Below are positions 1-41,471 of a stretch of 41,471 nucleotides of DNA, piece after piece. How positions within the stretch are numbered: the first letter of the stretch is position 1; each line of letters opens with the position of its first letter. The notes below the pieces were generated by a model. It saw only the letters and a program-made list of their open reading frames with translations, was not told the DNA's origin and made no database searches. The stretch is from Dehalococcoidia bacterium (GTDB lineage Bacteria > Chloroflexota > Dehalococcoidia > DSTF01 > JALHUB01), in the NCBI GenBank assembly GCA_034430455.1, contig DAOUEO010000140.1, positions 1 through 41,471 on the forward strand, read 5' to 3'. The translations under genes were made by a program, and so were the position numbers.

Positions 1-111
1 CACCACCATTTCGAGTTGCTCGGCTGGTCAGAGCCCCAGATCGTGACAAGATTTTGGCTAATTGGCATGGTTGGGGGGCTCTTGGGTATAGCATTAGCGC
101 TGTCAGATTAG
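1..111 (+). CDS. mraY: Phospho-N-acetylmuramoyl-pentapeptide transferase MraY, C-terminal fragment (5' end outside window)
   Basis: Frame 1 is open from the window edge to TAG 109-111. It translates to [36 protein letters not shown], which matches the conserved MraY C-terminal HHHFE..GW.E....RFW motif. Its position just upstream of murD fits dcw order. Confidence 0.6.
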
Positions 112-121
112 TTAAAATGCT

Positions 122-1525
122 ATGACACCTGAGCTAGACTTTCGGGGCAAGAAGGTGACGGTGGTGGGGCTGGGTATCGAGGGCGTGGATCTGGTGCGAT
201 ACCTGGTGGGCCAGGGCGCTCGGGTCACCGCCAGCGACGTCAGGACGGCAGACCGTCTGACTCCTCATTTGCGGGAGATGGACGGGCTCCCTATCCGCCT
301 CTCCCTCGGCGCCAACGACCCCGCCGATACGGTGAGCGCCGACATGGTGTTCGTCTCGCAAAGCGTCCCCCTCGATATCCCCGCCCTGTCGGCGGCCCGC
401 GAGCGGGGGGTGCCCCTGAGCTCGATGATGCGGCTGTTCCTCGATCTCTGCCCGGGACCTGTGATCGGGATCACCGGCAGCAGCGGCAAGACGACGGTCA
501 CGAGCCTGGTGGGGGCGATGCTGGCGGCCGCCGGCATGCCGCACGTGGTGGGCGGCAACATCGGCGTGGGGCTGCTGTCACTGCTCGACCGGTTGACGCC
601 GGAGACGTGGGTCATCCTGGAGATGAGCCACACGCAACTGGAGCTGACAACCAAGAGCCCCCACGTGGCCTGCGTAACCAACGTCACGCCCAATCACCTC
701 GACCGCTACGGCTGGCCGCAGTACGTGGCGCTCAAGGAGAACATCCTGCGCTATCAGACGGAGGCCGATTTCGCGGTTCTCAGCTATGACAACGAGGAGA
801 CACGGTCGCTGGCGGCGAAGACGCGCGCGCCGGTGCTCTTTTTCAGCACGGAGGGCGATATCCCCGGCGACGGGACGCTGCTGCGGGACGGCGAGGTGGT
901 CTTGCGACAGGGCGGCCGGGAGACGCCGGTGATGCCCGTCGCCGCGATACCGCTGCGGGGCCGGCACAACGTGTCGAATGTGCTGGCGGCGACGGAAGCG
1001 GCGTCGATATGCGGGGCAGCGCCCGCCGCCATCGAGTCGGCGGTACGGAGCTTCCACAGCGTGCCTCATCGCCTGGAGTTCGTGGCCCGCGTCGACGGCG
1101 CGGACTACTACAACGATAGCATCGCGACGACCCCCGAACGGACGCTGGCAGGGATGCGCTCGTTCGAGGAGCCGCTGGTGCTGCTGCTGGGGGGTCGGGA
1201 GAAGCATCTGCCGCTGGAGGAGATGTCGCGGGAGATCTGCCGGCGCTGTCGAGCGGCGGTGTTCTTCGGGGAGGCAGGGGAGGCGCTGGGCGCGGCGGCG
1301 CGGGCTGCCTGCGACGACGTTACCCCCGAGAAACGTCCCCATATGGAGACGGTGGCGACCCTGTCAGAGGCGGTGGCGGCAGCCCGCGCCGCCGCGCGAC
1401 CGGGCGATGTCGTACTCCTATCACCGGCCTGTACCAGCTTCGACGCCTATGACAACTTCGAGGAGCGCGGCGCCCACTTCCGCCGCCTCGTCCTCGCCCT
1501 TCCGGGCGCGAAGGGAGAGCGGTAG
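122..1525 (+). CDS. murD: UDP-N-acetylmuramoylalanine--D-glutamate ligase
   Basis: 467-aa ORF with an N-terminal Rossmann motif (VVGLGIEG) and the Mur-ligase P-loop GITGSSGKTT. It is followed by ftsW-murG in dcw order. Confidence 0.9.
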   Translation: MTPELDFRGKKVTVVGLGIEGVDLVRYLVGQGARVTASDVRTADRLTPHLREMDGLPIRLSLGANDPADTVSADMVFVSQSVPLDIPALSAARERGVPLSSMMRLFLDLCPGPVIGITGSSGKTTVTSLVGAMLAAAGMPHVVGGNIGVGLLSLLDRLTPETWVILEMSHTQLELTTKSPHVACVTNVTPNHLDRYGWPQYVALKENILRYQTEADFAVLSYDNEETRSLAAKTRAPVLFFSTEGDIPGDGTLLRDGEVVLRQGGRETPVMPVAAIPLRGRHNVSNVLAATEAASICGAAPAAIESAVRSFHSVPHRLEFVARVDGADYYNDSIATTPERTLAGMRSFEEPLVLLLGGREKHLPLEEMSREICRRCRAAVFFGEAGEALGAAARAACDDVTPEKRPHMETVATLSEAVAAARAAARPGDVVLLSPACTSFDAYDNFEERGAHFRRLVLALPGAKGER

Positions 1526-1527
1526 AC

Positions 1528-2715
1528 ATGGCAGCTACAGAGACCACACGCCTGCGCGCCGGCCAGCCTGACTCCGCCATCCTCAGCCTGGTGGTGATAC
1601 TCGTAATACTGGGGCTGATCACCGTCTACAGCGCCAGCTTCGCTCTCGGTGACCTCGAATACGGCAACCCCTACTACTTCGCCACCCGCCAGGCGCTCTG
1701 GGCCGTCATCGGAGCGGGCCTGCTCGTCGTGTTCATGCGGATGGACTACCGACTATTGCGACCCCTCAGCCCTCTCATAATGATGGCGGCGCTGCTGGGC
1801 CTGGCGGCCGTGCTGGTGCCCGGGATTGGGGTCGACCGCTACGGCGCCAGCCGCTGGATCGCCCTCGGTCCGCTTCCCCCGATGCAGCCGAGCGAGTTCG
1901 CAAAGCTGGCCCTCATCATCTACGTCTCCGCCTGGCTTTCCAGCAGGGAGCGCAACGTGAGGAGCTTCGCCGCCGGCTTTGTCCCCTTCGTGCTGATGGT
2001 GGGGCTGGTGGCCGGCCTGGTGATGGCGGAGCCGGACATGGGCACCACCATCATCATCGTCCTGACCACCATAACCCTCTTTTTCATGGCCGGGGGGGCG
2101 CTCACCCATCTTGTCGCCCTGATCTCCATCGGGGGGGTAGCCGCCAGCTTCCTGCTCCTCAGCGGCGGCTACCGCATGGACCGGCTCTTCGCCTTCATCT
2201 CCCCTGAGGCGGACCCGTCGGGCAGGGGGTTTCACATCCTGCAGCTACTCATAGCCCTCGGCAGCGGCGGCATTACCGGGCTCGGCATTGGGGCGAGCCG
2301 ACAGAAGTTCTTCTACGTGCCCAGTGCCCATACCGACGGCGTCTTCGCCATCATCGGCGAGGAGATGGGATTCATCGGGGCGGTCTTGGTCATCCTTCTG
2401 TTCGCGTTCCTCGTGTATCGCGGCATCCGCGTCATGCTCAACGCGCCCGACAACTTCGGGGCCCTTCTGGCGATCGGCGTCACAAGCTGGATCGGCTACC
2501 AGGCGATCATCAACATCGGCGGCATCACCCGCTCCATCCCGATGACGGGGGTCCCGCTTCCCTTCTTGAGCTTCGGCGGCTCCGCCCTGGCGGCGACGAT
2601 GGCCGGGATCGGCATACTCCTGAGCGTCTCCCGCTACGGGAGGGGGCAGTCCAGCCAGAAGGAGCGTCTACCCCGTAGGCGGGCCAATCGTCGTATGGGG
2701 AGGGAACCAGCGTGA
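1528..2715 (+). CDS. ftsW: SEDS-family peptidoglycan glycosyltransferase / cell division protein FtsW
   Basis: 395-aa polytopic membrane protein with typical FtsW/RodA motifs (PSEFAKL, GLGIGASRQK..YVP.AHTDGVFA, PLPFLSFGGSA). ATG 1528 lies 2 nt after the murD stop. Confidence 0.9.
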   Translation: MAATETTRLRAGQPDSAILSLVVILVILGLITVYSASFALGDLEYGNPYYFATRQALWAVIGAGLLVVFMRMDYRLLRPLSPLIMMAALLGLAAVLVPGIGVDRYGASRWIALGPLPPMQPSEFAKLALIIYVSAWLSSRERNVRSFAAGFVPFVLMVGLVAGLVMAEPDMGTTIIIVLTTITLFFMAGGALTHLVALISIGGVAASFLLLSGGYRMDRLFAFISPEADPSGRGFHILQLLIALGSGGITGLGIGASRQKFFYVPSAHTDGVFAIIGEEMGFIGAVLVILLFAFLVYRGIRVMLNAPDNFGALLAIGVTSWIGYQAIINIGGITRSIPMTGVPLPFLSFGGSALAATMAGIGILLSVSRYGRGQSSQKERLPRRRANRRMGREPA

Positions 2716-3803
2716 GAGTAGTCCTTTCCGGCGGCGGCACGGGGGGGCACGTTTACCCCGCTCTGGCGGTGGCGGCGGCGCTGCGGCAAGATCTTTCGGA
2801 GAAGGGGCCGCTGGAGCTCCTGTACGTCGGAGTGCGCGGCCGGATGGATGACCAACTCATGACCGACGAGATAATGCCCTTCCGCGCGGTCAGGGCCGGC
2901 GCCCTGCGCGGGCGCTCGCCCTGGGGGTTCGTTCAGGGTGTGTCCAACCTCCTTCTCGGCACTGTCGAGGCGCGCAAATACCTGAAGCAGTTCCGGCCGC
3001 ACGTCGTCTTCGCGACCGGAGGCTACGCCAGCGTACCGGTGGCCGTCGCCGCCCGCGTCGTCGGCCGGCCGCTCCTCGTCTACCTGCCCGACATCCATCC
3101 CGGCTGGGCAGTGCGGCTGATCGCCCGCCTGGCCACCAGGATAGCCGTCACCAGCGACGCTTCCCTCCCCTATCTGTCAAAGCGCAAGACATCTGTTACC
3201 GGCTACCCCGTCCGCAGGGGCTTCCTCGACGCCGCCAGAGACGAGGCTCGACGACGCCTGGGGCTCGATCCTTCCCTCAAGACGCTGCTCGTCAGCGGGG
3301 GGAGTCTGGGCGCCCACAGCATCAACCGGATGGTCGCGGAGAACCTCCCCGGCCTTGCGGCATTATGTCAAATAGTCCACGTCTCCGGCGCCGCCGACCT
3401 CGACTGGCTTACCCGCGTCCACGACGAGCTGCCGACGGAGCTGAGGGCCCGCCACCACCTCTACCCCTATCTGCACGACGAGATGCCCTGGGCGATGGCG
3501 GCCGCCGACCTGGCCCTCAGTCGCGCCGGCGCCTCCACCCTCGGCGAGCTGCCGGCCCTCGGCCTGCCCGCCGTTCTGGTGCCCGGGCCCTTCTCCGACC
3601 AGGAGGCGAACGCCCGCTACCTCAGCGAGCGGGGGGCGGCGCTCACGTTGACGAACAGTCACGTCGCAGGGGCAGTGCCCTTGATAAAGGAGTTGCTGGA
3701 CGACGACGAACGGCTGAAAGCGATGGCGCAGGCGGCGCGAACCCTGGCGCGCCCGGACGCCGCCAGCCGCATCGCCGATCTGCTCATAGAAATGGCCAGA
3801 TGA
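2712..3803 (+). CDS. murG: UDP-N-acetylglucosamine--N-acetylmuramyl-(pentapeptide) pyrophosphoryl-undecaprenol GlcNAc transferase
   Basis: 363-aa ORF with the N-terminal GGGTGGHVYPALAV motif and a C-terminal ...SRAGASTLGEL... block. Its GTG start overlaps the ftsW stop (GTGA). Confidence 0.9.
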   Translation: MRVVLSGGGTGGHVYPALAVAAALRQDLSEKGPLELLYVGVRGRMDDQLMTDEIMPFRAVRAGALRGRSPWGFVQGVSNLLLGTVEARKYLKQFRPHVVFATGGYASVPVAVAARVVGRPLLVYLPDIHPGWAVRLIARLATRIAVTSDASLPYLSKRKTSVTGYPVRRGFLDAARDEARRRLGLDPSLKTLLVSGGSLGAHSINRMVAENLPGLAALCQIVHVSGAADLDWLTRVHDELPTELRARHHLYPYLHDEMPWAMAAADLALSRAGASTLGELPALGLPAVLVPGPFSDQEANARYLSERGAALTLTNSHVAGAVPLIKELLDDDERLKAMAQAARTLARPDAASRIADLLIEMAR

Positions 3804-5254
3804 TAGCGACGATGGCGACCAAGAGAAAGGCGGCAAGAAGAGCGATCCCCCACCGGGTCCACCTCGTGGGGATCGGCGGCGTGCACATGTCCGCCATCGC
3901 CCACATCCTCATGACCTGGGGGCACCAGGTGAGCGGCTCTGACCTGCGCCTGTCGCCCTTTACTGAGCGGCTGACGGAGCAGGGAGCCACGGTCTACGAA
4001 GGACACGCCGCCGCAAACGTGCACGACGCCGAGCTGGTGGTCACAACCTCAGCGGCGACCAGGGACAACCCCGAACTCAGCGAGGCGCAGCGGCGCGGCA
4101 TCCCCGTCATCAAGCGGGCGGAGATGGTCGCGCGGCTGATGGAGGGTCGCTACTCAGTTGCCATCGCCGGCACTCACGGTAAGACGACGACCAGCGCCCT
4201 CATCTCTTTCTTGCTTGCCGAGGCCGGGCTCTCACCAACGTTCCTCGTCGGCGGCGACATAGCGAACCTGGGCACGAACGCCGCCGCCGGTGAGGGACGG
4301 CATATCGTAGTGGAGGCGGACGAGTTCGACGCCGCCTTCCTCAGCTATGAGCCCGACCTCGCCGTCGTCACCAACATCGAGCCGGACCATCTCGACTTCT
4401 ACGGCTCGTTCGACGAGCTGAAGGCGGCCTTCGCCCGGTTCCTGATGTCGGTGCCGCCGCAGGGCCTCGTCATCGCCTGCGCCGACAACCCCACCGTCTG
4501 TGACCTCCTCGGCCGCGGTACGGGGGAGCCGATCCCTCTCCAGACGACGCAGGTGGAGCTCTACGGGCTGGATACTCCGGTGGACTGGGTCGTCAGCCAC
4601 CTGGGCCGGCTGCCGGGCGGCGAGCAGGAGTTCCTTGTAGGTCTGCACGGCCGCCCCTACGGCGAGTTTCACCTTGGCCTGCCGGGACGGCACAACGTGA
4701 GCAACGCCCTCGCCGCTATCGCCGTCGGCCATCACGTCGGCGTGCCGCTGCGGACGATGCAGAAGGCGGTGGCAGCGTTCCGGGGCACCGGCCGGCGCTT
4801 CGAGCTGGTGGGAGAGGCGGCCGGGGTAACGGTGATGGACGACTACGCGCACCATCCCACGGAGGTAGCGGCCACCATCGCCGCCGCCCGCGAGCGCTTC
4901 GCCGGACGCCGCCTGATCGCGGTGTTCCAGCCCCACACGTACAGCCGCACGCTCTATCTCCGGGAGGGGTTCCGCACCTGCTTCGAGGGGCTGGACGCGC
5001 TGCTCATCGCCGATACCTACGCTGCCCGCGAGACGTACGCCGACGGGATGAGCGCGGAGGCGCTGGCCAAGGAGGTCACGCGGCCGCGGGCGCGGTTCGT
5101 CCCCACCTTCGCGGCGGCGGCAGAGGAGGCGCTGCGGATGCTCAAGCCCGGCGACGTCTTGTTCACCATCGGCGCTGGGGATGTCAACGAGGTAGGGCCG
5201 CTGGTCCTGGATGGCCTCCAGAAGAGGGACAAGGGGCACAGCGATGGCGACTGA
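3800..5254 (+). CDS. murC: UDP-N-acetylmuramate--L-alanine ligase
   Basis: The track ORF 3365..5254 has an Arg/Pro-rich 5' part lying inside murG. The conserved sequence begins at ATG 3800 (MIATMATKRK..VHLVGIGGVHMSAIAHIL), which overlaps the murG stop as ATGA. Mur-ligase P-loop GTHGKTTT and DDYAHHP motif are present. Confidence 0.9.
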   Translation: MIATMATKRKAARRAIPHRVHLVGIGGVHMSAIAHILMTWGHQVSGSDLRLSPFTERLTEQGATVYEGHAAANVHDAELVVTTSAATRDNPELSEAQRRGIPVIKRAEMVARLMEGRYSVAIAGTHGKTTTSALISFLLAEAGLSPTFLVGGDIANLGTNAAAGEGRHIVVEADEFDAAFLSYEPDLAVVTNIEPDHLDFYGSFDELKAAFARFLMSVPPQGLVIACADNPTVCDLLGRGTGEPIPLQTTQVELYGLDTPVDWVVSHLGRLPGGEQEFLVGLHGRPYGEFHLGLPGRHNVSNALAAIAVGHHVGVPLRTMQKAVAAFRGTGRRFELVGEAAGVTVMDDYAHHPTEVAATIAAARERFAGRRLIAVFQPHTYSRTLYLREGFRTCFEGLDALLIADTYAARETYADGMSAEALAKEVTRPRARFVPTFAAAAEEALRMLKPGDVLFTIGAGDVNEVGPLVLDGLQKRDKGHSDGD

Positions 5255-6170
5255 ATCCTTGATCGAGGAACTGGGAACGATTGCGGAGGTCCGGCGGGAC
5301 GAGCCGCTGGCGCGCCACACCACGTTCGGGATCGGCGGGCCCGCCGACGTCTACGCGGCGGCCTCCACGGCCGATGAGCTGCGGCAGATGACAACGAACT
5401 GTCACCGTCATGAGACGCCCTTCTTCGTCCTGGGCGCGGGCAGCAACATCCTGGTCGGCGACGGGGGCATCCGCGGCGTCGTGATCGAGAACAGGGCGCG
5501 GCGGGTCGACGGCCCCCAGGAGCGGCAGAACGGCTCCGCCCTCTTCCGCGCCGAGTCGGGCGCCAGCCTCGCCTCCCTGGCCCGCGACCTGGCGCGCCGG
5601 GGCCTCGCCGGCCTCGAGTGGGCGGGGGGCATCCCGGGCACGGTCGGCGGCGCCGTGGTGTACAACGCCGGCGCCTACGACGGCTGCCTCGCCGACGTGC
5701 TGACCAGGGTCGGCATGGCGGACAAGGAGGGCAACGAGTACGCGCTGGATGTCAGAGAGCTGGGGCTCGGCTACCGGGAGAGCGGCTTCACCCGCCGCCT
5801 CTTCACGGGCCAGGTGATCCTCTGGGCCGAGCTGCGCCTGCTGCCCGCGAGCAGCGACGACCTCCAGAAGCGGATCGAGGATCTCGACCGGCTGCGGCAG
5901 GAGACGCAGCCCCGCGGTCGCAGCGCCGGCTCCATCTTCAAGAACGTGCGCGAGTACCCCGCCTGGTGGCTGATCGACCAGGTGGGGCTGCGGGGGCACC
6001 GCGTCGGCGACGCCGAGTTCTCGGCCAACCACCCGAACTTCATCCTGAACGTGGGGCAGGCGCGGGCCGCCGACGTGAAAGCGCTCATGGAGCTGGCCCA
6101 GGAGCGGGTGTGGGCGGAGTTCTCCCTGCGGCTCCTGCCGGAGGTCGCATTCGTGGGTGAGGGATTCTGA
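5244..6170 (+). CDS. murB: UDP-N-acetylenolpyruvoylglucosamine reductase
   Basis: FAD-binding MurB-like sequence ([31 protein letters not shown]). The ORF opens at 5211, but ATG 5244 ([10 protein letters not shown]) is the more plausible start. Either start overlaps the murC end. Confidence 0.85.
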
Positions 6171-6171
6171 G

Positions 6172-7260
6172 ATGACGACGGCGATAAGTCAGAAGCTACG
6201 CCTGGGCGTGATCTTCGGCGGGGCATCCGGCGAGCACGAGGTCTCCGTGGTGTCAGCGCAGCATGTGATGGCGGCGGTGGACAGGGAACGCTTCGACGTG
6301 GTGCCCATCGGCGTCAGCAAGACCGGCGCCTGGCTCACGCCGGAGGAGACGATGGCGCAGATGGGAGAGCCAAGCGCCCCCTATGAGAAGACGCTCCGTC
6401 TCCCCGGCGCCGAGGGGCTCCTCGCCTGCGCGGCGGGGCTAATGGCGCTATCAACGATAGACGTGGCATTCCCCCTGATCCACGGTCCCGGTGGCGAGGA
6501 CGGGACGCTCCAGGGGATGCTGGAACTGGCGGAGGTGCCCTACGTGGGGGCGGGGGTGGCGGCGAGCGCGGTGGGACTGGACAAAGCGCTCATGAAGGCG
6601 CTGCTCCGCGACGCCGGTCTGCCGGTGGTGGACTACAGGGTAGTCACGCAATCGCGCTGGGTAAAGGAGGCGCCGACGGTCACGGAGGAGATCGAGGAGA
6701 CACTCCTCTACCCGCTCTTCGTCAAGCCCGCGAACGGGGGCAGCAGCGTGGGGATCACCAAGGTGCGCTCGCGGGAAGACCTGGGCGACGCCATCGAGGA
6801 AGCGTTCCGCTACGACCGCAAGCTGGTGGTCGAGAACGGCGTGGACTGCCGCGAGATCGAGTGCGCGGTGCTGGGGAACGACGAGCCGGAGGCGTCGGGG
6901 CTGGGCGAGATCCGCTACCAGGGCGAGTTCTATGACTACGCCGCGAAGTATCTCGACTCATCCACGGAGCTGCTGGCGCCGGCGCCGGTGCCGCCGGACG
7001 TGGAGTCACGTATCCGGCAGATCGCGGTCGGCGCCTTCCGCGCGATCGACTGCGCGGGGATGGCGCGGGTCGACTGCTTTCTGACGCCGCAGGGTGAGGT
7101 CTTCGTCGACGAGCTCAACACCGTGCCCGGCTTCACCCCCGTGAGCATGTACCCCCGACTGTGGCAGGTGGCGGGGCTGTCCTATTCCGGACTCATCAGT
7201 CGCCTGGTCGACCTGGGGCGGGAGCGGTTCAACCAGAGGAGGCGATTTGCGCAGGCGTAG
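6172..7260 (+). CDS. ddl: D-alanine--D-alanine ligase
   Basis: Starts LRLGVIFGGASGEHEVSVVSA and contains an ATP-grasp body (LFVKPANGGSSVGI, ELNTVPGFT). ATG 6172 lies 1 nt after the murB stop; the ORF track start at 6157 is an alternative. Confidence 0.9.
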   Translation: MTTAISQKLRLGVIFGGASGEHEVSVVSAQHVMAAVDRERFDVVPIGVSKTGAWLTPEETMAQMGEPSAPYEKTLRLPGAEGLLACAAGLMALSTIDVAFPLIHGPGGEDGTLQGMLELAEVPYVGAGVAASAVGLDKALMKALLRDAGLPVVDYRVVTQSRWVKEAPTVTEEIEETLLYPLFVKPANGGSSVGITKVRSREDLGDAIEEAFRYDRKLVVENGVDCREIECAVLGNDEPEASGLGEIRYQGEFYDYAAKYLDSSTELLAPAPVPPDVESRIRQIAVGAFRAIDCAGMARVDCFLTPQGEVFVDELNTVPGFTPVSMYPRLWQVAGLSYSGLISRLVDLGRERFNQRRRFAQA

Positions 7261-8014
7261 CTACCGGCAGCGCTGGCAGAGCGACCCATCCCCCGCTCGT
7301 GTGGGCGGGTGGCGGCGGGCGCTTCGCCGCTTCCTGCTGCCAGCGCTGGCGATCATCGGGCTGGCGGCGGGTGGCTGGCTGCTGCTCCGCTCGCCGCTGC
7401 TGCAGGTCCAGGAGGTGAAGGTCGTGGGGGCGGAGAGGCTCGACGCGGCGACCCTGGCCGCCGCCTCCGGCCTGGAGGGGCAGAACATCCTCTTCGCCGA
7501 CACGGGGAAGGCGAAGGAGCGTCTCTCCCAGGTGGCGCTGATCAAGGACTTATCGATAGAGCGGCGGTGGCCGGGGAAGATGGTAATAAAGGTCAAGGAG
7601 CGTCAGCCATGGGGCTACTGGCAGGTTAAGGATGACGTCTACGTCATCGACGATGAGGGATTCGTCCTCGATAACGACCAGCCGGACGAGGGCGCTCCTA
7701 CGATCGTGCAGCTGGACAGCGAGCGGCGGTGGCTCCCCGGCGAGCGGGTGGAGGTCCACGCCGTCGATCTGGCGCGGCAGCTCATCGAGTCGGCGCCGCG
7801 CTCCCTGGGCCGGGCGGTCGTCGGGCTGGAGTACAGCGACCGCAGCGGCCTGACGGTTGTCCTGGAGGGCGACCTGCGGGCCACCTTCGGCGACGACCGC
7901 GACCTCGACTACAAGGTCAGCGTCCTCTACGTGCTCCTGGAGAAGGCGCAGCGGGAGGGACGAGAAGTTCACGCCGTGGACCTCCGGTTCGGGGACAGCG
8001 TGTCATTCCAGTAA
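7247..8014 (+). CDS. ftsQ: Cell division protein FtsQ/DivIB (POTRA domain)
   Basis: Basic N-terminus, one TM helix (LLPALAIIGLAAGGWLLL), then a POTRA-like VQEVKVVGAERLD segment. TTG start overlaps the ddl end. It sits between ddl and ftsA. Confidence 0.75.
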   Translation: MRRRSYRQRWQSDPSPARVGGWRRALRRFLLPALAIIGLAAGGWLLLRSPLLQVQEVKVVGAERLDAATLAAASGLEGQNILFADTGKAKERLSQVALIKDLSIERRWPGKMVIKVKERQPWGYWQVKDDVYVIDDEGFVLDNDQPDEGAPTIVQLDSERRWLPGERVEVHAVDLARQLIESAPRSLGRAVVGLEYSDRSGLTVVLEGDLRATFGDDRDLDYKVSVLYVLLEKAQREGREVHAVDLRFGDSVSFQ

Positions 8015-8069
8015 AAGGGAGCTTTCGGAAGGCCAAGCGAGCCGGCGACCCAGGAAGGAGGAACCCAAG

Positions 8070-9314
8070 GTGGTGAAGAGCGGCACTTTCGCCTCCATTG
8101 ACGTGGGGACGACTAAGGTATGCACCGTGGTCGGTGAGGTCACCGACGACGCCGCCCTGCGGATCCTCGGCGTCGGGGTGTCCCCCGCCCGAGGCTTCAG
8201 CCGCGGGATGGTGGACAACATCCGCGACGCGACGATGTCGGTGCGCGACTCGGTTGAGAAGGCGGAGCGTTCGAGCGGGACGCGCATCCTCTCCGCCCAC
8301 GTGGGGATCGCGGGGTCGCACATCCAGTCCCTGAACAGCCGCGGCATAGCGGCGATCCCCGACCGGCAGCATCCCATCTCCGCCGACGACATCGAGCGGG
8401 TGATCGAGGGGGCACGCGTCATCAACCTCCCCTCCAACCGCGAGGTGCTGCACGCCGTGCCCCGCTGCTACGTCGTGGATGGGCAGGACAGCGTAAGCGA
8501 CCCGCTGGGGATGCACGGACAGCGGCTGGATGTGGAAACTCACATCGTTACGGCGTCGGTCAGCGCGATGCAGAACCTGACGAAGTGCGTGGAGGGGGCG
8601 ATGGTGGAGGTGGAAAGCATCATTTTGGAGCCGCTGGCCAGCGCGGAGGCCGTCCTGGAAGAGGAGGAGATGAAGCAGGGAGTGGTGGTGGCCGACATCG
8701 GCGGCGGGACGACGGGGCTGGCGGTATACCTGGAGGGGAGCGCGTTCCATACCTGCGTGCTGCCGGTGGGGGGGAATCATCTGACCCGCGACCTGGTGGT
8801 GGGGCTGCGCTGCCCCTATCAGGTCGCCGAAGAGGCGAAGGAGAGGTACGGCCACGCCATCCCCAGTCTGGTGGACGCCGACGAATCGGTGGATCTGGAC
8901 TGCTTCGGTTCGGAGCGGCAGAAATCGGTGCCCCGCCGCCGGCTGTGCGAGATCCTGCAGGCGCGCTGCGAGGAGATCGTGGAGATGGTGATCAGCGAGG
9001 CCAAGCGCTCCGTCCACGACGACATCCTGTCGGCCGGGATCGTCCTCACCGGCGGGACGGCCAACCTGCAGGGGCTCGATCTCCTGGCGGAGCAGGTGAG
9101 CGGGCTGCCGGTACGGGTGGGCCTGCCGCAACACCTGCAGGGGCTCTCGGAGACGCTGGCCGACCCGGCCTACGCCACCAGCGTGGGCCTGCTCCAGTGG
9201 GCCCTGAGGGAGAACAAGCTGCTCCTGGGGAGCCAGCGCGCGGGGCCCAGCGTCGCCGTGGGCGGCTGGCTCCGCCGTGTCGGTCACTTCATGAGAGTTC
9301 TCATGCCTGAATAA
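8070..9314 (+). CDS. ftsA: Cell division protein FtsA (actin-like ATPase)
   Basis: The conserved sequence starts VVKSGTFASIDVGTTKVCTVVGE at GTG 8070, with GGAGG 10-15 nt upstream. A second phosphate motif VADIGGGTT is present. The track ORF's 5' extension (7857-8069) overlaps ftsQ and is not FtsA-like. Confidence 0.85.
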   Translation: MVKSGTFASIDVGTTKVCTVVGEVTDDAALRILGVGVSPARGFSRGMVDNIRDATMSVRDSVEKAERSSGTRILSAHVGIAGSHIQSLNSRGIAAIPDRQHPISADDIERVIEGARVINLPSNREVLHAVPRCYVVDGQDSVSDPLGMHGQRLDVETHIVTASVSAMQNLTKCVEGAMVEVESIILEPLASAEAVLEEEEMKQGVVVADIGGGTTGLAVYLEGSAFHTCVLPVGGNHLTRDLVVGLRCPYQVAEEAKERYGHAIPSLVDADESVDLDCFGSERQKSVPRRRLCEILQARCEEIVEMVISEAKRSVHDDILSAGIVLTGGTANLQGLDLLAEQVSGLPVRVGLPQHLQGLSETLADPAYATSVGLLQWALRENKLLLGSQRAGPSVAVGGWLRRVGHFMRVLMPE

Positions 9315-9370
9315 GGAGAGAAACGGGGTGGAATCTCTAGTAAACGATACGAACCTGCTGAAAGGAGGCG

Positions 9371-10441
9371 ATGGTGACGGCTAGAGAAGACTTGGACAGC
9401 CTTCCCCCCATCAAGGTGGTGGGGGTGGGTGGCGGCGGCTGCAACGCCGTCAGCCGGATGATGGCGGAGAGGGTCCGCGGCGTGCAACTAGTGGCGGTCA
9501 ACACCGACGCGCAGGCCCTCGCCCATACGGACGCCCACGTGCGGATCCGCATCGGCGACAGGCTGACGAAGGGACTGGGGGTGGGCGGCGACCCCGGGAA
9601 GGGGCTGCGCGCCGCTGAGGAGAGCCGGGAGGAGCTGTTCGACGCCGTGAAGGGGGCGGAGATGGTGTTCGTGACCGCCGGCATGGGCGGAGGCACCGGC
9701 ACCGGCGCCTCCTCGATCGTGGGGGAGGTGGCCCGCGAGGCGGGCGCCCTGGCGATCGGTATCGTCACCAAGCCCTTCGCCTTTGAGGGCGCGAAGCGGC
9801 GCTTCCAGGCAGAGGAAGGGATCGGCCACCTGCAGAGCAAGGTGGACACCCTCATCGTCATCCCCAACGACCGCCTCCTCGCCGTGTGCAGTCCCGAGGT
9901 TACGGTCAGCGAGGCGTTCCGCGCGGGCGATGAGGTGCTGCGGCAGTCGATCCAGGGGATATCGGAGGTCATCACCGTCCCCGGCGACATCAACCTCGAC
10001 TTCGCCGACGTGCGCAAGATCATGGGCGAGGCGGGCCCGGCCCTGCTCGCCATCGGCCGCGCCAGCGGCGAGAACCGGGCGGCGGAAGCGGCGCGGGCGG
10101 CGATCAGCAGCCCCCTCCTCGACACGAGCATCGAGGGGGCGACGGGGGTGCTGTTCAACGTCACGGGTTCCCGCAGCGTGGGGCTGCACGAGCTGAACCT
10201 GGCGGCGCAGGTGATCGCCGAGGTGGTAGACCCCGACGCCGAGATCATCTTCGGGACGGCGACGGACCCCGACCTGGGGGACGAGATAAAGGTGACGGTC
10301 ATCGCCACCGGCTTCACCCCCGCCGAGAGTCAGACGCTGGAGCGGGACCAGCGGATAAGGCAGATCCGGGTGCAGGCGATGCAGAACGTCGCCGACACCG
10401 ACCTACCGACCTTTCTCCGCCGCACGGTTTCCCTGCGGTGA
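9371..10441 (+). CDS. ftsZ: Cell division GTPase FtsZ
   Basis: Carries the tubulin signature GGGTGTGA plus [14 protein letters not shown] and [15 protein letters not shown] is the RBS directly upstream of ATG 9371. Confidence 0.95.
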
Positions 10442-10543
10442 GAAGGCAAATCTTTAGGTAGAAAGGAGGTATCTGTCCAGCCGAGCAGTCAGGTCCCCGG
10501 TGGGATCCGGGAGTTGAAAGCTGTCCCTGAGGCAGGGACAGGA

Positions 10544-10589
10544 GCCGCGGGCGGTGTCTAGGGAGATACGCCGCCCGCGGCCGCTTTTT
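10544..10589 (+). terminator. Rho-independent terminator downstream of ftsZ
   Basis: Perfect 11-bp GC stem gccgcgggcgg (10544-10554) / ccgcccgcggc (10571-10581), followed by a TTTTT run at 10585-10589. It is preceded by a second 8-bp hairpin ctgtccct/agggacag (10521-10541). Confidence 0.6.
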
Positions 10590-10716
10590 ACAGCCTTTTC
10601 TCAGATTCCGTCCGGCCGTTGTGGCGCGGCCGCGGCGCTTATGTCGAACGCCCCGCGAACGGGGATTTCGGCGCCCTGAGTCTGTGCCCCTTGACAGAAC
10701 AAGAGGCGCAACTTGA

Positions 10717-10763
10717 CCACAATATATGGGTATTTGCCCCTTGACAAGCACAATATGTTGTAG
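10717..10763 (+). promoter_or_regulatory. Two tandem NrdR boxes
   Basis: ccaCaAtATaTgGgta (10717-10732) and gcaCaAtATgTtGtag (10748-10763) match 11/16 and 12/16 positions of the NrdR-box palindrome acaCwAtATaTwGtgt. Their spacing is 31 bp, as for known tandem NrdR sites. They form AT-rich islands in GC-rich DNA. Confidence 0.6.
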
Positions 10764-10769
10764 CATACT
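10741..10769 (+). promoter_or_regulatory. Candidate sigma-70-type promoter of the nrdR-nrdJ operon
   Basis: TTGACA (10741-10746), a 17-bp spacer that is almost entirely NrdR box 2, then CATACT (10764-10769). A second gccccTTGACA copy lies at 10686-10696. Confidence 0.4.
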
Positions 10770-10817
10770 TGCGACGCTGTATGGTATCCATATGCGGTGT
10801 CCATGTGTGGTGTCCTT

Positions 10818-11477
10818 ATGCGCTGTCCTTACTGCGGCTTTGAAGACTCGAAGGTGATCGACTCGCGGGACGCCGAGGACGGCGTCCGCCGCCGCCGCGA
10901 GTGCATCTCCTGCGGCGAGCGCTTCACCACCTACGAGCGCGCCCAGGTGACCGGTCTGCTGGTGGTTAAGAAGGACGGCCGCCGCGAGGAGTTCACCCGC
11001 GAGAAGCTGCTGCTGGGGATACGCAAGGCCTGCGAGAAGCGCCCCCTAGCGGTGGGCACGCTGGAGGCGGCGGTGGACAGCATCGAGGCGGCGCTCCACG
11101 AGCAGGGGCTGGCCGAGGTATCGAGCCGGCAGATCGGCGAGATGGCGATGGAGCAGATCCAGGAGCTGGACCACATAGCCTACATCCGTTTCGCCAGCGT
11201 CTACCGCGAGTTCGCCGATCTGGAGGCTCTCAAGGACGAAGTCGAGGCGTTGGAGGAGGCCCGGTCAGGGGCGGGCGCGGGCCAGCAGCCGTCCCTGATA
11301 CCGGAGGATGAGATGGGGAGTCTGGCCCGACCGGCCGCGTGGCGTCCTTTCCGGCAGAGGGGGACCCGCCAGCGGCAGTCTACAGGCAGAGGGGGGCCGT
11401 CTCATCGTCTGTCGTTGAGGCGAAAGGAATCACCTCTTCGTCAGCCTGATGGGGCGGCCCAGGAAAACCTTACCTAG
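10818..11477 (+). CDS. nrdR: Transcriptional repressor NrdR (zinc ribbon + ATP-cone) with a long basic C-terminal tail
   Basis: MRCPYCGFEDSKVIDSRDAEDGVRRRRECISCGERFTTYE is the canonical NrdR zinc ribbon, followed by an ATP-cone (VVKKDGRREEFTREKLL...IAYIRFASVYREF). ATG 10818 gives the canonical N-terminus; the track start is GTG 10797. Confidence 0.9.
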   Translation: MRCPYCGFEDSKVIDSRDAEDGVRRRRECISCGERFTTYERAQVTGLLVVKKDGRREEFTREKLLLGIRKACEKRPLAVGTLEAAVDSIEAALHEQGLAEVSSRQIGEMAMEQIQELDHIAYIRFASVYREFADLEALKDEVEALEEARSGAGAGQQPSLIPEDEMGSLARPAAWRPFRQRGTRQRQSTGRGGPSHRLSLRRKESPLRQPDGAAQENLT

Positions 11478-11507
11478 AACGGGGCACGGCCTGGAAAGGG
11501 GGGTGCA

Positions 11508-11798
11508 TTGTCCAATCAGTGCAGAGTGGTCAACAGCGAGGGAGAGACGGTGGCCACGGGCACCTACGAGATCAACGAGGAGCGCCAACAGGTCACGCTG
11601 CGGCCCCTCCTCGACACCGGCCTGATCGACAAGGAGATGGCCCCCCTCTTTCTGGAGATGGACGACGGCAGGACACTGGAGCTGAGCAGCAGGTTCATGA
11701 AGTTCCGTCTCTACGGGACGGACGGCGAGCGAGAGTCGATCTACCGGCTGCGTTACCAGGCGCGACAGGAGGCGCGGGGCTCACTCACCCCCCGATAA
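11508..11798 (+). CDS. Hypothetical 96-aa protein, no family recognised
   Basis: TTG start preceded by GAAAGGGGGG. There is a strong third-position GC bias in this frame. It sits between nrdR and nrdJ on the same strand. No motif recognised. Confidence 0.55.
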   Translation: MSNQCRVVNSEGETVATGTYEINEERQQVTLRPLLDTGLIDKEMAPLFLEMDDGRTLELSSRFMKFRLYGTDGERESIYRLRYQARQEARGSLTPR

Positions 11799-11936
11799 CA
11801 GGGAATCACACAGCGACGCCGCTGGGGCCTCCCGGCGGTGTCCTCTCTCCGGGGCAGCGGTTGCCGGCTGGACTCGCGGCCCTGACGGCGGCTCTGGGGA
11901 GACAAAGGAACCGTGGGGAGGAAAGGACATGACACG

Positions 11937-14657
<2,721 letters not shown>

Positions 14658-14711
14658 TAGGGTGTGTTCGCCGTCGGCCAAATCCTCACCCGCCACCAGC
14701 AGGTCGACGGC

Positions 14712-14786
14712 GGCTCCGAGAAGTGGCGTCCTCGCCCCTCGAGGGCGCCACTTCATGCATAGCGCGTATGAGGCTCCTCGAAGTGG
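14712..14786 (+). promoter_or_regulatory. Structured intergenic RNA element with mutually exclusive pairings (function unknown)
   Basis: 15-bp hairpin 14720-14754 (gaagtggcgUcctcg / cgaggGcgccacttc, 5-nt loop). The 3' arm ccacttc (14748-14754) can instead pair with a second gaagtgg at 14780-14786. Segments GGCTCCgaGAAGTGG (14712-14726) and GGCTCCtcGAAGTGG (14772-14786) are direct repeats. Confidence 0.4.
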
Positions 14787-14832
14787 TAGACTGTTCGGAG
14801 GGACTTGCGGTAGGAGACCTGACGGATAGGGG

Positions 14833-17241
14833 ATGAAGTCCGGGGGTGCCGCTATGACAGCAAGGCGGGGGACAGCCAAGCCGATCGCCCTATCGGATAA
14901 CGCGCGGGTGGTGCTGGAACGGCGCTACCTGGCCAAGGACAGGCGCGGTCGCGTCGTCGAGACGCCGGAGCAACTCTTCCGGCGGGTGGCCCGCGCCGTC
15001 GCCCAGGCGGAGACGGAGCACGGCGCCAAGCCAGCGGAGACGGCGGCGTGGGAGAAACGCTTCTACGAACTGATGACCGGCCTCCGCTTCCTCCCCAACT
15101 CGCCTACCCTGGGGAACGCCGGCCGCCCCCTGCAGCAGCTCGCCGCCTGCTTCGTCCTGCCGGTGAACGACTCGATGGGGGAGATCTTCGGCGCCGTCCG
15201 CGACATGGCCGTGATCCACAAGAGCGGCGGCGGGACAGGCTTCTCGTTCAGCCGCCTGCGCCCTGCCGGGGACCAGGTGCGGAGCACGGCCGGATTGGCG
15301 AGCGGTCCGGTCTCTTTCCTCAAGGTGTTCGACGCGGCGACGGAGGCGATCAAGCAGGGCGGGAGACGGCGTGGCGCCAACATGGCGATCCTCGCCGTCG
15401 ACCACCCCGACATCGAGGGGTTCATCGGCGCCAAGGCGGACATGGTATCCCTCACCAACTTCAACATCTCGGTGGCGGCAAACGAGCGCTTCATGGCGGC
15501 GGTGGAGGGGGACGAGGAGTACGCGCTGCTGAACCCCCGCACGCGGCGGCCGGTGGGACGGCGGCGGGCGCGGGAGGTGTTCCGCCTGATCGTGGAGAAC
15601 GCCTGGCAAAACGGCGACCCCGGCCTCGTCTTCATCGACCGCGTGAACAGGGACAACCCCACACCCCACCTGGGCGCGATCGAGGCGACGAACCCCTGCG
15701 GCGAGCAGCCGCTCCTGCCCTACGAGTCGTGCAACCTGGGCTCGCTGAACCTGTCGCGGTTCGTGAAGGAGGGCGCGGCGCCAGCGCGACGGAAGACGAA
15801 GGAGACGGCGGCGAAGGCTGTCGACTGGGAAGGTCTGGCGTCGGCGATCCCCGTCTGCGTGCGCTTCCTGGACAACGTCATCGACGTTAACCGATACCCG
15901 ATCCCTCAGATCGAGGAGATGACGAAGAGGACGCGCAAGATCGGGCTGGGGGTGATGGGCTGGGCCGACCTCCTGTTCCAGCTCGGCATCCCCTACAACT
16001 CCGAGGAGGCGCTGCGTCTGGGCGAGCGCATGATGGCGTTCATCCAGGAGAAGGCCGATGAGGCGTCGGAGCGGCTGGCGGATGAGCGCGGCGTCTTCCC
16101 CGCCTGGGAGGGCAGCGTCTACGCCGCGAAGGGCCGCGGCCAGCGGCGGCTGCGCAACTCGACCCGCACGACGGTGGCGCCGACGGGGACGCTGTCGATA
16201 ATCGCCGACTGCTCGGGCGGGACCGAGCCGGTCTTCGCCCTGGCGTTCACCCGGCAGCACTATCTCGACCCCAAGCGGCCGCAGACGGTCACCCGGCTCA
16301 GGGAGGTCAACAAGCGCTTCGAGCGGGCGGCTAGAGAGGGCGGTTTCCACTCCCAGGAGTTGCTCGACGCGCTGGCGGCCGGCGGCAGCCTTCAGGATCA
16401 GGCGGCGGCGCCGGAGTGGGCGAAGAGGCTCTTCGTGACGGCGCACGACGTGTCGCCGGAGTGGCACGTGCGCATGCAGGCGGCGTTCCAGCGGCACACC
16501 GATAACGCCGTGAGCAAGACGATCAACTTCCCCCACGACGCCACGCCCGAAGACGTGGAGAAGGCGTACCTGCTGGCCTACCACGAGGGGTGCAAGGGGA
16601 TCACGATCTACCGCGACCTGTCACGGGAGATGCAGGTGCTCTCCCACGCCACCGTCCGCGGCCCCGAGCAGGCGGAGGCGGTCGCCGCCGAGCGGGCGCT
16701 GGGGCCCCCGGCGCCGGCGCGGCGACCGGGCGAGCCCTACCGGCGGCGTCTGCCCGACGAGAGGGAGTCGATCACACACAAGTTCCGGGTGGGCGACCAG
16801 GAGGGCTACGTAACGGTGGGTCTGTACGAGGACGGGAACCCGGGCGAGGTGTTCGTAACCATCTCGAAGGAGGGGTCGACGATACGGGGGCTGATGGACT
16901 CGGTGGCGGTGCTGACGTCGCTGGCGCTGCAGTACGGCGTCCCTGTCGACGACCTGGCGCGGAAGTTCAGCGGCGTCCGCTTCGAGCCGCACGGCTTCAC
17001 GAACGACCCGGACCTGCCGCAGGCGACGTCGATCGTCGACTACATATTCCGCTGGCTCTCGGAGAGGTTCGGCGCGGAGGCGAGGGCGCGGCCGCGGCGG
17101 CGACGGCGGCCCCACAAGGTCAGCCTGCCTTCGAAGGGGGACATCAGCACGGGGGTAGCGTGTCCGGAGTGCGGGTCGGTGATGGTGTTCGCGGAGGGGT
17201 GCCTGTTGTGCCGGTCGTGTGGGTATGAGAAGTGCGGCTAG
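14833..17241 (+). CDS. nrdJ: Class II (adenosylcobalamin-dependent) ribonucleotide reductase, second paralog
   Basis: Has LSDNARVVLERRYL at the N-terminus, LAACFVLPVND, NPCGEQPLLPYESCNLGSLNL and DNAVSKTINFP. The C-terminal block is RRLPDERESITHKFRVGDQEGYVTVGLYEDGNPGEVF, and the tail is CPECG...CLLCRSCG. The start could be ATG 14833 or ATG 14854. Confidence 0.9.
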   Translation: MKSGGAAMTARRGTAKPIALSDNARVVLERRYLAKDRRGRVVETPEQLFRRVARAVAQAETEHGAKPAETAAWEKRFYELMTGLRFLPNSPTLGNAGRPLQQLAACFVLPVNDSMGEIFGAVRDMAVIHKSGGGTGFSFSRLRPAGDQVRSTAGLASGPVSFLKVFDAATEAIKQGGRRRGANMAILAVDHPDIEGFIGAKADMVSLTNFNISVAANERFMAAVEGDEEYALLNPRTRRPVGRRRAREVFRLIVENAWQNGDPGLVFIDRVNRDNPTPHLGAIEATNPCGEQPLLPYESCNLGSLNLSRFVKEGAAPARRKTKETAAKAVDWEGLASAIPVCVRFLDNVIDVNRYPIPQIEEMTKRTRKIGLGVMGWADLLFQLGIPYNSEEALRLGERMMAFIQEKADEASERLADERGVFPAWEGSVYAAKGRGQRRLRNSTRTTVAPTGTLSIIADCSGGTEPVFALAFTRQHYLDPKRPQTVTRLREVNKRFERAAREGGFHSQELLDALAAGGSLQDQAAAPEWAKRLFVTAHDVSPEWHVRMQAAFQRHTDNAVSKTINFPHDATPEDVEKAYLLAYHEGCKGITIYRDLSREMQVLSHATVRGPEQAEAVAAERALGPPAPARRPGEPYRRRLPDERESITHKFRVGDQEGYVTVGLYEDGNPGEVFVTISKEGSTIRGLMDSVAVLTSLALQYGVPVDDLARKFSGVRFEPHGFTNDPDLPQATSIVDYIFRWLSERFGAEARARPRRRRRPHKVSLPSKGDISTGVACPECGSVMVFAEGCLLCRSCGYEKCG

Positions 17242-17361
17242 AGGGCCGGAGGAGCCGTCCGCCCAGCATGAGGCGCTGGTGTGCGCGTGGGCAGCGTCGG
17301 CGTGGTTGGCGTAACATGAGCGTCCTTCTTCCCACCCACCCGCCCTAGGAAAGTCAGAGAA

Positions 17362-17407
17362 GTTCAAGGGGACACCCCTTGAACCCCGGCAAAGGGGCTT
17401 CGCCCCT
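17362..17407 (+). terminator. Two GC-rich hairpins downstream of nrdJ2 (terminator-like, no U tract)
   Basis: gttcaagggg-aca-ccccttgaac (17362-17384, perfect 10-bp stem) followed by aggggc-ttc-gcccct (17393-17407). Confidence 0.4.
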
Positions 17408-17491
17408 CTGCACTCCCTCCTCTTGAGGGTAGAGTTGATGACCGGTAGGATAGGATCACGTCCAAGTCGCGTTGACACAGGCCAAGAAACG

Positions 17492-18226
17492 ATGACCCCG
17501 GAAACGAACCGAACGACTTCAGCAGCCGACATCGCCGAGAATCTGCGCCGCGTGCGCGAGCGCATCGACGCCGCCTGCCACCGCGCCGGCCGCTCGCCCG
17601 ACGGGGTGACGATCATCGGCGTCAGCAAGGGCTTCCCCGTCGAGGCGGTCGTCGCCGCATACGAAGCTGGGCTCGTCGACATCGGGGAGAACCGGGTGCA
17701 GGAGGCGGCAGGGAAGGTCCCGGCAGCAGCAGCGCAGGGGGCGCGACCGCGCTGGCATCTGGTCGGCCATCTCCAGACGAATAAGGTAAAGACAGCTCTG
17801 GGGCTGTTTGGTATAATCCACAGCGTCGATTCGCTGCGCCTGGCGGAGGTGATCAGCAGGGGGGCGGGGGCGCGCGCGCCCGTGCCCGTCCTGCTGGAGG
17901 TGAACGTAGCGGGCGAGGAATCGAAGTACGGGCTCAAGCCGGACGAGGTCGCGTCGGCGCTGGCACGGGCGCGCGCGCTGCCAGACGTCGATGTGCAGGG
18001 CCTGATGACGGTCGCCCCTCTAGCAGCAGACATCGAGGAGGTGCGACCGGTCTTCCGGCGGCTTAGGGAGCTGGGCGAGTCGCTGGGGCTGCGGCACCTC
18101 TCGATGGGGATGAGCGACGACTTCGAGGTGGCGGTGGAGGAAGGGGCGACGCTGGTGCGCATCGGACGGGCGATCTTCGGGCCACGGCCCGACCCTTTCC
18201 AGGCGCCGCGGCCGGCAACCCAGTGA
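17492..18226 (+). CDS. yggS: YggS/PLPBP-family pyridoxal-phosphate homeostasis protein
   Basis: Contains TIIGVSKGFPVEAVVAAYEAGLVDIGENRVQE, WHLVGHLQTNKVK, and a SMGMSDDFEVAVEEGATLVRIG C-terminus. ATG 17492 gives the usual length; the track start is 17423. Confidence 0.85.
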   Translation: MTPETNRTTSAADIAENLRRVRERIDAACHRAGRSPDGVTIIGVSKGFPVEAVVAAYEAGLVDIGENRVQEAAGKVPAAAAQGARPRWHLVGHLQTNKVKTALGLFGIIHSVDSLRLAEVISRGAGARAPVPVLLEVNVAGEESKYGLKPDEVASALARARALPDVDVQGLMTVAPLAADIEEVRPVFRRLRELGESLGLRHLSMGMSDDFEVAVEEGATLVRIGRAIFGPRPDPFQAPRPATQ

Positions 18227-18255
18227 AGGACTGCTGAGGAAGGACGCGAGGAGCT

Positions 18256-19071
18256 ATGCGGATCGCTTTCATCGGCGGCGGGACGATGGCGGGAGCCGTC
18301 ATCAGCGCCGTCCTGTCCCACAAGGTGGCGGGCCCGAATGACATCATCGCCGGCGAGCCGCTGCCCGAGAGGCGCGACGCCCTCCGCGAGCGCCACAAGA
18401 TCGCCGTTACCGCCGACAACCGGGAGGCCGTGAACGGCGCGCATATCGTCGTGCTTGCCGTCAAGCCTCATCAGTTCCCTGTCGTCGCCGCCGACCTCAA
18501 GGGGCGACTGAGCCCCGATCAGACCGTCCTCTCGATCATGGCCGGCGTGACCGTGGCGACGCTGCAGGCCAGCCTCGACCACGCCGCCGTCGTGCGGGCG
18601 ATGCCCAACACGCCCGCCCAAGTCGGCGAAGGGATGTGCGCCTGGACAGCCGCTGCGGAGGTGAAGCCGAAGGCGCGGGATCAGGCGCGACAGGTGCTGG
18701 CGGCCACCGGCAAGGAGGTCTATTTCGAGGACGAGAAGTATATCGACATGGCCACGGCGGTCTCCGGGAGCGGGCCGGGCTTCCTTTTCCTGCTGATGGA
18801 GGCGTTCATCGACGGGGCGGTGCACCTGGGTCTGCCGCGGGAGACGGCGGGCGAGATGGTCATCCAGACGTTCCTGGGGTCGGCGCGGCTCGCGCAGGAG
18901 ACGGGCCGGCCGGTGGCGGAGCTGCGCAGCCTGGTGACGACGCCCGGCGGCACGACCGCCGAGGGTCTGCTGGCGCTGGAGAGCGCGGGCGCGCGGGCCG
19001 CGATCGCCGAGGCGCTTATCGCCGCCTATGAGAAGGCGCAGTCTCTAAGGGGAGGTAAGCCGCGGCAATGA
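18256..19071 (+). CDS. proC: Pyrroline-5-carboxylate reductase
   Basis: MRIAFIGGGTMAG Rossmann start, RAMPNTPA and TTPGGTTAEGL signature blocks. Confidence 0.9.
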   Translation: MRIAFIGGGTMAGAVISAVLSHKVAGPNDIIAGEPLPERRDALRERHKIAVTADNREAVNGAHIVVLAVKPHQFPVVAADLKGRLSPDQTVLSIMAGVTVATLQASLDHAAVVRAMPNTPAQVGEGMCAWTAAAEVKPKARDQARQVLAATGKEVYFEDEKYIDMATAVSGSGPGFLFLLMEAFIDGAVHLGLPRETAGEMVIQTFLGSARLAQETGRPVAELRSLVTTPGGTTAEGLLALESAGARAAIAEALIAAYEKAQSLRGGKPRQ

Positions 19072-19322
19072 TCTTCGTTCGCTTTGTAGAGGTCTTCACG
19101 GACATCATGATCGCGGCGATCTTCGTGCGGGTGCTCCTGTCCTGGGTCGTCAGCGATCCGCGAAACCCCCTTGTCAACGTGCTCGATCAGATAACCGAGC
19201 CGATACTCGGGCCGCTGCGCCGGTTCGTGCCCCGCCTGGGGATGTTCGACCTCACGCCGATGGTAGCGATGATCCTGCTGATCGCTATCCAGCAGATGGT
19301 GATCAGCTTCTACGGCAGCTAG
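19068..19322 (+). CDS. yggT: YggT-family small membrane protein
   Basis: 84 aa with two hydrophobic helices and a YGGT-like core (ARVLLSW...NP...QITEPILGPLRR..P..G..DL.P). ATGA overlap with the proC stop. yggS-proC-yggT is a known conserved arrangement. Confidence 0.8.
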   Translation: MIFVRFVEVFTDIMIAAIFVRVLLSWVVSDPRNPLVNVLDQITEPILGPLRRFVPRLGMFDLTPMVAMILLIAIQQMVISFYGS

Positions 19323-19595
19323 CTACCTCTTCCCGCCGAGACGAGCGCGCACATCCTCCTGTGAGACTCCCTCGACAGCGATGACCTTCTCCCGCGAGGT
19401 CCGGCCCCTGACGAGCTGCAGCTGGCTGCGGGGAACGCCGAGAGCCTCGGCGAGCAGCCGGAGCAAGGCATCGTTCGCCCTCCCCTCGACGGGGGGCGCG
19501 GCGACCCGCACGCGGAGGAGGTCGCCGTCCCAGCCGTCGATCTGGTTGCGGCCGGCCCGCGGCGTAAGGCGCACCCGGATAAGGAACGATTCCAC
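19323..19595 (-). CDS. yggU: DUF167/YggU-family protein
   Basis: 90 aa with [18 protein letters not shown]....[16 protein letters not shown]...LAE.LGV and a GTG start. It abuts the yggT stop with no intergenic base. Confidence 0.8.
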
Positions 19596-19650
19596 GGCCC
19601 CATCCTATCGCATCGCCGTGCTGAGCGCAGTCGCGCGGTGACACTCCGCC

Positions 19651-19679
19651 TTGCGGGGCGCCGATCCCCGTGCTATGAT
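19651..19679 (+). promoter_or_regulatory. Candidate recA promoter (extended -10)
   Basis: TTGCGG (19651-19656), 17-bp spacer, TGcTATGAT (19671-19679), about 60 nt upstream of the recA ATG. Confidence 0.45.
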
Positions 19680-19739
19680 GCGGCTAAGAAGGAAATCTGC
19701 GCAGGTTTCTTAGCAATATCACGATTTCGGAGGTGGCCC

Positions 19740-20786
19740 ATGACCGGCGGCGAGAAAGGTCAGGCGCTGGAGCTGGCTATCGGGCAGATCGAGAAGCAGT
19801 TCGGCCGGGGGGCGATCATGCGCCTCGGCGAGGCGTCGGCGCATCTCCAGGTGGAGGCGATACCCACGGGGTCGATCTCGCTCGACATGGCCCTCGGCGT
19901 GGGCGGCATCCCGCGGGCACGGGTGACGGAGATCTTCGGCCCCGAGTCCACCGGCAAGTCGACACTGGCCCAGCACATCATCGCCGAAGCGCAGAAGATA
20001 GGCGGCACGGCCGCCTACATCGACGTCGAGCACGCCCTCGACCCCTCCTACGCGGCGGCCTGCGGGATCAAGGTCGAGGACCTGCTGATATCGCAGCCGG
20101 ACACCGGCGAGCAGGCGCTGGAGATAACCGAGGCGCTGGTGCGGAGCAACGCCCTGGACGTGATAGTGATCGACAGCGTGGCCGCCCTGGTGCCGCGAGC
20201 GGAGATCGAAGGGGAGATGGGCGACTCGCTGCCGGGGCTGCAGGCGCGTCTGATGTCGCAGGCGCTACGGAAGCTGGCGGGCGCCATCAGCCGCTCCCGC
20301 ACGGCGGTCATCTTCATCAACCAGCTCCGCGAGAAGGTGGGGATCGTCTTCGGCAACCCGGAGGTGACCCCCGGCGGGCGGGCGCTCAAGTTCTACAGCT
20401 CCGTGCGCATCGACCTGCGGCGGATAGAGAGCCTCAAGCAGGGACAGCAGTTCATCGGCAGCCGGGTGCGGGCGAAGGTGGTGAAGAACAAGGTGGCGGC
20501 GCCCTTCCGGGTGGCCGAGTTCGATATTATGTTCACCGGCAAGGCCCAGGGGATCAGCCGCGAGGGCGACCTCCTCGACCTGGCGGTGGACATGGGGATC
20601 ATCAAGAAGATGGGCTCCTTCTTCAGCTACGGCGAGCTCCGCCTCGGGCAGGGACGGGAGAACGCCAAGGAGCTCCTGCGCGAGAACCCCGACCTGGCCC
20701 GCGAGATCGAGCTGAAGATCAGGGGCGGCGGCAACGGCCAGCCGGCCCCAGTCGCCGCGGAGGAGGTCGCCGGGGCCACGGAGTAG
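19740..20786 (+). CDS. recA: Recombinase RecA
   Basis: [26 protein letters not shown] start, Walker [10 protein letters not shown], and [13 protein letters not shown] 19740 follows GGAGGTGG. The track ORF's 5' extension from 19638 is not RecA-like. Confidence 0.95.
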
Positions 20787-20866
20787 AAAAAACCGGGCAA
20801 CATCACAGGCAAGGGGGCTGGGCCACGGGCGCGGCCCTCAATCATATCCGCAAGGCGAGGCACACG

Positions 20867-21514
20867 ATGATCATCACCGCGCTGGAGCGCCAGCAGCGAC
20901 GGCGGCGCGTCAACGTCTTCGTGGACGGACGGTTCGCCCTGTCGCTCGCCCTCAGCCTAGCCCAGGAGAAGGGGCTGCACTCCGAGATGGAGGTCACGGA
21001 GGCGGACCTCCGCGCCCTCCGCGAGGAGGACGAGCGCCGCAGCGCCTACGAGGCCGCCCTCCGTCTCCTCTCCTACCGTCCCCGCAGCGAGAAGGAGATA
21101 CGCTTCCGGCTGGGGCGCCGCGGGGTCGCGCCGGAGGTCGTCGAGGAGACGGTGAAGACGCTGCGCCAGCGGCACTACCTCGACGACGGGGCCTTCGCCC
21201 AGTTCTGGACGGAGCGGCGGGACAGCGCGAGTCCCCGCAGCCGCGCCCTGATCCAGAGCGAGCTCCGCTTCAAGGGGATCGACGCCGAGACGGCCTCGTC
21301 GACGGTGGAGGGCCTCGACGACGAAGAGGCGGCCTATCGAGCGGCGGCGAAGCGGCTGCCCGCCCTGGCGGGGCTGAGCCGCGATCTCTTCCGGCGGCGG
21401 CTAGGCGGGTTCCTGACGCGGCGGGGCTTCGCCTACGACGTCGTCCGGCGCACGCTGGAGCGGTGCTGGAGCGAAGTGAGCGGCGATTCCGGGCTGTCGG
21501 AGGAGGGCCCGTAG
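20867..21514 (+). CDS. recX: RecA regulator RecX
   Basis: MIITALERQQRRRRVNVFVDGRFALSL..., then the repeated helical RecX pattern (AL.LLSYRPRSEKE....L.RRGV..E....). It lies directly after recA. The track ORF 19733..21514 is this frame running open through recA. Confidence 0.85.
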   Translation: MIITALERQQRRRRVNVFVDGRFALSLALSLAQEKGLHSEMEVTEADLRALREEDERRSAYEAALRLLSYRPRSEKEIRFRLGRRGVAPEVVEETVKTLRQRHYLDDGAFAQFWTERRDSASPRSRALIQSELRFKGIDAETASSTVEGLDDEEAAYRAAAKRLPALAGLSRDLFRRRLGGFLTRRGFAYDVVRRTLERCWSEVSGDSGLSEEGP

Positions 21515-21550
21515 CCGTCCCAGCGGCAGCGCGACGGGGCCGGTTCTTCC

Positions 21551-21579
21551 TTGACAGAGGCAGGGGCGAGTCATATCAT
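21551..21579 (+). promoter_or_regulatory. Candidate rny promoter
   Basis: TTGACA (21551-21556), 17-bp spacer, TATCAT (21574-21579). A second TTGACA lies at 21605-21610, with TACATA 16 bp downstream. Confidence 0.4.
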
Positions 21580-21643
21580 AAATCCTGAAGTCTACTCGTG
21601 AACCTTGACAATCATTAGATAGCCGTTACATAGGGAAAGCGAG

Positions 21644-23182
21644 GTGACAATGCCCGAGGCCATCGCAATCGTCGTCATCGGCATTGCGGCGCTGGCGGTC
21701 GGGGCTCTTGTTGGATACAACTTACGGCTGAGGATCAGACAGGGGCAGATCGATGCTGCGGAAGGCAACGCTGCCCGCATCCTGGCGGAGGCACAGACAA
21801 GACAGAAAGAGATCCTTCTAGAAGCCAAAGAAGAAGCTATCCAAACGCGCGCGCAGATCGACACTGAGCTACGCGAAAGACGGTCTGAGTTACAGCGTTC
21901 GGAACAGCGTCTTACCCAAAAAGAAGAGAGCCTGGATCGCAAGATAGAGGCGCTGGAGCGCCGAGAGGCATCGCTCTCCTCCCACGAGGAAGAGCTGGAG
22001 AAAACAAGGCAGGAGCTACAGGAGCTACAGCGGCAGCAGAGAGCGGAGATCGAGAGGGTCTCCGGCCTCAGCAGCCAGGAGGCACGCGACATCCTCCTCG
22101 CGGAGATTGAGAAGGAGGCGCGAGATGACGCCAACCGTCGCTTGCGCCAGGTCGAGGCGGAGGTCAAGGAGGAGGGGGGGCAGCGCGCGCGGGATATCCT
22201 CGTCTCGTCGATGCACCGGCTGACCACGGACGTGGTGTCCGAGTCCACCGTCAGCGTGGTTCCCATCCCCAGCGACGACATGAAGGGCCGGATCATCGGC
22301 CGTGAGGGGCGCAATATCCGCGCCCTCGAGGCTGCCACCGGCGTCGACTTGATCATCGACGACACCCCCGACGCCGTCACTGTATCCGCCTTCGACCCCG
22401 TGCGCCGCGAGGTGGCGCGGGTGGCGCTGACGCGTCTCGTCAACGACGGGCGCATCCACCCCGGCCGCATCGAGGAGGTGGTGGAGAAGGCGCAGCAGGA
22501 GGTCGATGCAGACATCAAGCTGGCGGGCGAGCAGGCAGCGATCGACGCTGGCTGCCCGGGGCTGCACCCGGAGCTGCTGAAGACGCTGGGTCGCCTGCGC
22601 TACCGCACGAGCTACGGCCAGAATCAGCTCAAGCATGCCGTGGAGTGCGCCCACATCGCGGGGATGATCGCGGAAGAGATCGGCGCCGACGTACGCATAT
22701 GCCGCCGCGCCGGCCTGGTGCATGACATCGGCAAGGCGCTCGACCACGACATCGAAGGCACCCACGCCCAGATCGGCGCCGACGTCGCCCGCCGCTTTGG
22801 TCTGAACCAGGCAGTCATCCACGCCATCGCCGCCCACCACGAGGAGGAAGACCCCCGGACGGTAGAGGCAGTGCTGGTGCAGATCGCCGACAGCATCAGC
22901 GGCGGCCGTCCCGGGGCGCGGCGGGAGTCGCTGGAGCACTACATCAAGCGGATGCAGGCGCTAGAGAACGTCGCGCGCGAGTTCAAGGGCGTGGAGAAGG
23001 CGTTCGCCATCCAGGCCGGGCGAGAGATACGCATAATCGTGAAGCCGGAGGAGATCGACGACCTGGAGTCGATGCGTCTGGCGCGCGAGATCAGCCGCAA
23101 GATCGAGGAGTCCCTGGAGTACCCGGGACAGATCAAGGTAACGGTCGTAAGAGAAACACGGGCTGTGGAATACGCCCGCTAG
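21644..23182 (+). CDS. rny: Ribonuclease Y
   Basis: N-terminal TM helix, a long charged coiled coil, a KH domain (MKGRIIGREGRNIRALE) and an HD domain (AGLVHDIGKA...AHHEE). GTG 21644 or ATG 21650. Confidence 0.9.
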   Translation: MTMPEAIAIVVIGIAALAVGALVGYNLRLRIRQGQIDAAEGNAARILAEAQTRQKEILLEAKEEAIQTRAQIDTELRERRSELQRSEQRLTQKEESLDRKIEALERREASLSSHEEELEKTRQELQELQRQQRAEIERVSGLSSQEARDILLAEIEKEARDDANRRLRQVEAEVKEEGGQRARDILVSSMHRLTTDVVSESTVSVVPIPSDDMKGRIIGREGRNIRALEAATGVDLIIDDTPDAVTVSAFDPVRREVARVALTRLVNDGRIHPGRIEEVVEKAQQEVDADIKLAGEQAAIDAGCPGLHPELLKTLGRLRYRTSYGQNQLKHAVECAHIAGMIAEEIGADVRICRRAGLVHDIGKALDHDIEGTHAQIGADVARRFGLNQAVIHAIAAHHEEEDPRTVEAVLVQIADSISGGRPGARRESLEHYIKRMQALENVAREFKGVEKAFAIQAGREIRIIVKPEEIDDLESMRLAREISRKIEESLEYPGQIKVTVVRETRAVEYAR

Positions 23183-23277
23183 CAAGAGGACGGGGAGCGG
23201 AAAAAGAAGCGTGGAGTGGCCCTCCCGGCTACGCTGCGTCCAGCCGCTCCCCAAATCGTGTCCGGCGAGAGGAAGGC

Positions 23278-24054
23278 TTGAAGATACTGATGGTCGGGGA
23301 CGCCGTCGGCCGGCCGGGCCGGCGGGCGGCGACGGCGCTGCTGCCGAAGCTGCGTCGCGAGTTGGAGATAGACCTGATTATCGCCAACGGTGAGAACGCC
23401 GCCGCGGGACGGGGTCTCACCCTGGGCTCCGCTGAGGAGATCCTCGCCGCCGGCGTCGACATCATCACCTCCGGCAATCACATCTGGGACCAGAAGGACA
23501 TTATCAACCACCTGGACGGCGCTTTGCCGATCCTGCGACCCCTCAACTACCCGCCCAGCTCTCCCGGCAGAGGCGTGATCGAGCAGGCGGGGGTCACGGT
23601 GATCAACCTCCAGGGCCGCGTCTTCATGGCGAATATAGACTGCCCCTTCCGAGCCGCCGATGAGGTCTTGGCAAACCTGCCTCGTGAGTCCATAATCATT
23701 GTCGACATGCATGCGGAGGCGACGAGCGAGAAGGTGGCACTGGGATGGTATCTCGACGGGCGGGTGAGCGCGGTGCTGGGGACGCACACGCACGTGGCAA
23801 CGGCCGACACCCGCATCCTGCCCCAAGGCACGGCCTTCGTCTGCGATGTCGGCATGACGGGGGCGCGGGACTCGATCATAGGGGACGACGTTGATTGTGT
23901 GATCCGTCGCTTTCTGACGAGCATGCCCGTGAGGCTGGAGGTGGCCAGCGGCCCCGCCTTGATACTGAACTCCGTGCTGTTGGAGGTGGACGAGGGCACG
24001 GGACGGGCCCAGCGGATACAGCGAATCGACAGGGAATTGGCCGATGACCAGTAG
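23278..24054 (+). CDS. ymdB: YmdB-family metallophosphoesterase (2',3'-cyclic-nucleotide phosphodiesterase-like)
   Basis: MKILMVGDAVGRPGR...IANGENAAAGRGLT...SGNHIWD...VDMHAEATSEK...GTHTHV, the calcineurin-like YmdB pattern. TTG start. The conserved rny-ymdB pairing is present. Confidence 0.85.
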   Translation: MKILMVGDAVGRPGRRAATALLPKLRRELEIDLIIANGENAAAGRGLTLGSAEEILAAGVDIITSGNHIWDQKDIINHLDGALPILRPLNYPPSSPGRGVIEQAGVTVINLQGRVFMANIDCPFRAADEVLANLPRESIIIVDMHAEATSEKVALGWYLDGRVSAVLGTHTHVATADTRILPQGTAFVCDVGMTGARDSIIGDDVDCVIRRFLTSMPVRLEVASGPALILNSVLLEVDEGTGRAQRIQRIDRELADDQ

Positions 24055-24895
24055 GGCCGACTTCCACAGTCACACCAACGCCTCTGACGGCCGTCTCACG
24101 CCGACGGAGCTAGTCGACCTGGCGGCGAGGATGGGGGTAACGGTGCTCGCCGTCACGGACCATGACTCGACGGAGGGGCTGGCAGCGGCGCAGGCCGCGG
24201 CCGCCAAGCACCCCGGCTTCATGCTGATCCCCGGGATCGAGATGAGCACGGATATCCCCGGCGCCGAGGTGCACATCCTGGGCTACTTCCTGGCGTACGA
24301 AGACACGGAGTTCCAGCAGACGCTCGCCAATCTCCGTCACGCGCGCCGCGACAGGGGCCGGATGATGGTGGAGAAGCTGCGCCGCCTGGGCCTGGAGATA
24401 CTCTGGGAACGGGTAGAGGAGCTCGCCGGTGAGGGGGCGGTGGGGCGGCCCCACGTCGCTCAGGCGCTGTTGGAGAAAGGCTATATCTCCTCGTTTCAGG
24501 AGGCCTTCGACCGCTACATCGGCAGAAACGGCCCCGCCTACGCGGAGAGGCTGAAGCTGACACCGGTCGAGGCGATCGGGATTCTGGCGCGGGTGGGCGC
24601 CCTGACGGTGCTCGCCCACCCGGCGACCCTGTCGGGACTGGACGAGTTGATCAGGGAGCTCAAGGCGGCCGGCCTGGCGGGTATGGAGGTCTACTATCAG
24701 GACTACGATAAGGCGACGAGAGACCGTCTGGCGAAGATGGCGGACCGGTACGGTCTCCTGAAGCTCGGCGGCAGCGACTACCACGGCCTGGGGGGCAGCC
24801 ACGAGCGTATGCCCGGCGACATCCCCCTGCCCGACCAGGAGATCGACGCCTTCCTGGAGCGGGCCCGCGAGGCGACCCCCCTTCTCGGCTCCTAG
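24044..24895 (+). CDS. PHP-domain phosphoesterase (TrpH/YciV-like)
   Basis: ADFHSHTNASDGRLTPTELVDLAARMGVTVLAVTDHDSTEG, later LAHP and GGSDYHG motifs. The start overlaps the ymdB end by 11 nt. Confidence 0.8.
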   Translation: MTSRADFHSHTNASDGRLTPTELVDLAARMGVTVLAVTDHDSTEGLAAAQAAAAKHPGFMLIPGIEMSTDIPGAEVHILGYFLAYEDTEFQQTLANLRHARRDRGRMMVEKLRRLGLEILWERVEELAGEGAVGRPHVAQALLEKGYISSFQEAFDRYIGRNGPAYAERLKLTPVEAIGILARVGALTVLAHPATLSGLDELIRELKAAGLAGMEVYYQDYDKATRDRLAKMADRYGLLKLGGSDYHGLGGSHERMPGDIPLPDQEIDAFLERAREATPLLGS

Positions 24896-24930
24896 GATCC
24901 CCTGTTGATACTCGCCCGAGGCGCTCCCGA

Positions 24931-25584
24931 TCAGGGAGGCGTATAGTAGATGTTTACGGCTACCCAGTCGAGGTAGTAGTCGCGGCTATCGCACTCGGCG
25001 CCGCCTGAGCAGTTGCAGGTCACGCGAAGCCGGAAGTTGGCGTTGCTCAACTCACCCTCAGCCCAGAGTCTGCCCCAGATATCGGCGACCCCTCCCAGGA
25101 CAGCCGTATGCTCGCTGCTGGTCTCGGTAGGATCGACCTTGGCGGCCGTCCAGGAGGAACCGCCGTCCCACGAGAGCTCGACGCCGAGGCTGTTTTCGCC
25201 GCCGACGCCGCCCAGCCACCAGTCGAGGCGCACGCGAATGCCGTCGATGGTGGAGCCGGAGGGAATGGAGATGCCATAGTTGTAGAAGAGGTGACGGTCT
25301 CCAGGACCGTCCATGTTGGAGGCGTACAGCGGGCCGTCACCGTAGGCGTAGGTGGGGTTCAGCTCAAAGCCGTCGTTGTCGCCGCCGCTGGTCGCCGCCT
25401 GCGCGGAGGCGTCGAGGTAGCCGGTGTTGGCGAAGGAGGGGGCGGACGTGAATGAGTTGTCGAGGTTGCCGCTCTGGGCAATGTAGAAACCAAAGCCCGT
25501 GCTGACGGCAAACCCCGCCAGCGCCGACGCCGCCAGCACGAGGAGAAGGCCGCTGGCAATCTTGATTCGATTGGACATCCTCAC
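24931..25584 (-). CDS. Secreted/anchored protein of unknown family, paralog B (last gene of the SipW operon)
   Basis: N-terminal hydrophobic segment followed by F..Q.GNLDNSFTSA, which resembles a SipW-type signal. About half of the C-terminal 170 aa is identical to the upstream paralog. Strong GC3 bias. ATG 25578 (after GGGAGTGAGG) is an alternative start. Confidence 0.7.
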   Translation of the reverse strand: MRMSNRIKIASGLLLVLAASALAGFAVSTGFGFYIAQSGNLDNSFTSAPSFANTGYLDASAQAATSGGDNDGFELNPTYAYGDGPLYASNMDGPGDRHLFYNYGISIPSGSTIDGIRVRLDWWLGGVGGENSLGVELSWDGGSSWTAAKVDPTETSSEHTAVLGGVADIWGRLWAEGELSNANFRLRVTCNCSGGAECDSRDYYLDWVAVNIYYTPP

Positions 25585-25647
25585 TCCCAGCCGGTACGAA
25601 TACGCCGCGGGCCTCCACTGCCGCGAGCGCCGCGGGGCACTGCCCCG

Positions 25648-26292
25648 CTAGGACGGCCCGTAGTAGACGCTCACCGGCACCCAGTCCAGGTAGAAGTCAC
25701 GGCCGCCGCAGGCGCCGCCGGAGCAGTCGCAGGTCAGACGGACCCTGAAGTTGGCGTTGGCAAGCTCGTCTACGGTCCAGGTCCTGCCCCAGGTGTCGCT
25801 GCTGCTACCCAGGATCGCTGTGTGCTCCGACGTCGTCTCCGTAGGATCCGTTTGGGCGGCCGTCCAGGTTGCGCCGCCGTCCCAGGAGAGCTCGACAGAC
25901 ATGCTGTTAGAGTTGGCGCCGCTGTCGAGCCACCAGTCGAGGCGCACGGCAATACCCTCGATGGCGCAACTGCTCTTGATGGACATGTTGTAGTTGTAGT
26001 AGCGGTGGCGGTCGCCGGGGCCGTTGATGTTGCTGGCGTAGCCGCTCCCGTCGCTGTAGGCATTCTGGGGACTGGATTCGAAGCCGTTGTTGTCGCCGCC
26101 GCTGTCCGCTGCGTTGGCGGAGGGATTGAGGAAAGCGGTGTTCCCGGGGAAGCAGTCAACGCTGGTGATGGTACTGCCGATGTTGATCTTCTGGCCGCCA
26201 AGAAGGGCGAGACCGCTGTCGACCATCAGTGTGGCCAGTCCTGATAGCGCCACGAGAGCGGCAATGAGCAGCGTCCCTGCCTTGATCAGCAT
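25648..26292 (-). CDS. Secreted/anchored protein of unknown family, paralog A
   Basis: N-terminal hydrophobic helix. Shares blocks with paralog B (SGGDN.GFE, GPGDRH.YYNY, VRLDWWL, VELSWDGG..WTAA, NANFR.R.TC.CSGG, YLDWV.V..YY.P). ATG overlaps the sipW stop (ATGCTGA). Confidence 0.7.
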   Translation of the reverse strand: MLIKAGTLLIAALVALSGLATLMVDSGLALLGGQKINIGSTITSVDCFPGNTAFLNPSANAADSGGDNNGFESSPQNAYSDGSGYASNINGPGDRHRYYNYNMSIKSSCAIEGIAVRLDWWLDSGANSNSMSVELSWDGGATWTAAQTDPTETTSEHTAILGSSSDTWGRTWTVDELANANFRVRLTCDCSGGACGGRDFYLDWVPVSVYYGPS

Positions 26293-26858
26293 TCCGGTTC
26301 CTCTCCTGCCTGAAAACGTCGGGCTTTGCCTAGCCAGACTTGCCCCAGGAGGACGCCCAGGAGGAGGAGTGACGGAATGAGGATGAGAAGAAGCCGCCCC
26401 AGGGCGCCGCGGGCGAAGTGAACGAGGTAGCCGAGATAGGGAATGGCAAAGACCACGCGGTCCCCCGATCCTTCGAGGGTGACGGGGGCGGGATCAGGGG
26501 AGCTGTTGCTGTCGCCCTTGGTGGTGTAGACCGTGGTGCCGCCGACGCTCTCCATGTCCGTAATGCGATGGAGCACGGGGAGGGCTCTTCCTGCCTTCCT
26601 GATGGCGACGATGTCGCCCTCCTTGAGGGTCTTGCTGTCGACGGTCTCGGTGATGCCGACGCTGCCGGCGGGAAGGGCGGAGCCCATGCTGCCGCCGTAG
26701 ATGACGTAGGCCCGGAAGCCGAACAGGGTGAAGAGGGCGGGGATGGCGAGCGCGATGACCAGGAGCAGGAGCAGCCCAAGACACGCCGAACCGGCGAAGC
26801 GCACCATTCGTCCTGGTGGCAACGCCGGGAGGCGCTCTATCGGGAACCAGCTCGGCAT
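26286..26858 (-). CDS. sipW: Signal peptidase I, SipW/archaeal-ER type (S26 family)
   Basis: TM helix, then the Ser motif YGGSMGSALPAGS, the His motif PVLHRITD and KGDSNSSPD, plus a C-terminal TM helix. This is the pattern of ER-type/SipW peptidases, which lack the Lys of LepB-type enzymes. The start may be the internal MVRFAGS. Confidence 0.8.
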   Translation of the reverse strand: MPSWFPIERLPALPPGRMVRFAGSACLGLLLLLVIALAIPALFTLFGFRAYVIYGGSMGSALPAGSVGITETVDSKTLKEGDIVAIRKAGRALPVLHRITDMESVGGTTVYTTKGDSNSSPDPAPVTLEGSGDRVVFAIPYLGYLVHFARGALGRLLLILIPSLLLLGVLLGQVWLGKARRFQAGEEPEC

Positions 26859-26894
26859 CCTTACACTCCAGCTCCCTTGCCCGCAGCGTTGGCG

Positions 26895-27446
26895 CTACGG
26901 GTTGTTCTTAGTCTGCTCGGCGTCGAAGGTGAATGTAGCGGTCGTGCTGGCACCTTCGGGGCCGGTTGCGCTGGACGGCAGCTCTACCTTGAAGCACAGG
27001 TCCTCGCTGCCGCTGACGGCGAGCGTCCGGTCGCCTGAGTCATCGCCAGGGGTAGAATCGCCCATGGCGCCGTTGGCGAGTGTTCCGGTGTAGAGCTCAG
27101 ACCCGTCGAAGGTCGTGCAGTCGGTGCCCAGCGTCTTTATCGTGAGCGTCAGGGCATCCCTAAGATCCAGAGTGTCGTCGTTGGTCGCGCTGGTGGTCAT
27201 GGCGTAGCGCAGCTCAAGGGTGCCGGTGTTGGAGACTGTAAGCTGGGCGGTAACGGAGTCGCCCGGCGCCATGTTGCTCATCGTGAGAAAGGCGGTGGCC
27301 GGGGTGGTGCTAATATCGACGCTGCCGGAGGTGAAAGCGTTGGCGTCGTTGTCCGTGCTTGCAGTGAACAGTGACAGCCCCCCCAGGCCCAGCAAGCTGG
27401 CAAGAATGCCGATGGCCAAAAGGCTGAGAAGAATGCGTCTGTACAT
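26895..27446 (-). CDS. TasA/camelysin (peptidase M73)-like secreted protein with SipW-type signal peptide
   Basis: N-terminus ...LLGLGGLSLFTASTDNDANAFTSGSVDIS parallels the B. subtilis TasA signal region (...LVGGGTWAAFND....ATFASGTLDLS). The body is a Thr/Ser-rich beta-type sequence. It lies directly upstream of sipW. Confidence 0.75.
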   Translation of the reverse strand: MYRRILLSLLAIGILASLLGLGGLSLFTASTDNDANAFTSGSVDISTTPATAFLTMSNMAPGDSVTAQLTVSNTGTLELRYAMTTSATNDDTLDLRDALTLTIKTLGTDCTTFDGSELYTGTLANGAMGDSTPGDDSGDRTLAVSGSEDLCFKVELPSSATGPEGASTTATFTFDAEQTKNNP

Positions 27447-27806
27447 CTTGACATCCCTCCTCTCGAGGGCTTTGCGGCCGACCGTCCCCGGCCTACGAGG
27501 CCAGGGACAGCGGGCTGGCGATCCCGTCAGATACCTCTGGCGGCCGAACGCCGTCCCTGCCGGGCTCTTCGCGTAGGTCTGCCGGCACCCCCCCCTTCCT
27601 TGTCGAGATGCCTCCGTCGGCGGACTACGCCGGAGGAGATACGCCCTTGGGCATACGCCTCCTGATATACAGTATCGGCAGGGGCAGCGGTCTCTTAAGG
27701 GAGTGAGCCCATCAGTTATCCGAGATAGGGGCGGTGTGATAACCTAGAATCAGGGGAAGGGATCGGTCACGGGGCAGAGGGGCCAGAGAGGAGCGGGAAG
27801 ACTCCC

Positions 27807-28295
27807 GTGAAGTGCGCAACACACCCGAACGTCGAGACAGAGCTGGCTTGCAGCCGCTGCGGCAAGCCGATCTGCCCGCGTTGCCTGGTGTACACGCCGG
27901 TCGGCACCCGCTGTCGCGACTGCGCCCAGGTGCGACGCCTGCCAACCTATCAGGTCCCAGCATCATACCTGCTGCGCGGGATCGGCGCGGCGGCGGCGGC
28001 GGGAGCGGCGACCGGCGGGCTGTGGGCTCTCCTACTGCCTCAGAGGGCCGGCGCCTACGGCTTCTACGTCCTCTTCCTGGCGCTGGGGATAGGCTACGCC
28101 GTCGGCGAGGCGGTGAGCTGGGCGACCAACCGGAAGCGGGGCGCGGTGCTCCAGGGGATAGCGGCGGCGGGGGTCGTCCTCGCTTACCTTGTGCACAACC
28201 TGGCAGCGGGGGTGGGCATCATCCCCCGCGACGACATCTACGGCTACGTGATGACGGGCATCGCCATCGTCATAGCGATAGGGCGGCTCCGCTGA
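27807..28295 (+). CDS. Membrane protein with N-terminal B-box-like zinc ribbon
   Basis: CATHP...CSRCGKPICPRCLV....GTRCRDC has eight Cys/His ligand positions, followed by about four hydrophobic helices. GTG start. Divergent from the TasA-like operon. Confidence 0.65.
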   Translation: MKCATHPNVETELACSRCGKPICPRCLVYTPVGTRCRDCAQVRRLPTYQVPASYLLRGIGAAAAAGAATGGLWALLLPQRAGAYGFYVLFLALGIGYAVGEAVSWATNRKRGAVLQGIAAAGVVLAYLVHNLAAGVGIIPRDDIYGYVMTGIAIVIAIGRLR

Positions 28296-28377
28296 CGGGA
28301 TCGTCCTTTTCCCCCATCCTCTTGGGGCAAGAGCAGGCGCCTTTGGCTAGAAGGGGCGAAAACCGCTTTCCGGCGGC

Positions 28378-28644
28378 TCAGCGGAGGACGAAGGAGACCA
28401 CCACCAGGAGGGCGAAGACCCCGACGCCTACGAGGACTATCCGGCGCAGGTCGTTCTTCACGTAGCTGAAGTCCATCATCCCCGGCACTCTCGGCTTGGG
28501 AGCGGGCTGCTCCTCACCCTTGAGCGGCGAAGCGAGAGGGGCGACCCGCGGCCGGGCAGCGAGCGGCGGTGGGGACGCAGGGGCACGGCGGCGGGCCTTC
28601 CGGCGGGACGGGCGACTGGCGCTGGGGCGTGGTTGCTTGGGCAA
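28378..28644 (-). CDS. Small tail-anchored membrane protein (Pro/Arg-rich N-terminus); start uncertain
   Basis: GC3-biased frame ending in a clear TM helix (IVLVGVGVFALLVVVSFVL). TTG 28644 or the internal ATG-ATG (MMDFSYVKNDL) are possible starts. Confidence 0.4.
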   Translation of the reverse strand: MPKQPRPSASRPSRRKARRRAPASPPPLAARPRVAPLASPLKGEEQPAPKPRVPGMMDFSYVKNDLRRIVLVGVGVFALLVVVSFVLR

Positions 28645-28743
28645 TGTATCCTCGTATGCTTTGTCGGTCGGTCGGTCGAAGGAGATTATACATCGCAGGC
28701 TGTGAGGAGCACAACGCCGACGCGCCGATGCCGACCAGCCCGG

Positions 28744-29307
28744 CTACTCTTTGGGAGGAGCGTTAGGGTTATCCACCACGTCCTCACGATCCACCGCCAG
28801 GGCACCGTCCTTCCATATGTAGTGGACCTTCTTGATCCGGCTGGGGAAACCGGGGGTATCGCCGGCGCTGTAGACCGGCAGCACCTCCACCAGGTGGTGG
28901 TCCTCAAGCTGGACCTGCACCGATCCCTCCGCCGGCACCTCCGACAGCAGGGCGACGAGCTCGCCGCCGCGATAGCCGAGGACGATGAGGGCGAGGTTGC
29001 CGGCCGTTCCTCCCGAGGAGATAGGGACTATCGCCTCCTCCCGGCCGTCGCCGGTGAGGTCGGCGTAGAGGACGTCCTCCTGGCTTACTTCTCCTCCCAG
29101 ACGCTGGAGGAGGGCCTCGACGTCGGCCTGCTGGGCGAGGTCGACTTCTCGTATGTCCAGCGGCGCCGGGGAGGGCGTGACCCCAGACGTGGCGGCGGGG
29201 GTGGGAGTCTCCTTCTTGTCGTGACCATCACGGCAGGCGACGGCGAGGGCGGCAAGCACAGCCACCGCGATGAAGGCTATCCAACAGAGGAGCGTCGCTT
29301 TTCGCAC
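28744..29307 (-). CDS. Hypothetical lipoprotein
   Basis: Signal peptide with lipobox LAVAC, a Pro/Thr linker, then a globular domain. No family recognised. Confidence 0.7.
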   Translation of the reverse strand: MRKATLLCWIAFIAVAVLAALAVACRDGHDKKETPTPAATSGVTPSPAPLDIREVDLAQQADVEALLQRLGGEVSQEDVLYADLTGDGREEAIVPISSGGTAGNLALIVLGYRGGELVALLSEVPAEGSVQVQLEDHHLVEVLPVYSAGDTPGFPSRIKKVHYIWKDGALAVDREDVVDNPNAPPKE

Positions 29308-29422
29308 TAAGGCGTCCTTGCCCGCCGTCCGTCTCCTGCGGCAGGGGCAGGCCGTGAGCGGGAAAACAGCGGGGCACCGCGCATTGCCGGGCGGAGCCCC
29401 CTGCTGCCCCCGATGATGAAAG

Positions 29423-29499
29423 TGGCGCGCTCGGCGGGATTCGAACCCACGGCCTCAGCCTCCGCAGGGCTGCGCTCTATCCGACTGAGCTACGAGCGC
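29423..29499 (-). tRNA. tRNA-Arg, anticodon GCG as read
   Basis: The reverse complement folds as GCGCTCG-TA-GCTC-AGTCGGATA-GAGC-G-CAGCC-CTGCGGA-GGCTG-AGGCC-GTGGG-TTCGAAT-CCCGC-CGAGCGC-G-CCA. The cloverleaf is complete, CCA is encoded and A20 is present. Confidence 0.85.
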
Positions 29500-29580
29500 G
29501 CGCTATCCACACATAAGACTGGGGATGAGACGCGGGGTGCGGGGTCCGGCGCGCCATCCCCCGTCCGGGGTCATCCTGGT

Positions 29581-29666
29581 TGGTGCCGAAGGTGGGATTT
29601 GAACCCACACGCCCTTACGGACACTACGCCCTGAACGTAGCGCGTCTGCCATTCCGCCACTTCGGC
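29581..29666 (-). tRNA. tRNA-Leu (CAG)
   Basis: Reverse complement GCCGAAG-TG-GCGGAATGGCAGACGC-...CTACG-TTCAGGG-CGTAG, a long variable arm, TGTGGG-TTCAAAT-CCCAC, CTTCGGC-A-CCA. Confidence 0.9.
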
Positions 29667-29700
29667 GAACCGCGACCGTTTGCAGGCTCAAGCGCAAGGA

Positions 29701-29777
29701 TGGTGGGCGGTACAGGGCTCGAACCTGTGACCTCTTCCGTGTGAAGGAAGCGCTCATACCAACTGAGCTAACCGCCC
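29701..29777 (-). tRNA. tRNA-Val (CAC)
   Basis: Reverse complement GGGCGGT-TA-GCTC-AGTTGGTAT-GAGC-G-CTTCC-TTCACAC-GGAAG-AGGTC-ACAGG-TTCGAGC-CCTGT-ACCGCCC-A-CCA. Confidence 0.9.
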
Positions 29778-29887
29778 AGAGCTCAAGCTGCCGGCCACGA
29801 TGATTGTAGCCATCGGCGCCAGGGCCTGTCAAGGAAAGACGGACGGGCAGCGTCTACCGCGGGGCTGCGAGGGGGTTGCCTGATGTC

Positions 29888-31129
29888 CTAGGGATGCGGT
29901 GCGCTGACGCCGATGGAGGCGAATCCACCGGCCTGCTCCTGGTACTGCCGCCACCTTGCCTCCAGCGCCGGGTGCTGCAGCGTCTCCATCAGGTAGTCGG
30001 TGAAGGCGTCTCCCGTGGCGCCGGAAGAGCGGCCGGTGATGACGAGCCTCTTCTCGAACGTGTCGCATATCTCAAGGGCCATCTCCAGCCGGCGGCCGCG
30101 GTCGGCGAAGCCGATGTGGTTGAGGAGCATGGCGCCGCCGCGGACGAGCCCGCTGGGGTCAGCGTACTGGACGCGGCCCTCTTCGACCATACGAGGGGCG
30201 CTGCCGTGGATCGCCTCGAACATGGCGTAGCGCTTGCCGATGTTGGCGCTGCCGGCGGTGCCGACACCGCCCTGGAGCTCGGCCGCCTCGTCGGTGAGGA
30301 TGTCGCCGTAGAGGTTGGGCAGGGCGAAGACGCGGAAGTGCGTCCTCCGCTTGGGGTCGACGAGCTTCGCAGGCACGATGTCGATGTACCAGTCGTCCCA
30401 CTCCACTTCCGGGTAGTCGGCGGCGACCTCGCGGGCGACCTCCAGGAATCTGCCGTCGGTGGTCTTGATCACGTTGGCCTTGGTGACCACCGTCACCCGG
30501 TTGATACCGTGATTGCGCGCGTAATCGAAGGCGAGGCGGATGAGCCGCTCGCTGCCCTGGAGGGTAGCGATGGTGAAGTCGACGCAGAGGTCGGGGGTGA
30601 CGTGGATCCCCCTGCTGCCGACGGCGTAGGCGCCCTCGGTGTTCTCGCGGAAGAAGGTCCAGTCGATCCCCTGGGCGGGGATGCGCACGGGCCGGACGTT
30701 GGCGAAGAGGTCGAGGGCCTTGCGCATAGCGACGTTGGCGCTCTCGATGTTGGGCCAGGGGTCGCCGGCGCGCGGCGTCGTAGTGGGGCCCTTGAGGATG
30801 ATATGGCACTGCTTCAGCTCTTCGAGGACATCGTCGGGGACCGCCTTGAGCTGGGCGGCGCGGTTCTCGATTGTCAGCCCCTCGATGACCTTGAAGACGA
30901 CCTTGCCGCTCTCCACCTCCGGCTTCAGGAGAAGCTCCAGCACCCTCTGGGTCTGCTCCGAGATGTAGGGCCCAATGCCGTCGCCGCCGCAGACGCCGAT
31001 GACGATGGGTTTCAGGCCGGCGTAGTCGATCCAGCCGTCATTCGCCTTCATCCTCTCGACGCGCTCGAGCTGCTCTGTGAGCAGGTCGCCGAAGTGCTCT
31101 TTGGCCCTTTCGATTGCCTCGTTGTCCAT
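29888..31129 (-). CDS. icd: Isocitrate/isopropylmalate dehydrogenase-family enzyme, most like isocitrate dehydrogenase
   Basis: GGDGIGP, ILKGPTTTP....IESANVAMRKALDLFANVRPVR (parallel to E. coli IDH IKGPLTTP...IRSLNVALRQELDLY.CLRPVR, including the Ser), NLYGDILTDEAA, and EAIHGSAP. GGAAGGA RBS. Confidence 0.75.
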   Translation of the reverse strand: MDNEAIERAKEHFGDLLTEQLERVERMKANDGWIDYAGLKPIVIGVCGGDGIGPYISEQTQRVLELLLKPEVESGKVVFKVIEGLTIENRAAQLKAVPDDVLEELKQCHIILKGPTTTPRAGDPWPNIESANVAMRKALDLFANVRPVRIPAQGIDWTFFRENTEGAYAVGSRGIHVTPDLCVDFTIATLQGSERLIRLAFDYARNHGINRVTVVTKANVIKTTDGRFLEVAREVAADYPEVEWDDWYIDIVPAKLVDPKRRTHFRVFALPNLYGDILTDEAAELQGGVGTAGSANIGKRYAMFEAIHGSAPRMVEEGRVQYADPSGLVRGGAMLLNHIGFADRGRRLEMALEICDTFEKRLVITGRSSGATGDAFTDYLMETLQHPALEARWRQYQEQAGGFASIGVSAPHP

Positions 31130-31345
31130 GGGTTTTTCCTTCCGGGGGACGGGGTTTCTGGAAGCGCAGGCGGGCGTAGCTGATACCGCAGTATATCAGG
31201 GCCAAGATAAAGAAAGCAACGGCTTTCACAAAGCGCAGTGTTAAGACCGCGTTAAGTGATCAGCTCTCAGCGAGTGAGGTCAAGCGAGAAACGACCCTCG
31301 CCCTCTTGGGGAGCGGGGCCGTCGCGAAGAGTTGCTCTCCTAGAT

Positions 31346-31420
31346 TGGTGGCAGCGGAGGGATTTGAACCCACGACCAAGGGCTTATGAGTCCCCTGCTC
31401 TACCACTGAGCTACGCTGCC
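31346..31420 (-). tRNA. tRNA with CAU anticodon (elongator Met or lysidine-type Ile2; identity not resolved)
   Basis: Reverse complement GGCAGCG-TA-GCTC-AGTGGTA-GAGC-A-GGGGA-CTCATAA-GCCCT-TGGTC-GTGGG-TTCAAAT-CCCTC-CGCTGCC-A-CCA. There is one A-G mismatch at the base of the anticodon stem and one U-U mismatch in the T stem. Confidence 0.75.
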
Positions 31421-31525
31421 GCCGTGCCGGATCATAGCAAAGGGGCTCCGGGGCTGTCAACGAAGTCGCCAACGCTGCTACAATGGGCGACGGTACAACA
31501 AGAGCTTGGCCCTGGAGTAACCTCG

Positions 31526-32800
31526 ATGACCTGCGGCACCACGGCCGAGATGGAGACCATCGCTTACGCCTGCCATGAGCCCTACGGCTTCTGGCTGGAC
31601 AGCGCCCTCGTCGACCCCCAGTGGGGCCGGACTTCGCTCTACGGAGAAGACCCCTTCCTAGTGCTGCGGTCGAAGGGGAAGACGGTCGAGGTTGCGGAGC
31701 GCGGCGGCACGAGCCGTCATCAGGCCAGCCCATTCGAGGTGCTCCGCGAACTCCTGCGGGAGAGGCGGTCGCCGGAGGGGGGCGTCGTCGGCTACTTCGC
31801 CTATGAGCTCAAGCAGCACATCGAGGATCTCCCGCAGCGGGCGGAGGACGACCTGGCCCTCCCCGACTGCTATCTCTGTTTCTACGACCGGCTCGTGCGC
31901 TACGATCCCCGGCTGACGGCGCCCCCGGCCACCCCCGCCGACGGCGCGCGGACCGCCCGCCCCAAAATGGACGGTCTTCGATCAACCTTCACGCCGGAGG
32001 CCTACCGTCGCGCCGTCGAGCGGACGAAGCGCTACATCACCGCCGGCGACATCTACCAGGTAAACCTCTCGCAGAGGTTCGCGGCGCCGCTGCGGCAGAG
32101 CCCCTTCGATCTCTACTCGAGGCTGCGCCAGGTCAATCCCGCCCCCTTCGCCGCCTTCTTGAACCTCTCTGAGGGGCAGGTGTTGAGCGCATCGCCGGAG
32201 CGATTCCTCCACTTCGACCCGACGAGCAGGCGGGTGCAGACACGCCCGATCAAGGGGACGCGCCCCCGCGGCGGGACCCCCGAACGGGACCGGGAGCTGG
32301 CGCGGGAGTTGCTCAGCAGCGAGAAAGACCTCGCCGAGAACGTGATGATCGTCGACGTGGAGCGAAACGACCTCGGCCGCGTGGCGGAGATCGGCTCGGT
32401 GCGGGTGCCCCACCTGGCGGCGCTGGAGCGCTTCGCCACCGTATTCCACCTGACGTCGACGGTGGAGGCCCGTCTGCGCGACGGCTGCGACGTGGTGGAC
32501 CTGCTGCTCGCCACCTTCCCCAGCGGCTCGATCACGGGCGCGCCGAAGATACGGGCGATGGAGATCATCGACGAGCTGGAGCCGACGGCCCGCAGCGTCT
32601 ACACGGGCGCCATCGGCTACATCGGCTTCGACGGCTCGCTCGACCTGAACATCGCCATCCGCACCATGCTGGTCAAGGGCGATACCGTCTACTTCCAGGC
32701 CGGCGGCGGGATTGTCGACGACTCCGACCCGGAGCTGGAGTACCAGGAGACGCTGGACAAGGCGAGCGCCCTGGCGCGGGCGGTGCTGGCTGACGAATAG
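31526..32800 (+). CDS. pabB: Aminodeoxychorismate synthase component I (chorismate-binding enzyme)
   Basis: Chorismate-utilising enzyme motifs (DIYQVNLSQRF, SASPERFL, PIKGTRPRG, NVMIVDVERNDL, FPSGSITGAPK, YTGAIGY, AGGGIV.DS.P..E..E). Followed by a class IV aminotransferase-fold gene. The track ORF start 31256 runs through the tRNA; ATG 31526 is the first plausible start. Confidence 0.8.
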   Translation: MTCGTTAEMETIAYACHEPYGFWLDSALVDPQWGRTSLYGEDPFLVLRSKGKTVEVAERGGTSRHQASPFEVLRELLRERRSPEGGVVGYFAYELKQHIEDLPQRAEDDLALPDCYLCFYDRLVRYDPRLTAPPATPADGARTARPKMDGLRSTFTPEAYRRAVERTKRYITAGDIYQVNLSQRFAAPLRQSPFDLYSRLRQVNPAPFAAFLNLSEGQVLSASPERFLHFDPTSRRVQTRPIKGTRPRGGTPERDRELARELLSSEKDLAENVMIVDVERNDLGRVAEIGSVRVPHLAALERFATVFHLTSTVEARLRDGCDVVDLLLATFPSGSITGAPKIRAMEIIDELEPTARSVYTGAIGYIGFDGSLDLNIAIRTMLVKGDTVYFQAGGGIVDDSDPELEYQETLDKASALARAVLADE

Positions 32801-32808
32801 GCGGAGAG

Positions 32809-33648
32809 ATGCAGTGGGTCTTCCTCAACGGACGGATCATTGAAAGGGAGAGGGCCGCCATCCCGGCCCTCGACCGCGGCCTGCTCCACGCCTACGGCCT
32901 GTTCGAGACGATGCGCTCCTACAACGGGCGCGTCTTCCGCCTCGACGCCCACTACCGCCGCCTGTGTGAGGGGGCAGAGGCCCTCAGCCTCACCCTGAAC
33001 CTCAACCTTGATGAGATCGCCGCCGCCGTCGAGACGCTGCTGGAGAGGAACAGCCTCCCCGACGCCCGCATCCGCCTGACCGTCACCGCCGGCCCCGAGA
33101 ACGGCGAAAGGCAGGTCCTGCTCGTCGCCACCCCGCCTACCGACTACCCGCCGGAGCTCTACGAGAGGGGCATGGCCACCGTTACGAGCGCTACCCGTCG
33201 CAATGAGACTTCACCGCTGAGCCGCATCAAGTCGCTCAACTGCCTGGACAACATCCTGGCGCGCGAGGATGCCCGCCGCCAAGGTGCCGACCACGCGATA
33301 CTGCTCAACACGCGGGGCTTCGTCGCGGAGGGGAACTCAAGCAACGTCTTCCTGGCCCAAGGCGATCGGCTGCTGACGCCGGGCATCGATTCGGGCGTCC
33401 TGCCGGGGATAACGCGGGCCGCCGTCATCGAGCTGGCGCAGGAGGCCGGCACCGCCTGCCTAGAAGGCGAGGTCGAGGCGGCGATGCTCGACGACGCAAA
33501 GGAGGCGTTTCTCACCGGCTCGGTCATGGGGATCATGCCGCTTACCCGGCTCGACGGCCGCCCCATCGGCAGCGGCGGGCCCGGCCCCACGACCTTGGCG
33601 ATCAGCCGCCTCTATGATCAGGCGGTGGCGCGGGAGACGCGGAGATAA
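32809..33648 (+). CDS. pabC: Aminodeoxychorismate lyase / class IV aminotransferase-fold protein
   Basis: Fold-type IV pattern (DRGLLHAYGLFETMR, IKSLNCLDNILA, GNSSNVF, GVLPGITR). The pabC call rests on adjacency to pabB. A branched-chain or D-amino-acid aminotransferase cannot be excluded. Confidence 0.65.
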   Translation: MQWVFLNGRIIERERAAIPALDRGLLHAYGLFETMRSYNGRVFRLDAHYRRLCEGAEALSLTLNLNLDEIAAAVETLLERNSLPDARIRLTVTAGPENGERQVLLVATPPTDYPPELYERGMATVTSATRRNETSPLSRIKSLNCLDNILAREDARRQGADHAILLNTRGFVAEGNSSNVFLAQGDRLLTPGIDSGVLPGITRAAVIELAQEAGTACLEGEVEAAMLDDAKEAFLTGSVMGIMPLTRLDGRPIGSGGPGPTTLAISRLYDQAVARETRR

Positions 33649-33700
33649 GGCAGGCCGCCAACGCCGGTACGGGGTGTCTCATTGGGCCGCTGGCGTTGGC

Positions 33701-34312
33701 CTAGAACGCGTAGTCCGTCTTCCAGATCTCCCAGACCCTGCCGGCGGTGCGAATAGTCTCCTTCTCCTCTTTGAGAGTAGGCCTCCCCGGCTGCCAGCCG
33801 GAGGGGGTCAACTCGCCGGTGGAGCGGACGTGCTGGAAGGCCTTGAGCTGCCGAATGAGCTCAGTTACGTTGCGACCCACGGGCGGCGTCAGTATCTCCG
33901 CTGCCTGGATGATGCCGTCAGGGTCAATTATGAAGCGGCCACGCACGTTGACGCCGAGCTCCTCGTTGTACACCCCGTACAGGGATCCGATCTTGCCTCC
34001 GGGGTCGGCCAGCATGGCGTAGGGGACACCCCCCTCCACCATCTTCGAAAGCTCCACCTCCTGCCAGACCTTGTGGGAGTAGACACTGTCCACACTCACC
34101 GAGAGCACCTCCGCCTCCATCGCCCTCAACTCGCCATACTTGACGGCAACTGCCGCCAACTCGGTCGGTCAGACGCAGGTGAAGTCAGCGGGATAGAAGC
34201 AGAGGATCACCCACTTCTTCTTGAGGTTGGAGAGTTTGACCTCCTGGACCTTGCCATTCCAGTAGGCCTTGGCTGTGAAGTCTGGTGCTTGCTTGCCAAC
34301 GATCGGCGTCAT
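33701..34312 (-). CDS. Peroxiredoxin (AhpC/Prx1 type) with in-frame TGA at the peroxidatic position; candidate selenocysteine-containing Prx
   Basis: ATG 34312 (RBS AAGGAGGG) reads MTPIVGKQAPDFTAKAYWNGKVQEVKLSNLKKKWVILCFYPADFTCV. TGA at 34171-34169 follows, then PTELAAVAVKYGE... continues in the same frame to the stop at 33701. The ORF track reports only the part after the TGA (33701..34159). Confidence 0.75.
34140..34159 (-). promoter_or_regulatory. SECIS-like hairpin downstream of the in-frame UGA
   Basis: The minus-strand RNA forms UUGGCGGC-AGUU-GCCGUCAA, an 8-bp stem (one G-U pair) with a 4-nt loop containing G. The stem starts 9 nt after UGA. Confidence 0.5.
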
Positions 34313-34368
34313 TGCGCCCTCCTTTCGCTAGGCCGGTCGTACGTGCGGCCCCTGCCAGAATGGAAATG

Positions 34369-34397
34369 ATCGTAGCAAGGGGGTTCTGGCCTGTCAA
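34369..34397 (-). promoter_or_regulatory. Candidate peroxiredoxin promoter
   Basis: On the minus strand: TTGACA (34397-34392), 17-bp spacer, TACGAT (34374-34369), about 55 nt upstream of the ATG. Confidence 0.45.
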
Positions 34398-34439
34398 CCA
34401 GAGGAGAGAATACAGAGCGAACGCCTCTGCCTCACCTCC

Positions 34440-34506
34440 CGCTTGAGGGGCCGACTTCGCGCGGTCTACAATGGAATCGCGATGACGAAGACACGCTTCG
34501 CCGCCC
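34440..34506 (+). repeat. Direct repeat copy A: duplicated uvrC promoter plus first 8 codons (uvrC' remnant)
   Basis: 66 of 67 positions are identical to 35380-35446 (single t/c difference at 34457/35397). It contains TTGAGG-18 bp-TACAAT and ATGACGAAGACACGCTTCGCCGCC. Degenerate similarity (ctgcccg, cccggcg) continues to about 34530. Confidence 0.9.
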
Positions 34507-34569
34507 TGCCCGAGCCGATTCCGCCCGGCGGCGGGTTGGGCCTCAGCGACCGGAAAGGACCAAAGGAAC

Positions 34570-35310
34570 ATGAAACTTCTTAGCTGGCAGGCTGCTCTTG
34601 GACTGGCTCTACTTGCGTTGTCGGTGCTGGTGTACGCGCTGCACTACGCGATATTCAGAGACTCGCATCACATCTTCATCTACCTGATCGGCGATGTCGC
34701 TTTCGTGTTCATCGAGGTTCTCCTGGTCACTCTGATAATCCATGAGTTGCTCAATGTCAGAGAAAAGCAGAGCCGGCTGGAGAAGTTGAATATGGTCATA
34801 GGCGCCTTCTTCAGCGAACTTGGAACGGAGCTGCTGGCCTACTTCTCGGACCTCGACCCCAAGCTGAACCAGATCAGGGAGCAGCTCATCGTGGACAACG
34901 AGTGGTCGAATGAGGAGTTCGCCAGCGTCAGTCAGCGGCTGAGGAAATACGACTACGGCGTGGAGATCGAAACAGCGAACTGGGGAAATCTGAGCAGCTA
35001 CCTCATTGAGAAAAGGGGCTTCCTGCTGAGGCTGCTGGAGAACCCGACTCTGCTGGAACATGAGTCCTTCACAGAGCTCCTTCGCGCCGTCTTCCACCTG
35101 ACTGAGGAGCTGGCAAGAAGGGAGAACCTCGGGGAGCTGCCCGACACCGACCGTAGACATCTTGCCAACGACATCACGAGGGCATACGTCCTGCTCGTGC
35201 GACAGTGGCTGGACTATATGCACCACCTGAGAGACAACTACCCCTACCTCTTCTCCCTCGCCATGAGGACGAACCCATTTGACCAACAAGCGTCGGTGAT
35301 AGTGCGTTAG
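34570..35310 (+). CDS. Hypothetical two-TM membrane protein with helical cytoplasmic domain; compositionally foreign
   Basis: 246-aa ORF starting at ATG with AAGGA 4 nt upstream. Two N-terminal hydrophobic helices are followed by a charged helical domain. Hand-counted GC is 53% and 45% in two 60-nt samples, against 72% in the adjacent uvrC sample. Confidence 0.7.
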   Translation: MKLLSWQAALGLALLALSVLVYALHYAIFRDSHHIFIYLIGDVAFVFIEVLLVTLIIHELLNVREKQSRLEKLNMVIGAFFSELGTELLAYFSDLDPKLNQIREQLIVDNEWSNEEFASVSQRLRKYDYGVEIETANWGNLSSYLIEKRGFLLRLLENPTLLEHESFTELLRAVFHLTEELARRENLGELPDTDRRHLANDITRAYVLLVRQWLDYMHHLRDNYPYLFSLAMRTNPFDQQASVIVR

Positions 35311-35379
35311 TGCGTTTGAGCGCAAGAGACAGCCCGCCGGTGCGCGCGGCAGCCCCCACGGCTGGCGAAGGGCCCCGCT

Positions 35380-35446
35380 CGCTTGAGGGGCCGACTCCGC
35401 GCGGTCTACAATGGAATCGCGATGACGAAGACACGCTTCGCCGCCC
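35380..35446 (+). repeat. Direct repeat copy B: functional uvrC promoter and start
   Basis: Partner of 34440-34506. TTGAGG 35383-35388, TACAAT 35407-35412, uvrC ATG at 35422. Confidence 0.9.
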
Positions 35447-37269
35447 AGCTCGCCGCCCTGCCCGCTCGACCCGGCGTCTACATCATGCGCGACGGCGAGG
35501 GCCGCGTCATCTACGTCGGGAAGGCGGCCAACCTGCACAGCCGGGTGCGCTCCTACTTCGGCTCGCCCCGCAGCATGGAGCCGAAGACGCGGGCGCTCGC
35601 GTCCGCCGTCGCCGATTTCGAGTACATCGTCACCAATACGAGCCAGGAGGCGCTGCACCTGGAGGCGACCCTGGTCAAGCGCCATCAGCCCCTCTTCAAC
35701 GTCCGCCTCAAGGACGACAAGCACTATCCCTACCTCCGGATCGACGTGCAGAACTCCTGGCCGCGGGCCGAGATCACCCGCCGCGTGGCCGACGACGGCG
35801 CCCGCTACTTCGGGCCCTACGCGAGCGCGGGGTCGGTGCGCAAGGTGCTCGATCTCATCAACCGGCTCTTCCCCTGCCGCGCCTGCACGAAGACGATAAG
35901 CGGCCAGGACCGGCGCCCCTGCCTCGATTTCTACCTCCACCGCTGCCTCGCTCCCTGCGCCTCCTACTGCAGCAAGGAGGAGTACGACGAGATGATCCGG
36001 CAGGCGATCCTCTTCCTCGAGGGGCGGACGGACACGGTCGTGCGGGAGATCAGAGCGCAGATGGAGGCGGCATCGGAGAGCCTCCAGTTCGAGCGGGCGG
36101 CGCGGCTGCGCGACCAGCTCCAGGCGATCGAAAGGGTCACCGAGCGGCAGGTGACGGCCTACGCCACGCCCAGCGATGAGGATGTCTTCGGCCTCGCCCG
36201 CGCCGACGGGGATGTGTGGGCGCAGGTGCTGTTCATCCGGGGGACGAAGATGACCGGCGGCGACCACTTCGCGCTGGACGGCGCAGGCGACGAGCCCGAC
36301 GCCGAGGTGATGAACAGCTTCCTGAAGCAGTTCTACGAGTCGGCGACCTACGTGCCGCGGAGAGTGCTGCTGCCGGTCGCGGTCCCCGAGCAGGCGCTGA
36401 TCGAGGAGTGGCTGTCGGAGCGGCGCGGCGGCCGCGTGAGCCTGCTCGTCCCCCGGCGCGGGAACAAGCGGCATCTGGTGGCGATGGCCGCCGACAACGC
36501 CCGCGAGGCGCTGGAGATGATGCGGGTGAAGTGGCTGGCGGACAGCGGCAAGACGCAGCGGGCGCTGGCCGAGCTGCAAGAAGAGCTGAACCTGCCGTCG
36601 CTGCCGCGGCGGATCGAGTGCTACGACATCTCGGACATCAGCGGGACGGCCGCCGTGGGGAGCATGGTGGTGTTCAGCGACGGCCATCCGCGGCGGGCGG
36701 AGTACCGTCGCTTCCGGATCAAGACGGTGGAAGGGGCGAACGACGTGGCGATGATGGCGGAGGTGCTGCGGCGTCGCTTCAAGCGGGCGGCGCGGCGCGA
36801 GCCCGGCGGAGAGGAGCCGGACGAGAAGGGGCAGGCCTGGGCTGCCCTGCCCGACCTGGTGCTGATCGACGGCGGGAGGCCGCAGCTCAACGCCGCCCTC
36901 GACGCGCTTCGGGAGATGGAGGTGCCGTTCCTGCCGGCGGCGGGGCTGGCGAAGCAGCAGGAGGAGCTGTATGTGAAGGACGTGGCGGAGCCGATCGTCC
37001 TGCCGCGGACGTCGCCGGCGCTGTACCTGCTGCAGCGGGTGCGGGACGAGGCGCACCGCTTCGCTATCACATACCATCGCAAGGTGCGGGAGAAGGCGGG
37101 GACGAGGTCGGCGCTCGACTCGATACCGGGCGTGGGGCCGAAGCGGAAGCGGGCGCTGCTGCGGAAGTTCGGGTCCGTGAAGAGGATACGGGAGGCGGCG
37201 GTGGACGAGATCGCGGCGACGGTGGGGTTCACGCGCTCGCTGGCCGAAAGGGTCAAGGAGTACCTGTAG
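35422..37269 (+). CDS. uvrC: Excinuclease ABC subunit C
   Basis: GIY-YIG start (PGVYIMRDGEGRVIYVGKAANL..RV.SYF), a UVR domain (QFERAARLRDQLQAI), an endonuclease domain and a C-terminal (HhH)2 (IPGVGPKRKRALLRKFGS). ATG 35422 lies only about 10 nt after the TACAAT box. Confidence 0.9.
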   Translation: MTKTRFAAQLAALPARPGVYIMRDGEGRVIYVGKAANLHSRVRSYFGSPRSMEPKTRALASAVADFEYIVTNTSQEALHLEATLVKRHQPLFNVRLKDDKHYPYLRIDVQNSWPRAEITRRVADDGARYFGPYASAGSVRKVLDLINRLFPCRACTKTISGQDRRPCLDFYLHRCLAPCASYCSKEEYDEMIRQAILFLEGRTDTVVREIRAQMEAASESLQFERAARLRDQLQAIERVTERQVTAYATPSDEDVFGLARADGDVWAQVLFIRGTKMTGGDHFALDGAGDEPDAEVMNSFLKQFYESATYVPRRVLLPVAVPEQALIEEWLSERRGGRVSLLVPRRGNKRHLVAMAADNAREALEMMRVKWLADSGKTQRALAELQEELNLPSLPRRIECYDISDISGTAAVGSMVVFSDGHPRRAEYRRFRIKTVEGANDVAMMAEVLRRRFKRAARREPGGEEPDEKGQAWAALPDLVLIDGGRPQLNAALDALREMEVPFLPAAGLAKQQEELYVKDVAEPIVLPRTSPALYLLQRVRDEAHRFAITYHRKVREKAGTRSALDSIPGVGPKRKRALLRKFGSVKRIREAAVDEIAATVGFTRSLAERVKEYL

Positions 37270-38029
37270 GGGACACCCCTCCGGACTCCCCCTCGATTCC
37301 AAGGAGAGAGACCAGCGTCTTCGCGTTGGCGACGGCGTGCCCGAGGGCGTCGTTGTTGAAGTAGACGTACACCTCCCGCACGTCCTCCGGCAGCCCGCGC
37401 AGACGGCTCGCCCAGTCCGCCAACTGCTCGTCGCTGTAAGAGCCACCGTAGAGGGCGGCGCTGCCGTGAAAGCGCACGTAGACGAAGTCGGTCGTCGCCT
37501 CCAGCGGCGTCTCCCGCTCCACCATGTGGTAGACGCAGAAGGCTACGTTGTGCATCCGGAGGAGGGCGAACGGCTCGGCGTCGAACCAGGAATCGTGGCG
37601 GAATTCGAAGACGTGGCGCACGTCGTGGGGCAGTAGCGAGAGGAAATGGGCCAGGCGCTCGCTGTTCTCCGGCGTGCGATGAAAGCTGGGCGGCATCTGA
37701 TAGAGGACGGGGCCCAGGGCGTCGCCGAGGAGGCGGGCGCGGTCGAGGAACGTCTCCAGCGGCTCCTCGCAGTCTTGCAGGCGCTTGATGTGGGTGATGA
37801 AGCGGCTGGCCTTGACGGCGAAGCGGAAGCCCTCCGGCACCTTCGCCGACCAGTTGCGCCAGGTCTGCTCCTTGGGCAGTCGATAGAAGCTGGCGTTGAG
37901 CTCGACGGTGGCGAAGTGGCGGCAGAAGTGGTCGAGCCACTTGGCGGCAGCCAGCTCCTGGGGGTAGAAGGGGCCCCGCCAGTGGCTGTAGACCCAACCG
38001 GACGTCCCTATCCAGTAGCGAGGGGGCAT
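37253..38029 (-). CDS. DUF72 (YecE-like) family protein
   Basis: IGTSGWVYSHWRGPFYP...FATVELNASFYRLP...FRFAVKASRFITH is the typical DUF72 N-terminal pattern. Convergent with uvrC, and the ends overlap by 17 nt. Confidence 0.85.
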   Translation of the reverse strand: MPPRYWIGTSGWVYSHWRGPFYPQELAAAKWLDHFCRHFATVELNASFYRLPKEQTWRNWSAKVPEGFRFAVKASRFITHIKRLQDCEEPLETFLDRARLLGDALGPVLYQMPPSFHRTPENSERLAHFLSLLPHDVRHVFEFRHDSWFDAEPFALLRMHNVAFCVYHMVERETPLEATTDFVYVRFHGSAALYGGSYSDEQLADWASRLRGLPEDVREVYVYFNNDALGHAVANAKTLVSLLGIEGESGGVSPTGTP

Positions 38030-38163
38030 AGGCGTCTCCCAGCGGGCTCCCGAGGCGGCTTCGCGGCGCCATTATAGCACCGGCCTTCCGCTTGGGCTCG
38101 CCTTGCGCCTGTGCTATCGTATGGGCGGGACATTACCCGAGACGATGTTAGGCGGGCACAGGG

Positions 38164-38826
38164 ATGGAGACCGATTTCACCGCCGCCCGAGAGAGCCTCA
38201 TCGCCGCCATCCGCCACGAGGTCAGGGACGAGCGGGTGCTGGCCGCGATGAGCCGCGTGCCCCGCGAGCGCTTCCTGCCGCCCGATCTCCACCGCTACGC
38301 CTACGACGACCGCCCCCTGCCGATCGGACACGGACAGACAATCTCCCAACCGCTGATGGTGGCGATAATGACGGAGGTGCTCCACCTGAAGGGGCACGAG
38401 AAGGTGCTGGAGCTGGGCACGGGGTCGGGCTACCAGGCGGCGATCCTGGCGGGGCTGGCGAGGCAGGTGGACAGCGTGGAGAGGGTGCCCGAGCTGGCGG
38501 AGAGCGCCGCCCAACGGCTGCGCGAGCTGGGCGGCCACAACGTCGCCGTGCACGTAAACAAGAAGGGGACGCTGGGCTGGCCCGAGGGGGCGCCGTACGA
38601 CGCGATCCTGGTGACGGCAGGGGCGCCGCAGGTGCCGCAGGAGCTTGTCGACCAACTGAAGATCGGCGGCCGGCTGGTGATACCCGTGGGGCGGCGCTAC
38701 GTGCAGGAACTCCTGTCGGTGCAGCGGGAGCAGGCGGGGACGAGGGTGACGCGGCACGGGCAGTGCCGTTTCGTCCCCCTGATCGGCTACGGCGCCTGGC
38801 CGGAAGAGAAGGAAGAGAGCGGGTAG
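38164..38826 (+). CDS. pcm: Protein-L-isoaspartate O-methyltransferase
   Basis: VPRERFLP......AYDDRPLPIGHGQTISQPLMVA, SAM motif VLELGTGSGYQAAILA, and GGRLVIPVG. Confidence 0.9.
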   Translation: METDFTAARESLIAAIRHEVRDERVLAAMSRVPRERFLPPDLHRYAYDDRPLPIGHGQTISQPLMVAIMTEVLHLKGHEKVLELGTGSGYQAAILAGLARQVDSVERVPELAESAAQRLRELGGHNVAVHVNKKGTLGWPEGAPYDAILVTAGAPQVPQELVDQLKIGGRLVIPVGRRYVQELLSVQREQAGTRVTRHGQCRFVPLIGYGAWPEEKEESG

Positions 38827-38992
38827 CGTTTCTAGCCTTTCACCGCCCCACAGACGCGGGTTGATGGGGGGAAACCCCCAAGAGCGCCCCCACCGGGAAA
38901 ATTTCTTGACATTTTTCTCCCGCCGCCGCATAGACAACTCATAACCCTGTGGTAAGATAGGGGCGCTCTTCCCCCTATTCGAGCCACGCGAG

Positions 38993-39922
38993 GTGATGGT
39001 CATGGTCACGGACGACCACGTCGGTCAGTTCCTCCACTATTTGTCCGTCGAGAAAGGCTCCTCCAGCAACACGATTGCCGCCTATCGAAACGACCTCTCT
39101 CAGTTCCGCACCTACCTCCAGGCCGTCACCAACGTCAACGGCGATTCGCCGCGCTGGGACACGGTCGACCGAACCCTCATCATCGAGTACGTCTCGGAGC
39201 TGAAACGCCGGCGCTACGCGGAGGCAACCGTTGCCCGGAAGATAGCCGCCCTGAAGGCATTTTTCGCTTTCCTCCATCAGGTCGAAGGGATTGTAAGGCA
39301 GAACCCCACCGAGAACGTAGGGTTCCGGGTCCCGAAGTCCCTTCCCAAGCCGCTGTCGATCCGCGAGGTGGACGAGCTCCTGGAGCAGCCGGCCCGTCTC
39401 ATCACACCGGAGGCGAAACGGGACAAGGCGATGCTGGAGTTGCTCTATGCCACCGGCCTGCGGGTTACCGAGCTGGTGTCGCTGGACGTGAACCACCTTC
39501 ACATGAACCGGCGCGCGCCCCACATCCGCTGCGTGGGAAAGGGCTCCAAGGAGCGCACGATCCCTATCCACAGGGACGCGCTCCAGGCGCTGGAGGAGTA
39601 CCTGGACGACGGCCGGCCGCGTCTGGTGCGGAACAAGCACCAGGCGGCCCTCTTCGTCAACCGGCGGGGGGAGCGTCTGACGCGGCAGGGCTTCTGGCTG
39701 ATCCTGAAGGGCTACGCAAAGGCCGCCGCAATCGCCAAGCCGGTTACCCCGCACACCTTGCGCCACAGCTTCGCTACCCATATGCTGAAAGGGGGAGCTC
39801 CGTTACGTAACGTTCAGGAACTCCTGGGCCATGCCAACATGTCGACCACCCAGGTCTACACCAAGCTCAGCGACGACATGGTGCGTCAGGTGTACGAGAA
39901 GGCCCATCCGCGAGCGAAGTAG
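38993..39922 (+). CDS. xerD: Tyrosine site-specific recombinase, XerD/XerC type
   Basis: N-terminal SAM-like domain (FLHYLSVEKGSSSNTIAAYRNDL), ATGLRVTELV, and a catalytic tail HTLRHSFATHMLKGGAPLRNVQELLGHANMSTTQVYT. An extended -10 TGgTAAGAT lies at 38950-38958 upstream. Confidence 0.85.
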   Translation: MMVMVTDDHVGQFLHYLSVEKGSSSNTIAAYRNDLSQFRTYLQAVTNVNGDSPRWDTVDRTLIIEYVSELKRRRYAEATVARKIAALKAFFAFLHQVEGIVRQNPTENVGFRVPKSLPKPLSIREVDELLEQPARLITPEAKRDKAMLELLYATGLRVTELVSLDVNHLHMNRRAPHIRCVGKGSKERTIPIHRDALQALEEYLDDGRPRLVRNKHQAALFVNRRGERLTRQGFWLILKGYAKAAAIAKPVTPHTLRHSFATHMLKGGAPLRNVQELLGHANMSTTQVYTKLSDDMVRQVYEKAHPRAK

Positions 39923-39967
39923 AGAATCCGTTCTCGGTTCAAGCTTCTGTCAGGAGGCAGCCAGGCT

Positions 39968-41471
39968 GTGAGACGTTTGGCTGCTTTCTTGTTTCCGGTT
40001 GTCCTGCTGCTCCTGGCAGGCGCCTGTTCCCACGAGGGGGCGCCGCCGACACCCTCTTCCGCGACAACGCCGACCCCACGGGCGACGGCCGCGACGCCGG
40101 CGACCACGCCCCACCCCGGAGAGCCCTCCCTGCCCCGGCGGGACATCGTGGATCTGGCGCGGCGGCTGCGCGGCGTCACGGGTGAGATACCGACATCGGT
40201 GAACCCAACACCGCCCGACTACGCCGTCGGCGACCGAAGCCTCTTCTACATCATGCAGTTCGCCTCTCCGGGAGAGGCCGCCGACGTGCCCCCGCAGGTG
40301 GTGGAGATCTGGGCCACCCTGCGCGTAGTCACTCCTCACGGCTACTTCTACACGGAGGACGGCGCGGACGTCTCCCAGGAGGACCTGGAGAAGGCGGCGG
40401 CGGCGTTCGAGGCTACCATCTATCCCACGGTCGCGGGCACCTTCGGGCGGGAGCGCAGCCCAGGGATAGACAACGACCCGCACATCACGATCCTCCACGC
40501 CCAGCTCGCCGGGGCGGCGGGCTACTTCAGCGACCTGGACGAGTACCCGCGGCTGGTGAGCCCCTTCAGCAACGAGCGGGAGATGGTGTACATCGACCTG
40601 CCTTCGCTGACGCCGGGGAGTGACATCTACATCGGCATCCTCGCCCACGAGCTCCAGCATCTGGTCCACTCCAACGGCGACCCCGACGAGGAGCTGTGGG
40701 TCAACGAGGGGCTATCGGAGATGGCGGCGGGCCTGGTAAGGGAGGGGAGCTCGATGGCCAACGATTTCCTCCGCGAGCCGGACACGCAGCTCAACACCTG
40801 GGACCCCTCAGGGAGCAACTACGTCCACTACGGCGCCGCCGACCTCTTCATCCGCTACCTCGCCCACCGTATCGGCGGCTCCGCGGCTCTGAAAGACCTG
40901 GTCTCCGACCCACTCAACGGCATGGCGGGCATCAGCGACTTCCTGCGGCGGCAAGGGTTTGACCTCGATTTCACTGACCTGTTCCGCGACTGGCTGGTCG
41001 CCAACTACCTGGACGAGCCAGCGGGCGGGACATACGGCTACCCCGATCTCGACGTCGCCGCGCAGCCCACGGCCACCCTCAGCGGGGCCACGAGCGGCGA
41101 GGAGACGGTGCACCAATTCGCCGCCGACTACATCGAGGTGAAGCTGCCGGCCGGCGGGGCGACCTTCACCTTCGACGGGGCGGACACCGTGCCCGCCCTG
41201 GCGAACGAGCCCCACAGCGGCCACGGGCAGTGGTGGTCGGAGCGGGGCGATGGCGTCGATACCACGCTCACCCGCGAGCTCGACCTGACCGGCCTCGCCA
41301 GCGCCACCCTCCGCTTCTGGACCTGGTTCGACATCGAGAGCTGGTTCGACTACGGCTACGTCGAGGTGTCGACGGACGGCGGCGCCACCTGGAAGGCCCT
41401 GCCCGGCCGCCACACCACCGACGACGACCCGCTGCGGCAGGCGTACGGCCCCGGCTACAGCGGCAAGAGCG
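39968..41471 (+). CDS. Lipoprotein zinc metalloprotease, M6/immune-inhibitor-A-like (3' end outside window)
   Basis: This frame is not in the ORF track because it has no stop inside the window. AGGAGG, 10 nt, GVG start at GTG 39968. Signal peptide with lipobox LLAGAC, a Pro/Thr linker, HELQHLVH...NEGLSE (HExxH plus downstream Glu) and YVEVSTDGGATWKAL. Strong GC3 bias. Confidence 0.7.
   Translation, partial: MRRLAAFLFPVVLLLLAGACSHEGAPPTPSSATTPTPRATAATPATTPHPGEPSLPRRDIVDLARRLRGVTGEIPTSVNPTPPDYAVGDRSLFYIMQFASPGEAADVPPQVVEIWATLRVVTPHGYFYTEDGADVSQEDLEKAAAAFEATIYPTVAGTFGRERSPGIDNDPHITILHAQLAGAAGYFSDLDEYPRLVSPFSNEREMVYIDLPSLTPGSDIYIGILAHELQHLVHSNGDPDEELWVNEGLSEMAAGLVREGSSMANDFLREPDTQLNTWDPSGSNYVHYGAADLFIRYLAHRIGGSAALKDLVSDPLNGMAGISDFLRRQGFDLDFTDLFRDWLVANYLDEPAGGTYGYPDLDVAAQPTATLSGATSGEETVHQFAADYIEVKLPAGGATFTFDGADTVPALANEPHSGHGQWWSERGDGVDTTLTRELDLTGLASATLRFWTWFDIESWFDYGYVEVSTDGGATWKALPGRHTTDDDPLRQAYGPGYSGKS

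Follow-up and report, generated by a model that had tools for sequence, protein, structure and literature searches.

Two class II ribonucleotide reductases of different subfamilies in a Dehalococcoidia bacterium, probably under separate control

A Dehalococcoidia bacterium (GCA_034430455.1) carries two complete class II ribonucleotide reductase (RNR) genes, nrdJ1 and nrdJ2, arranged head to tail on the + strand. Judged by their sequences, the encoded proteins J1 and J2 represent two anciently separated NrdJ subfamilies, and it is apparently their regulation rather than their chemistry that sets the copies apart. The reading that we consider best, and reasonably probable, is that both are generalist NDP reductases, that together they are the only RNRs of the cell, and that they are controlled separately. 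The initial annotation had described two functional, divergent enzymes and had proposed a specialised, unusual pair within one operon. This interpretation is partly supported: the genes are intact, under selection and from different subfamilies, but rarity, a split by phosphorylation state, allosteric specialisation and a single operon find little backing.

Gene order between ftsZ and yggS

The window (DAOUEO010000140.1:1-41471) is the complete stretch of 41,471 nt that was analysed, and the range under study covers positions 10,818-17,241. The host assembly has 1.6 Mb, with a completeness of only 85%. The reductase pair had been described as lying between ftsZ and yggS. While yggS (17423-18226) does follow nrdJ2, ftsZ (9371-10441) is two genes away from the first reductase, because nrdR and a small ORF of 96 aa precede nrdJ1. 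The range thus begins at 10818 with the start of nrdR and not with a reductase.

The gene nrdR (10818-11477, + strand) codes for the zinc ribbon and ATP-cone repressor of RNR genes (PF22811 and PF03477; TIGR00244 with 184.6 bits at a cut-off of 124.65), and the protein is extended at its C-terminus by about 70 aa. It is followed by orf96 (11508-11798, + strand), which has no match in Pfam or NCBIfam. This ORF is lineage-restricted, with only 10 homologues among 5.8 billion proteins, the few named in their source being called "hypothetical", and it is found at the same position in families f1, f2 and f4. The next gene, nrdJ1 (11913-14657, + strand), codes for an adenosylcobalamin (AdoCbl) RNR of the NrdJd/actinobacterial type (PRK06556), with 914 aa when counted from a GTG; the more likely start is the ATG at 11937, which is preceded by GGAGG. 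The second reductase gene, nrdJ2 (14833-17241, + strand), codes for an AdoCbl RNR of the PRK08665/Thermotoga-like type with 802 aa, and its probable start is the ATG at 14854, which is conserved with relatives. The gene order is identical in two relatives (G009 and G011), each of which is a single-contig genome, and this rules out that the tandem is a binning artefact.

Both reductases are intact and under purifying selection

J1 and J2 alike pass the curated NCBIfam cut-offs for NrdJ (J1: NF005122, 1406.9 bits, cut-off 859, and TIGR02504, 588 bits, cut-off 400; J2: NF006417, 1038.6 bits, cut-off 961, and TIGR02504, 718.7 bits, cut-off 400). The alpha/beta barrel of RNRs (PF02867) covers residues 166-704 of J1 (466.8 bits) and 104-593 of J2 (429.3 bits). 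All motifs of the active site, the finger loop, the C-terminal block and the cysteine tail that had been quoted initially could be located. J1 has CFIL (168-171), NPCSEY (372-377), ESACNL (382-387) and RRLPD...THKF (730-743), and J2 has LSDNARVVLERRYL, CFVL (106-109), NPCGEQ (287-292), ESCNL (298-302) and RRLPD...THKF (638-651). The catalytic residues, which are N372, C374 and E376 in the finger loop with its thiyl-radical cysteine plus the redox-active C168 and C385 in J1, and correspondingly N287, C289, E291, C106 and C300 in J2, align with those of Thermotoga maritima NrdJ and of 7B9P, and no essential residue is missing from either protein.

Among 98 relatives of J1, the residues C168, N372, C374, E376 and C385 as well as the F-N-S-P of the phosphate loop are invariant, and the six cysteines of the tail are kept in 93-97. 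Among 87 relatives of J2, no variation occurs at N287, C289, E291 and C300, and wherever C106, P-N-S-P and the six cysteines of the tail are aligned (85-86 of 87, with gaps in the others) they are identical as well. The six-cysteine tails (888-913 in J1, 777-801 in J2) are of the same reductant type and match the TSCPD domain. Their spacing is C-x2-C-x9-C-x2-C-x2-C-x5-C in J1 and differs in J2 only by a final x4. Each enzyme would have its own zinc-finger redox tail and would be re-reduced by a thioredoxin-like donor. The N-terminal domains are unlike (PF08471 versus lgN). Both proteins are predicted to be AdoCbl-dependent class II RNRs with respect to cofactor binding and radical generation. 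A corrinoid adenosyltransferase gene was found in all 21 relatives tested (CobA-type in 19, PduO-type in 2).

The values of dN/dS are 0.17-0.26 for nrdJ1 and 0.14-0.26 for nrdJ2 and resemble those of ftsZ, yggS and proC; they are 0.13-0.37 for nrdR and, versus closer relatives, 0.19-0.47 for orf96. The initial impression that neither copy is a pseudogene is confirmed, and residue conservation together with dN/dS rules out a dead paralogue.

Two subfamilies, co-inherited for a long time

J1 and J2 are only 33% identical. The two types are separated with 100% support in a tree of 185 sequences, and they match different NCBIfam equivalogs, so that a recent duplication is ruled out and the placement on an NrdJ phylogeny bears out the divergence that had been noticed. 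J1 is 58-65% identical to enzymes from Binatia, Acidobacteriota and others, and J2 is 47-53% identical to enzymes from many phyla. The J1 clade of Chloroflexota (23 rows, 99% support) mirrors the family structure, and the J2 tree groups the same lineages. A survey of relatives, as had been suggested, revealed that the pair is co-inherited across several families of Dehalococcoidia.

The J2 type is present in 174 of 201 Dehalococcoidia genomes and the J1 type in 31. Within this class ftsAZ-nrdR-nrdJ2 is a common layout, and in genomes with a single NrdJ the nrdJ2 gene is placed directly after nrdR. J2 is the sole barrel gene in four genomes of the Tepidiforma clade (two of them named Tepidiformaceae), and a J1-type enzyme without a J2-type partner occurs in family f26. 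The two genes are unlinked in family f4, and in other lineages they are separated by unrelated genes, some of which are on the opposite strand; these inserts differ by lineage and no consistent accessory gene was seen among them. Our inference is that an insertion brought orf96 and nrdJ1 in between nrdR and nrdJ2. In the ftsAZ-nrdR-nrdJ2-yggS-proC neighbourhood, nrdJ2, which represents the type of most Dehalococcoidia, would have been present first, and nrdJ1 with orf96 would have arrived in an ancestor of several families, the pair being co-inherited since. The direction of this event (gain of nrdJ1 rather than loss elsewhere) was chosen by parsimony from FastTree trees that contain unresolved polytomies.

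J1 and J2 are the only RNR barrels in the assembly, and neither an R2 subunit nor NrdD was found in it, at its completeness of 85%. Among 41 relatives, class III (NrdD) is absent from all and the class I small subunit (R2) occurs in one. The two enzymes would thus together be the only route of the cell to deoxyribonucleotides. These Dehalococcoidia would be wholly dependent on adenosylcobalamin for DNA synthesis, which bears on their ecology as cobamide consumers.

Substrate and specificity loops

Schell et al. 2021 (PMC8365446) distinguish NDP-reducing NrdJ enzymes, with P/F-N-S-P in the apical phosphate loop, from those with P-A-G-R, and the sequence alone reveals which motif an enzyme has. 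Experimental validation of the two-residue NDP motif comes from one triphosphate reductase in which motifs were grafted and from a small number of natural enzymes that were assayed (PMC8365446). Both proteins have the NDP-type loop (F-N-S-P at 149-152 in J1, P-N-S-P at 88-91 in J2), and the G-R pair of NTP reducers is absent from J1 and J2; both are predicted by sequence to reduce NDPs. F-N-S-P is invariant in 98 J1-type enzymes and P-N-S-P is present in all 86 aligned J2-type enzymes, with one gap. A PTLGNA variant beside the phosphate loop is common to the J2 copies of the bacterium's own order.

Specialisation in allostery, another initial proposal, is not supported either. No rewritten specificity loop is seen: the allosteric loop 2 is canonical for its own subfamily in both proteins and in J2 it is the same with or without a J1 partner, and a Pfam domain search detected no ATP cone in J1 or J2. 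With an NDP-type phosphate loop and a canonical specificity loop 2 in each, both enzymes may be regarded as generalists.

Regulatory signals upstream of nrdR and between the reductases

Two NrdR boxes are located upstream of nrdR on the + strand (10717-10763), with CCACAATATATGGGTA at 10717 and GCACAATATGTTGTAG at 10748, a distance of 31 bp. Both overlap a sigma-70-like promoter (TTGACA-17-CATACT, 10741-10769), and the region has no other of this type. They are the sole two matches in the 41-kb window and the sole paired matches in the entire assembly. An equivalent pair occurs upstream of nrdR in related loci that carry nrdJ1, with one box in two of them (L098 and L190). Tandem boxes about 31 bp apart on a promoter are the mark of an NrdR regulon, and nrdR-orf96-nrdJ1 has them. 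These three genes would be transcribed as a unit from this promoter and, because the boxes overlap it, their expression should follow the ATP/dATP state that NrdR senses. No NrdR box was found between nrdJ1 and nrdJ2 (14658-14853), and all related loci scanned lack one upstream of nrdJ2, even where nrdJ2 is kilobases from nrdJ1 or on another contig.

The spacer contains a conserved two-hairpin element (14669-14754, + strand), defined by folding and by a family alignment. Stem 1 (14669-14712) holds an invariant loop, CCCGCCACCAG (14689-14699), and the second hairpin is a perfect one of 15 bp (14720-14754) without a U-tract. Among 11 spacers, 7 of the 20 predicted pairs have compensatory changes. 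The spacer does not match any Rfam family, and in or around the operon neither a cobalamin riboswitch nor another known RNA family was found at the gathering threshold or at E <= 1. The loop was also considered as a dispersed repeat, but the flanks of the 15 other genomic copies of the 11-mer are unlike the spacer element. It is conceivable, though rather unlikely, that the element is a new cis-regulatory RNA which sets transcription or translation into nrdJ2, e.g. through attenuation, with AdoCbl, a nucleotide or a protein as the signal. If true, the cell would control one RNR by a repressor protein, NrdR, and the other by an RNA switch.

A candidate promoter of nrdJ2 is the extended -10-like motif TGGTAGACT (TGnTAnACT; 14784-14792, + strand). 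TGnTAnACT precedes nrdJ2 in 9 of the 10 tandem loci fetched from the bacterium's own order and additionally in L017, it also occurs where other genes part nrdJ1 from nrdJ2, and the 1.6-Mb assembly contains it only 7 times. A stricter scan for consensus promoters called nothing in the spacer, TGGTAGACT included. As nrdJ2 is preceded by a conserved terminator-like hairpin and by this motif, its expression is probably independent for the most part. Reading the pair as one operon is therefore doubtful, with boxes only before nrdR and with nrdJ2 behind the hairpin spacer and its own -10-like motif. The division of labour may be that one enzyme provides a regulated and the other a basal supply.

Alternative explanations

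The main competitor to separate control is a single NrdR-controlled polycistronic operon (nrdR-orf96-nrdJ1-nrdJ2), where a co-expressed pair is kept for biochemical differences such as kinetics, tolerance to temperature or oxygen, the cobamide form or the reductant partner. We regard it as possible but clearly less probable. The genes are on the same strand with a spacer of less than 200 nt that has neither a U-tract terminator nor a consensus promoter, and nrdJ2 directly follows nrdR in single-NrdJ genomes. However, nrdJ2 is intact, selected and box-free where opposite-strand genes intervene or where it is on a different contig, and the conserved hairpins together with the -10-like motif suggest that one transcription unit ends and another begins in the spacer. 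Co-transcription is not required, because unrelated genes part the two reductases in other lineages. Yet, given the short gap in the host's family, transcripts from the nrdR promoter may well extend into nrdJ2 and bring it under the same control. The unlike N-terminal domains, the spacing of the last tail cysteine (x5 versus x4) and the PTLGNA variant would fit a biochemical difference, but none is readable from the conserved functional loops.

Other explanations are much weaker than separate control of two generalists. Specialisation by substrate phosphorylation state, with one copy for NDPs and the other for NTPs, had been suggested initially and has a precedent, as the copies differ in predicted phosphate specificity in 69% of multi-NrdJ genomes (PMC8365446), but the published phosphate-loop motif rules against it, both copies being of the diphosphate type without a G-R pair, and we judge it highly improbable. 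The same holds for J1 and J2 working as a single enzyme, be it as an obligate or preferred heterodimer or with one tail re-reducing the other enzyme. While the genes are adjacent and have been co-inherited over long times, each type is found without the other, they are unlinked in family f4, each copy has a complete tail, and the proteins share only a third of their residues. That one copy is decaying or has turned non-catalytic is scarcely credible. The nearest relative (G001) has a frameshifted nrdJ2, but the frameshift sits in a variable insert, may be an assembly error, and the part of the gene downstream of it still has a dN/dS of 0.14; the catalytic residues are all intact in the window and conserved across nearly all relatives examined, and dN/dS of about 0.14-0.26 for both genes argues against decay.

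Comparison with known systems

Streptomyces has an nrdRJ operon in which nrdR is followed by the gene for an NrdJd enzyme and which is reported by Borovok and Grinberg et al. to be autoregulated via two NrdR boxes. The locus described here is similar in that nrdR is the first gene, its promoter has tandem boxes, and a class II RNR of the NrdJd type, again with a cysteine-rich tail, is encoded downstream. It differs by the additional 96-aa ORF, by an NrdJ of a second subfamily behind a structured spacer, and by having no class I alternative.

The best solved relative of J2 is T. maritima NrdJ (PDB 1XJE, 1XJN and 3O0O; 413 bits for 1XJE), a dimeric NDP reducer. Both have P-N-S-P, NPCGE, the CN motif and the KQG-RRRGA loop 2. 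[quoted passage not shown] For J1, the best solved relative is the B12-dependent RNR 7B9P/7B9Q (925-aa chain, 626 bits). They share the N-terminal domain, an FNSP-like loop, the SGG-TRRAAK loop 2 and the NPCSEY finger loop, and J1 is shorter than 7B9P/7B9Q at two sites, by about 70 and 50 residues. In NrdJd of Stackebrandtia nassauensis, the six C-terminal cysteines (Cys-920/923/933/936/939/945) form a zinc site and a redox pair (Loderer et al. 2017, PMC5704485). By the published positions, J1 has the identical six-cysteine spacing and the same S-P pair in the phosphate loop, and zinc binding is predicted for it.

Redundancy of same-class RNRs had been called unusual, which is too strong: more than one NrdJ is present in 1108 of 24,059 GTDB species genomes (Schell et al. 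2021, J Biol Chem 297:101008, PMC8365446). The pair is a further case of these already documented multi-NrdJ genomes and fits the class of 235 which are "NDP-only" (PMC8365446). Nothing departs from known RNR biochemistry and the gain is therefore modest. However, the pair is syntenic across families, is located in the nrdR/ftsZ neighbourhood and represents the only RNRs, and gene order, regulation and this lineage are not described in the portions of the survey drawn on here. One published answer to why two RNRs of the same class are retained is a different phosphate specificity. As this answer does not apply here, the lineage cleanly illustrates the minority of pairs that are "NDP-only", with two generalists of different subfamilies, no other RNR, a long-fixed synteny and a visible difference in regulatory signals.

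Two divergent class II reductases in one gene cluster

The window represents contig C140 of a 1.6-Mb assembly that is 85% complete, and its closest relatives are MAGs from Dehalococcoidia (Chloroflexota). On the plus strand, ftsQ heads the gene order and is followed by ftsA (7857-9314), ftsZ (9371-10441), nrdR (10818-11477), an ORF of 96 aa (orf96, 11508-11798), nrdJ1 (11913-14657), nrdJ2 (14833-17241) and yggS (17423-18226), after which come proC, yggT and recA. The initial annotation had the reductases begin at position 10818, which is the start of nrdR, but all other features that it quoted are present in the sequence. Four tRNA genes are found on the minus strand at 29426-31420.

The nrdJ1 product (J1, 914 aa) consists of a PF08471 N-domain, the RNR barrel and a TSCPD-type C-terminal domain, and matches NF005122 with 1407 bits (cut-off 859). 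The nrdJ2 product (J2, 802 aa) has lgN, barrel and TSCPD domains and matches NF006417 with 1039 bits (cut-off 961). Among solved structures, J1 is best matched by 7B9P/7B9Q (626 bits) and J2 by the Thermotoga maritima NrdJ 1XJE (413 bits), and the finger-loop N-x-C-x-E and C-N motifs align with these structures. Across 98 J1-type and 87 J2-type sequences, the radical cysteine, the two redox cysteines, the Asn and the Glu are invariant or nearly so, as are the phosphate loop, loop 2 and all six C-terminal cysteines. In the enzyme from S. nassauensis, the six tail cysteines form a zinc site and a redox pair (PMC5704485). Their spacing is identical in J1, while in J2 the spacing of the last cysteine is off by one residue. 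Upon comparison with five relatives, dN/dS is 0.17-0.26 for J1 and 0.14-0.26 for J2, the same range as for neighbouring housekeeping genes. The tandem of two complete class II RNRs is thus real and, by every available sequence test (domains, model scores, catalytic residues, dN/dS), both genes are functional, as had been proposed.

J1 and J2 share only 33% sequence identity. J1 is 58-65% identical to enzymes from Binatia, Acidobacteriota, Myxococcota and others, and many phyla hold enzymes that are 47-53% identical to J2. The two types are separated with full support in a joint tree. The low identity, the closer relatives in other phyla and the tree split confirm that the pair is divergent and rule out a recent duplication; judged from their sequences, nrdJ1 and nrdJ2 are old paralogues, not duplicates.

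Two irregularities of nrdJ2 were seen in relatives. In a genome of the same genus (G001; locus L101, contig C7, approximately 4370-4408), the gene has a frameshift within a variable insert after SRFVKEG. Downstream of it dN/dS is still 0.14, and either an assembly error or a very recent loss of function may account for the frameshift. The second irregularity concerns two complete family f2 genomes (L099/G029 and L100/G038), where nrdJ2 aligns at residues 14-605 and, beyond these, only at the final 27-58 residues. The gene there seems to lack the RRLPD...THKF portion of its cysteine-rich domain but to retain the cysteine tail.

Substrate specificity and cofactor dependence

It had been suggested that the two enzymes are specialised for the phosphorylation state of their substrate. 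Schell et al. (PMC8365446) showed that NrdJ specificity is set by an apical phosphate loop, P-N-S-P or F-N-S-P marking reducers of NDPs and P-A-G-R those of NTPs. The loop is F-N-S-P in J1 and P-N-S-P in J2, and therefore both are predicted to reduce NDPs, so that this published determinant contradicts the suggestion. A domain search detected no ATP cone in J1 or J2. Loop 2 of J1 (KSGGKTRRAAK) is invariant at 10 of 11 positions across the 98 relatives, and that of J2, KQGG(T/R)RRGAN, does not differ between copies that have a J1 partner and copies that lack one. The only order-specific mark is the replacement of PTLMNA by PTLGNA beside the J2 phosphate loop. Each type also occurs alone in related genomes. 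With NDP-type loops, no ATP cone, an unaltered loop 2 and each type found alone, there is no sign of a substrate split.

In the assembly, the RNR barrel model matches only nrdJ1 and nrdJ2. The class III model matches none of 41 genomes from the genus, family and order, and the class I small subunit is matched in a single one of them. A corrinoid adenosyltransferase is encoded in all 21 relatives tested, of CobA type in 19 and of PduO type in exactly the other two. As nrdJ1 and nrdJ2 are the sole RNRs and all relatives tested have the adenosyltransferase, DNA synthesis in this lineage is predicted to depend entirely on adenosylcobalamin.

Distribution and history of the tandem

A survey of related genomes, as the initial annotation had proposed, retrieved the same block. 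Each of the 41 genomes of the order has a J1-type gene, and nearly all give a second match that is J2-like. The block ftsA-ftsZ-nrdR-orf96-nrdJ1-nrdJ2-yggS-proC is whole across the family and is kept with variations in the order. Among 201 genomes sampled from the class, 174 have the J2 type and 31 the J1 type. Many Dehalococcoidia have the layout ftsA-ftsZ-nrdR-nrdJ2 without nrdJ1, often followed by yggS-proC. In the order of the window's genome and in families f53, f60 and f62, nrdJ1 is positioned between nrdR and nrdJ2. Family f4 has nrdJ2 relocated to another contig, without nrdR, and in four genomes of the Tepidiforma clade (two of them named Tepidiformaceae) nrdJ2, in the layout nrdR-nrdJ2, is the sole barrel gene.

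The J1 sequences from Chloroflexota form one supported clade in which branching tracks the families, and the J2 tree groups the J1-bearing lineages with Tepidiformaceae in a single clade. The simplest reading is that nrdJ1, and later orf96, were added to a pre-existing nrdR-nrdJ2 unit in the ancestor of this clade, and that nrdJ1 would then have co-diverged with nrdJ2 and been lost in Tepidiformaceae.

The nrdJ1-nrdJ2 junction is an insertion hotspot (L019/L190, L029, L188, L189, L096, L099, L103), the inserts in other lineages being 0.7-4.5 kb of lineage-variable ORFs, several of them on the opposite strand. Families f1, f2 and f4 retain the small orf96 between nrdR and nrdJ1; families f53, f60 and f62, which also bear J1, do not have it there. 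A large protein collection yields only 10 homologues of orf96, the few that carry a name in their source being annotated as hypothetical, and its dN/dS is 0.19-0.47. NrdR is extended at its C-terminus by a basic stretch of about 70 residues (11260-11477), which aligns over its full length in a genome of the same genus (87% identity) and in G004 (69%), while in more distant relatives the NrdR match is limited to residues 1 to about 145-200.

Control signals and the intergenic spacer

Only two matches to the NrdR box occur in the whole window, at 10717 and 10748, 31 bp apart. They overlap the region's one sigma-70-like promoter and are the only paired NrdR boxes in the assembly. Related loci that carry nrdJ1 have an equivalent pair before nrdR (just one box in L098 and L190). 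None of the related loci scanned has an NrdR box before nrdJ2, including those where opposite-strand genes place it at a distance of kilobases and those where it is found on a different contig.

The spacer between nrdJ1 and nrdJ2 (175-196 nt) is conserved in the family. It contains a conserved, covarying two-hairpin element that is unique in the genome and is followed by a TGnTAnACT motif (14669-14792). The first hairpin has a stem of 8-11 bp around an invariant CCCGCCACCAG loop. The second is strong, with 15 bp in the window (14720-14754), and is followed by TG(A/G)TA(A/G)ACT. Compensatory changes affect 7 of 20 predicted pairs in 11 spacers. This -10-like motif, with only 7 occurrences in the genome, precedes nrdJ2 in 9 of the 10 tandem loci fetched from the order and in L017, also where inserts separate the two genes. 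The hairpin lacks a U-tract, a strict promoter scan finds nothing in the spacer, and no Rfam family matches it. The element and the motif may act as terminator and promoter, or they may represent a regulatory RNA of no known family.

Taken together, the best explanation is that nrdJ1 belongs to a unit which NrdR would repress, and that nrdJ2 would be expressed largely on its own. A regulatory division of labour between the two genes is probable, and an order of events in the history of the tandem can now be proposed as probable. Anything new at this locus is most likely to lie in the structured spacer.

Several NrdJ in one genome, initially taken as unusual, are a documented phenomenon: in the survey by Schell et al. 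(PMC8365446), this applies to 1108 of 24,059 species genomes, of which 760 have both types, 235 only NDP and 113 only NTP enzymes. What is added here to this known phenomenon is the conserved synteny and the predicted complete dependence on B12.

Follow-up and report, generated by a model that had tools for sequence, protein, structure and literature searches.

A TasA-like operon of a Dehalococcoidia bacterium with accessory jelly-roll proteins that carry a donor-strand-like arm

Introduction

Donor-strand fibres of the TasA type are increasingly recognised as a means, shared across domains, of building a biofilm matrix, and nearly all that is known about them comes from Bacillus and a few archaea. 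A 41,471-nucleotide stretch of DNA from a Dehalococcoidia bacterium (the window) carries a TasA-like gene, a gene for a SipW-type signal peptidase and two paralogous genes for secreted proteins that have no sequence relation to TapA. What does such an operon build, and what part do the two accessory proteins play in it?

The sequence-only reading that drew attention to the locus described it as a candidate extracellular fibre or matrix system outside Firmicutes. An occurrence there is no longer new: close relatives of the first gene product are named ‘TasA family protein [Dehalococcoidia bacterium]’ at NCBI, and Wang et al. 2022 (PMC9245690) report that PF12389 homologues occur in Chloroflexota, Actinobacteriota, Patescibacteria and archaea. 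Tip proteins of variable kind have been published as well. The fibre system is therefore of a known sort, and what is new here is the accessory design, as a variant.

Results

Four collinear open reading frames occupy the minus strand in the order g1, g2, g3, g4. They encode a minimal TasA-like major subunit (g1, 26895-27446, 183 aa), a SipW-type (ER/archaeal-type) signal peptidase I (g2, 26286-26858, 190 aa), accessory subunit A (g3, 25648-26292, 214 aa) and accessory subunit B (g4, 24931-25578, 215 aa). Gene positions and gene order are those given by the sequence-only reading, with a correction to the start of g4. The open reading frame 24931-25584 represents a longer g4 of 217 residues; the ATG at 25578 is most likely the start, since it is preceded by GGGAGTGAGG and the resulting 215-aa form is the exact sequence of a public record. 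The sequence of g3 is identical to public record P0067, and g3 and g4 are 58% identical to each other (E 4e-80). The reported overlap of the sipW stop with the next start could be read directly as ATGCTGA on the minus strand (26286-26292), an arrangement of translational coupling; in B. subtilis, it is the tapA stop that overlaps the sipW start (PMC10151520).

The assignment of g1 as a TasA/camelysin-like protein is borne out at the level of both family and fold. Its score against Pfam PF12389 (Peptidase_M73) is 38.4 bits with a gathering cut-off of 22.5, in an alignment that covers only residues 13-87 and profile positions 14-87 of 196 (the N-terminal third), and precomputed matches to the same model are present on g1 homologues. 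When a profile of 50 g1 homologues was compared with PDB sequences, it matched only TasA (8aur/5of1, E 2.4e-6). The AF2 model of the g1 monomer (pLDDT 83.6) has a jelly-roll fold like that of TasA, and Foldseek ranks the TasA fibre first in the PDB (8aur_A, E 1.4e-5), ahead of CanA and AbpA, with modest TM-scores to TasA of 0.39-0.48 (TMq 0.48 and TMt 0.39 for 8aur_A). Against NCBIfam models, g1 scores 25.3 bits with the TasA equivalog NF046066 (cut-off 450, not passed) and 18.5 bits with TIGR04090 (cut-off 60); TIGR04088, whose inclusion in that release is uncertain, is absent from the NCBIfam matches at E<=1.

The proposed ER-type, SipW-like nature of g2 also stands, as the protein passes TIGR02228 (archaeal/ER-type signal peptidase) with 79.9 bits at a cut-off of 51.85. 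It reaches 92.2 bits with the SipW equivalog NF046067, which has a cut-off of 190. Because both g1 and g2 lie under the NCBI TasA and SipW equivalog cut-offs, they are members of these families and not orthologues of TasA and SipW. A catalytic Ser/His/Asp signature can be recognised in the g2 sequence as S57 (GGSM), H97 (LHR) and D116 (GDxN), and the elements GGS57M, H97-R98 and G115-D116...D122 are each kept in at least 25 of 27 homologues. We take the spacing of these three residues to be the same as that of Ser47/His87/Asp106 in B. subtilis SipW. The protein has two hydrophobic segments, one N-terminal and one C-terminal. Gene adjacency and the presence of small-x-small sites predict that g2 cleaves g1, g3 and g4.

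The SipW-cognate-like signal quoted by the earlier reading, GGLSLFTASTDNDANAFTSGSVDIS, is present in g1, and a SipW-type cleavage site is predicted at G23-L24-S25|L26. The mature protein would comprise about 158 residues with a pI of 4.05, no histidine and two invariant cysteines. Directly behind the site lies the predicted donor-strand arm LFTASTDNDANAFTSGSVDI (27312-27371, minus strand, aa 26-45), with an aromatic residue in mature position 2 and a phenylalanine about 11 residues later. HMMER aligns g1 residues 34-83 with the first residues of mature TasA, and F27 and F38 of g1 stand where TasA has its donor-strand contacts F29 and F39, the TasA donor strand being formed by residues 28-38 (PMC9674648). 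In arm numbering, all 50 g1 homologues have F2, N11, F13 and G16. The arm is disordered in the AF2 monomer (residues 22-33, pLDDT <50).

The two accessory proteins share a layout consisting of a signal peptide, an arm of about 16 residues and a complete β-jelly-roll head. On the minus strand, the g3 arm LLGGQKINIGSTITSV (aa 30-45) is encoded by 26158-26205 and its head (aa ~47-214) by 25651-26154; the g4 arm FYIAQSGNLDNSFTSA is encoded by 25441-25488 and its head by 24934-25437. Both arms are in register with the predicted donor strand of g1. The N..F.S motif noticed earlier in g4 is found as N-x-F-T-S, and a degenerate version of it, S-T-I-T-S, occurs in g3, whose orthologues retain the canonical arm (e.g. 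GLALFSDQANNAGSSLTS). Like its counterpart in g1, the g4 arm is disordered in the AF2 monomer (residues 27-41, pLDDT <50).

The arm motif, matched by eye and by the regular expression [GAS]x[GAS]|hydrophobic-aromatic-x8-NxFx[ST], is present in 50/50 TasA-like and 33/65 head-family proteins; the rate per shuffled sequence is about 0.3%, and the sharing of the motif is far beyond chance. The agreement extends to positions outside the expression (T/S3, D/A4, N8, D/G9-10, T/S14). Genomic context sorts the arm sharply: it is found in 18 of the 20 head proteins that adjoin SipW/TasA and in 2/65 elsewhere (p ~3e-14). Furthermore, the arm scores 16.4 against the TasA arm of its own locus and 7.1 against those of other loci, which 0/5,000 permutations reach. 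Both this co-variation within loci and the conservation of the arm are also expected if the arm is nothing but a SipW recognition determinant. A role beyond that of a signal is probable for the arm motif, which falls within the predicted mature protein and is the counterpart of the TasA donor strand. In some relatives, Pro/Thr linkers or an extra domain separate the arm from the head.

A similar construction is known from TapA, in which a donor-strand-like N-terminus is carried on a complete Ig fold and which initiates filaments and occupies only their end (PMC9674648; PMC10151520); TapA residues 44-57, 14 in all, are sufficient for fibre initiation (PMC10151520). With a SipW signal, a donor-strand-like N-terminus and a complete globular domain encoded next to sipW, g3 and g4 have the architecture of TapA. 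This supports the notion that they work like TapA, not that they belong to the TapA family. The earlier remark that the paralogs are unrelated to TapA is correct: there is no sequence relation, and the g4 model is a jelly-roll close to carbohydrate-binding modules (CBMs) with no Ig-fold neighbours.

The head belongs to a family of 5,962 clusters from bacteria, archaea and phages, for which Pfam and NCBIfam hold no model. g3 and g4 have zero NCBIfam matches and only noise in Pfam (E up to 1), and neither the single sequence nor the A1 profile finds a sequence relative of the head in the PDB. In the AF2 model of g4, pLDDT exceeds 90 throughout the head, which forms a complete jelly-roll without a partner strand. 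Foldseek places this head near CBM families 16, 4, 32, 6, 22 and 35 in the PDB (E 1e-4 to 1e-3, TMt 0.45-0.58) and near MAM/prodomain sandwiches, the top match being the BMP9 prodomain; in BFVD, the neighbours are phage tail-type proteins (TMq 0.65, rmsd 2.8). The β-jelly-roll is thus CBM-like, with a likeness to CBMs that is one of fold (TMt about 0.5, 8-15% identity), and Pfam CBM matches are absent from g3, g4 and the head regions of 18 larger proteins. Searches of PHROGs with g1, g3 and g4 returned no match, and none of the large viral-contig ORFs that include the head carries a PHROG function; the resemblance to a phage tail module is therefore structural. Weak recurrent Pfam matches to Mo-co_dimer (E 0.007-0.09) come from an RLDWW...ELSWDGGxxW stretch and were treated as a local β-sandwich motif; homology to that family was rejected.

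As a terminal module, the head is found on peptidases, esterases, CBM96, ConA-like, CARDB, VWA, SpaA and pilin-type proteins, and proteins with tandem heads exist. Fusions to archaellin (PF01917, 29.3 bits, cut-off 29.5) and to WxL (21.5, cut-off 25) are real, but no more than suggestive, given scores just under the Pfam cut-offs. On the evidence of its structural neighbours and of its use as a terminal module, the head looks like a binding module of the CBM or phage-tail kind. That it binds glycan is a guess, since the CBM likeness is at fold level and the top PDB match is the BMP9 prodomain.

The earlier expectation that the four genes would be conserved together holds for the module and not for their number: the module recurs in other genomes, but as a unit of three components in which a single accessory gene is commonest. 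A collinear tasA-sipW-(arm+head) arrangement occurs in 17/80 head-seeded genome loci, all of them in Chloroflexota, and additionally in locus L002, and it includes gene neighbourhoods unlike the present one. When loci were seeded with TasA, an arm-bearing accessory gene was present in 6/6, and in two of these six a different head stands behind the same arm. In locus L084, synteny and arm are retained, and the head consists of three DUF7483 repeats that match a phage tail-fibre PHROG (E 1.4e-29); in L089 the arm is attached to an unrelated 500-aa protein.

Upstream of g1, the 5′ leader of the operon (27447-27700, minus strand) contains an element conserved among syntenic Dehalococcoidia loci, CCGATACT (27671-27678) followed by a hairpin to ~27638. 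A riboswitch or other known RNA was rejected, as the 360 nt of leader had no Rfam match, whether with gathering thresholds or with E relaxed to 10, and RNAalifold showed no covariation support. A scan of 24700-28000 for promoter and terminator consensus sequences yielded nothing above shuffles, and an anchoring device (LPXTG, SLH or TM segment) is absent. The divergent gene for a zinc-ribbon membrane protein (27807-28295), put forward as a linked regulator or anchor, had to be dropped from the system: its presence is tied to conservation of the entire RNase Y-YmdB-PHP...p88 block, and it is missing at six non-syntenic module loci with available upstream sequence, so that its link to the module is one of synteny only.

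Discussion

Combining these findings, we propose, with a probability of roughly 60%, that the operon builds a donor-strand fibre of the TasA superfamily and that g3 and g4 are TapA-like initiators or caps with exchangeable binding heads. According to this model, g1, g3 and g4 would be exported and cleaved by the co-encoded g2 after small-x-small sites, predicted as S25|L26 in g1, A29|L30 in g3 and G32|F33 in g4 (217-aa numbering). Mature g1, a minimal acidic jelly-roll, would then polymerise head to tail in the way of TasA, each subunit lending its N-terminal strand to the one that follows. The TapA role would be filled by g3 and g4 without homology to TapA. Their flexible arm of about 16 residues would mimic the g1 donor strand and, by analogy with TapA, occupy the acceptor groove of one g1 molecule, thereby starting or capping the fibre at one end and leaving the head dangling there. 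The head may tether this end to a glycan or other surface ligand, either on the producing cell, as an anchor, or on a substrate, as an adhesin.

An alternative that we regard as unlikely but take seriously is that g3 and g4 are secreted and stay free, for instance as matrix lectins or proteins that bind surfaces, and never enter the g1 fibre; they would have SipW in common with g1 as processing enzyme, with the motif serving as a SipW recognition or export determinant. The motif was first defined as a ‘SipW-cognate’ signal class (TIGR04088), the adjacency of arm and SipW and the co-variation within loci fit this explanation equally well, and the head stands alone, complete, on many non-fibre proteins. 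However, N11-x-F13-T-S is located 11-15 residues past the predicted cleavage site, beyond the usual reading range of type I signal peptidases. The equivalent positions in TasA are donor-strand contacts, the equivalent 14 residues of TapA suffice for fibre initiation, and Pro/Thr linkers between arm and head suit a tethered arm but hardly a spent signal remnant.

It is less probable still that g3 and g4, instead of initiating fibres at an end, are dispersed over their length as minor subunits or link one fibre to another, for example with a head that takes up a strand or attaches to the side of g1. Minor subunits are indeed encoded in B. cereus and at AbpX-type loci, two paralogs could fill two positions and tandem-head proteins exist, but the head is unrelated by sequence to the TasA fold family, its jelly-roll is predicted to be complete with pLDDT >90 in the absence of a partner strand, and the logic of TapA bars a complete fold from the inside of a donor-strand polymer. 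Finally, we give almost no credence to g1 as a camelysin-type metalloprotease or spore-coat component in an operon unrelated to fibres, a reading prompted by the Pfam name Peptidase_M73 and by JGI names such as ‘spore coat-associated protein N’ and ‘Camelysin metallo-endopeptidase’, because g1 contains no histidine and hence no HExxH-type zinc site, the names date from early work on TasA and CalY, both now known to be fibre subunits, and Dehalococcoidia are not known to sporulate.

Returning to the fibre operon with TapA-like accessory proteins, the occurrence of the arm on unrelated heads in related loci suggests that the arm acts as a portable docking tag. Tentatively, this can be extended to a wider picture, possible though not our expectation, in which heads at the fibre end are exchanged like cassettes in Chloroflexota and the commonest head is an undescribed, widespread surface- or glycan-binding module grafted onto several unrelated devices for incorporation into filaments (the TasA donor strand, archaellin/type IV pilin-like N-termini and large phage proteins). 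If so, the fibre tip would be programmable in a largely uncultured phylum. The Dehalococcoidia locus and its relatives, from a mostly uncultured group, represent a compact three-component version of the TasA system, whose accessory slot follows a rule legible in the sequence, that of a conserved arm with an exchangeable head. This rule makes fibre initiation and the target of attachment directly testable as a design, and the head family is worth defining and testing for ligands.

The head shares with CBM4/6/16/22/32/35 and with phage tail and receptor-binding modules a β-jelly-roll, a terminal position on secreted enzymes and surface proteins, and many conserved tryptophan and acidic residues, but falls by sequence into no CBM or other Pfam family and is of modest structural likeness to them. 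Four tryptophans of the g4 head, W145, W170, W174 and W207, are invariant. A binding head placed on a fibre end by strand complementation is also known from chaperone-usher tip adhesins such as FimH. However, the pilin domain of FimH receives a donor strand, and g3 and g4 would provide one. There is no evolutionary relation between the two systems, and the present locus encodes neither chaperone nor usher; Chloroflexota are generally regarded as monoderm.

Loci of the AbpX/AbpA/Tafi type, for which homologues are reported in Chloroflexota, likewise combine a major donor-strand subunit and a dedicated signal peptidase I (bioRxiv 10.64898/2026.01.04.697558; PMC9245690) with structurally variable accessory or tip proteins predicted to join by donor-strand complementation, and their subunits are acidic (pI ~4) with an aromatic residue in mature position 2 and often an acidic one in position 4. 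The AbpX-associated peptidase has, by description, 10 TM helices and is partnered by DUF5305; g2, in contrast, resembles SipW in its two hydrophobic segments, and the sequence of g1 matches TasA directly. In the literature consulted, we found no description of the present head family, nor of heads being exchanged while the syntenic slot stays the same.

Compared to tapA-sipW-tasA of B. subtilis, the gene order is inverted to tasA-sipW-accessory, mature g1 is much shorter (~158 aa versus 234 aa for TasA) and lacks the C-terminal extension of TasA, a CBM-like jelly-roll head with no sequence relation replaces the V-set Ig domain of TapA, and there are two accessory paralogs in a Chloroflexota host. 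In both operons, the major subunit is a jelly-roll that belongs to one and the same Pfam family and has a donor-strand motif at its N-terminus, and it is served by its own signal peptidase, of ER type and with Ser/His/Asp. Both also couple the accessory gene to sipW via a stop/start overlap, and the accessory protein, once mature, begins with a mimic of the donor strand, followed by a complete, unrelated β-sandwich.

Operon organization and its TasA-like and SipW-like products

Four genes, g1–g4, are collinear on the minus strand over positions 24931–27446, each preceded by a purine-rich ribosome-binding site. They encode a TasA-like protein (g1, 26895–27446, 183 aa), a SipW-type signal peptidase (g2, 26286–26858, 190 aa) and two paralogous accessory proteins (g3, 25648–26292, 214 aa; g4, 24931–25584). 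A gap of 36 nt separates g1 from g2 and one of about 69 nt separates g3 from g4, while the stop codon of g2 overlaps the start codon of g3 in ATGCTGA (26286–26292), which confirms the layout proposed in the sequence-only reading. The likeliest start codon of g4 is ATG 25578 (215 aa), since exactly this protein sequence appears in public records; the products of all four genes are already present in public collections (NCBI/JGI). The host, which the names of close homologues and syntenic loci indicate to be a Dehalococcoidia/Chloroflexota MAG, is high-GC, about 67%.

The TasA/camelysin-like identity suggested for g1 is upheld by the Pfam model PF12389 (38.4 bits, cut-off 22.5, with only residues 13–87 aligned) and by its AF2 model (pLDDT 83.6), the top match of which in the whole PDB is the TasA fibre subunit 8aur (E = 1.4e-5), ahead of the archaeal donor-strand fibre proteins CanA and AbpA. 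The only PDB sequences matched by g1, either as a single sequence or as a 50-sequence profile, are those of TasA. Its score is far under the NCBI TasA equivalog cut-off, which places g1, as judged by sequence, among TasA family members rather than orthologues. The predicted mature protein has about 158 aa, a pI of 4.05 and 13.9% D+E. The Pfam name implies a zinc protease, a reading ruled out because g1 has no histidine.

The assignment of g2 as an ER-type (SipW-like) signal peptidase likewise stands: it scores 79.9 against TIGR02228 (cut-off 51.85), its boxes GGS57M, H97-R98 and G115-D116...D122 are each kept in at least 25 of 27 homologues, and both of its ends carry hydrophobic segments. In another locus, L086, a second SipW-like gene (L086:5631-6617) adjoins an intact one (L086:6614-7537) and retains none of the three catalytic positions (GGTTTP replaces GGSMGP, FQRI replaces LHRI and DIQRD replaces GDxN); the product may pair with the active enzyme as a pseudo-peptidase.

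A shared N-terminal arm

The N..F.S motif noticed earlier in one paralog is present, as part of a longer register common to g1 (GLS25↓LFTASTDNDANAFTSG), g4 (GFG32↓FYIAQSGNLDNSFTSA, numbered in the 217-aa form) and, in degenerate form, g3 (GLA29↓LLGGQKINIGSTITSV), where the arrow marks the predicted cleavage site. The pattern of this arm, [GAS]x[GAS]↓hydrophobic-aromatic-x8-NxFx[ST], occurs in 50/50 TasA-like homologues, as well as in 33/65 proteins of the family that shares the head domain of g3 and g4, the chance rate being about 0.3% per sequence; head-family proteins without the exact pattern mostly carry near-variants. The two families also agree at positions left free in the pattern (T/S3, D/A4, N8, D/G9-10, T/S14) and part only beyond arm position 16. 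In the alignment to TasA, the arm is the mature N-terminus, residues 28–38 onwards. Cryo-EM identifies this stretch as the donor strand, in which F29 and F39 make key contacts (PMC9674648). TapA bears a look-alike N-terminus atop a complete Ig fold and starts filaments by donating this strand; its position is limited to a filament end, and TapA residues 44–57 alone suffice (PMC10151520).

Within the head family, 18 of 20 proteins adjoining SipW/TasA have the arm, versus 2 of 65 elsewhere (Fisher p about 3e-14); of these two cases, one sits at the edge of its contig and one is a spurious match. Accessory arms are closer to the TasA arm of their own locus than to those of other loci (16.4 vs 7.1 BLOSUM units), a likeness reached by 0 of 5,000 permutations.

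The head family

As had been supposed, g3 and g4 are paralogs (58% identity) of no known family: neither has an NCBIfam, PHROG or PDB-sequence match, and Pfam gave noise only. The AF2 model of g4 (pLDDT 85.5 overall, >90 from residue 50 onward) consists of a signal helix, disordered residues 27–41 and a complete all-beta jelly-roll. Its PDB neighbours, CBM16, 4, 32, 6, 22 and 35 and MAM/prodomain sandwiches, match at modest scores (TMt 0.45–0.58); agreement is closer with predicted viral structures (TMq 0.65, rmsd 2.8 Å), those with names being tail proteins, tail fibres and depolymerase-type proteins. Weak recurrent matches to Pfam Mo-co_dimer (PF03404, E 0.007–0.09) over RLDWW...ELSWDGGxxW in the g3/g4 head, the protein P0099 and L086:7724-9190 probably reflect a common local beta-sandwich motif, not homology.

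An exhaustive profile search returned 5,962 head clusters at E ≤ 1e-3 and 2,308 at E ≤ 1e-10, counted at 50% identity. Reference genomes contain at least 373 head loci, spread over Chloroflexota, Patescibacteria, Gammaproteobacteria (Methylobacter marinus A45 among them), Acidobacteriota and a Methanosarcinales archaeon. Seven IMG/VR viral contigs of 21–49 kb (L090–L096) encode the head near the N-terminus of ORFs of 757–1,685 aa, for none of which a PHROG functional assignment was found. Most members carry the head as a terminal or repeated module within large secreted proteins, its partners including M14 and S8 peptidases, esterase-like enzymes, CBM96, ConA-like, BACON, CARDB, VWA and SpaA domains and a pilin N-methylation motif. 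In L013, a ~1,000-aa head ORF opens with a prepilin N-methylation motif. A near-threshold WxL-like tail also occurs. Three heads follow an archaellin/FlaF-like N-terminus (L003:5250-6236, which is P0108; P0120; P0096; PF01917 24–29 bits, just short of the 29.5 cut-off), and neither a SipW nor a TasA gene is close by. Such a distribution is typical of a binding or attachment module.

Conserved arm, exchanged head

The module is co-conserved in other genomes: tasA-like, sipW and head genes are collinear in this order in 17 of the top 80 head-seeded genome loci and also in L002, all in Chloroflexota, and several of these loci have neighbourhoods unrelated to that of the window. In all six TasA-seeded loci, tasA-sipW is accompanied by an accessory gene whose product bears the arm. 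Its head is of the g3/g4 type in four, one of which has a Pro/Thr linker and another an Fn3-like domain and two heads. The gene in the syntenic slot of L084 (L084:6221-7237) keeps the signal and arm (GIGVSTDQAADSGNTMTTGS), and its head is replaced by three DUF7483 repeats matching a phage tail-fibre PHROG (phrog_24898, E 1.4e-29); in L089 an unrelated protein of 500 aa carries the arm, GESGA↓VFSGQAPVAANLFTTN.

We propose that SipW would cleave all three secreted proteins (g1, g3 and g4), that g1 would polymerise through donor-strand exchange, and that the arms of g3 and g4 would be donated to a g1 groove, which would start or cap a fibre and leave a binding head at the end concerned. Such a mechanism would be TapA-like in logic and FimH-like in outcome; we put the probability of the whole at about 0.6. 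The Pro/Thr linkers, the disordered arms, the complete head and the position of the conserved arm residues, 11–15 residues past the predicted cleavage site, count against a pure signal determinant and favour the proposed mechanism. Its main competitor, in which g3 and g4 would be lectin-like proteins that SipW processes and that stay free of the fibre, is less likely.

Upstream region and other features of the window

The 360-nt intergenic region upstream of g1 (27447–27806) contains, on the minus strand, a leader element (27638–27700) common to syntenic Dehalococcoidia loci, in which an invariant CCGATACT (27671–27678) is followed by a small hairpin, CGTATGCC-N4-GGCRTACG. A second hairpin-like block lies directly 5′ of the ribosome-binding site. 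Rfam contains no match to the element and covariation lends it no support; it may combine a promoter with a 5′-UTR regulator.

The plus-strand gene at 27807–28295 encodes a B-box-like zinc-ribbon protein (Pfam zf-B_box E 2e-4, below cut-off) with several hydrophobic segments. Its suggested role as a linked regulator or anchor is unsupported, and we rejected it as part of the module: it travels with an RNase Y-YmdB-PHP...p88 block and is absent from the six loci with upstream sequence in which the fibre module sits elsewhere. This gene and that for an 88-aa Arg/Pro-rich protein with a C-terminal hydrophobic segment (28378–28644, minus strand) are conserved neighbours across syntenic Dehalococcoidia loci and are not linked to the fibre module.

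Elsewhere in the window, two adjoining plus-strand ribonucleotide reductase large-subunit genes (11913–14657, 14833–17241) each encode a C-terminal TSCPD domain; at the N-terminus, one has the class II B12-type domain, the other the all-alpha N domain. Minus-strand tRNA genes, an Arg(GCG)-Leu(CAG)-Val(CAC) cluster (29423–29777) and a separate Met(CAT) (31346–31420), flank an isocitrate/isopropylmalate dehydrogenase-family gene, assigned from Iso_dh in syntenic L001. Four plus-strand ORFs (251, 246, 289 and 382 aa; 33614–37364), with no Pfam match at E ≤ 1e-5, overlap the lowest-GC kilobase of the window (34001–35000, GC 0.579 vs about 0.67).

Relation to known systems

The observation behind the sequence-only reading is confirmed and its interpretation largely right; its premise of novelty outside Firmicutes is outdated. 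The fibre system itself is of a known kind, because PF12389 homologues were reported in Chloroflexota and many other phyla in 2022 (PMC9245690), close relatives of g1 are already named 'TasA family protein' at NCBI, and a preprint from 2026 reports that TasA-superfamily loci can include a dedicated SPase I together with tip proteins 'of different predicted structures', for which co-assembly via strand complementation is predicted (bioRxiv 10.64898/2026.01.04.697558). In the literature consulted we found no description of the g3/g4 head family, of a conserved arm with swapped heads at a fixed slot, or of the minimal three-component Dehalococcoidia version. Compared to the Bacillus operon, this version keeps the translational coupling of sipW to the accessory gene, but its gene order is inverted.

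Follow-up and report, generated by a model that had tools for sequence, protein, structure and literature searches.

Selenocysteine (Sec)-containing peroxiredoxins constitute an established protein family, PrxU, which is curated as NF040737. As cited in a 2026 review (PMC13188914), a Sec-peroxiredoxin was shown experimentally in Eubacterium acidaminophilum by Sohling et al. (2001), and the review, with reference to that work, counts peroxiredoxin (PF00578, motif TxxU) as one of the prokaryotic selenoproteins with an experimental foundation. A survey from 2006 had already counted 12 Sec-peroxiredoxin genes, one of them in Syntrophus aciditrophicus. Two other Sec-containing families with the AhpC/TSA fold are described in the same review, a peroxiredoxin-like thiol:disulfide oxidoreductase (UxxC) and Prx-SUH (CxxU, NF045827). 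For the hairpin that directs recoding, the rule from E. coli calls for an upper stem-loop approximately 11 nt from the UGA whose apical loop contains G23 and U24, both essential (PMC8659212).

The window analysed here, a whole contig of 41,471 bp with 67% G+C, contains a further member of the PrxU family on its minus strand. The family has been known since 2001 and is curated, which leaves little to be learned from the recoding as such; the modest added value lies partly in a coherent C-x-U subclade, a little-noticed sub-lineage that can be defined from this gene and its relatives. The locus is very probably a single gene, prxU, of an uncultured Chloroflexota organism (Dehalococcoidia-like), encoding a 203-residue thioredoxin-fold PrxU in which UGA48 is decoded as Sec via a downstream hairpin and Sec48 occupies the peroxidatic position. 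Its features, in the direction of transcription, are as follows.

34369–34397, minus strand: promoter-like site (TTGACA, 17-nt spacer, TG-extended TACGAT), a consensus match only
34318–34324, minus strand: Shine-Dalgarno sequence AAGGAGG, read from the sequence, 5 nt before the prxU ATG
33701–34312, minus strand: complete prxU coding sequence, 203 codons (Sec48 counted) plus TAG, from profile and alignment evidence
34172–34312, minus strand: N-terminal 47 codons, 5′ of the UGA, a separate 47-aa 'AhpC' in public records, under selection
34199–34201, minus strand: Cys38 codon TGC in the LCFYP strand, candidate resolving thiol, from codon conservation
34178–34180, minus strand: Thr45 codon, catalytic Thr of PxxxTxxU, 100% Thr in the alignment (motif per PMC13188914)
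34175–34177, minus strand: Cys46 codon TGC at Sec-2, the C-x-U hallmark, conserved in the subclade
34169–34171, minus strand: UGA codon 48 at the peroxidatic position, predicted to be read as Sec, from alignment and recurrence in 78/80 loci
34140–34159, minus strand: putative SECIS upper stem-loop, 8 bp, TTGGCGGC/GCCGTCAA, loop AGUU, with G at 34150 and U at 34149, from comparative data
34128–34170, minus strand: extended predicted SECIS helix whose lower stem takes in the GA of the UGA, from a minimum-free-energy fold of the window sequence alone
33941–33943, minus strand: Arg124 codon, the catalytic Arg conserved in peroxiredoxins, invariant in the alignment
33806–33808, minus strand: Thr169 codon at the canonical resolving-Cys position (GEVCP to GELTP), from alignment

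The minus-strand reading frame (34312..33701) extends over 203 codons from the ATG (34312-34310) to the TAG (33703-33701). The sole internal stop is the TGA at 34171-34169, codon 48, in the context F-Y-P-A-D-F-T-C-V-[TGA]-P-T-E, and the surrounding peptide reads KWVILCFYPADFTCV-[UGA]-PTELAAVAVKYG. Public databases list two pieces for this contig where the single gene should be, one of 47 aa, named 'AhpC', and one of 139 aa. The preliminary description had reported one frame of about 203 residues of the AhpC/Prx1 type, missed by ORF calling, in which FTFVCPTE becomes F-T-C-V-[TGA]-P-T-E at 34171-34169. The 203 codons and the Pfam matches given below agree with that reading, the split in the public records bears out the missed call, and the motif and all of its coordinates are correct. 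Upstream of the gene, the putative promoter matches the consensus at 10/12 positions and lies approximately 57 nt before the start codon; the consensus scan yields 2 promoter-like sites, against 0.2 expected from shuffles.

Profile searches, performed with U replaced by C in the query, assign the protein to the PrxU family. The NCBIfam equivalog model NF040737 'peroxi_PrxU' is matched at 315 bits (cutoff 270), with residues 5-200 on model positions 38-232, and Pfam recognizes AhpC-TSA (4e-36) together with 1-cysPrx_C. Models of the UxxC oxidoreductase and of Prx-SUH (NF045827) are absent among the NCBIfam matches. With phmmer against the PDB, residues 4-184 align with the 2-Cys peroxiredoxins 4fh8, 1we0, and 1qmv (E 3.5e-44 to 4.3e-41). 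In the alignment to solved 2-Cys peroxiredoxins (4fh8, 6e0f), the UGA codon falls on the Cys of FTFVCPTE, so that the TGA column equals the peroxidatic Cys of Cys-type enzymes, a check that had been proposed beforehand. Simultaneously, GELTPSGW is situated opposite GEVCPAGW, which places Thr169 at the canonical resolving-Cys column; the absence of Cys from this GEVCPANW-type motif had likewise been read correctly. In most members of the PrxU family, this column holds T, M, I, A, or L. The window protein thus stands outside the typical 2-Cys AhpC/Prx1 enzymes, having Thr169 for the resolving Cys and a score of 175 bits with the AhpC model TIGR03137, below its cutoff of 272. PrxU of E. acidaminophilum, which the preliminary description had put forward as a precedent, is an apt one, the Sec-peroxiredoxins being established and curated under NF040737.

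Pro41, Thr45, and Arg124 are invariant in the alignment, pointing to standard peroxidatic chemistry. Judging from the fdhF rule of E. coli, UGA codon 48 would be decoded as selenocysteine and not as a stop, the hairpin 9 nt past the UGA offering its apical (A/G)GU(U/C) loop to SelB carrying Sec-tRNA(Sec). Sec48 would then be situated with Pro41, Thr45, and Arg124 in a standard peroxidatic site, where it would reduce peroxides and be converted to the selenenic acid. Peroxide reduction via the selenenic acid is established chemistry for the PrxU family. Because the C-terminal resolving Cys is absent (Thr169), resolution of the oxidized Sec48 would require a nearby thiol, Cys38 or the subclade-specific Cys46, or a thioredoxin-like reductant acting directly.

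The hairpin TTGGCGGC-AGTT-GCCGTCAA is located at 34159-34140 on the minus strand, 9 nt after the TGA, with a stem of 8 bp. Its loop G, at 34150, lies 19 nt from the A of the UGA, matching the 8-bp/4-nt-loop hairpin with a loop G about 19 nt away that had been noticed at 34159-34140. To compare it across orthologues, the UGA and the following 45 nt were aligned without gaps in 68 distinct sequences. The apical G22 and U23 are invariant (68/68). Pairs 19-26 and 20-25 never vary, while 17-28 departs in 1/68 and 18-27 in 3/68; these four core G-C pairs, being fixed or nearly so, therefore carry little or no covariation information. Five pairs change on both sides. Pair 15-30 is altered on both sides in 8 sequences (from G-C to A-U, C-G, or U-A), pair 18-27 in 2, and the loop-flanking bases switch jointly from A..U to G..C in 11/68. 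The covariation score is reached by none of 500 shuffles and is higher than in slid registers. Pair 16-29 is often unpaired (31/68).

Furthermore, the third-base entropy at the four-fold-degenerate codons +5 to +9 is 0.2-0.9 bits, versus 1.7-1.96 at most others in the gene, with a few lower values also outside the hairpin, for example at Thr -3 (0.99 bits) and Val -1/Pro +1 (1.33 bits). The fold of the window sequence over 60 nt has an energy of -21.6 kcal/mol and a z of -1.88, only modestly better than shuffles, and Rfam at a permissive threshold finds no matching family in 33600-34500; hence, the weight of the SECIS call falls on the comparative data. These data support the hairpin as the probable bacterial SECIS of prxU, maintained by selection.

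The reading next in probability, though an improbable one, is that the Sec machinery has been lost from this genome, so that UGA48 is decoded inefficiently by a near-cognate tRNA (Cys/Trp) or the protein is mostly truncated. The window itself offers some ground for it: ARAGORN and Rfam find four ordinary tRNAs and no tRNA-Sec there, and Pfam scans of its 36 ORFs detect no SelA, SelB, or SelD. The additional sequence on the sister contig of the same species (GCA_964625965.1), which extends the dcw side only, contains no selA, selB, selC, or selD, and no tRNA-Sec is found beside prxU in 60 related loci. However, a window of 41 kb amounts to approximately 1-2% of a genome, and absence from it says little. 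Sec-to-Cys replacement also occurs in the clade, at L029:3657 in Dehalococcoidia bacterium LH_S1, the only Cys (TGC) form nested among the C-x-U sequences, which keeps Cys46 (C-x-C) and looks like a recent conversion as judged from its sequence. In the hairpin of this lone revertant, a stem base that is invariant elsewhere and the U of the loop have been lost, the decay predicted from relaxed SECIS constraint, whereas the window hairpin is undamaged and matches the clade consensus exactly. Dehalococcoidia are, moreover, reported to be selenoprotein-rich; in a 2026 database paper, MAGs of this class have 46-49 selenoproteins and rank among the most selenoprotein-rich bacteria. We infer that the genome is Sec-competent, and the presence of prxU marks this uncultured Chloroflexota lineage as a user of Sec.

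The taxonomic placement follows from the window's own genes. The closest named relatives of its RecA are Dehalococcoidia and Chloroflexota MAGs (80-88% identity), and the closest PrxU relatives in named genomes belong to the Dehalococcoidia and Anaerolineales (<=76%). The window contains a dcw cluster (murD to ftsZ), nrdR, two ribonucleotide reductase genes, recA, rny, and a tRNA cluster, followed in our inventory by a pabB-like gene, a class IV aminotransferase, prxU, a 246-aa ORF without Pfam match, uvrC, and others. The ribonucleotide reductase genes (11913-14657 and 14833-17241) are adjacent, lie downstream of nrdR, and share a TSCPD domain at the C-terminus; they differ in that the first carries the B12-dependent N-terminal domain of class II (Ribonuc_red_2_N) and the second the all-alpha domain (Ribonuc_red_lgN). 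From 24931 to 29310, a run of ORFs with coding-like composition (24931-25584, 25648-26292, 26286-26858, 27807-28295, 28378-28644, and 28744-29307) is without Pfam match, and a camelysin-like M73 peptidase gene (26895-27446) adjoins this run. Between prxU and uvrC, a 78-nt direct repeat (34435-34512 and 35375-35452; 94% identical, 940 nt apart) brackets the lower-GC 246-aa ORF (34570-35310, plus strand), and the start of uvrC (MTKTRFA...) lies within its second copy. The arrangement looks like an insertion or a duplication.

A nonsense mutation in the Cys codon of a peroxiredoxin would leave a pseudogene at this locus, since a single base change turns TGC or TGT into TGA, and the public annotation indeed gives the locus as a pair of fragments. 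Among species-representative genomes, a scan yielding 80 related loci from different species across several phyla shows the same TGA at the same codon in 78; the remaining two are the TGC form in L029 and one locus cut by a contig end. The TGA also recurs at this codon in 4 metagenome contigs with intact N- and C-terminal parts. Wherever the locus is not interrupted by the end of a contig, the N-terminal segment is intact and no further disruption exists; the additional frame disruptions that the preliminary description had named as grounds against its claim are thus seen in none of these loci. In 630 pairs of 36 C-x-U genes, pN is 0.14 versus a pS of 0.72 over 43 codons upstream of the UGA, and 0.10 versus 0.71 over 110 codons downstream. 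Purifying selection therefore acts on both halves as parts of one translated frame. With the recurrent TGA, the intact frames, the same-frame selection upstream of the TGA, and the conserved hairpin after it, the pseudogene reading is effectively refuted and hardly credible.

Genome-wide reassignment of UGA (code 4 or 25, to Trp or Gly), with a residue other than Sec at position 48, has an equally slight chance of being right. A protein search with PrxU returns 6247 homologs, and among the best 120 of these, the catalytic column of the 112 full-length sequences holds Trp in 74 and Cys in 38, which at face value favours reassignment; the other 8 are truncated calls (135-152 aa) that begin just after the UGA. 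The Trp residues, however, are translation artefacts of code 4, because the contig behind the best 'Trp' homolog P0001 (L002:162-788) has TGA at the catalytic codon and its true terminal TGA is also rendered W. Moreover, TGA works as an ordinary stop in the window, terminating 8/29 Pfam-confirmed genes (ftsW, murG, murC, murB, ftsZ, and others) at their expected lengths, and no in-frame TGA of the window other than that of prxU has coding-like sequence on both flanks. Code reassignment is rejected on these grounds. As a separate observation, gene callers that translate the Sec UGA with code 4 systematically mis-annotate selenoproteins on short contigs.

A one-base sequencing or assembly error is the least credible of all and is rejected, the identical 47-aa and 139-aa fragments being present in a second, independent NCBI assembly (GCA_964625965.1, a 50,698-bp contig) and in JGI and ENA records, and the same TGA in a 97%-identical JGI contig (L001). 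The central claim of the preliminary description, Sec at the peroxidatic UGA, consequently stands on the NF040737 score, the TGA in 78/80 loci, selection, the conserved hairpin, and the exclusion of code reassignment and assembly error. The gene is intact, it belongs to the PrxU family, and both its UGA and its hairpin are conserved.

Within the family, the window gene is distinguished by a Cys two residues before the UGA, a C-x-U arrangement already pointed out and located at codon 34177-34175 (Cys46). Besides the window, Cys46 is found in 33 species-level loci and 4 metagenome contigs; a Tyr stands in its place once (L028). The codons of Cys46 in the C-x-U genes are TGC in 31 and TGT in 7, and, on this comparative evidence, the C-x-U feature can be taken as real and selected, Cys46 being kept via both codons. 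The genomes concerned belong mainly to the Dehalococcoidia and Anaerolineales, and some to Planctomycetota and Syntrophus. In a neighbour-joining tree of PrxU with column 46 masked, the C-x-U sequences are near-monophyletic, the window sequence being divergent and situated just outside the main cluster. The group is further marked by Ala42 (Gly elsewhere) and by three residues inserted ahead of the C-terminal AG(K/R)VWE.

A second cysteine, Cys38 in the LCFYP strand, had been overlooked. It is present in every complete PrxU locus examined (100% Cys, with the codons TGC and TGT) and in all but one of the Sec forms among the database matches, while 8 of the 16 database matches without Cys38 retain the canonical resolving Cys of VCP. 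This pattern, in which Cys38 is kept in PrxU and tends to be missing from the few sampled relatives with the VCP Cys, makes it a candidate at least as good as Cys46. The resolving thiol for oxidized Sec48 may accordingly be Cys38 and/or Cys46, and direct attack of thioredoxin on the selenenic acid is also possible. For the C-x-U subclade, a more specific and tentative proposal, on balance unlikely, is that the selenenic acid on Sec48 is attacked by Cys46, which would close a selenenylsulfide ring within the C-x-U motif of one molecule, perhaps with a relay to Cys38; an intramolecular selenenylsulfide had already been suggested in the preliminary description. If true, Cys46-Sec48(-Cys38) would be a self-contained three-chalcogen redox centre, with a resolving geometry undescribed for any peroxiredoxin.

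Around the C-x-U genes, no dedicated reductase or conserved operon partner is found; rubrerythrin, desulfoferrodoxin, Fur, and a second peroxiredoxin occur only sporadically. In two Planctomycetota-like loci (L003:276-1274 and L004:222-2258), the C-x-U prxU lies in an apparent oxidative-stress operon in the order Fur, rubrerythrin, desulfoferrodoxin, prxU, and then a radical-SAM gene; the window prxU is without such neighbours. Two Phycisphaerae MAGs (L074:7995-8705 and L076:9989-10699) possess a Cys-type peroxiredoxin (FYPLDFTFVCPSE) approximately 700 nt downstream of the Sec-PrxU, forming a tandem Sec/Cys peroxiredoxin pair.

For the contig and many relatives, prxU is mis-annotated, either split into two fragments or with its UGA rendered as Trp, and recognizing the gene restores an antioxidant enzyme to the inventory of the organism. 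Cys38 and Cys46 provide two candidates for the resolving step of selenoperoxiredoxins.

Compared with the SECIS of E. coli fdhF, the window hairpin is likewise a stem-loop a few nucleotides past the UGA, inside the coding sequence, with an apical G and U. The apical GU is at +23/+24 in fdhF and at +22/+23 in the window prxU, an agreement within one nucleotide. The sequence is different, the spacer is 9 nt versus 11 nt, and the upper stem is without an obvious bulged U, none being seen in the predicted stem of the minimum-free-energy fold. In PrxU loci of the Syntrophomonadaceae/Clostridia type, the hairpin is situated approximately 7-9 nt further downstream, with a stem start approximately 16-18 nt after the UGA and another sequence. 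MAG loci of the Syntrophomonadaceae and other Bacillota type (L047, L059, L062, L065, L066, L068, L071, L073, L077-L081, and L084) contain a different hairpin approximately 16-36 nt after the UGA, for example CAUAGC-AGUUG-GCUAUG, where the peptide reads SHIAVGY versus AAVAVKY. Given these differences in place and sequence, the PrxU SECIS appears to have been remodelled between lineages.

At the protein level, the window PrxU shares the fold and the catalytic Pro/Thr/Arg constellation with typical 2-Cys AhpC/Prx1 enzymes (4fh8, 1we0, 1qmv), but has a predicted Sec for the peroxidatic Cys, Thr for the resolving Cys of VCP, and Cys for Phe at position 38. With the UxxC oxidoreductase and Prx-SUH (CxxU, NF045827), it has in common the PF00578 fold and, by prediction, a Sec in the redox centre, whereas the motif and its register differ. 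The closest likeness in these features is to PrxU of Eubacterium (Peptoclostridium) acidaminophilum and NF040737: a length of approximately 200 residues, a UGA-encoded Sec at the peroxidatic position of PxxxTxxU, no C-terminal resolving Cys, a Cys in LCFYP, and a SECIS hairpin directly downstream. Unlike the NF040737 family at large, however, the window PrxU has Cys for Phe/Tyr at Sec-2, Ala42 for Gly, and three inserted residues near the C-terminus.

Follow-up and report, generated by a model that had tools for sequence, protein, structure and literature searches.

The locus described here lies in a window of 41,471 nt (the whole stretch of DNA that was analyzed) and consists of a peroxiredoxin gene on the − strand (33701–34312), an intergenic region (34313–34439) and, in the + orientation, a first copy of the promoter and 5′ end of uvrC (copy A, 34440–34512), an 867-bp insert with one intact open reading frame (34513–35379), a second copy of the same promoter segment (copy B, 35380–35464) and uvrC itself (35422–37269). 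The peroxiredoxin belongs to the AhpC/TSA type with a 1-Cys C-terminal domain (Pfam AhpC-TSA and 1-cysPrx_C). It is probably a selenoprotein, because an in-frame TGA occupies the position of the peroxidatic cysteine (between YPADFTCV and PTELAA); a hairpin lies 12 nt past the UGA. Relatives have a GNAT gene at this position, so the peroxiredoxin is a replacement in this lineage, and the slot upstream of uvrC is variable in general. The intergenic region, which forms the left flank of the insertion site, contains a putative divergent promoter for the peroxiredoxin gene (− strand, 34397–34369, TTGACA-17-TACGAT).

The intact uvrC gene encodes a 615-aa protein with the domains of a full-length excinuclease (GIY-YIG, UVR, two RNase H-like domains including the endonuclease, and HhH) that is 88–95% identical to full-length relatives. 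A promoter scan scored both copies of the upstream segment as σ70-like promoters of the form TTGAGG-18-TACAAT, a sequence that occurs twice where 0.3 promoter-like sites are expected in the region. The −35 and −10 elements lie at 34443–34448 and 34467–34472 in copy A and at 35383–35388 and 35407–35412 in copy B; in each, an ATG (34482 and 35422, respectively) is found 9 nt past the −10 element and opens a reading frame beginning MTKTRFAA, in agreement with the first-pass annotation, which had assigned the uvrC promoter and first eight codons to both repeats. The arrangement TTGAGN-17/18-TACAAT, with the start codon ~9–12 nt downstream, is kept in 13 relatives, and this conserved spacing between promoter and ATG suggests that uvrC is leaderless.

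The two copies form a pair of direct repeats spaced 940 nt apart. The core reported earlier, 34440–34506 against 35380–35446, is identical at 66 of 67 positions; these are the sole two matches within the window, and none arose in 100 shuffled sequences, so the description of the pair as far beyond chance holds. The full repeat extends further, to 73 nt in copy A and 85 nt in copy B. In copy A, uvrC codons 1–8 run to TTCGCCGCC, after which 12 nt (cagctcgccgcc) are missing and the match resumes with CTGCCCG; the missing nucleotides sit between two TCGCCGCC repeats, and their loss is a slippage deletion, a single event. Homology to uvrC then stops sharply at 34512. The first-pass annotation had read the sequence beyond the 12-nt gap as decayed similarity and copy A as a gradually degenerating uvrC fragment: the ctgcccg motif does belong to copy A, but the cccggcg that follows matches no better than expected by chance (883 of 1000 shuffles reached its score or a higher one), and one deletion and a sharp breakpoint take the place of gradual decay. 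Copy B, which covers uvrC codons 1–14, has the ancestral length, and both its length and its sequence type are those found at the single-promoter loci of four relatives (L095, L096, L097, and L002). The copies differ by only one substitution and one indel. At the substituted position, copy A shares T (34457) with the relative L095, and copy B, in its left part, shares C with L096.

Between the copies, the insert comprises a 57-nt 5′ flank (34513–34569; GC 0.68) with a Shine-Dalgarno-like GGAAAGGA ~10 nt before the start codon, a single gene of 246 codons (34570–35310), and a 69-nt 3′ flank (35311–35379; GC about 0.75); that one gene lies between the repeats had been noted before. Copy A now stands upstream of this gene, 58–130 nt before its ATG, and may serve as its promoter, a putative role that rests on the consensus match and the conservation in 13 relatives. 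From the duplicated uvrC ATG in copy A runs a chimeric upstream open reading frame of 33 codons (MTKTRFAALPEPIPPGGGLGLSDRKGPKEHETS and a stop codon; 34482–34583, + strand), which ends 14 nt within the inserted gene in a different frame. No intrinsic terminator was detected on the + strand between the inserted gene and copy B (structure z = +1.4), so read-through into uvrC is possible. The 5′ flank has no homology to uvrC, to the L090 locus that carries the nearest homologue of the inserted gene, or to other loci; both flanks match only the same locus in the assemblies L001 and L098, and each occurs once in the window. In line with the first-pass annotation, which saw no integrase, transposase or terminal inverted repeats, open reading frames, profile searches and a repeat search revealed no transposase, integrase, excisionase or inverted repeats in the 940 bp or at the insert ends; PADLOC gave no match, PHROGs matches were sub-threshold (E 0.07–1), mobile-element matches numbered zero, and an Rfam scan of the window returned four tRNAs only.

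The inserted gene encodes a protein with two N-terminal transmembrane helices and a helical cytoplasmic domain that matches both PF27246 (MJ1433_N) and PF27232 (MJ1433_C) in the precomputed Pfam annotation of an identical protein (P0001). Both matches are also present in all 120 homologues listed, nearly all family members share the length of 246 aa, and the protein retains every position that is invariant in an alignment of 27 sequences, itself included. The MJ1433 models are absent from the local 2025 copy of Pfam, which gave no significant match; for function, that copy, NCBIfam, PADLOC, and PHROGs returned nothing significant. A sequence search of the PDB gave a coiled-coil chance match only, Foldseek matched the all-helical AlphaFold model (pLDDT 80) to no PDB entry at E ≤ 0.001, and a literature search for MJ1433 found nothing. 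The family as a whole is large and consists of tightly conserved membrane proteins, whose genes elsewhere neighbor oxygen-detoxification genes and a PF09818 ATPase gene; at one locus (L091), a homologue lies together with a Sec-peroxiredoxin gene in an oxidative-stress cluster.

The history of the site can be read from other genomes. Comparison of the interval between the peroxiredoxin gene and uvrC, proposed in the first-pass annotation as an empty-site test, was positive: in L095, whose UvrC is 95% identical, the left flank of copy A leads straight to one promoter, behind which the 5′ end of uvrC is intact. The intergenic region 34313–34439 is 91% identical to L095:1–124, which continues into that one promoter; L095 and the window differ by ~8%. 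One promoter and no insert are likewise found in L096, L097, and L002, the comparison extending to relatives at 93 and 88% UvrC identity. The filled site, for its part, recurs in three more independent assemblies at 99.6–99.9% identity (L001 covers both junctions, L098 the right, and L099 the left), and around the insert the four assemblies with a filled site hardly differ; no other filled uvrC site was present among 80 genome loci. These comparisons support the proposal that a gene was acquired by insertion within the first codons of uvrC, with entry after about codon 13, that uvrC was kept whole by duplication (copy B followed by the 615-aa frame), and that the newcomer sits behind a copy of the uvrC promoter, itself putative. 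Since the filled site recurs in three assemblies made independently of the window, the arrangement is not an assembly artefact.

The low GC content noted for the gene in the first-pass annotation is real (0.551 for the inserted frame vs. 0.697 for uvrC and 0.670 for the window), but it is a weak sign of foreign origin. GC3 of the gene is 0.765, so the deficit is mostly one of amino-acid composition; the homologue in L090 has a GC3 of 0.794, homologues in low-GC hosts have 0.43–0.51, and members of the family fall below host GC everywhere. The search for homologues and their contexts suggested in the first-pass annotation identified L090, another high-GC Chloroflexota, as the nearest (80% nucleotide identity; 79% as the closest in the protein collection), so the donor was probably a related member of the Chloroflexota. 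There, the gene lies downstream of pabB-at4 and is followed by mscL, not uvrC; flanking proteins are 68–72% identical, and homology with the window ends at the ends of the open reading frame. Mobility of the MJ1433-family gene itself, with long target duplications, was considered and rejected, since six homologue loci have no flanking direct repeats. A contig of the donor type (the gene at ≥90% identity beside a uvrC promoter and lacking copy A) was not found in the protein collection or in one metagenome DNA scan; the scan, which used a 24-mer from the peroxiredoxin intergenic region and was aimed at intermediate lineages, returned one contig, which is another filled site.

The reading favored here, held at about even confidence, is a single duplicative insertion, most simply one crossover of a circular fragment of ~0.95 kb, with promoter capture as its result. 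The event would fall in the recent ancestry of this population, at a locus that had been organized as L095 is today, with the − strand peroxiredoxin gene, the intergenic region, and one uvrC promoter followed by uvrC. An 867-bp segment (57-nt leader, MJ1433-family gene, and 69-nt trailer) would have entered after about uvrC codon 13–14, leaving an 85-bp stretch, from the −35 element to codon 14, on both sides of the insert. The likeliest source would be a fragment of ~0.95 kb from a related Chloroflexota in which the gene was already the immediate upstream neighbor of the uvrC promoter; this fragment would have circularized and integrated by one homologous crossover in the 85-bp promoter/5′ segment, as in Campbell-type insertion-duplication. 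Since uvrC appears to be leaderless, with its ATG 9 nt past the −10 element, the 85 bp would constitute a complete expression unit, and copy B would thus keep uvrC fully functional. Copy A would drive the 33-codon chimeric frame and the new gene, the latter with its own Shine-Dalgarno-like site and with no terminator before uvrC, and copy B would drive uvrC; the 12 nt would have been lost from copy A later by slippage.

The expected topology, a segment of homology on both sides of the insert and one copy of it at the empty site, is the one observed with L095, and both the shared boundary and the single SNP between the copies fit a joint between insert and promoter that existed before the event. 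Several points weigh against the crossover, though. Identity to the closest homologue is no more than 79%, the gene downstream of it in L090 is mscL rather than uvrC, and no donor contig was found; the SNP argument concerns one position; the shared boundary could reflect selection for an intact −35 element; 85 bp is short for RecA; and the same product would result from a staggered break or from template switching during replication. L095 could also be a revertant, since recombination between the copies restores the empty site exactly.

A tentative alternative, clearly behind the crossover, is that break repair or a replication template switch made the same insertion, which would need no homology with the incoming DNA. 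In the first version, a foreign 867-bp fragment was captured at a resected double-strand break or between opposite-strand nicks separated by ~85 nt, and fill-in duplicated the 85-nt overhang; in the second, the nascent strand left uvrC at codon 14 for foreign DNA and returned at the −35 element. Such a product, with the order target/insert/target, sharp junctions, and no element genes, is what the locus presents, and the failure to find a donor with the gene beside uvrC is in keeping with it. Homology-free illegitimate duplication joints that capture promoters have been demonstrated experimentally (PMC11111574). Neither joint of the insert displays clear microhomology, however, and an 85-nt duplication is far above the 2–15 bp of known transposases. 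The left edge of the duplication is, moreover, the edge of the promoter and the boundary of other cassettes: the 3′ flank of the insert and the intergenic regions on the GNAT side and the peroxiredoxin side all abut the promoter at the same nucleotide, immediately before CGCTTGAGG. For a random nick this would be a coincidence, although selection would retain only those outcomes in which copy B is intact.

It is unlikely that the gene is an old resident, one that came with the peroxiredoxin gene, had the 73–85-bp promoter segment copied in front of it later, and was lost from L095-type relatives by recombination between the copies. Such recombination would restore the empty site precisely, GC3 is mostly host-like, the L090 homologue is in the same pabB-at4 neighborhood, the L091 cluster joins a Sec-peroxiredoxin to an MJ1433 homologue, and duplicated "mobile" promoters before unrelated genes are common (PMC3575422). 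But at least three events are needed instead of one, and one substitution and one indel separate the copies, against a divergence of ~8% between L095 and the window. The 13 uvrC codons in copy A would be useless for a promoter copy, the GNAT-type relatives (88–93% UvrC identity) also have no such gene, and the sequence around the insert is almost the same in all four filled-site assemblies.

The common boundary before CGCTTGAGG also invites the idea, which must be considered quite improbable, that this promoter edge is a reusable docking site for single-gene cassettes (GNAT, Sec-peroxiredoxin, and MJ1433-like) served by a trans-acting, site-directed process with the 85-bp unit as its attachment sequence; if true, a leaderless housekeeping promoter of the Chloroflexota would here form the base of a cassette slot resembling that of integrons. 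In a weaker variant, the MJ1433-like gene and the Sec-peroxiredoxin could be a functional oxidative-stress pair assembled under DNA-repair/stress promoters.

Integrase-mediated insertion typically leaves direct repeats that rebuild the target gene, and the copies could accordingly be attL and attR of a recombinase that targets the 5′ end of uvrC and supplies a replacement promoter and N-terminus, the insert being the remnant or satellite of an integrative element mobilized in trans or deprived of its integrase. The repeats do restore uvrC, three different sequences abut the same promoter nucleotide, and 3.5 kb downstream there is a gene for a tyrosine recombinase. That recombinase, however, scores as the housekeeping XerD (above the curated cut-off), with a gene at the same position in the insert-free L096; no cognate recombinase and, among 80 genome loci, no recurrent use of the site emerged, integrase, excisionase and inverted repeats being absent from the 940 bp, six other MJ1433 loci are without flanking repeats, and PADLOC and PHROGs gave the zero and sub-threshold results mentioned above. 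This reading is largely refuted and very improbable. The well-documented Cit+-type route (PMC11111574; PMC3575422), in which a silent gene upstream of uvrC would be activated by a promoter copy placed before a second gene copy through tandem duplication, is more improbable still, as it predicts two tandem copies of the captured gene where one is present, and as the joint between the peroxiredoxin intergenic region and copy A is the empty-site joint of L095, such that loss of the first gene copy would have to be exact to the base. Although the window comes from a metagenome-assembled genome and the NCBI contig L001 ends within uvrC, a chimera or mis-joined repeat is hardly credible, given four assemblies from different records with shared junctions and identical sequence, and copies told apart by the SNP, the 12-nt indel, and unique flanks.

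Returning to the favored single duplicative insertion, its closest counterpart is the Campbell-type insertion-duplication known from suicide plasmids and specialized transducing DNA, which has the same topology, leaves the target intact when the homology is to its 5′ end, and is reversed by recombination between the repeats; in the present case the event would be a natural one, the fragment of ~0.95 kb would carry a promoter and a gene but none of the functions of a replicon or vector, and the homology would amount to just 85 bp, with the circle and the donor both inferred. Transposase target duplications are 2–15 bp long. Direct target repeats flank the insert here as they do at transposon target sites and att sites, but the repeat, at 85 bp (73 after the deletion), is ~6–40 times longer than such a duplication, the insert is single-copy and lacks terminal inverted repeats as well as any transposase or integrase, and repeats do not flank other members of the gene family.

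Promoter capture offers a second comparison. Putative mobile promoters (Matus-Garcia, Nijveen and van Passel 2012) are defined, in the summary given in PMC3575422, as stretches of ≥50 nt with ≥80% identity that precede two non-homologous coding sequences of the same genome, and the segment before the inserted gene and uvrC, with 66/67 identity, is of this kind, except that it runs on into the uvrC coding sequence. Capture at rnk-citT in the Cit+ case and the activation of transferred genes by duplication (PMC11111574) are related examples. Like these, the locus has a near-identical native promoter of >50 nt before an unrelated, horizontally acquired gene, with no IS element; unlike capture by tandem duplication, it has one gene copy, the duplicated unit includes a start codon and 13 codons and creates a chimeric upstream frame, and capture was apparently a by-product of insertion. 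Homology-facilitated illegitimate recombination and merodiploidy after transformation (PMC3240628; PMC3784515) share the homologous anchor on one side and duplications that keep an intact copy of the gene that is hit; the former, however, normally yields insertion-deletions and not duplication of the anchor, and pneumococcal merodiploids span 100–900 kb between IS-derived repeats, compared with 85 bp here (PMC3240628; PMC3784515).

The locus is thus a clean natural example of a known process, an ordinary case and not a new class of element. Its value lies in a before-and-after pair, the empty site of L095 and the filled site in the window, which shows how a gene can be gained inside the start of a useful gene without that gene being lost, and how the same event provides the newcomer with a putative promoter. 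In a leaderless gene, <50 bp accommodate the promoter, the transcription start and the start codon, so that even a very short duplication is enough; such genes may for this reason tolerate insertions unusually well and make useful landing sites. The locus is a concrete addition to what has been published on promoter capture and mobile promoters, and it comes from uncultivated soil Chloroflexota, in which mechanisms of gene gain are little documented; the MJ1433 family, given its oxygen-detoxification and PF09818 ATPase neighbors, may deserve study in its own right.

The 67-bp direct duplication of the uvrC promoter and start codon described in the first-pass annotation is present: the 67-mer at 35380–35446 is found again at 34440–34506 with one mismatch, at a spacing of 940 nt, and a search allowing up to three mismatches returned these two matches in the window, no others, and none in 100 shuffles. 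The repeat extends slightly beyond the limits first drawn, with the left copy (copy A) spanning 34440–34512 (73 nt) and the right copy (copy B) 35380–35464 (85 nt). Past TTCGCCGCC, 12 nt (cagctcgccgcc; flanked in uvrC by two TCGCCGCC repeats) are missing from copy A, which then matches again at CTGCCCG; because all relatives have these 12 nt, copy B is of ancestral length. The decayed similarity reported past copy A (cccggcg) is at chance level (an equal or higher score in 883 of 1000 shuffles), and copy A therefore stops at a sharp breakpoint. It is a 5′ segment of uvrC, as proposed, but one that ends abruptly at 34512 instead of degenerating gradually. A single ORF of 246 aa (34570–35310, +), the one gene expected there, lies between the copies.

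Each copy contains the proposed promoter (TTGAGG-18-TACAAT), a σ70-type match; three sites of this type occur in the region against 0.3 expected, the third being the divergent promoter of the neighboring peroxiredoxin gene, prx. The uvrC ATG lies 9 nt past the −10 box with no Shine-Dalgarno sequence before it, and the uvrC upstream regions of 13 relatives have TTGAGN, a 17–18-nt spacer, TACAAT and a start codon ~9–12 nt further on. This arrangement suggests that uvrC mRNA in this group is leaderless or nearly so, in which case the duplicated 85 bp would constitute a complete expression unit.

The host's clade consists of MAGs from soil, labeled Chloroflexia or Dehalococcoidia, and the closest UvrC proteins are 95, 93, 93, 91, and 88% identical to that of the window. 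Comparison with these relatives revealed an unoccupied site in L095 (UvrC 95%), whose positions 1–124 correspond at 91% identity to window 34316–34439, the intergenic stretch between prx and copy A, and lead directly into a single promoter followed by an undisrupted uvrC 5′ end that has the 12 nt; this supports the earlier proposal that a foreign gene was inserted into the first codons of uvrC, with duplication restoring uvrC. Three further relatives (L096 and L097, UvrC 93%; L002, 88%) have the aminotransferase IV gene at4, a GNAT acetyltransferase gene (−), one promoter and uvrC, and lack both prx and the inserted MJ1433-like gene. Given the empty L095 with its prx-side region and the GNAT gene in the other three, prx would have replaced GNAT before L095 and the window diverged, and the MJ1433-like gene would have entered later, on the window's branch only.

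The slot between at4 and the uvrC promoter is itself variable (window 33649–34439; L096:1341–1953; L097; L002:5344–5958). It holds GNAT in relatives with 88–93% UvrC identity and a Sec-peroxiredoxin in the window, as was also assigned to L095 from its intergenic region; a GDT1 gene follows at4 in L090, and all variants share their end point before the −35 box, to the nucleotide. In L002, the closest relative in the genome collection, the alignment of at4 (4490–5340) falls into three segments that differ in frame, which could reflect long-read assembly frameshifts or a pseudogene. The prx gene (33701–34312, −) has an in-frame TGA at 34171–34169, exactly at the peroxidatic Cys position (YPADFTCV*PTELAA), and an 8-bp SECIS-like hairpin (UUGGCGGC-AGUU-GCCGUCAA) 12 nt downstream of it; the gene probably encodes a selenocysteine peroxiredoxin split in two by gene callers (47-aa and 139-aa products in the L001 annotation). 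Neither tRNA-Sec nor any sel gene was seen in the window. It contains a tRNA-Arg(GCG), tRNA-Leu(CAG), tRNA-Val(CAC) cluster and tRNA-Met (29423–29777 and 31346–31420, −). A mechanically called ORF at 31256–32800 crosses tRNA-Met, thus the true start of this chorismate-binding (pabB-like) gene lies further downstream, at ~31526.

The rearranged locus reads left flank, target (73/85 bp), 867-bp insert, target (85 bp), and rest of uvrC. It is highly probable that the insertion is real, fairly recent and duplicative, that it struck the 5′ end of uvrC, and that one or the other of two single-event routes produced it. The best explanation, to which we give roughly even chances, is a Campbell-type insertion-duplication: a fragment of ~0.95 kb comprising the insert and a promoter-to-codon-14 segment would circularize, and the circle would integrate via one homologous crossover within that segment. 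Neither the protein collection nor one metagenome DNA scan yielded a donor contig. In the remaining rival, a foreign fragment would be captured where the DNA had broken in a staggered fashion, or replication would switch templates, and ~85 nt would be filled in. Three observations, none of them strong, modestly favor the Campbell-type route. The insert's 3′ flank joins the promoter at the same nucleotide (immediately before CGCTTGAGG) as GNAT-side and prx-side regions do elsewhere, which is expected if the joint pre-existed in a related donor and would be chance if a nick fell at random; the nearest homologue of the inserted gene (in L090) occupies the same pabB-at4 neighborhood in a relative; and copy A carries T, the allele of the empty-site relative, and the left part of copy B the other allele, C, as a crossover to the right of this SNP would leave them.

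Promoter capture by tandem duplication was rejected: it predicts two gene copies, where one is present, and the left joint is that of the empty site. A mobile element was likewise rejected: as first noted, the insert contains no transposase, integrase or terminal inverted repeats; the nearby tyrosine recombinase (38993–39922) is XerD, with a recombinase gene at the same position in insert-free L096; and six other MJ1433-family loci have no flanking repeats, so the gene does not move as a unit of its own. A collapsed or mis-joined repeat, raised earlier as a possible artifact, is excluded because the copies are distinguished by a SNP (T at 34457, C at 35397), the 12-nt indel and unique flanks, and three further records carry the filled arrangement.

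Of these records, L001 (NCBI GCA_964625965.1) includes both junctions and is 99.79% identical over 11.5 kb, its 24 SNPs all lying outside 34137–36033; two JGI contigs cover the insert, copy B and uvrC (L098, 99.6%) and prx, copy A and the insert (L099, 99.92%). The four filled-site assemblies show one SNP in 34188–36515 (~2.3 kb), with SNPs clustering outside; on these admittedly small numbers, the distribution fits a recent insertion. Elsewhere, SNPs cluster in short tracts (e.g., 27989–28004, 28816–28875, 32539–32629, 37158–37183), a pattern resembling a mosaic produced by recombination, in which the haplotype around the insertion is young.

The inserted gene is low in GC, as claimed (0.551, vs. 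0.697 for uvrC and 0.670 for the window), but this is weak evidence of foreign origin because its GC3 is 0.765 (native neighbors, 0.88–0.94; prx, 0.83), that of homologues from low-GC hosts is 0.43–0.51, and the MJ1433-family gene is less GC-rich than its surroundings in all 7 genomes examined; the deficit therefore stems mostly from conserved amino-acid composition. The insert's non-coding flanks are GC-rich (57 nt, ~0.68; 69 nt, ~0.75). The nearest homologue, P0002, is 79% identical in amino acids and 80% in nucleotides and lies on a high-GC contig (L090; GC3 of the homologue, 0.79) whose pabB and at4 share 72 and 68% identity with their window counterparts; the homology does not extend past either end of the ORF. 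Composition and nearest homologue together make another high-GC Chloroflexota the probable donor, rather than a distant low-GC organism.

The inserted protein consists of MJ1433_N and MJ1433_C (PF27246, PF27232; precomputed Pfam matches of the collection). It has two transmembrane helices near the N terminus and a C-terminal domain that is entirely helical; searches of sequence families and PDB sequences and a comparison of folds yielded no functional assignment. It belongs to a large family, with at least 8000 similar clusters at 90% identity (1337 at 50% identity with E ≤ 0.001) and members in MAGs labeled Anaerolineae, Cloacimonadota, and Deltaproteobacteria. The best 120 of these at least 8000 clusters, besides the identical protein itself, are 69–79% identical to the query and nearly all exactly 246 aa long, an unusual uniformity across MAGs assigned to different phyla. 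The protein retains all invariant positions of a 27-sequence alignment that includes it, and the gene thus looks functional. More than 100 positions are invariant in this alignment, including His, Asp, and Glu residues in or beside the two transmembrane helices (H25, D31, H33, H34, D42, E49, H58). On L091, an unrelated low-GC contig, an AhpC-type peroxiredoxin (805–1527; 62% identical to the window's) with TGA at the Cys codon (YPGDFTFV*PTELT) is separated by 3.5 kb from an MJ1433-family gene; their cluster also holds flavodiiron protein, hybrid-cluster protein and desulfoferrodoxin; in L094 the order is desulfoferrodoxin, MJ1433, rubrerythrin. These neighbors suggest a link of the family to oxygen or metal stress. 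A PF09818 'ABC_ATPase' (MRB1590-like) gene directly precedes the MJ1433-family gene in two other lineages (L082:3231–5741; L084–L089), with a 4-nt overlap in one and a 54-nt gap in the other, suggesting that the two genes form a conserved unit, with the ATPase as a second candidate partner in function.

As predicted from the arrangement, copy B would leave uvrC unchanged, and copy A should start a transcript beginning with a 33-codon chimeric ORF (34482–34583): uvrC codons 1–8, Leu-Pro (uvrC codons 13–14) and then novel sequence. This ORF stops 14 nt into the new gene, out of frame with it. A putative Shine-Dalgarno-like GGAAAGGA lies ~10 nt before the new gene's ATG. No plus-strand terminator or unusually stable structure lies between the new gene and copy B, so uvrC may also receive read-through transcription.

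Promoter capture and duplicated 'mobile' promoters before unrelated genes are documented (PMC3575422, PMC11111574), as are integration of foreign DNA via one-sided or short homology and duplications that keep an intact copy of the gene hit (PMC3240628, PMC3784515); the present case joins these two phenomena. It differs from Cit+ capture in having one gene copy, from transposon and integrase insertions in its 85-bp repeat and lack of machinery, and from published mobile promoters in that the repeat takes in a start codon and 13 codons from a gene that is probably leaderless. The first-pass interpretation is supported with three corrections: copy A breaks off sharply, the GC argument is weak and the donor was probably a relative, and the slot upstream of uvrC is variable. 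The locus would not surprise a specialist, yet it is a tidy natural example, of use for teaching and for promoter-capture surveys.
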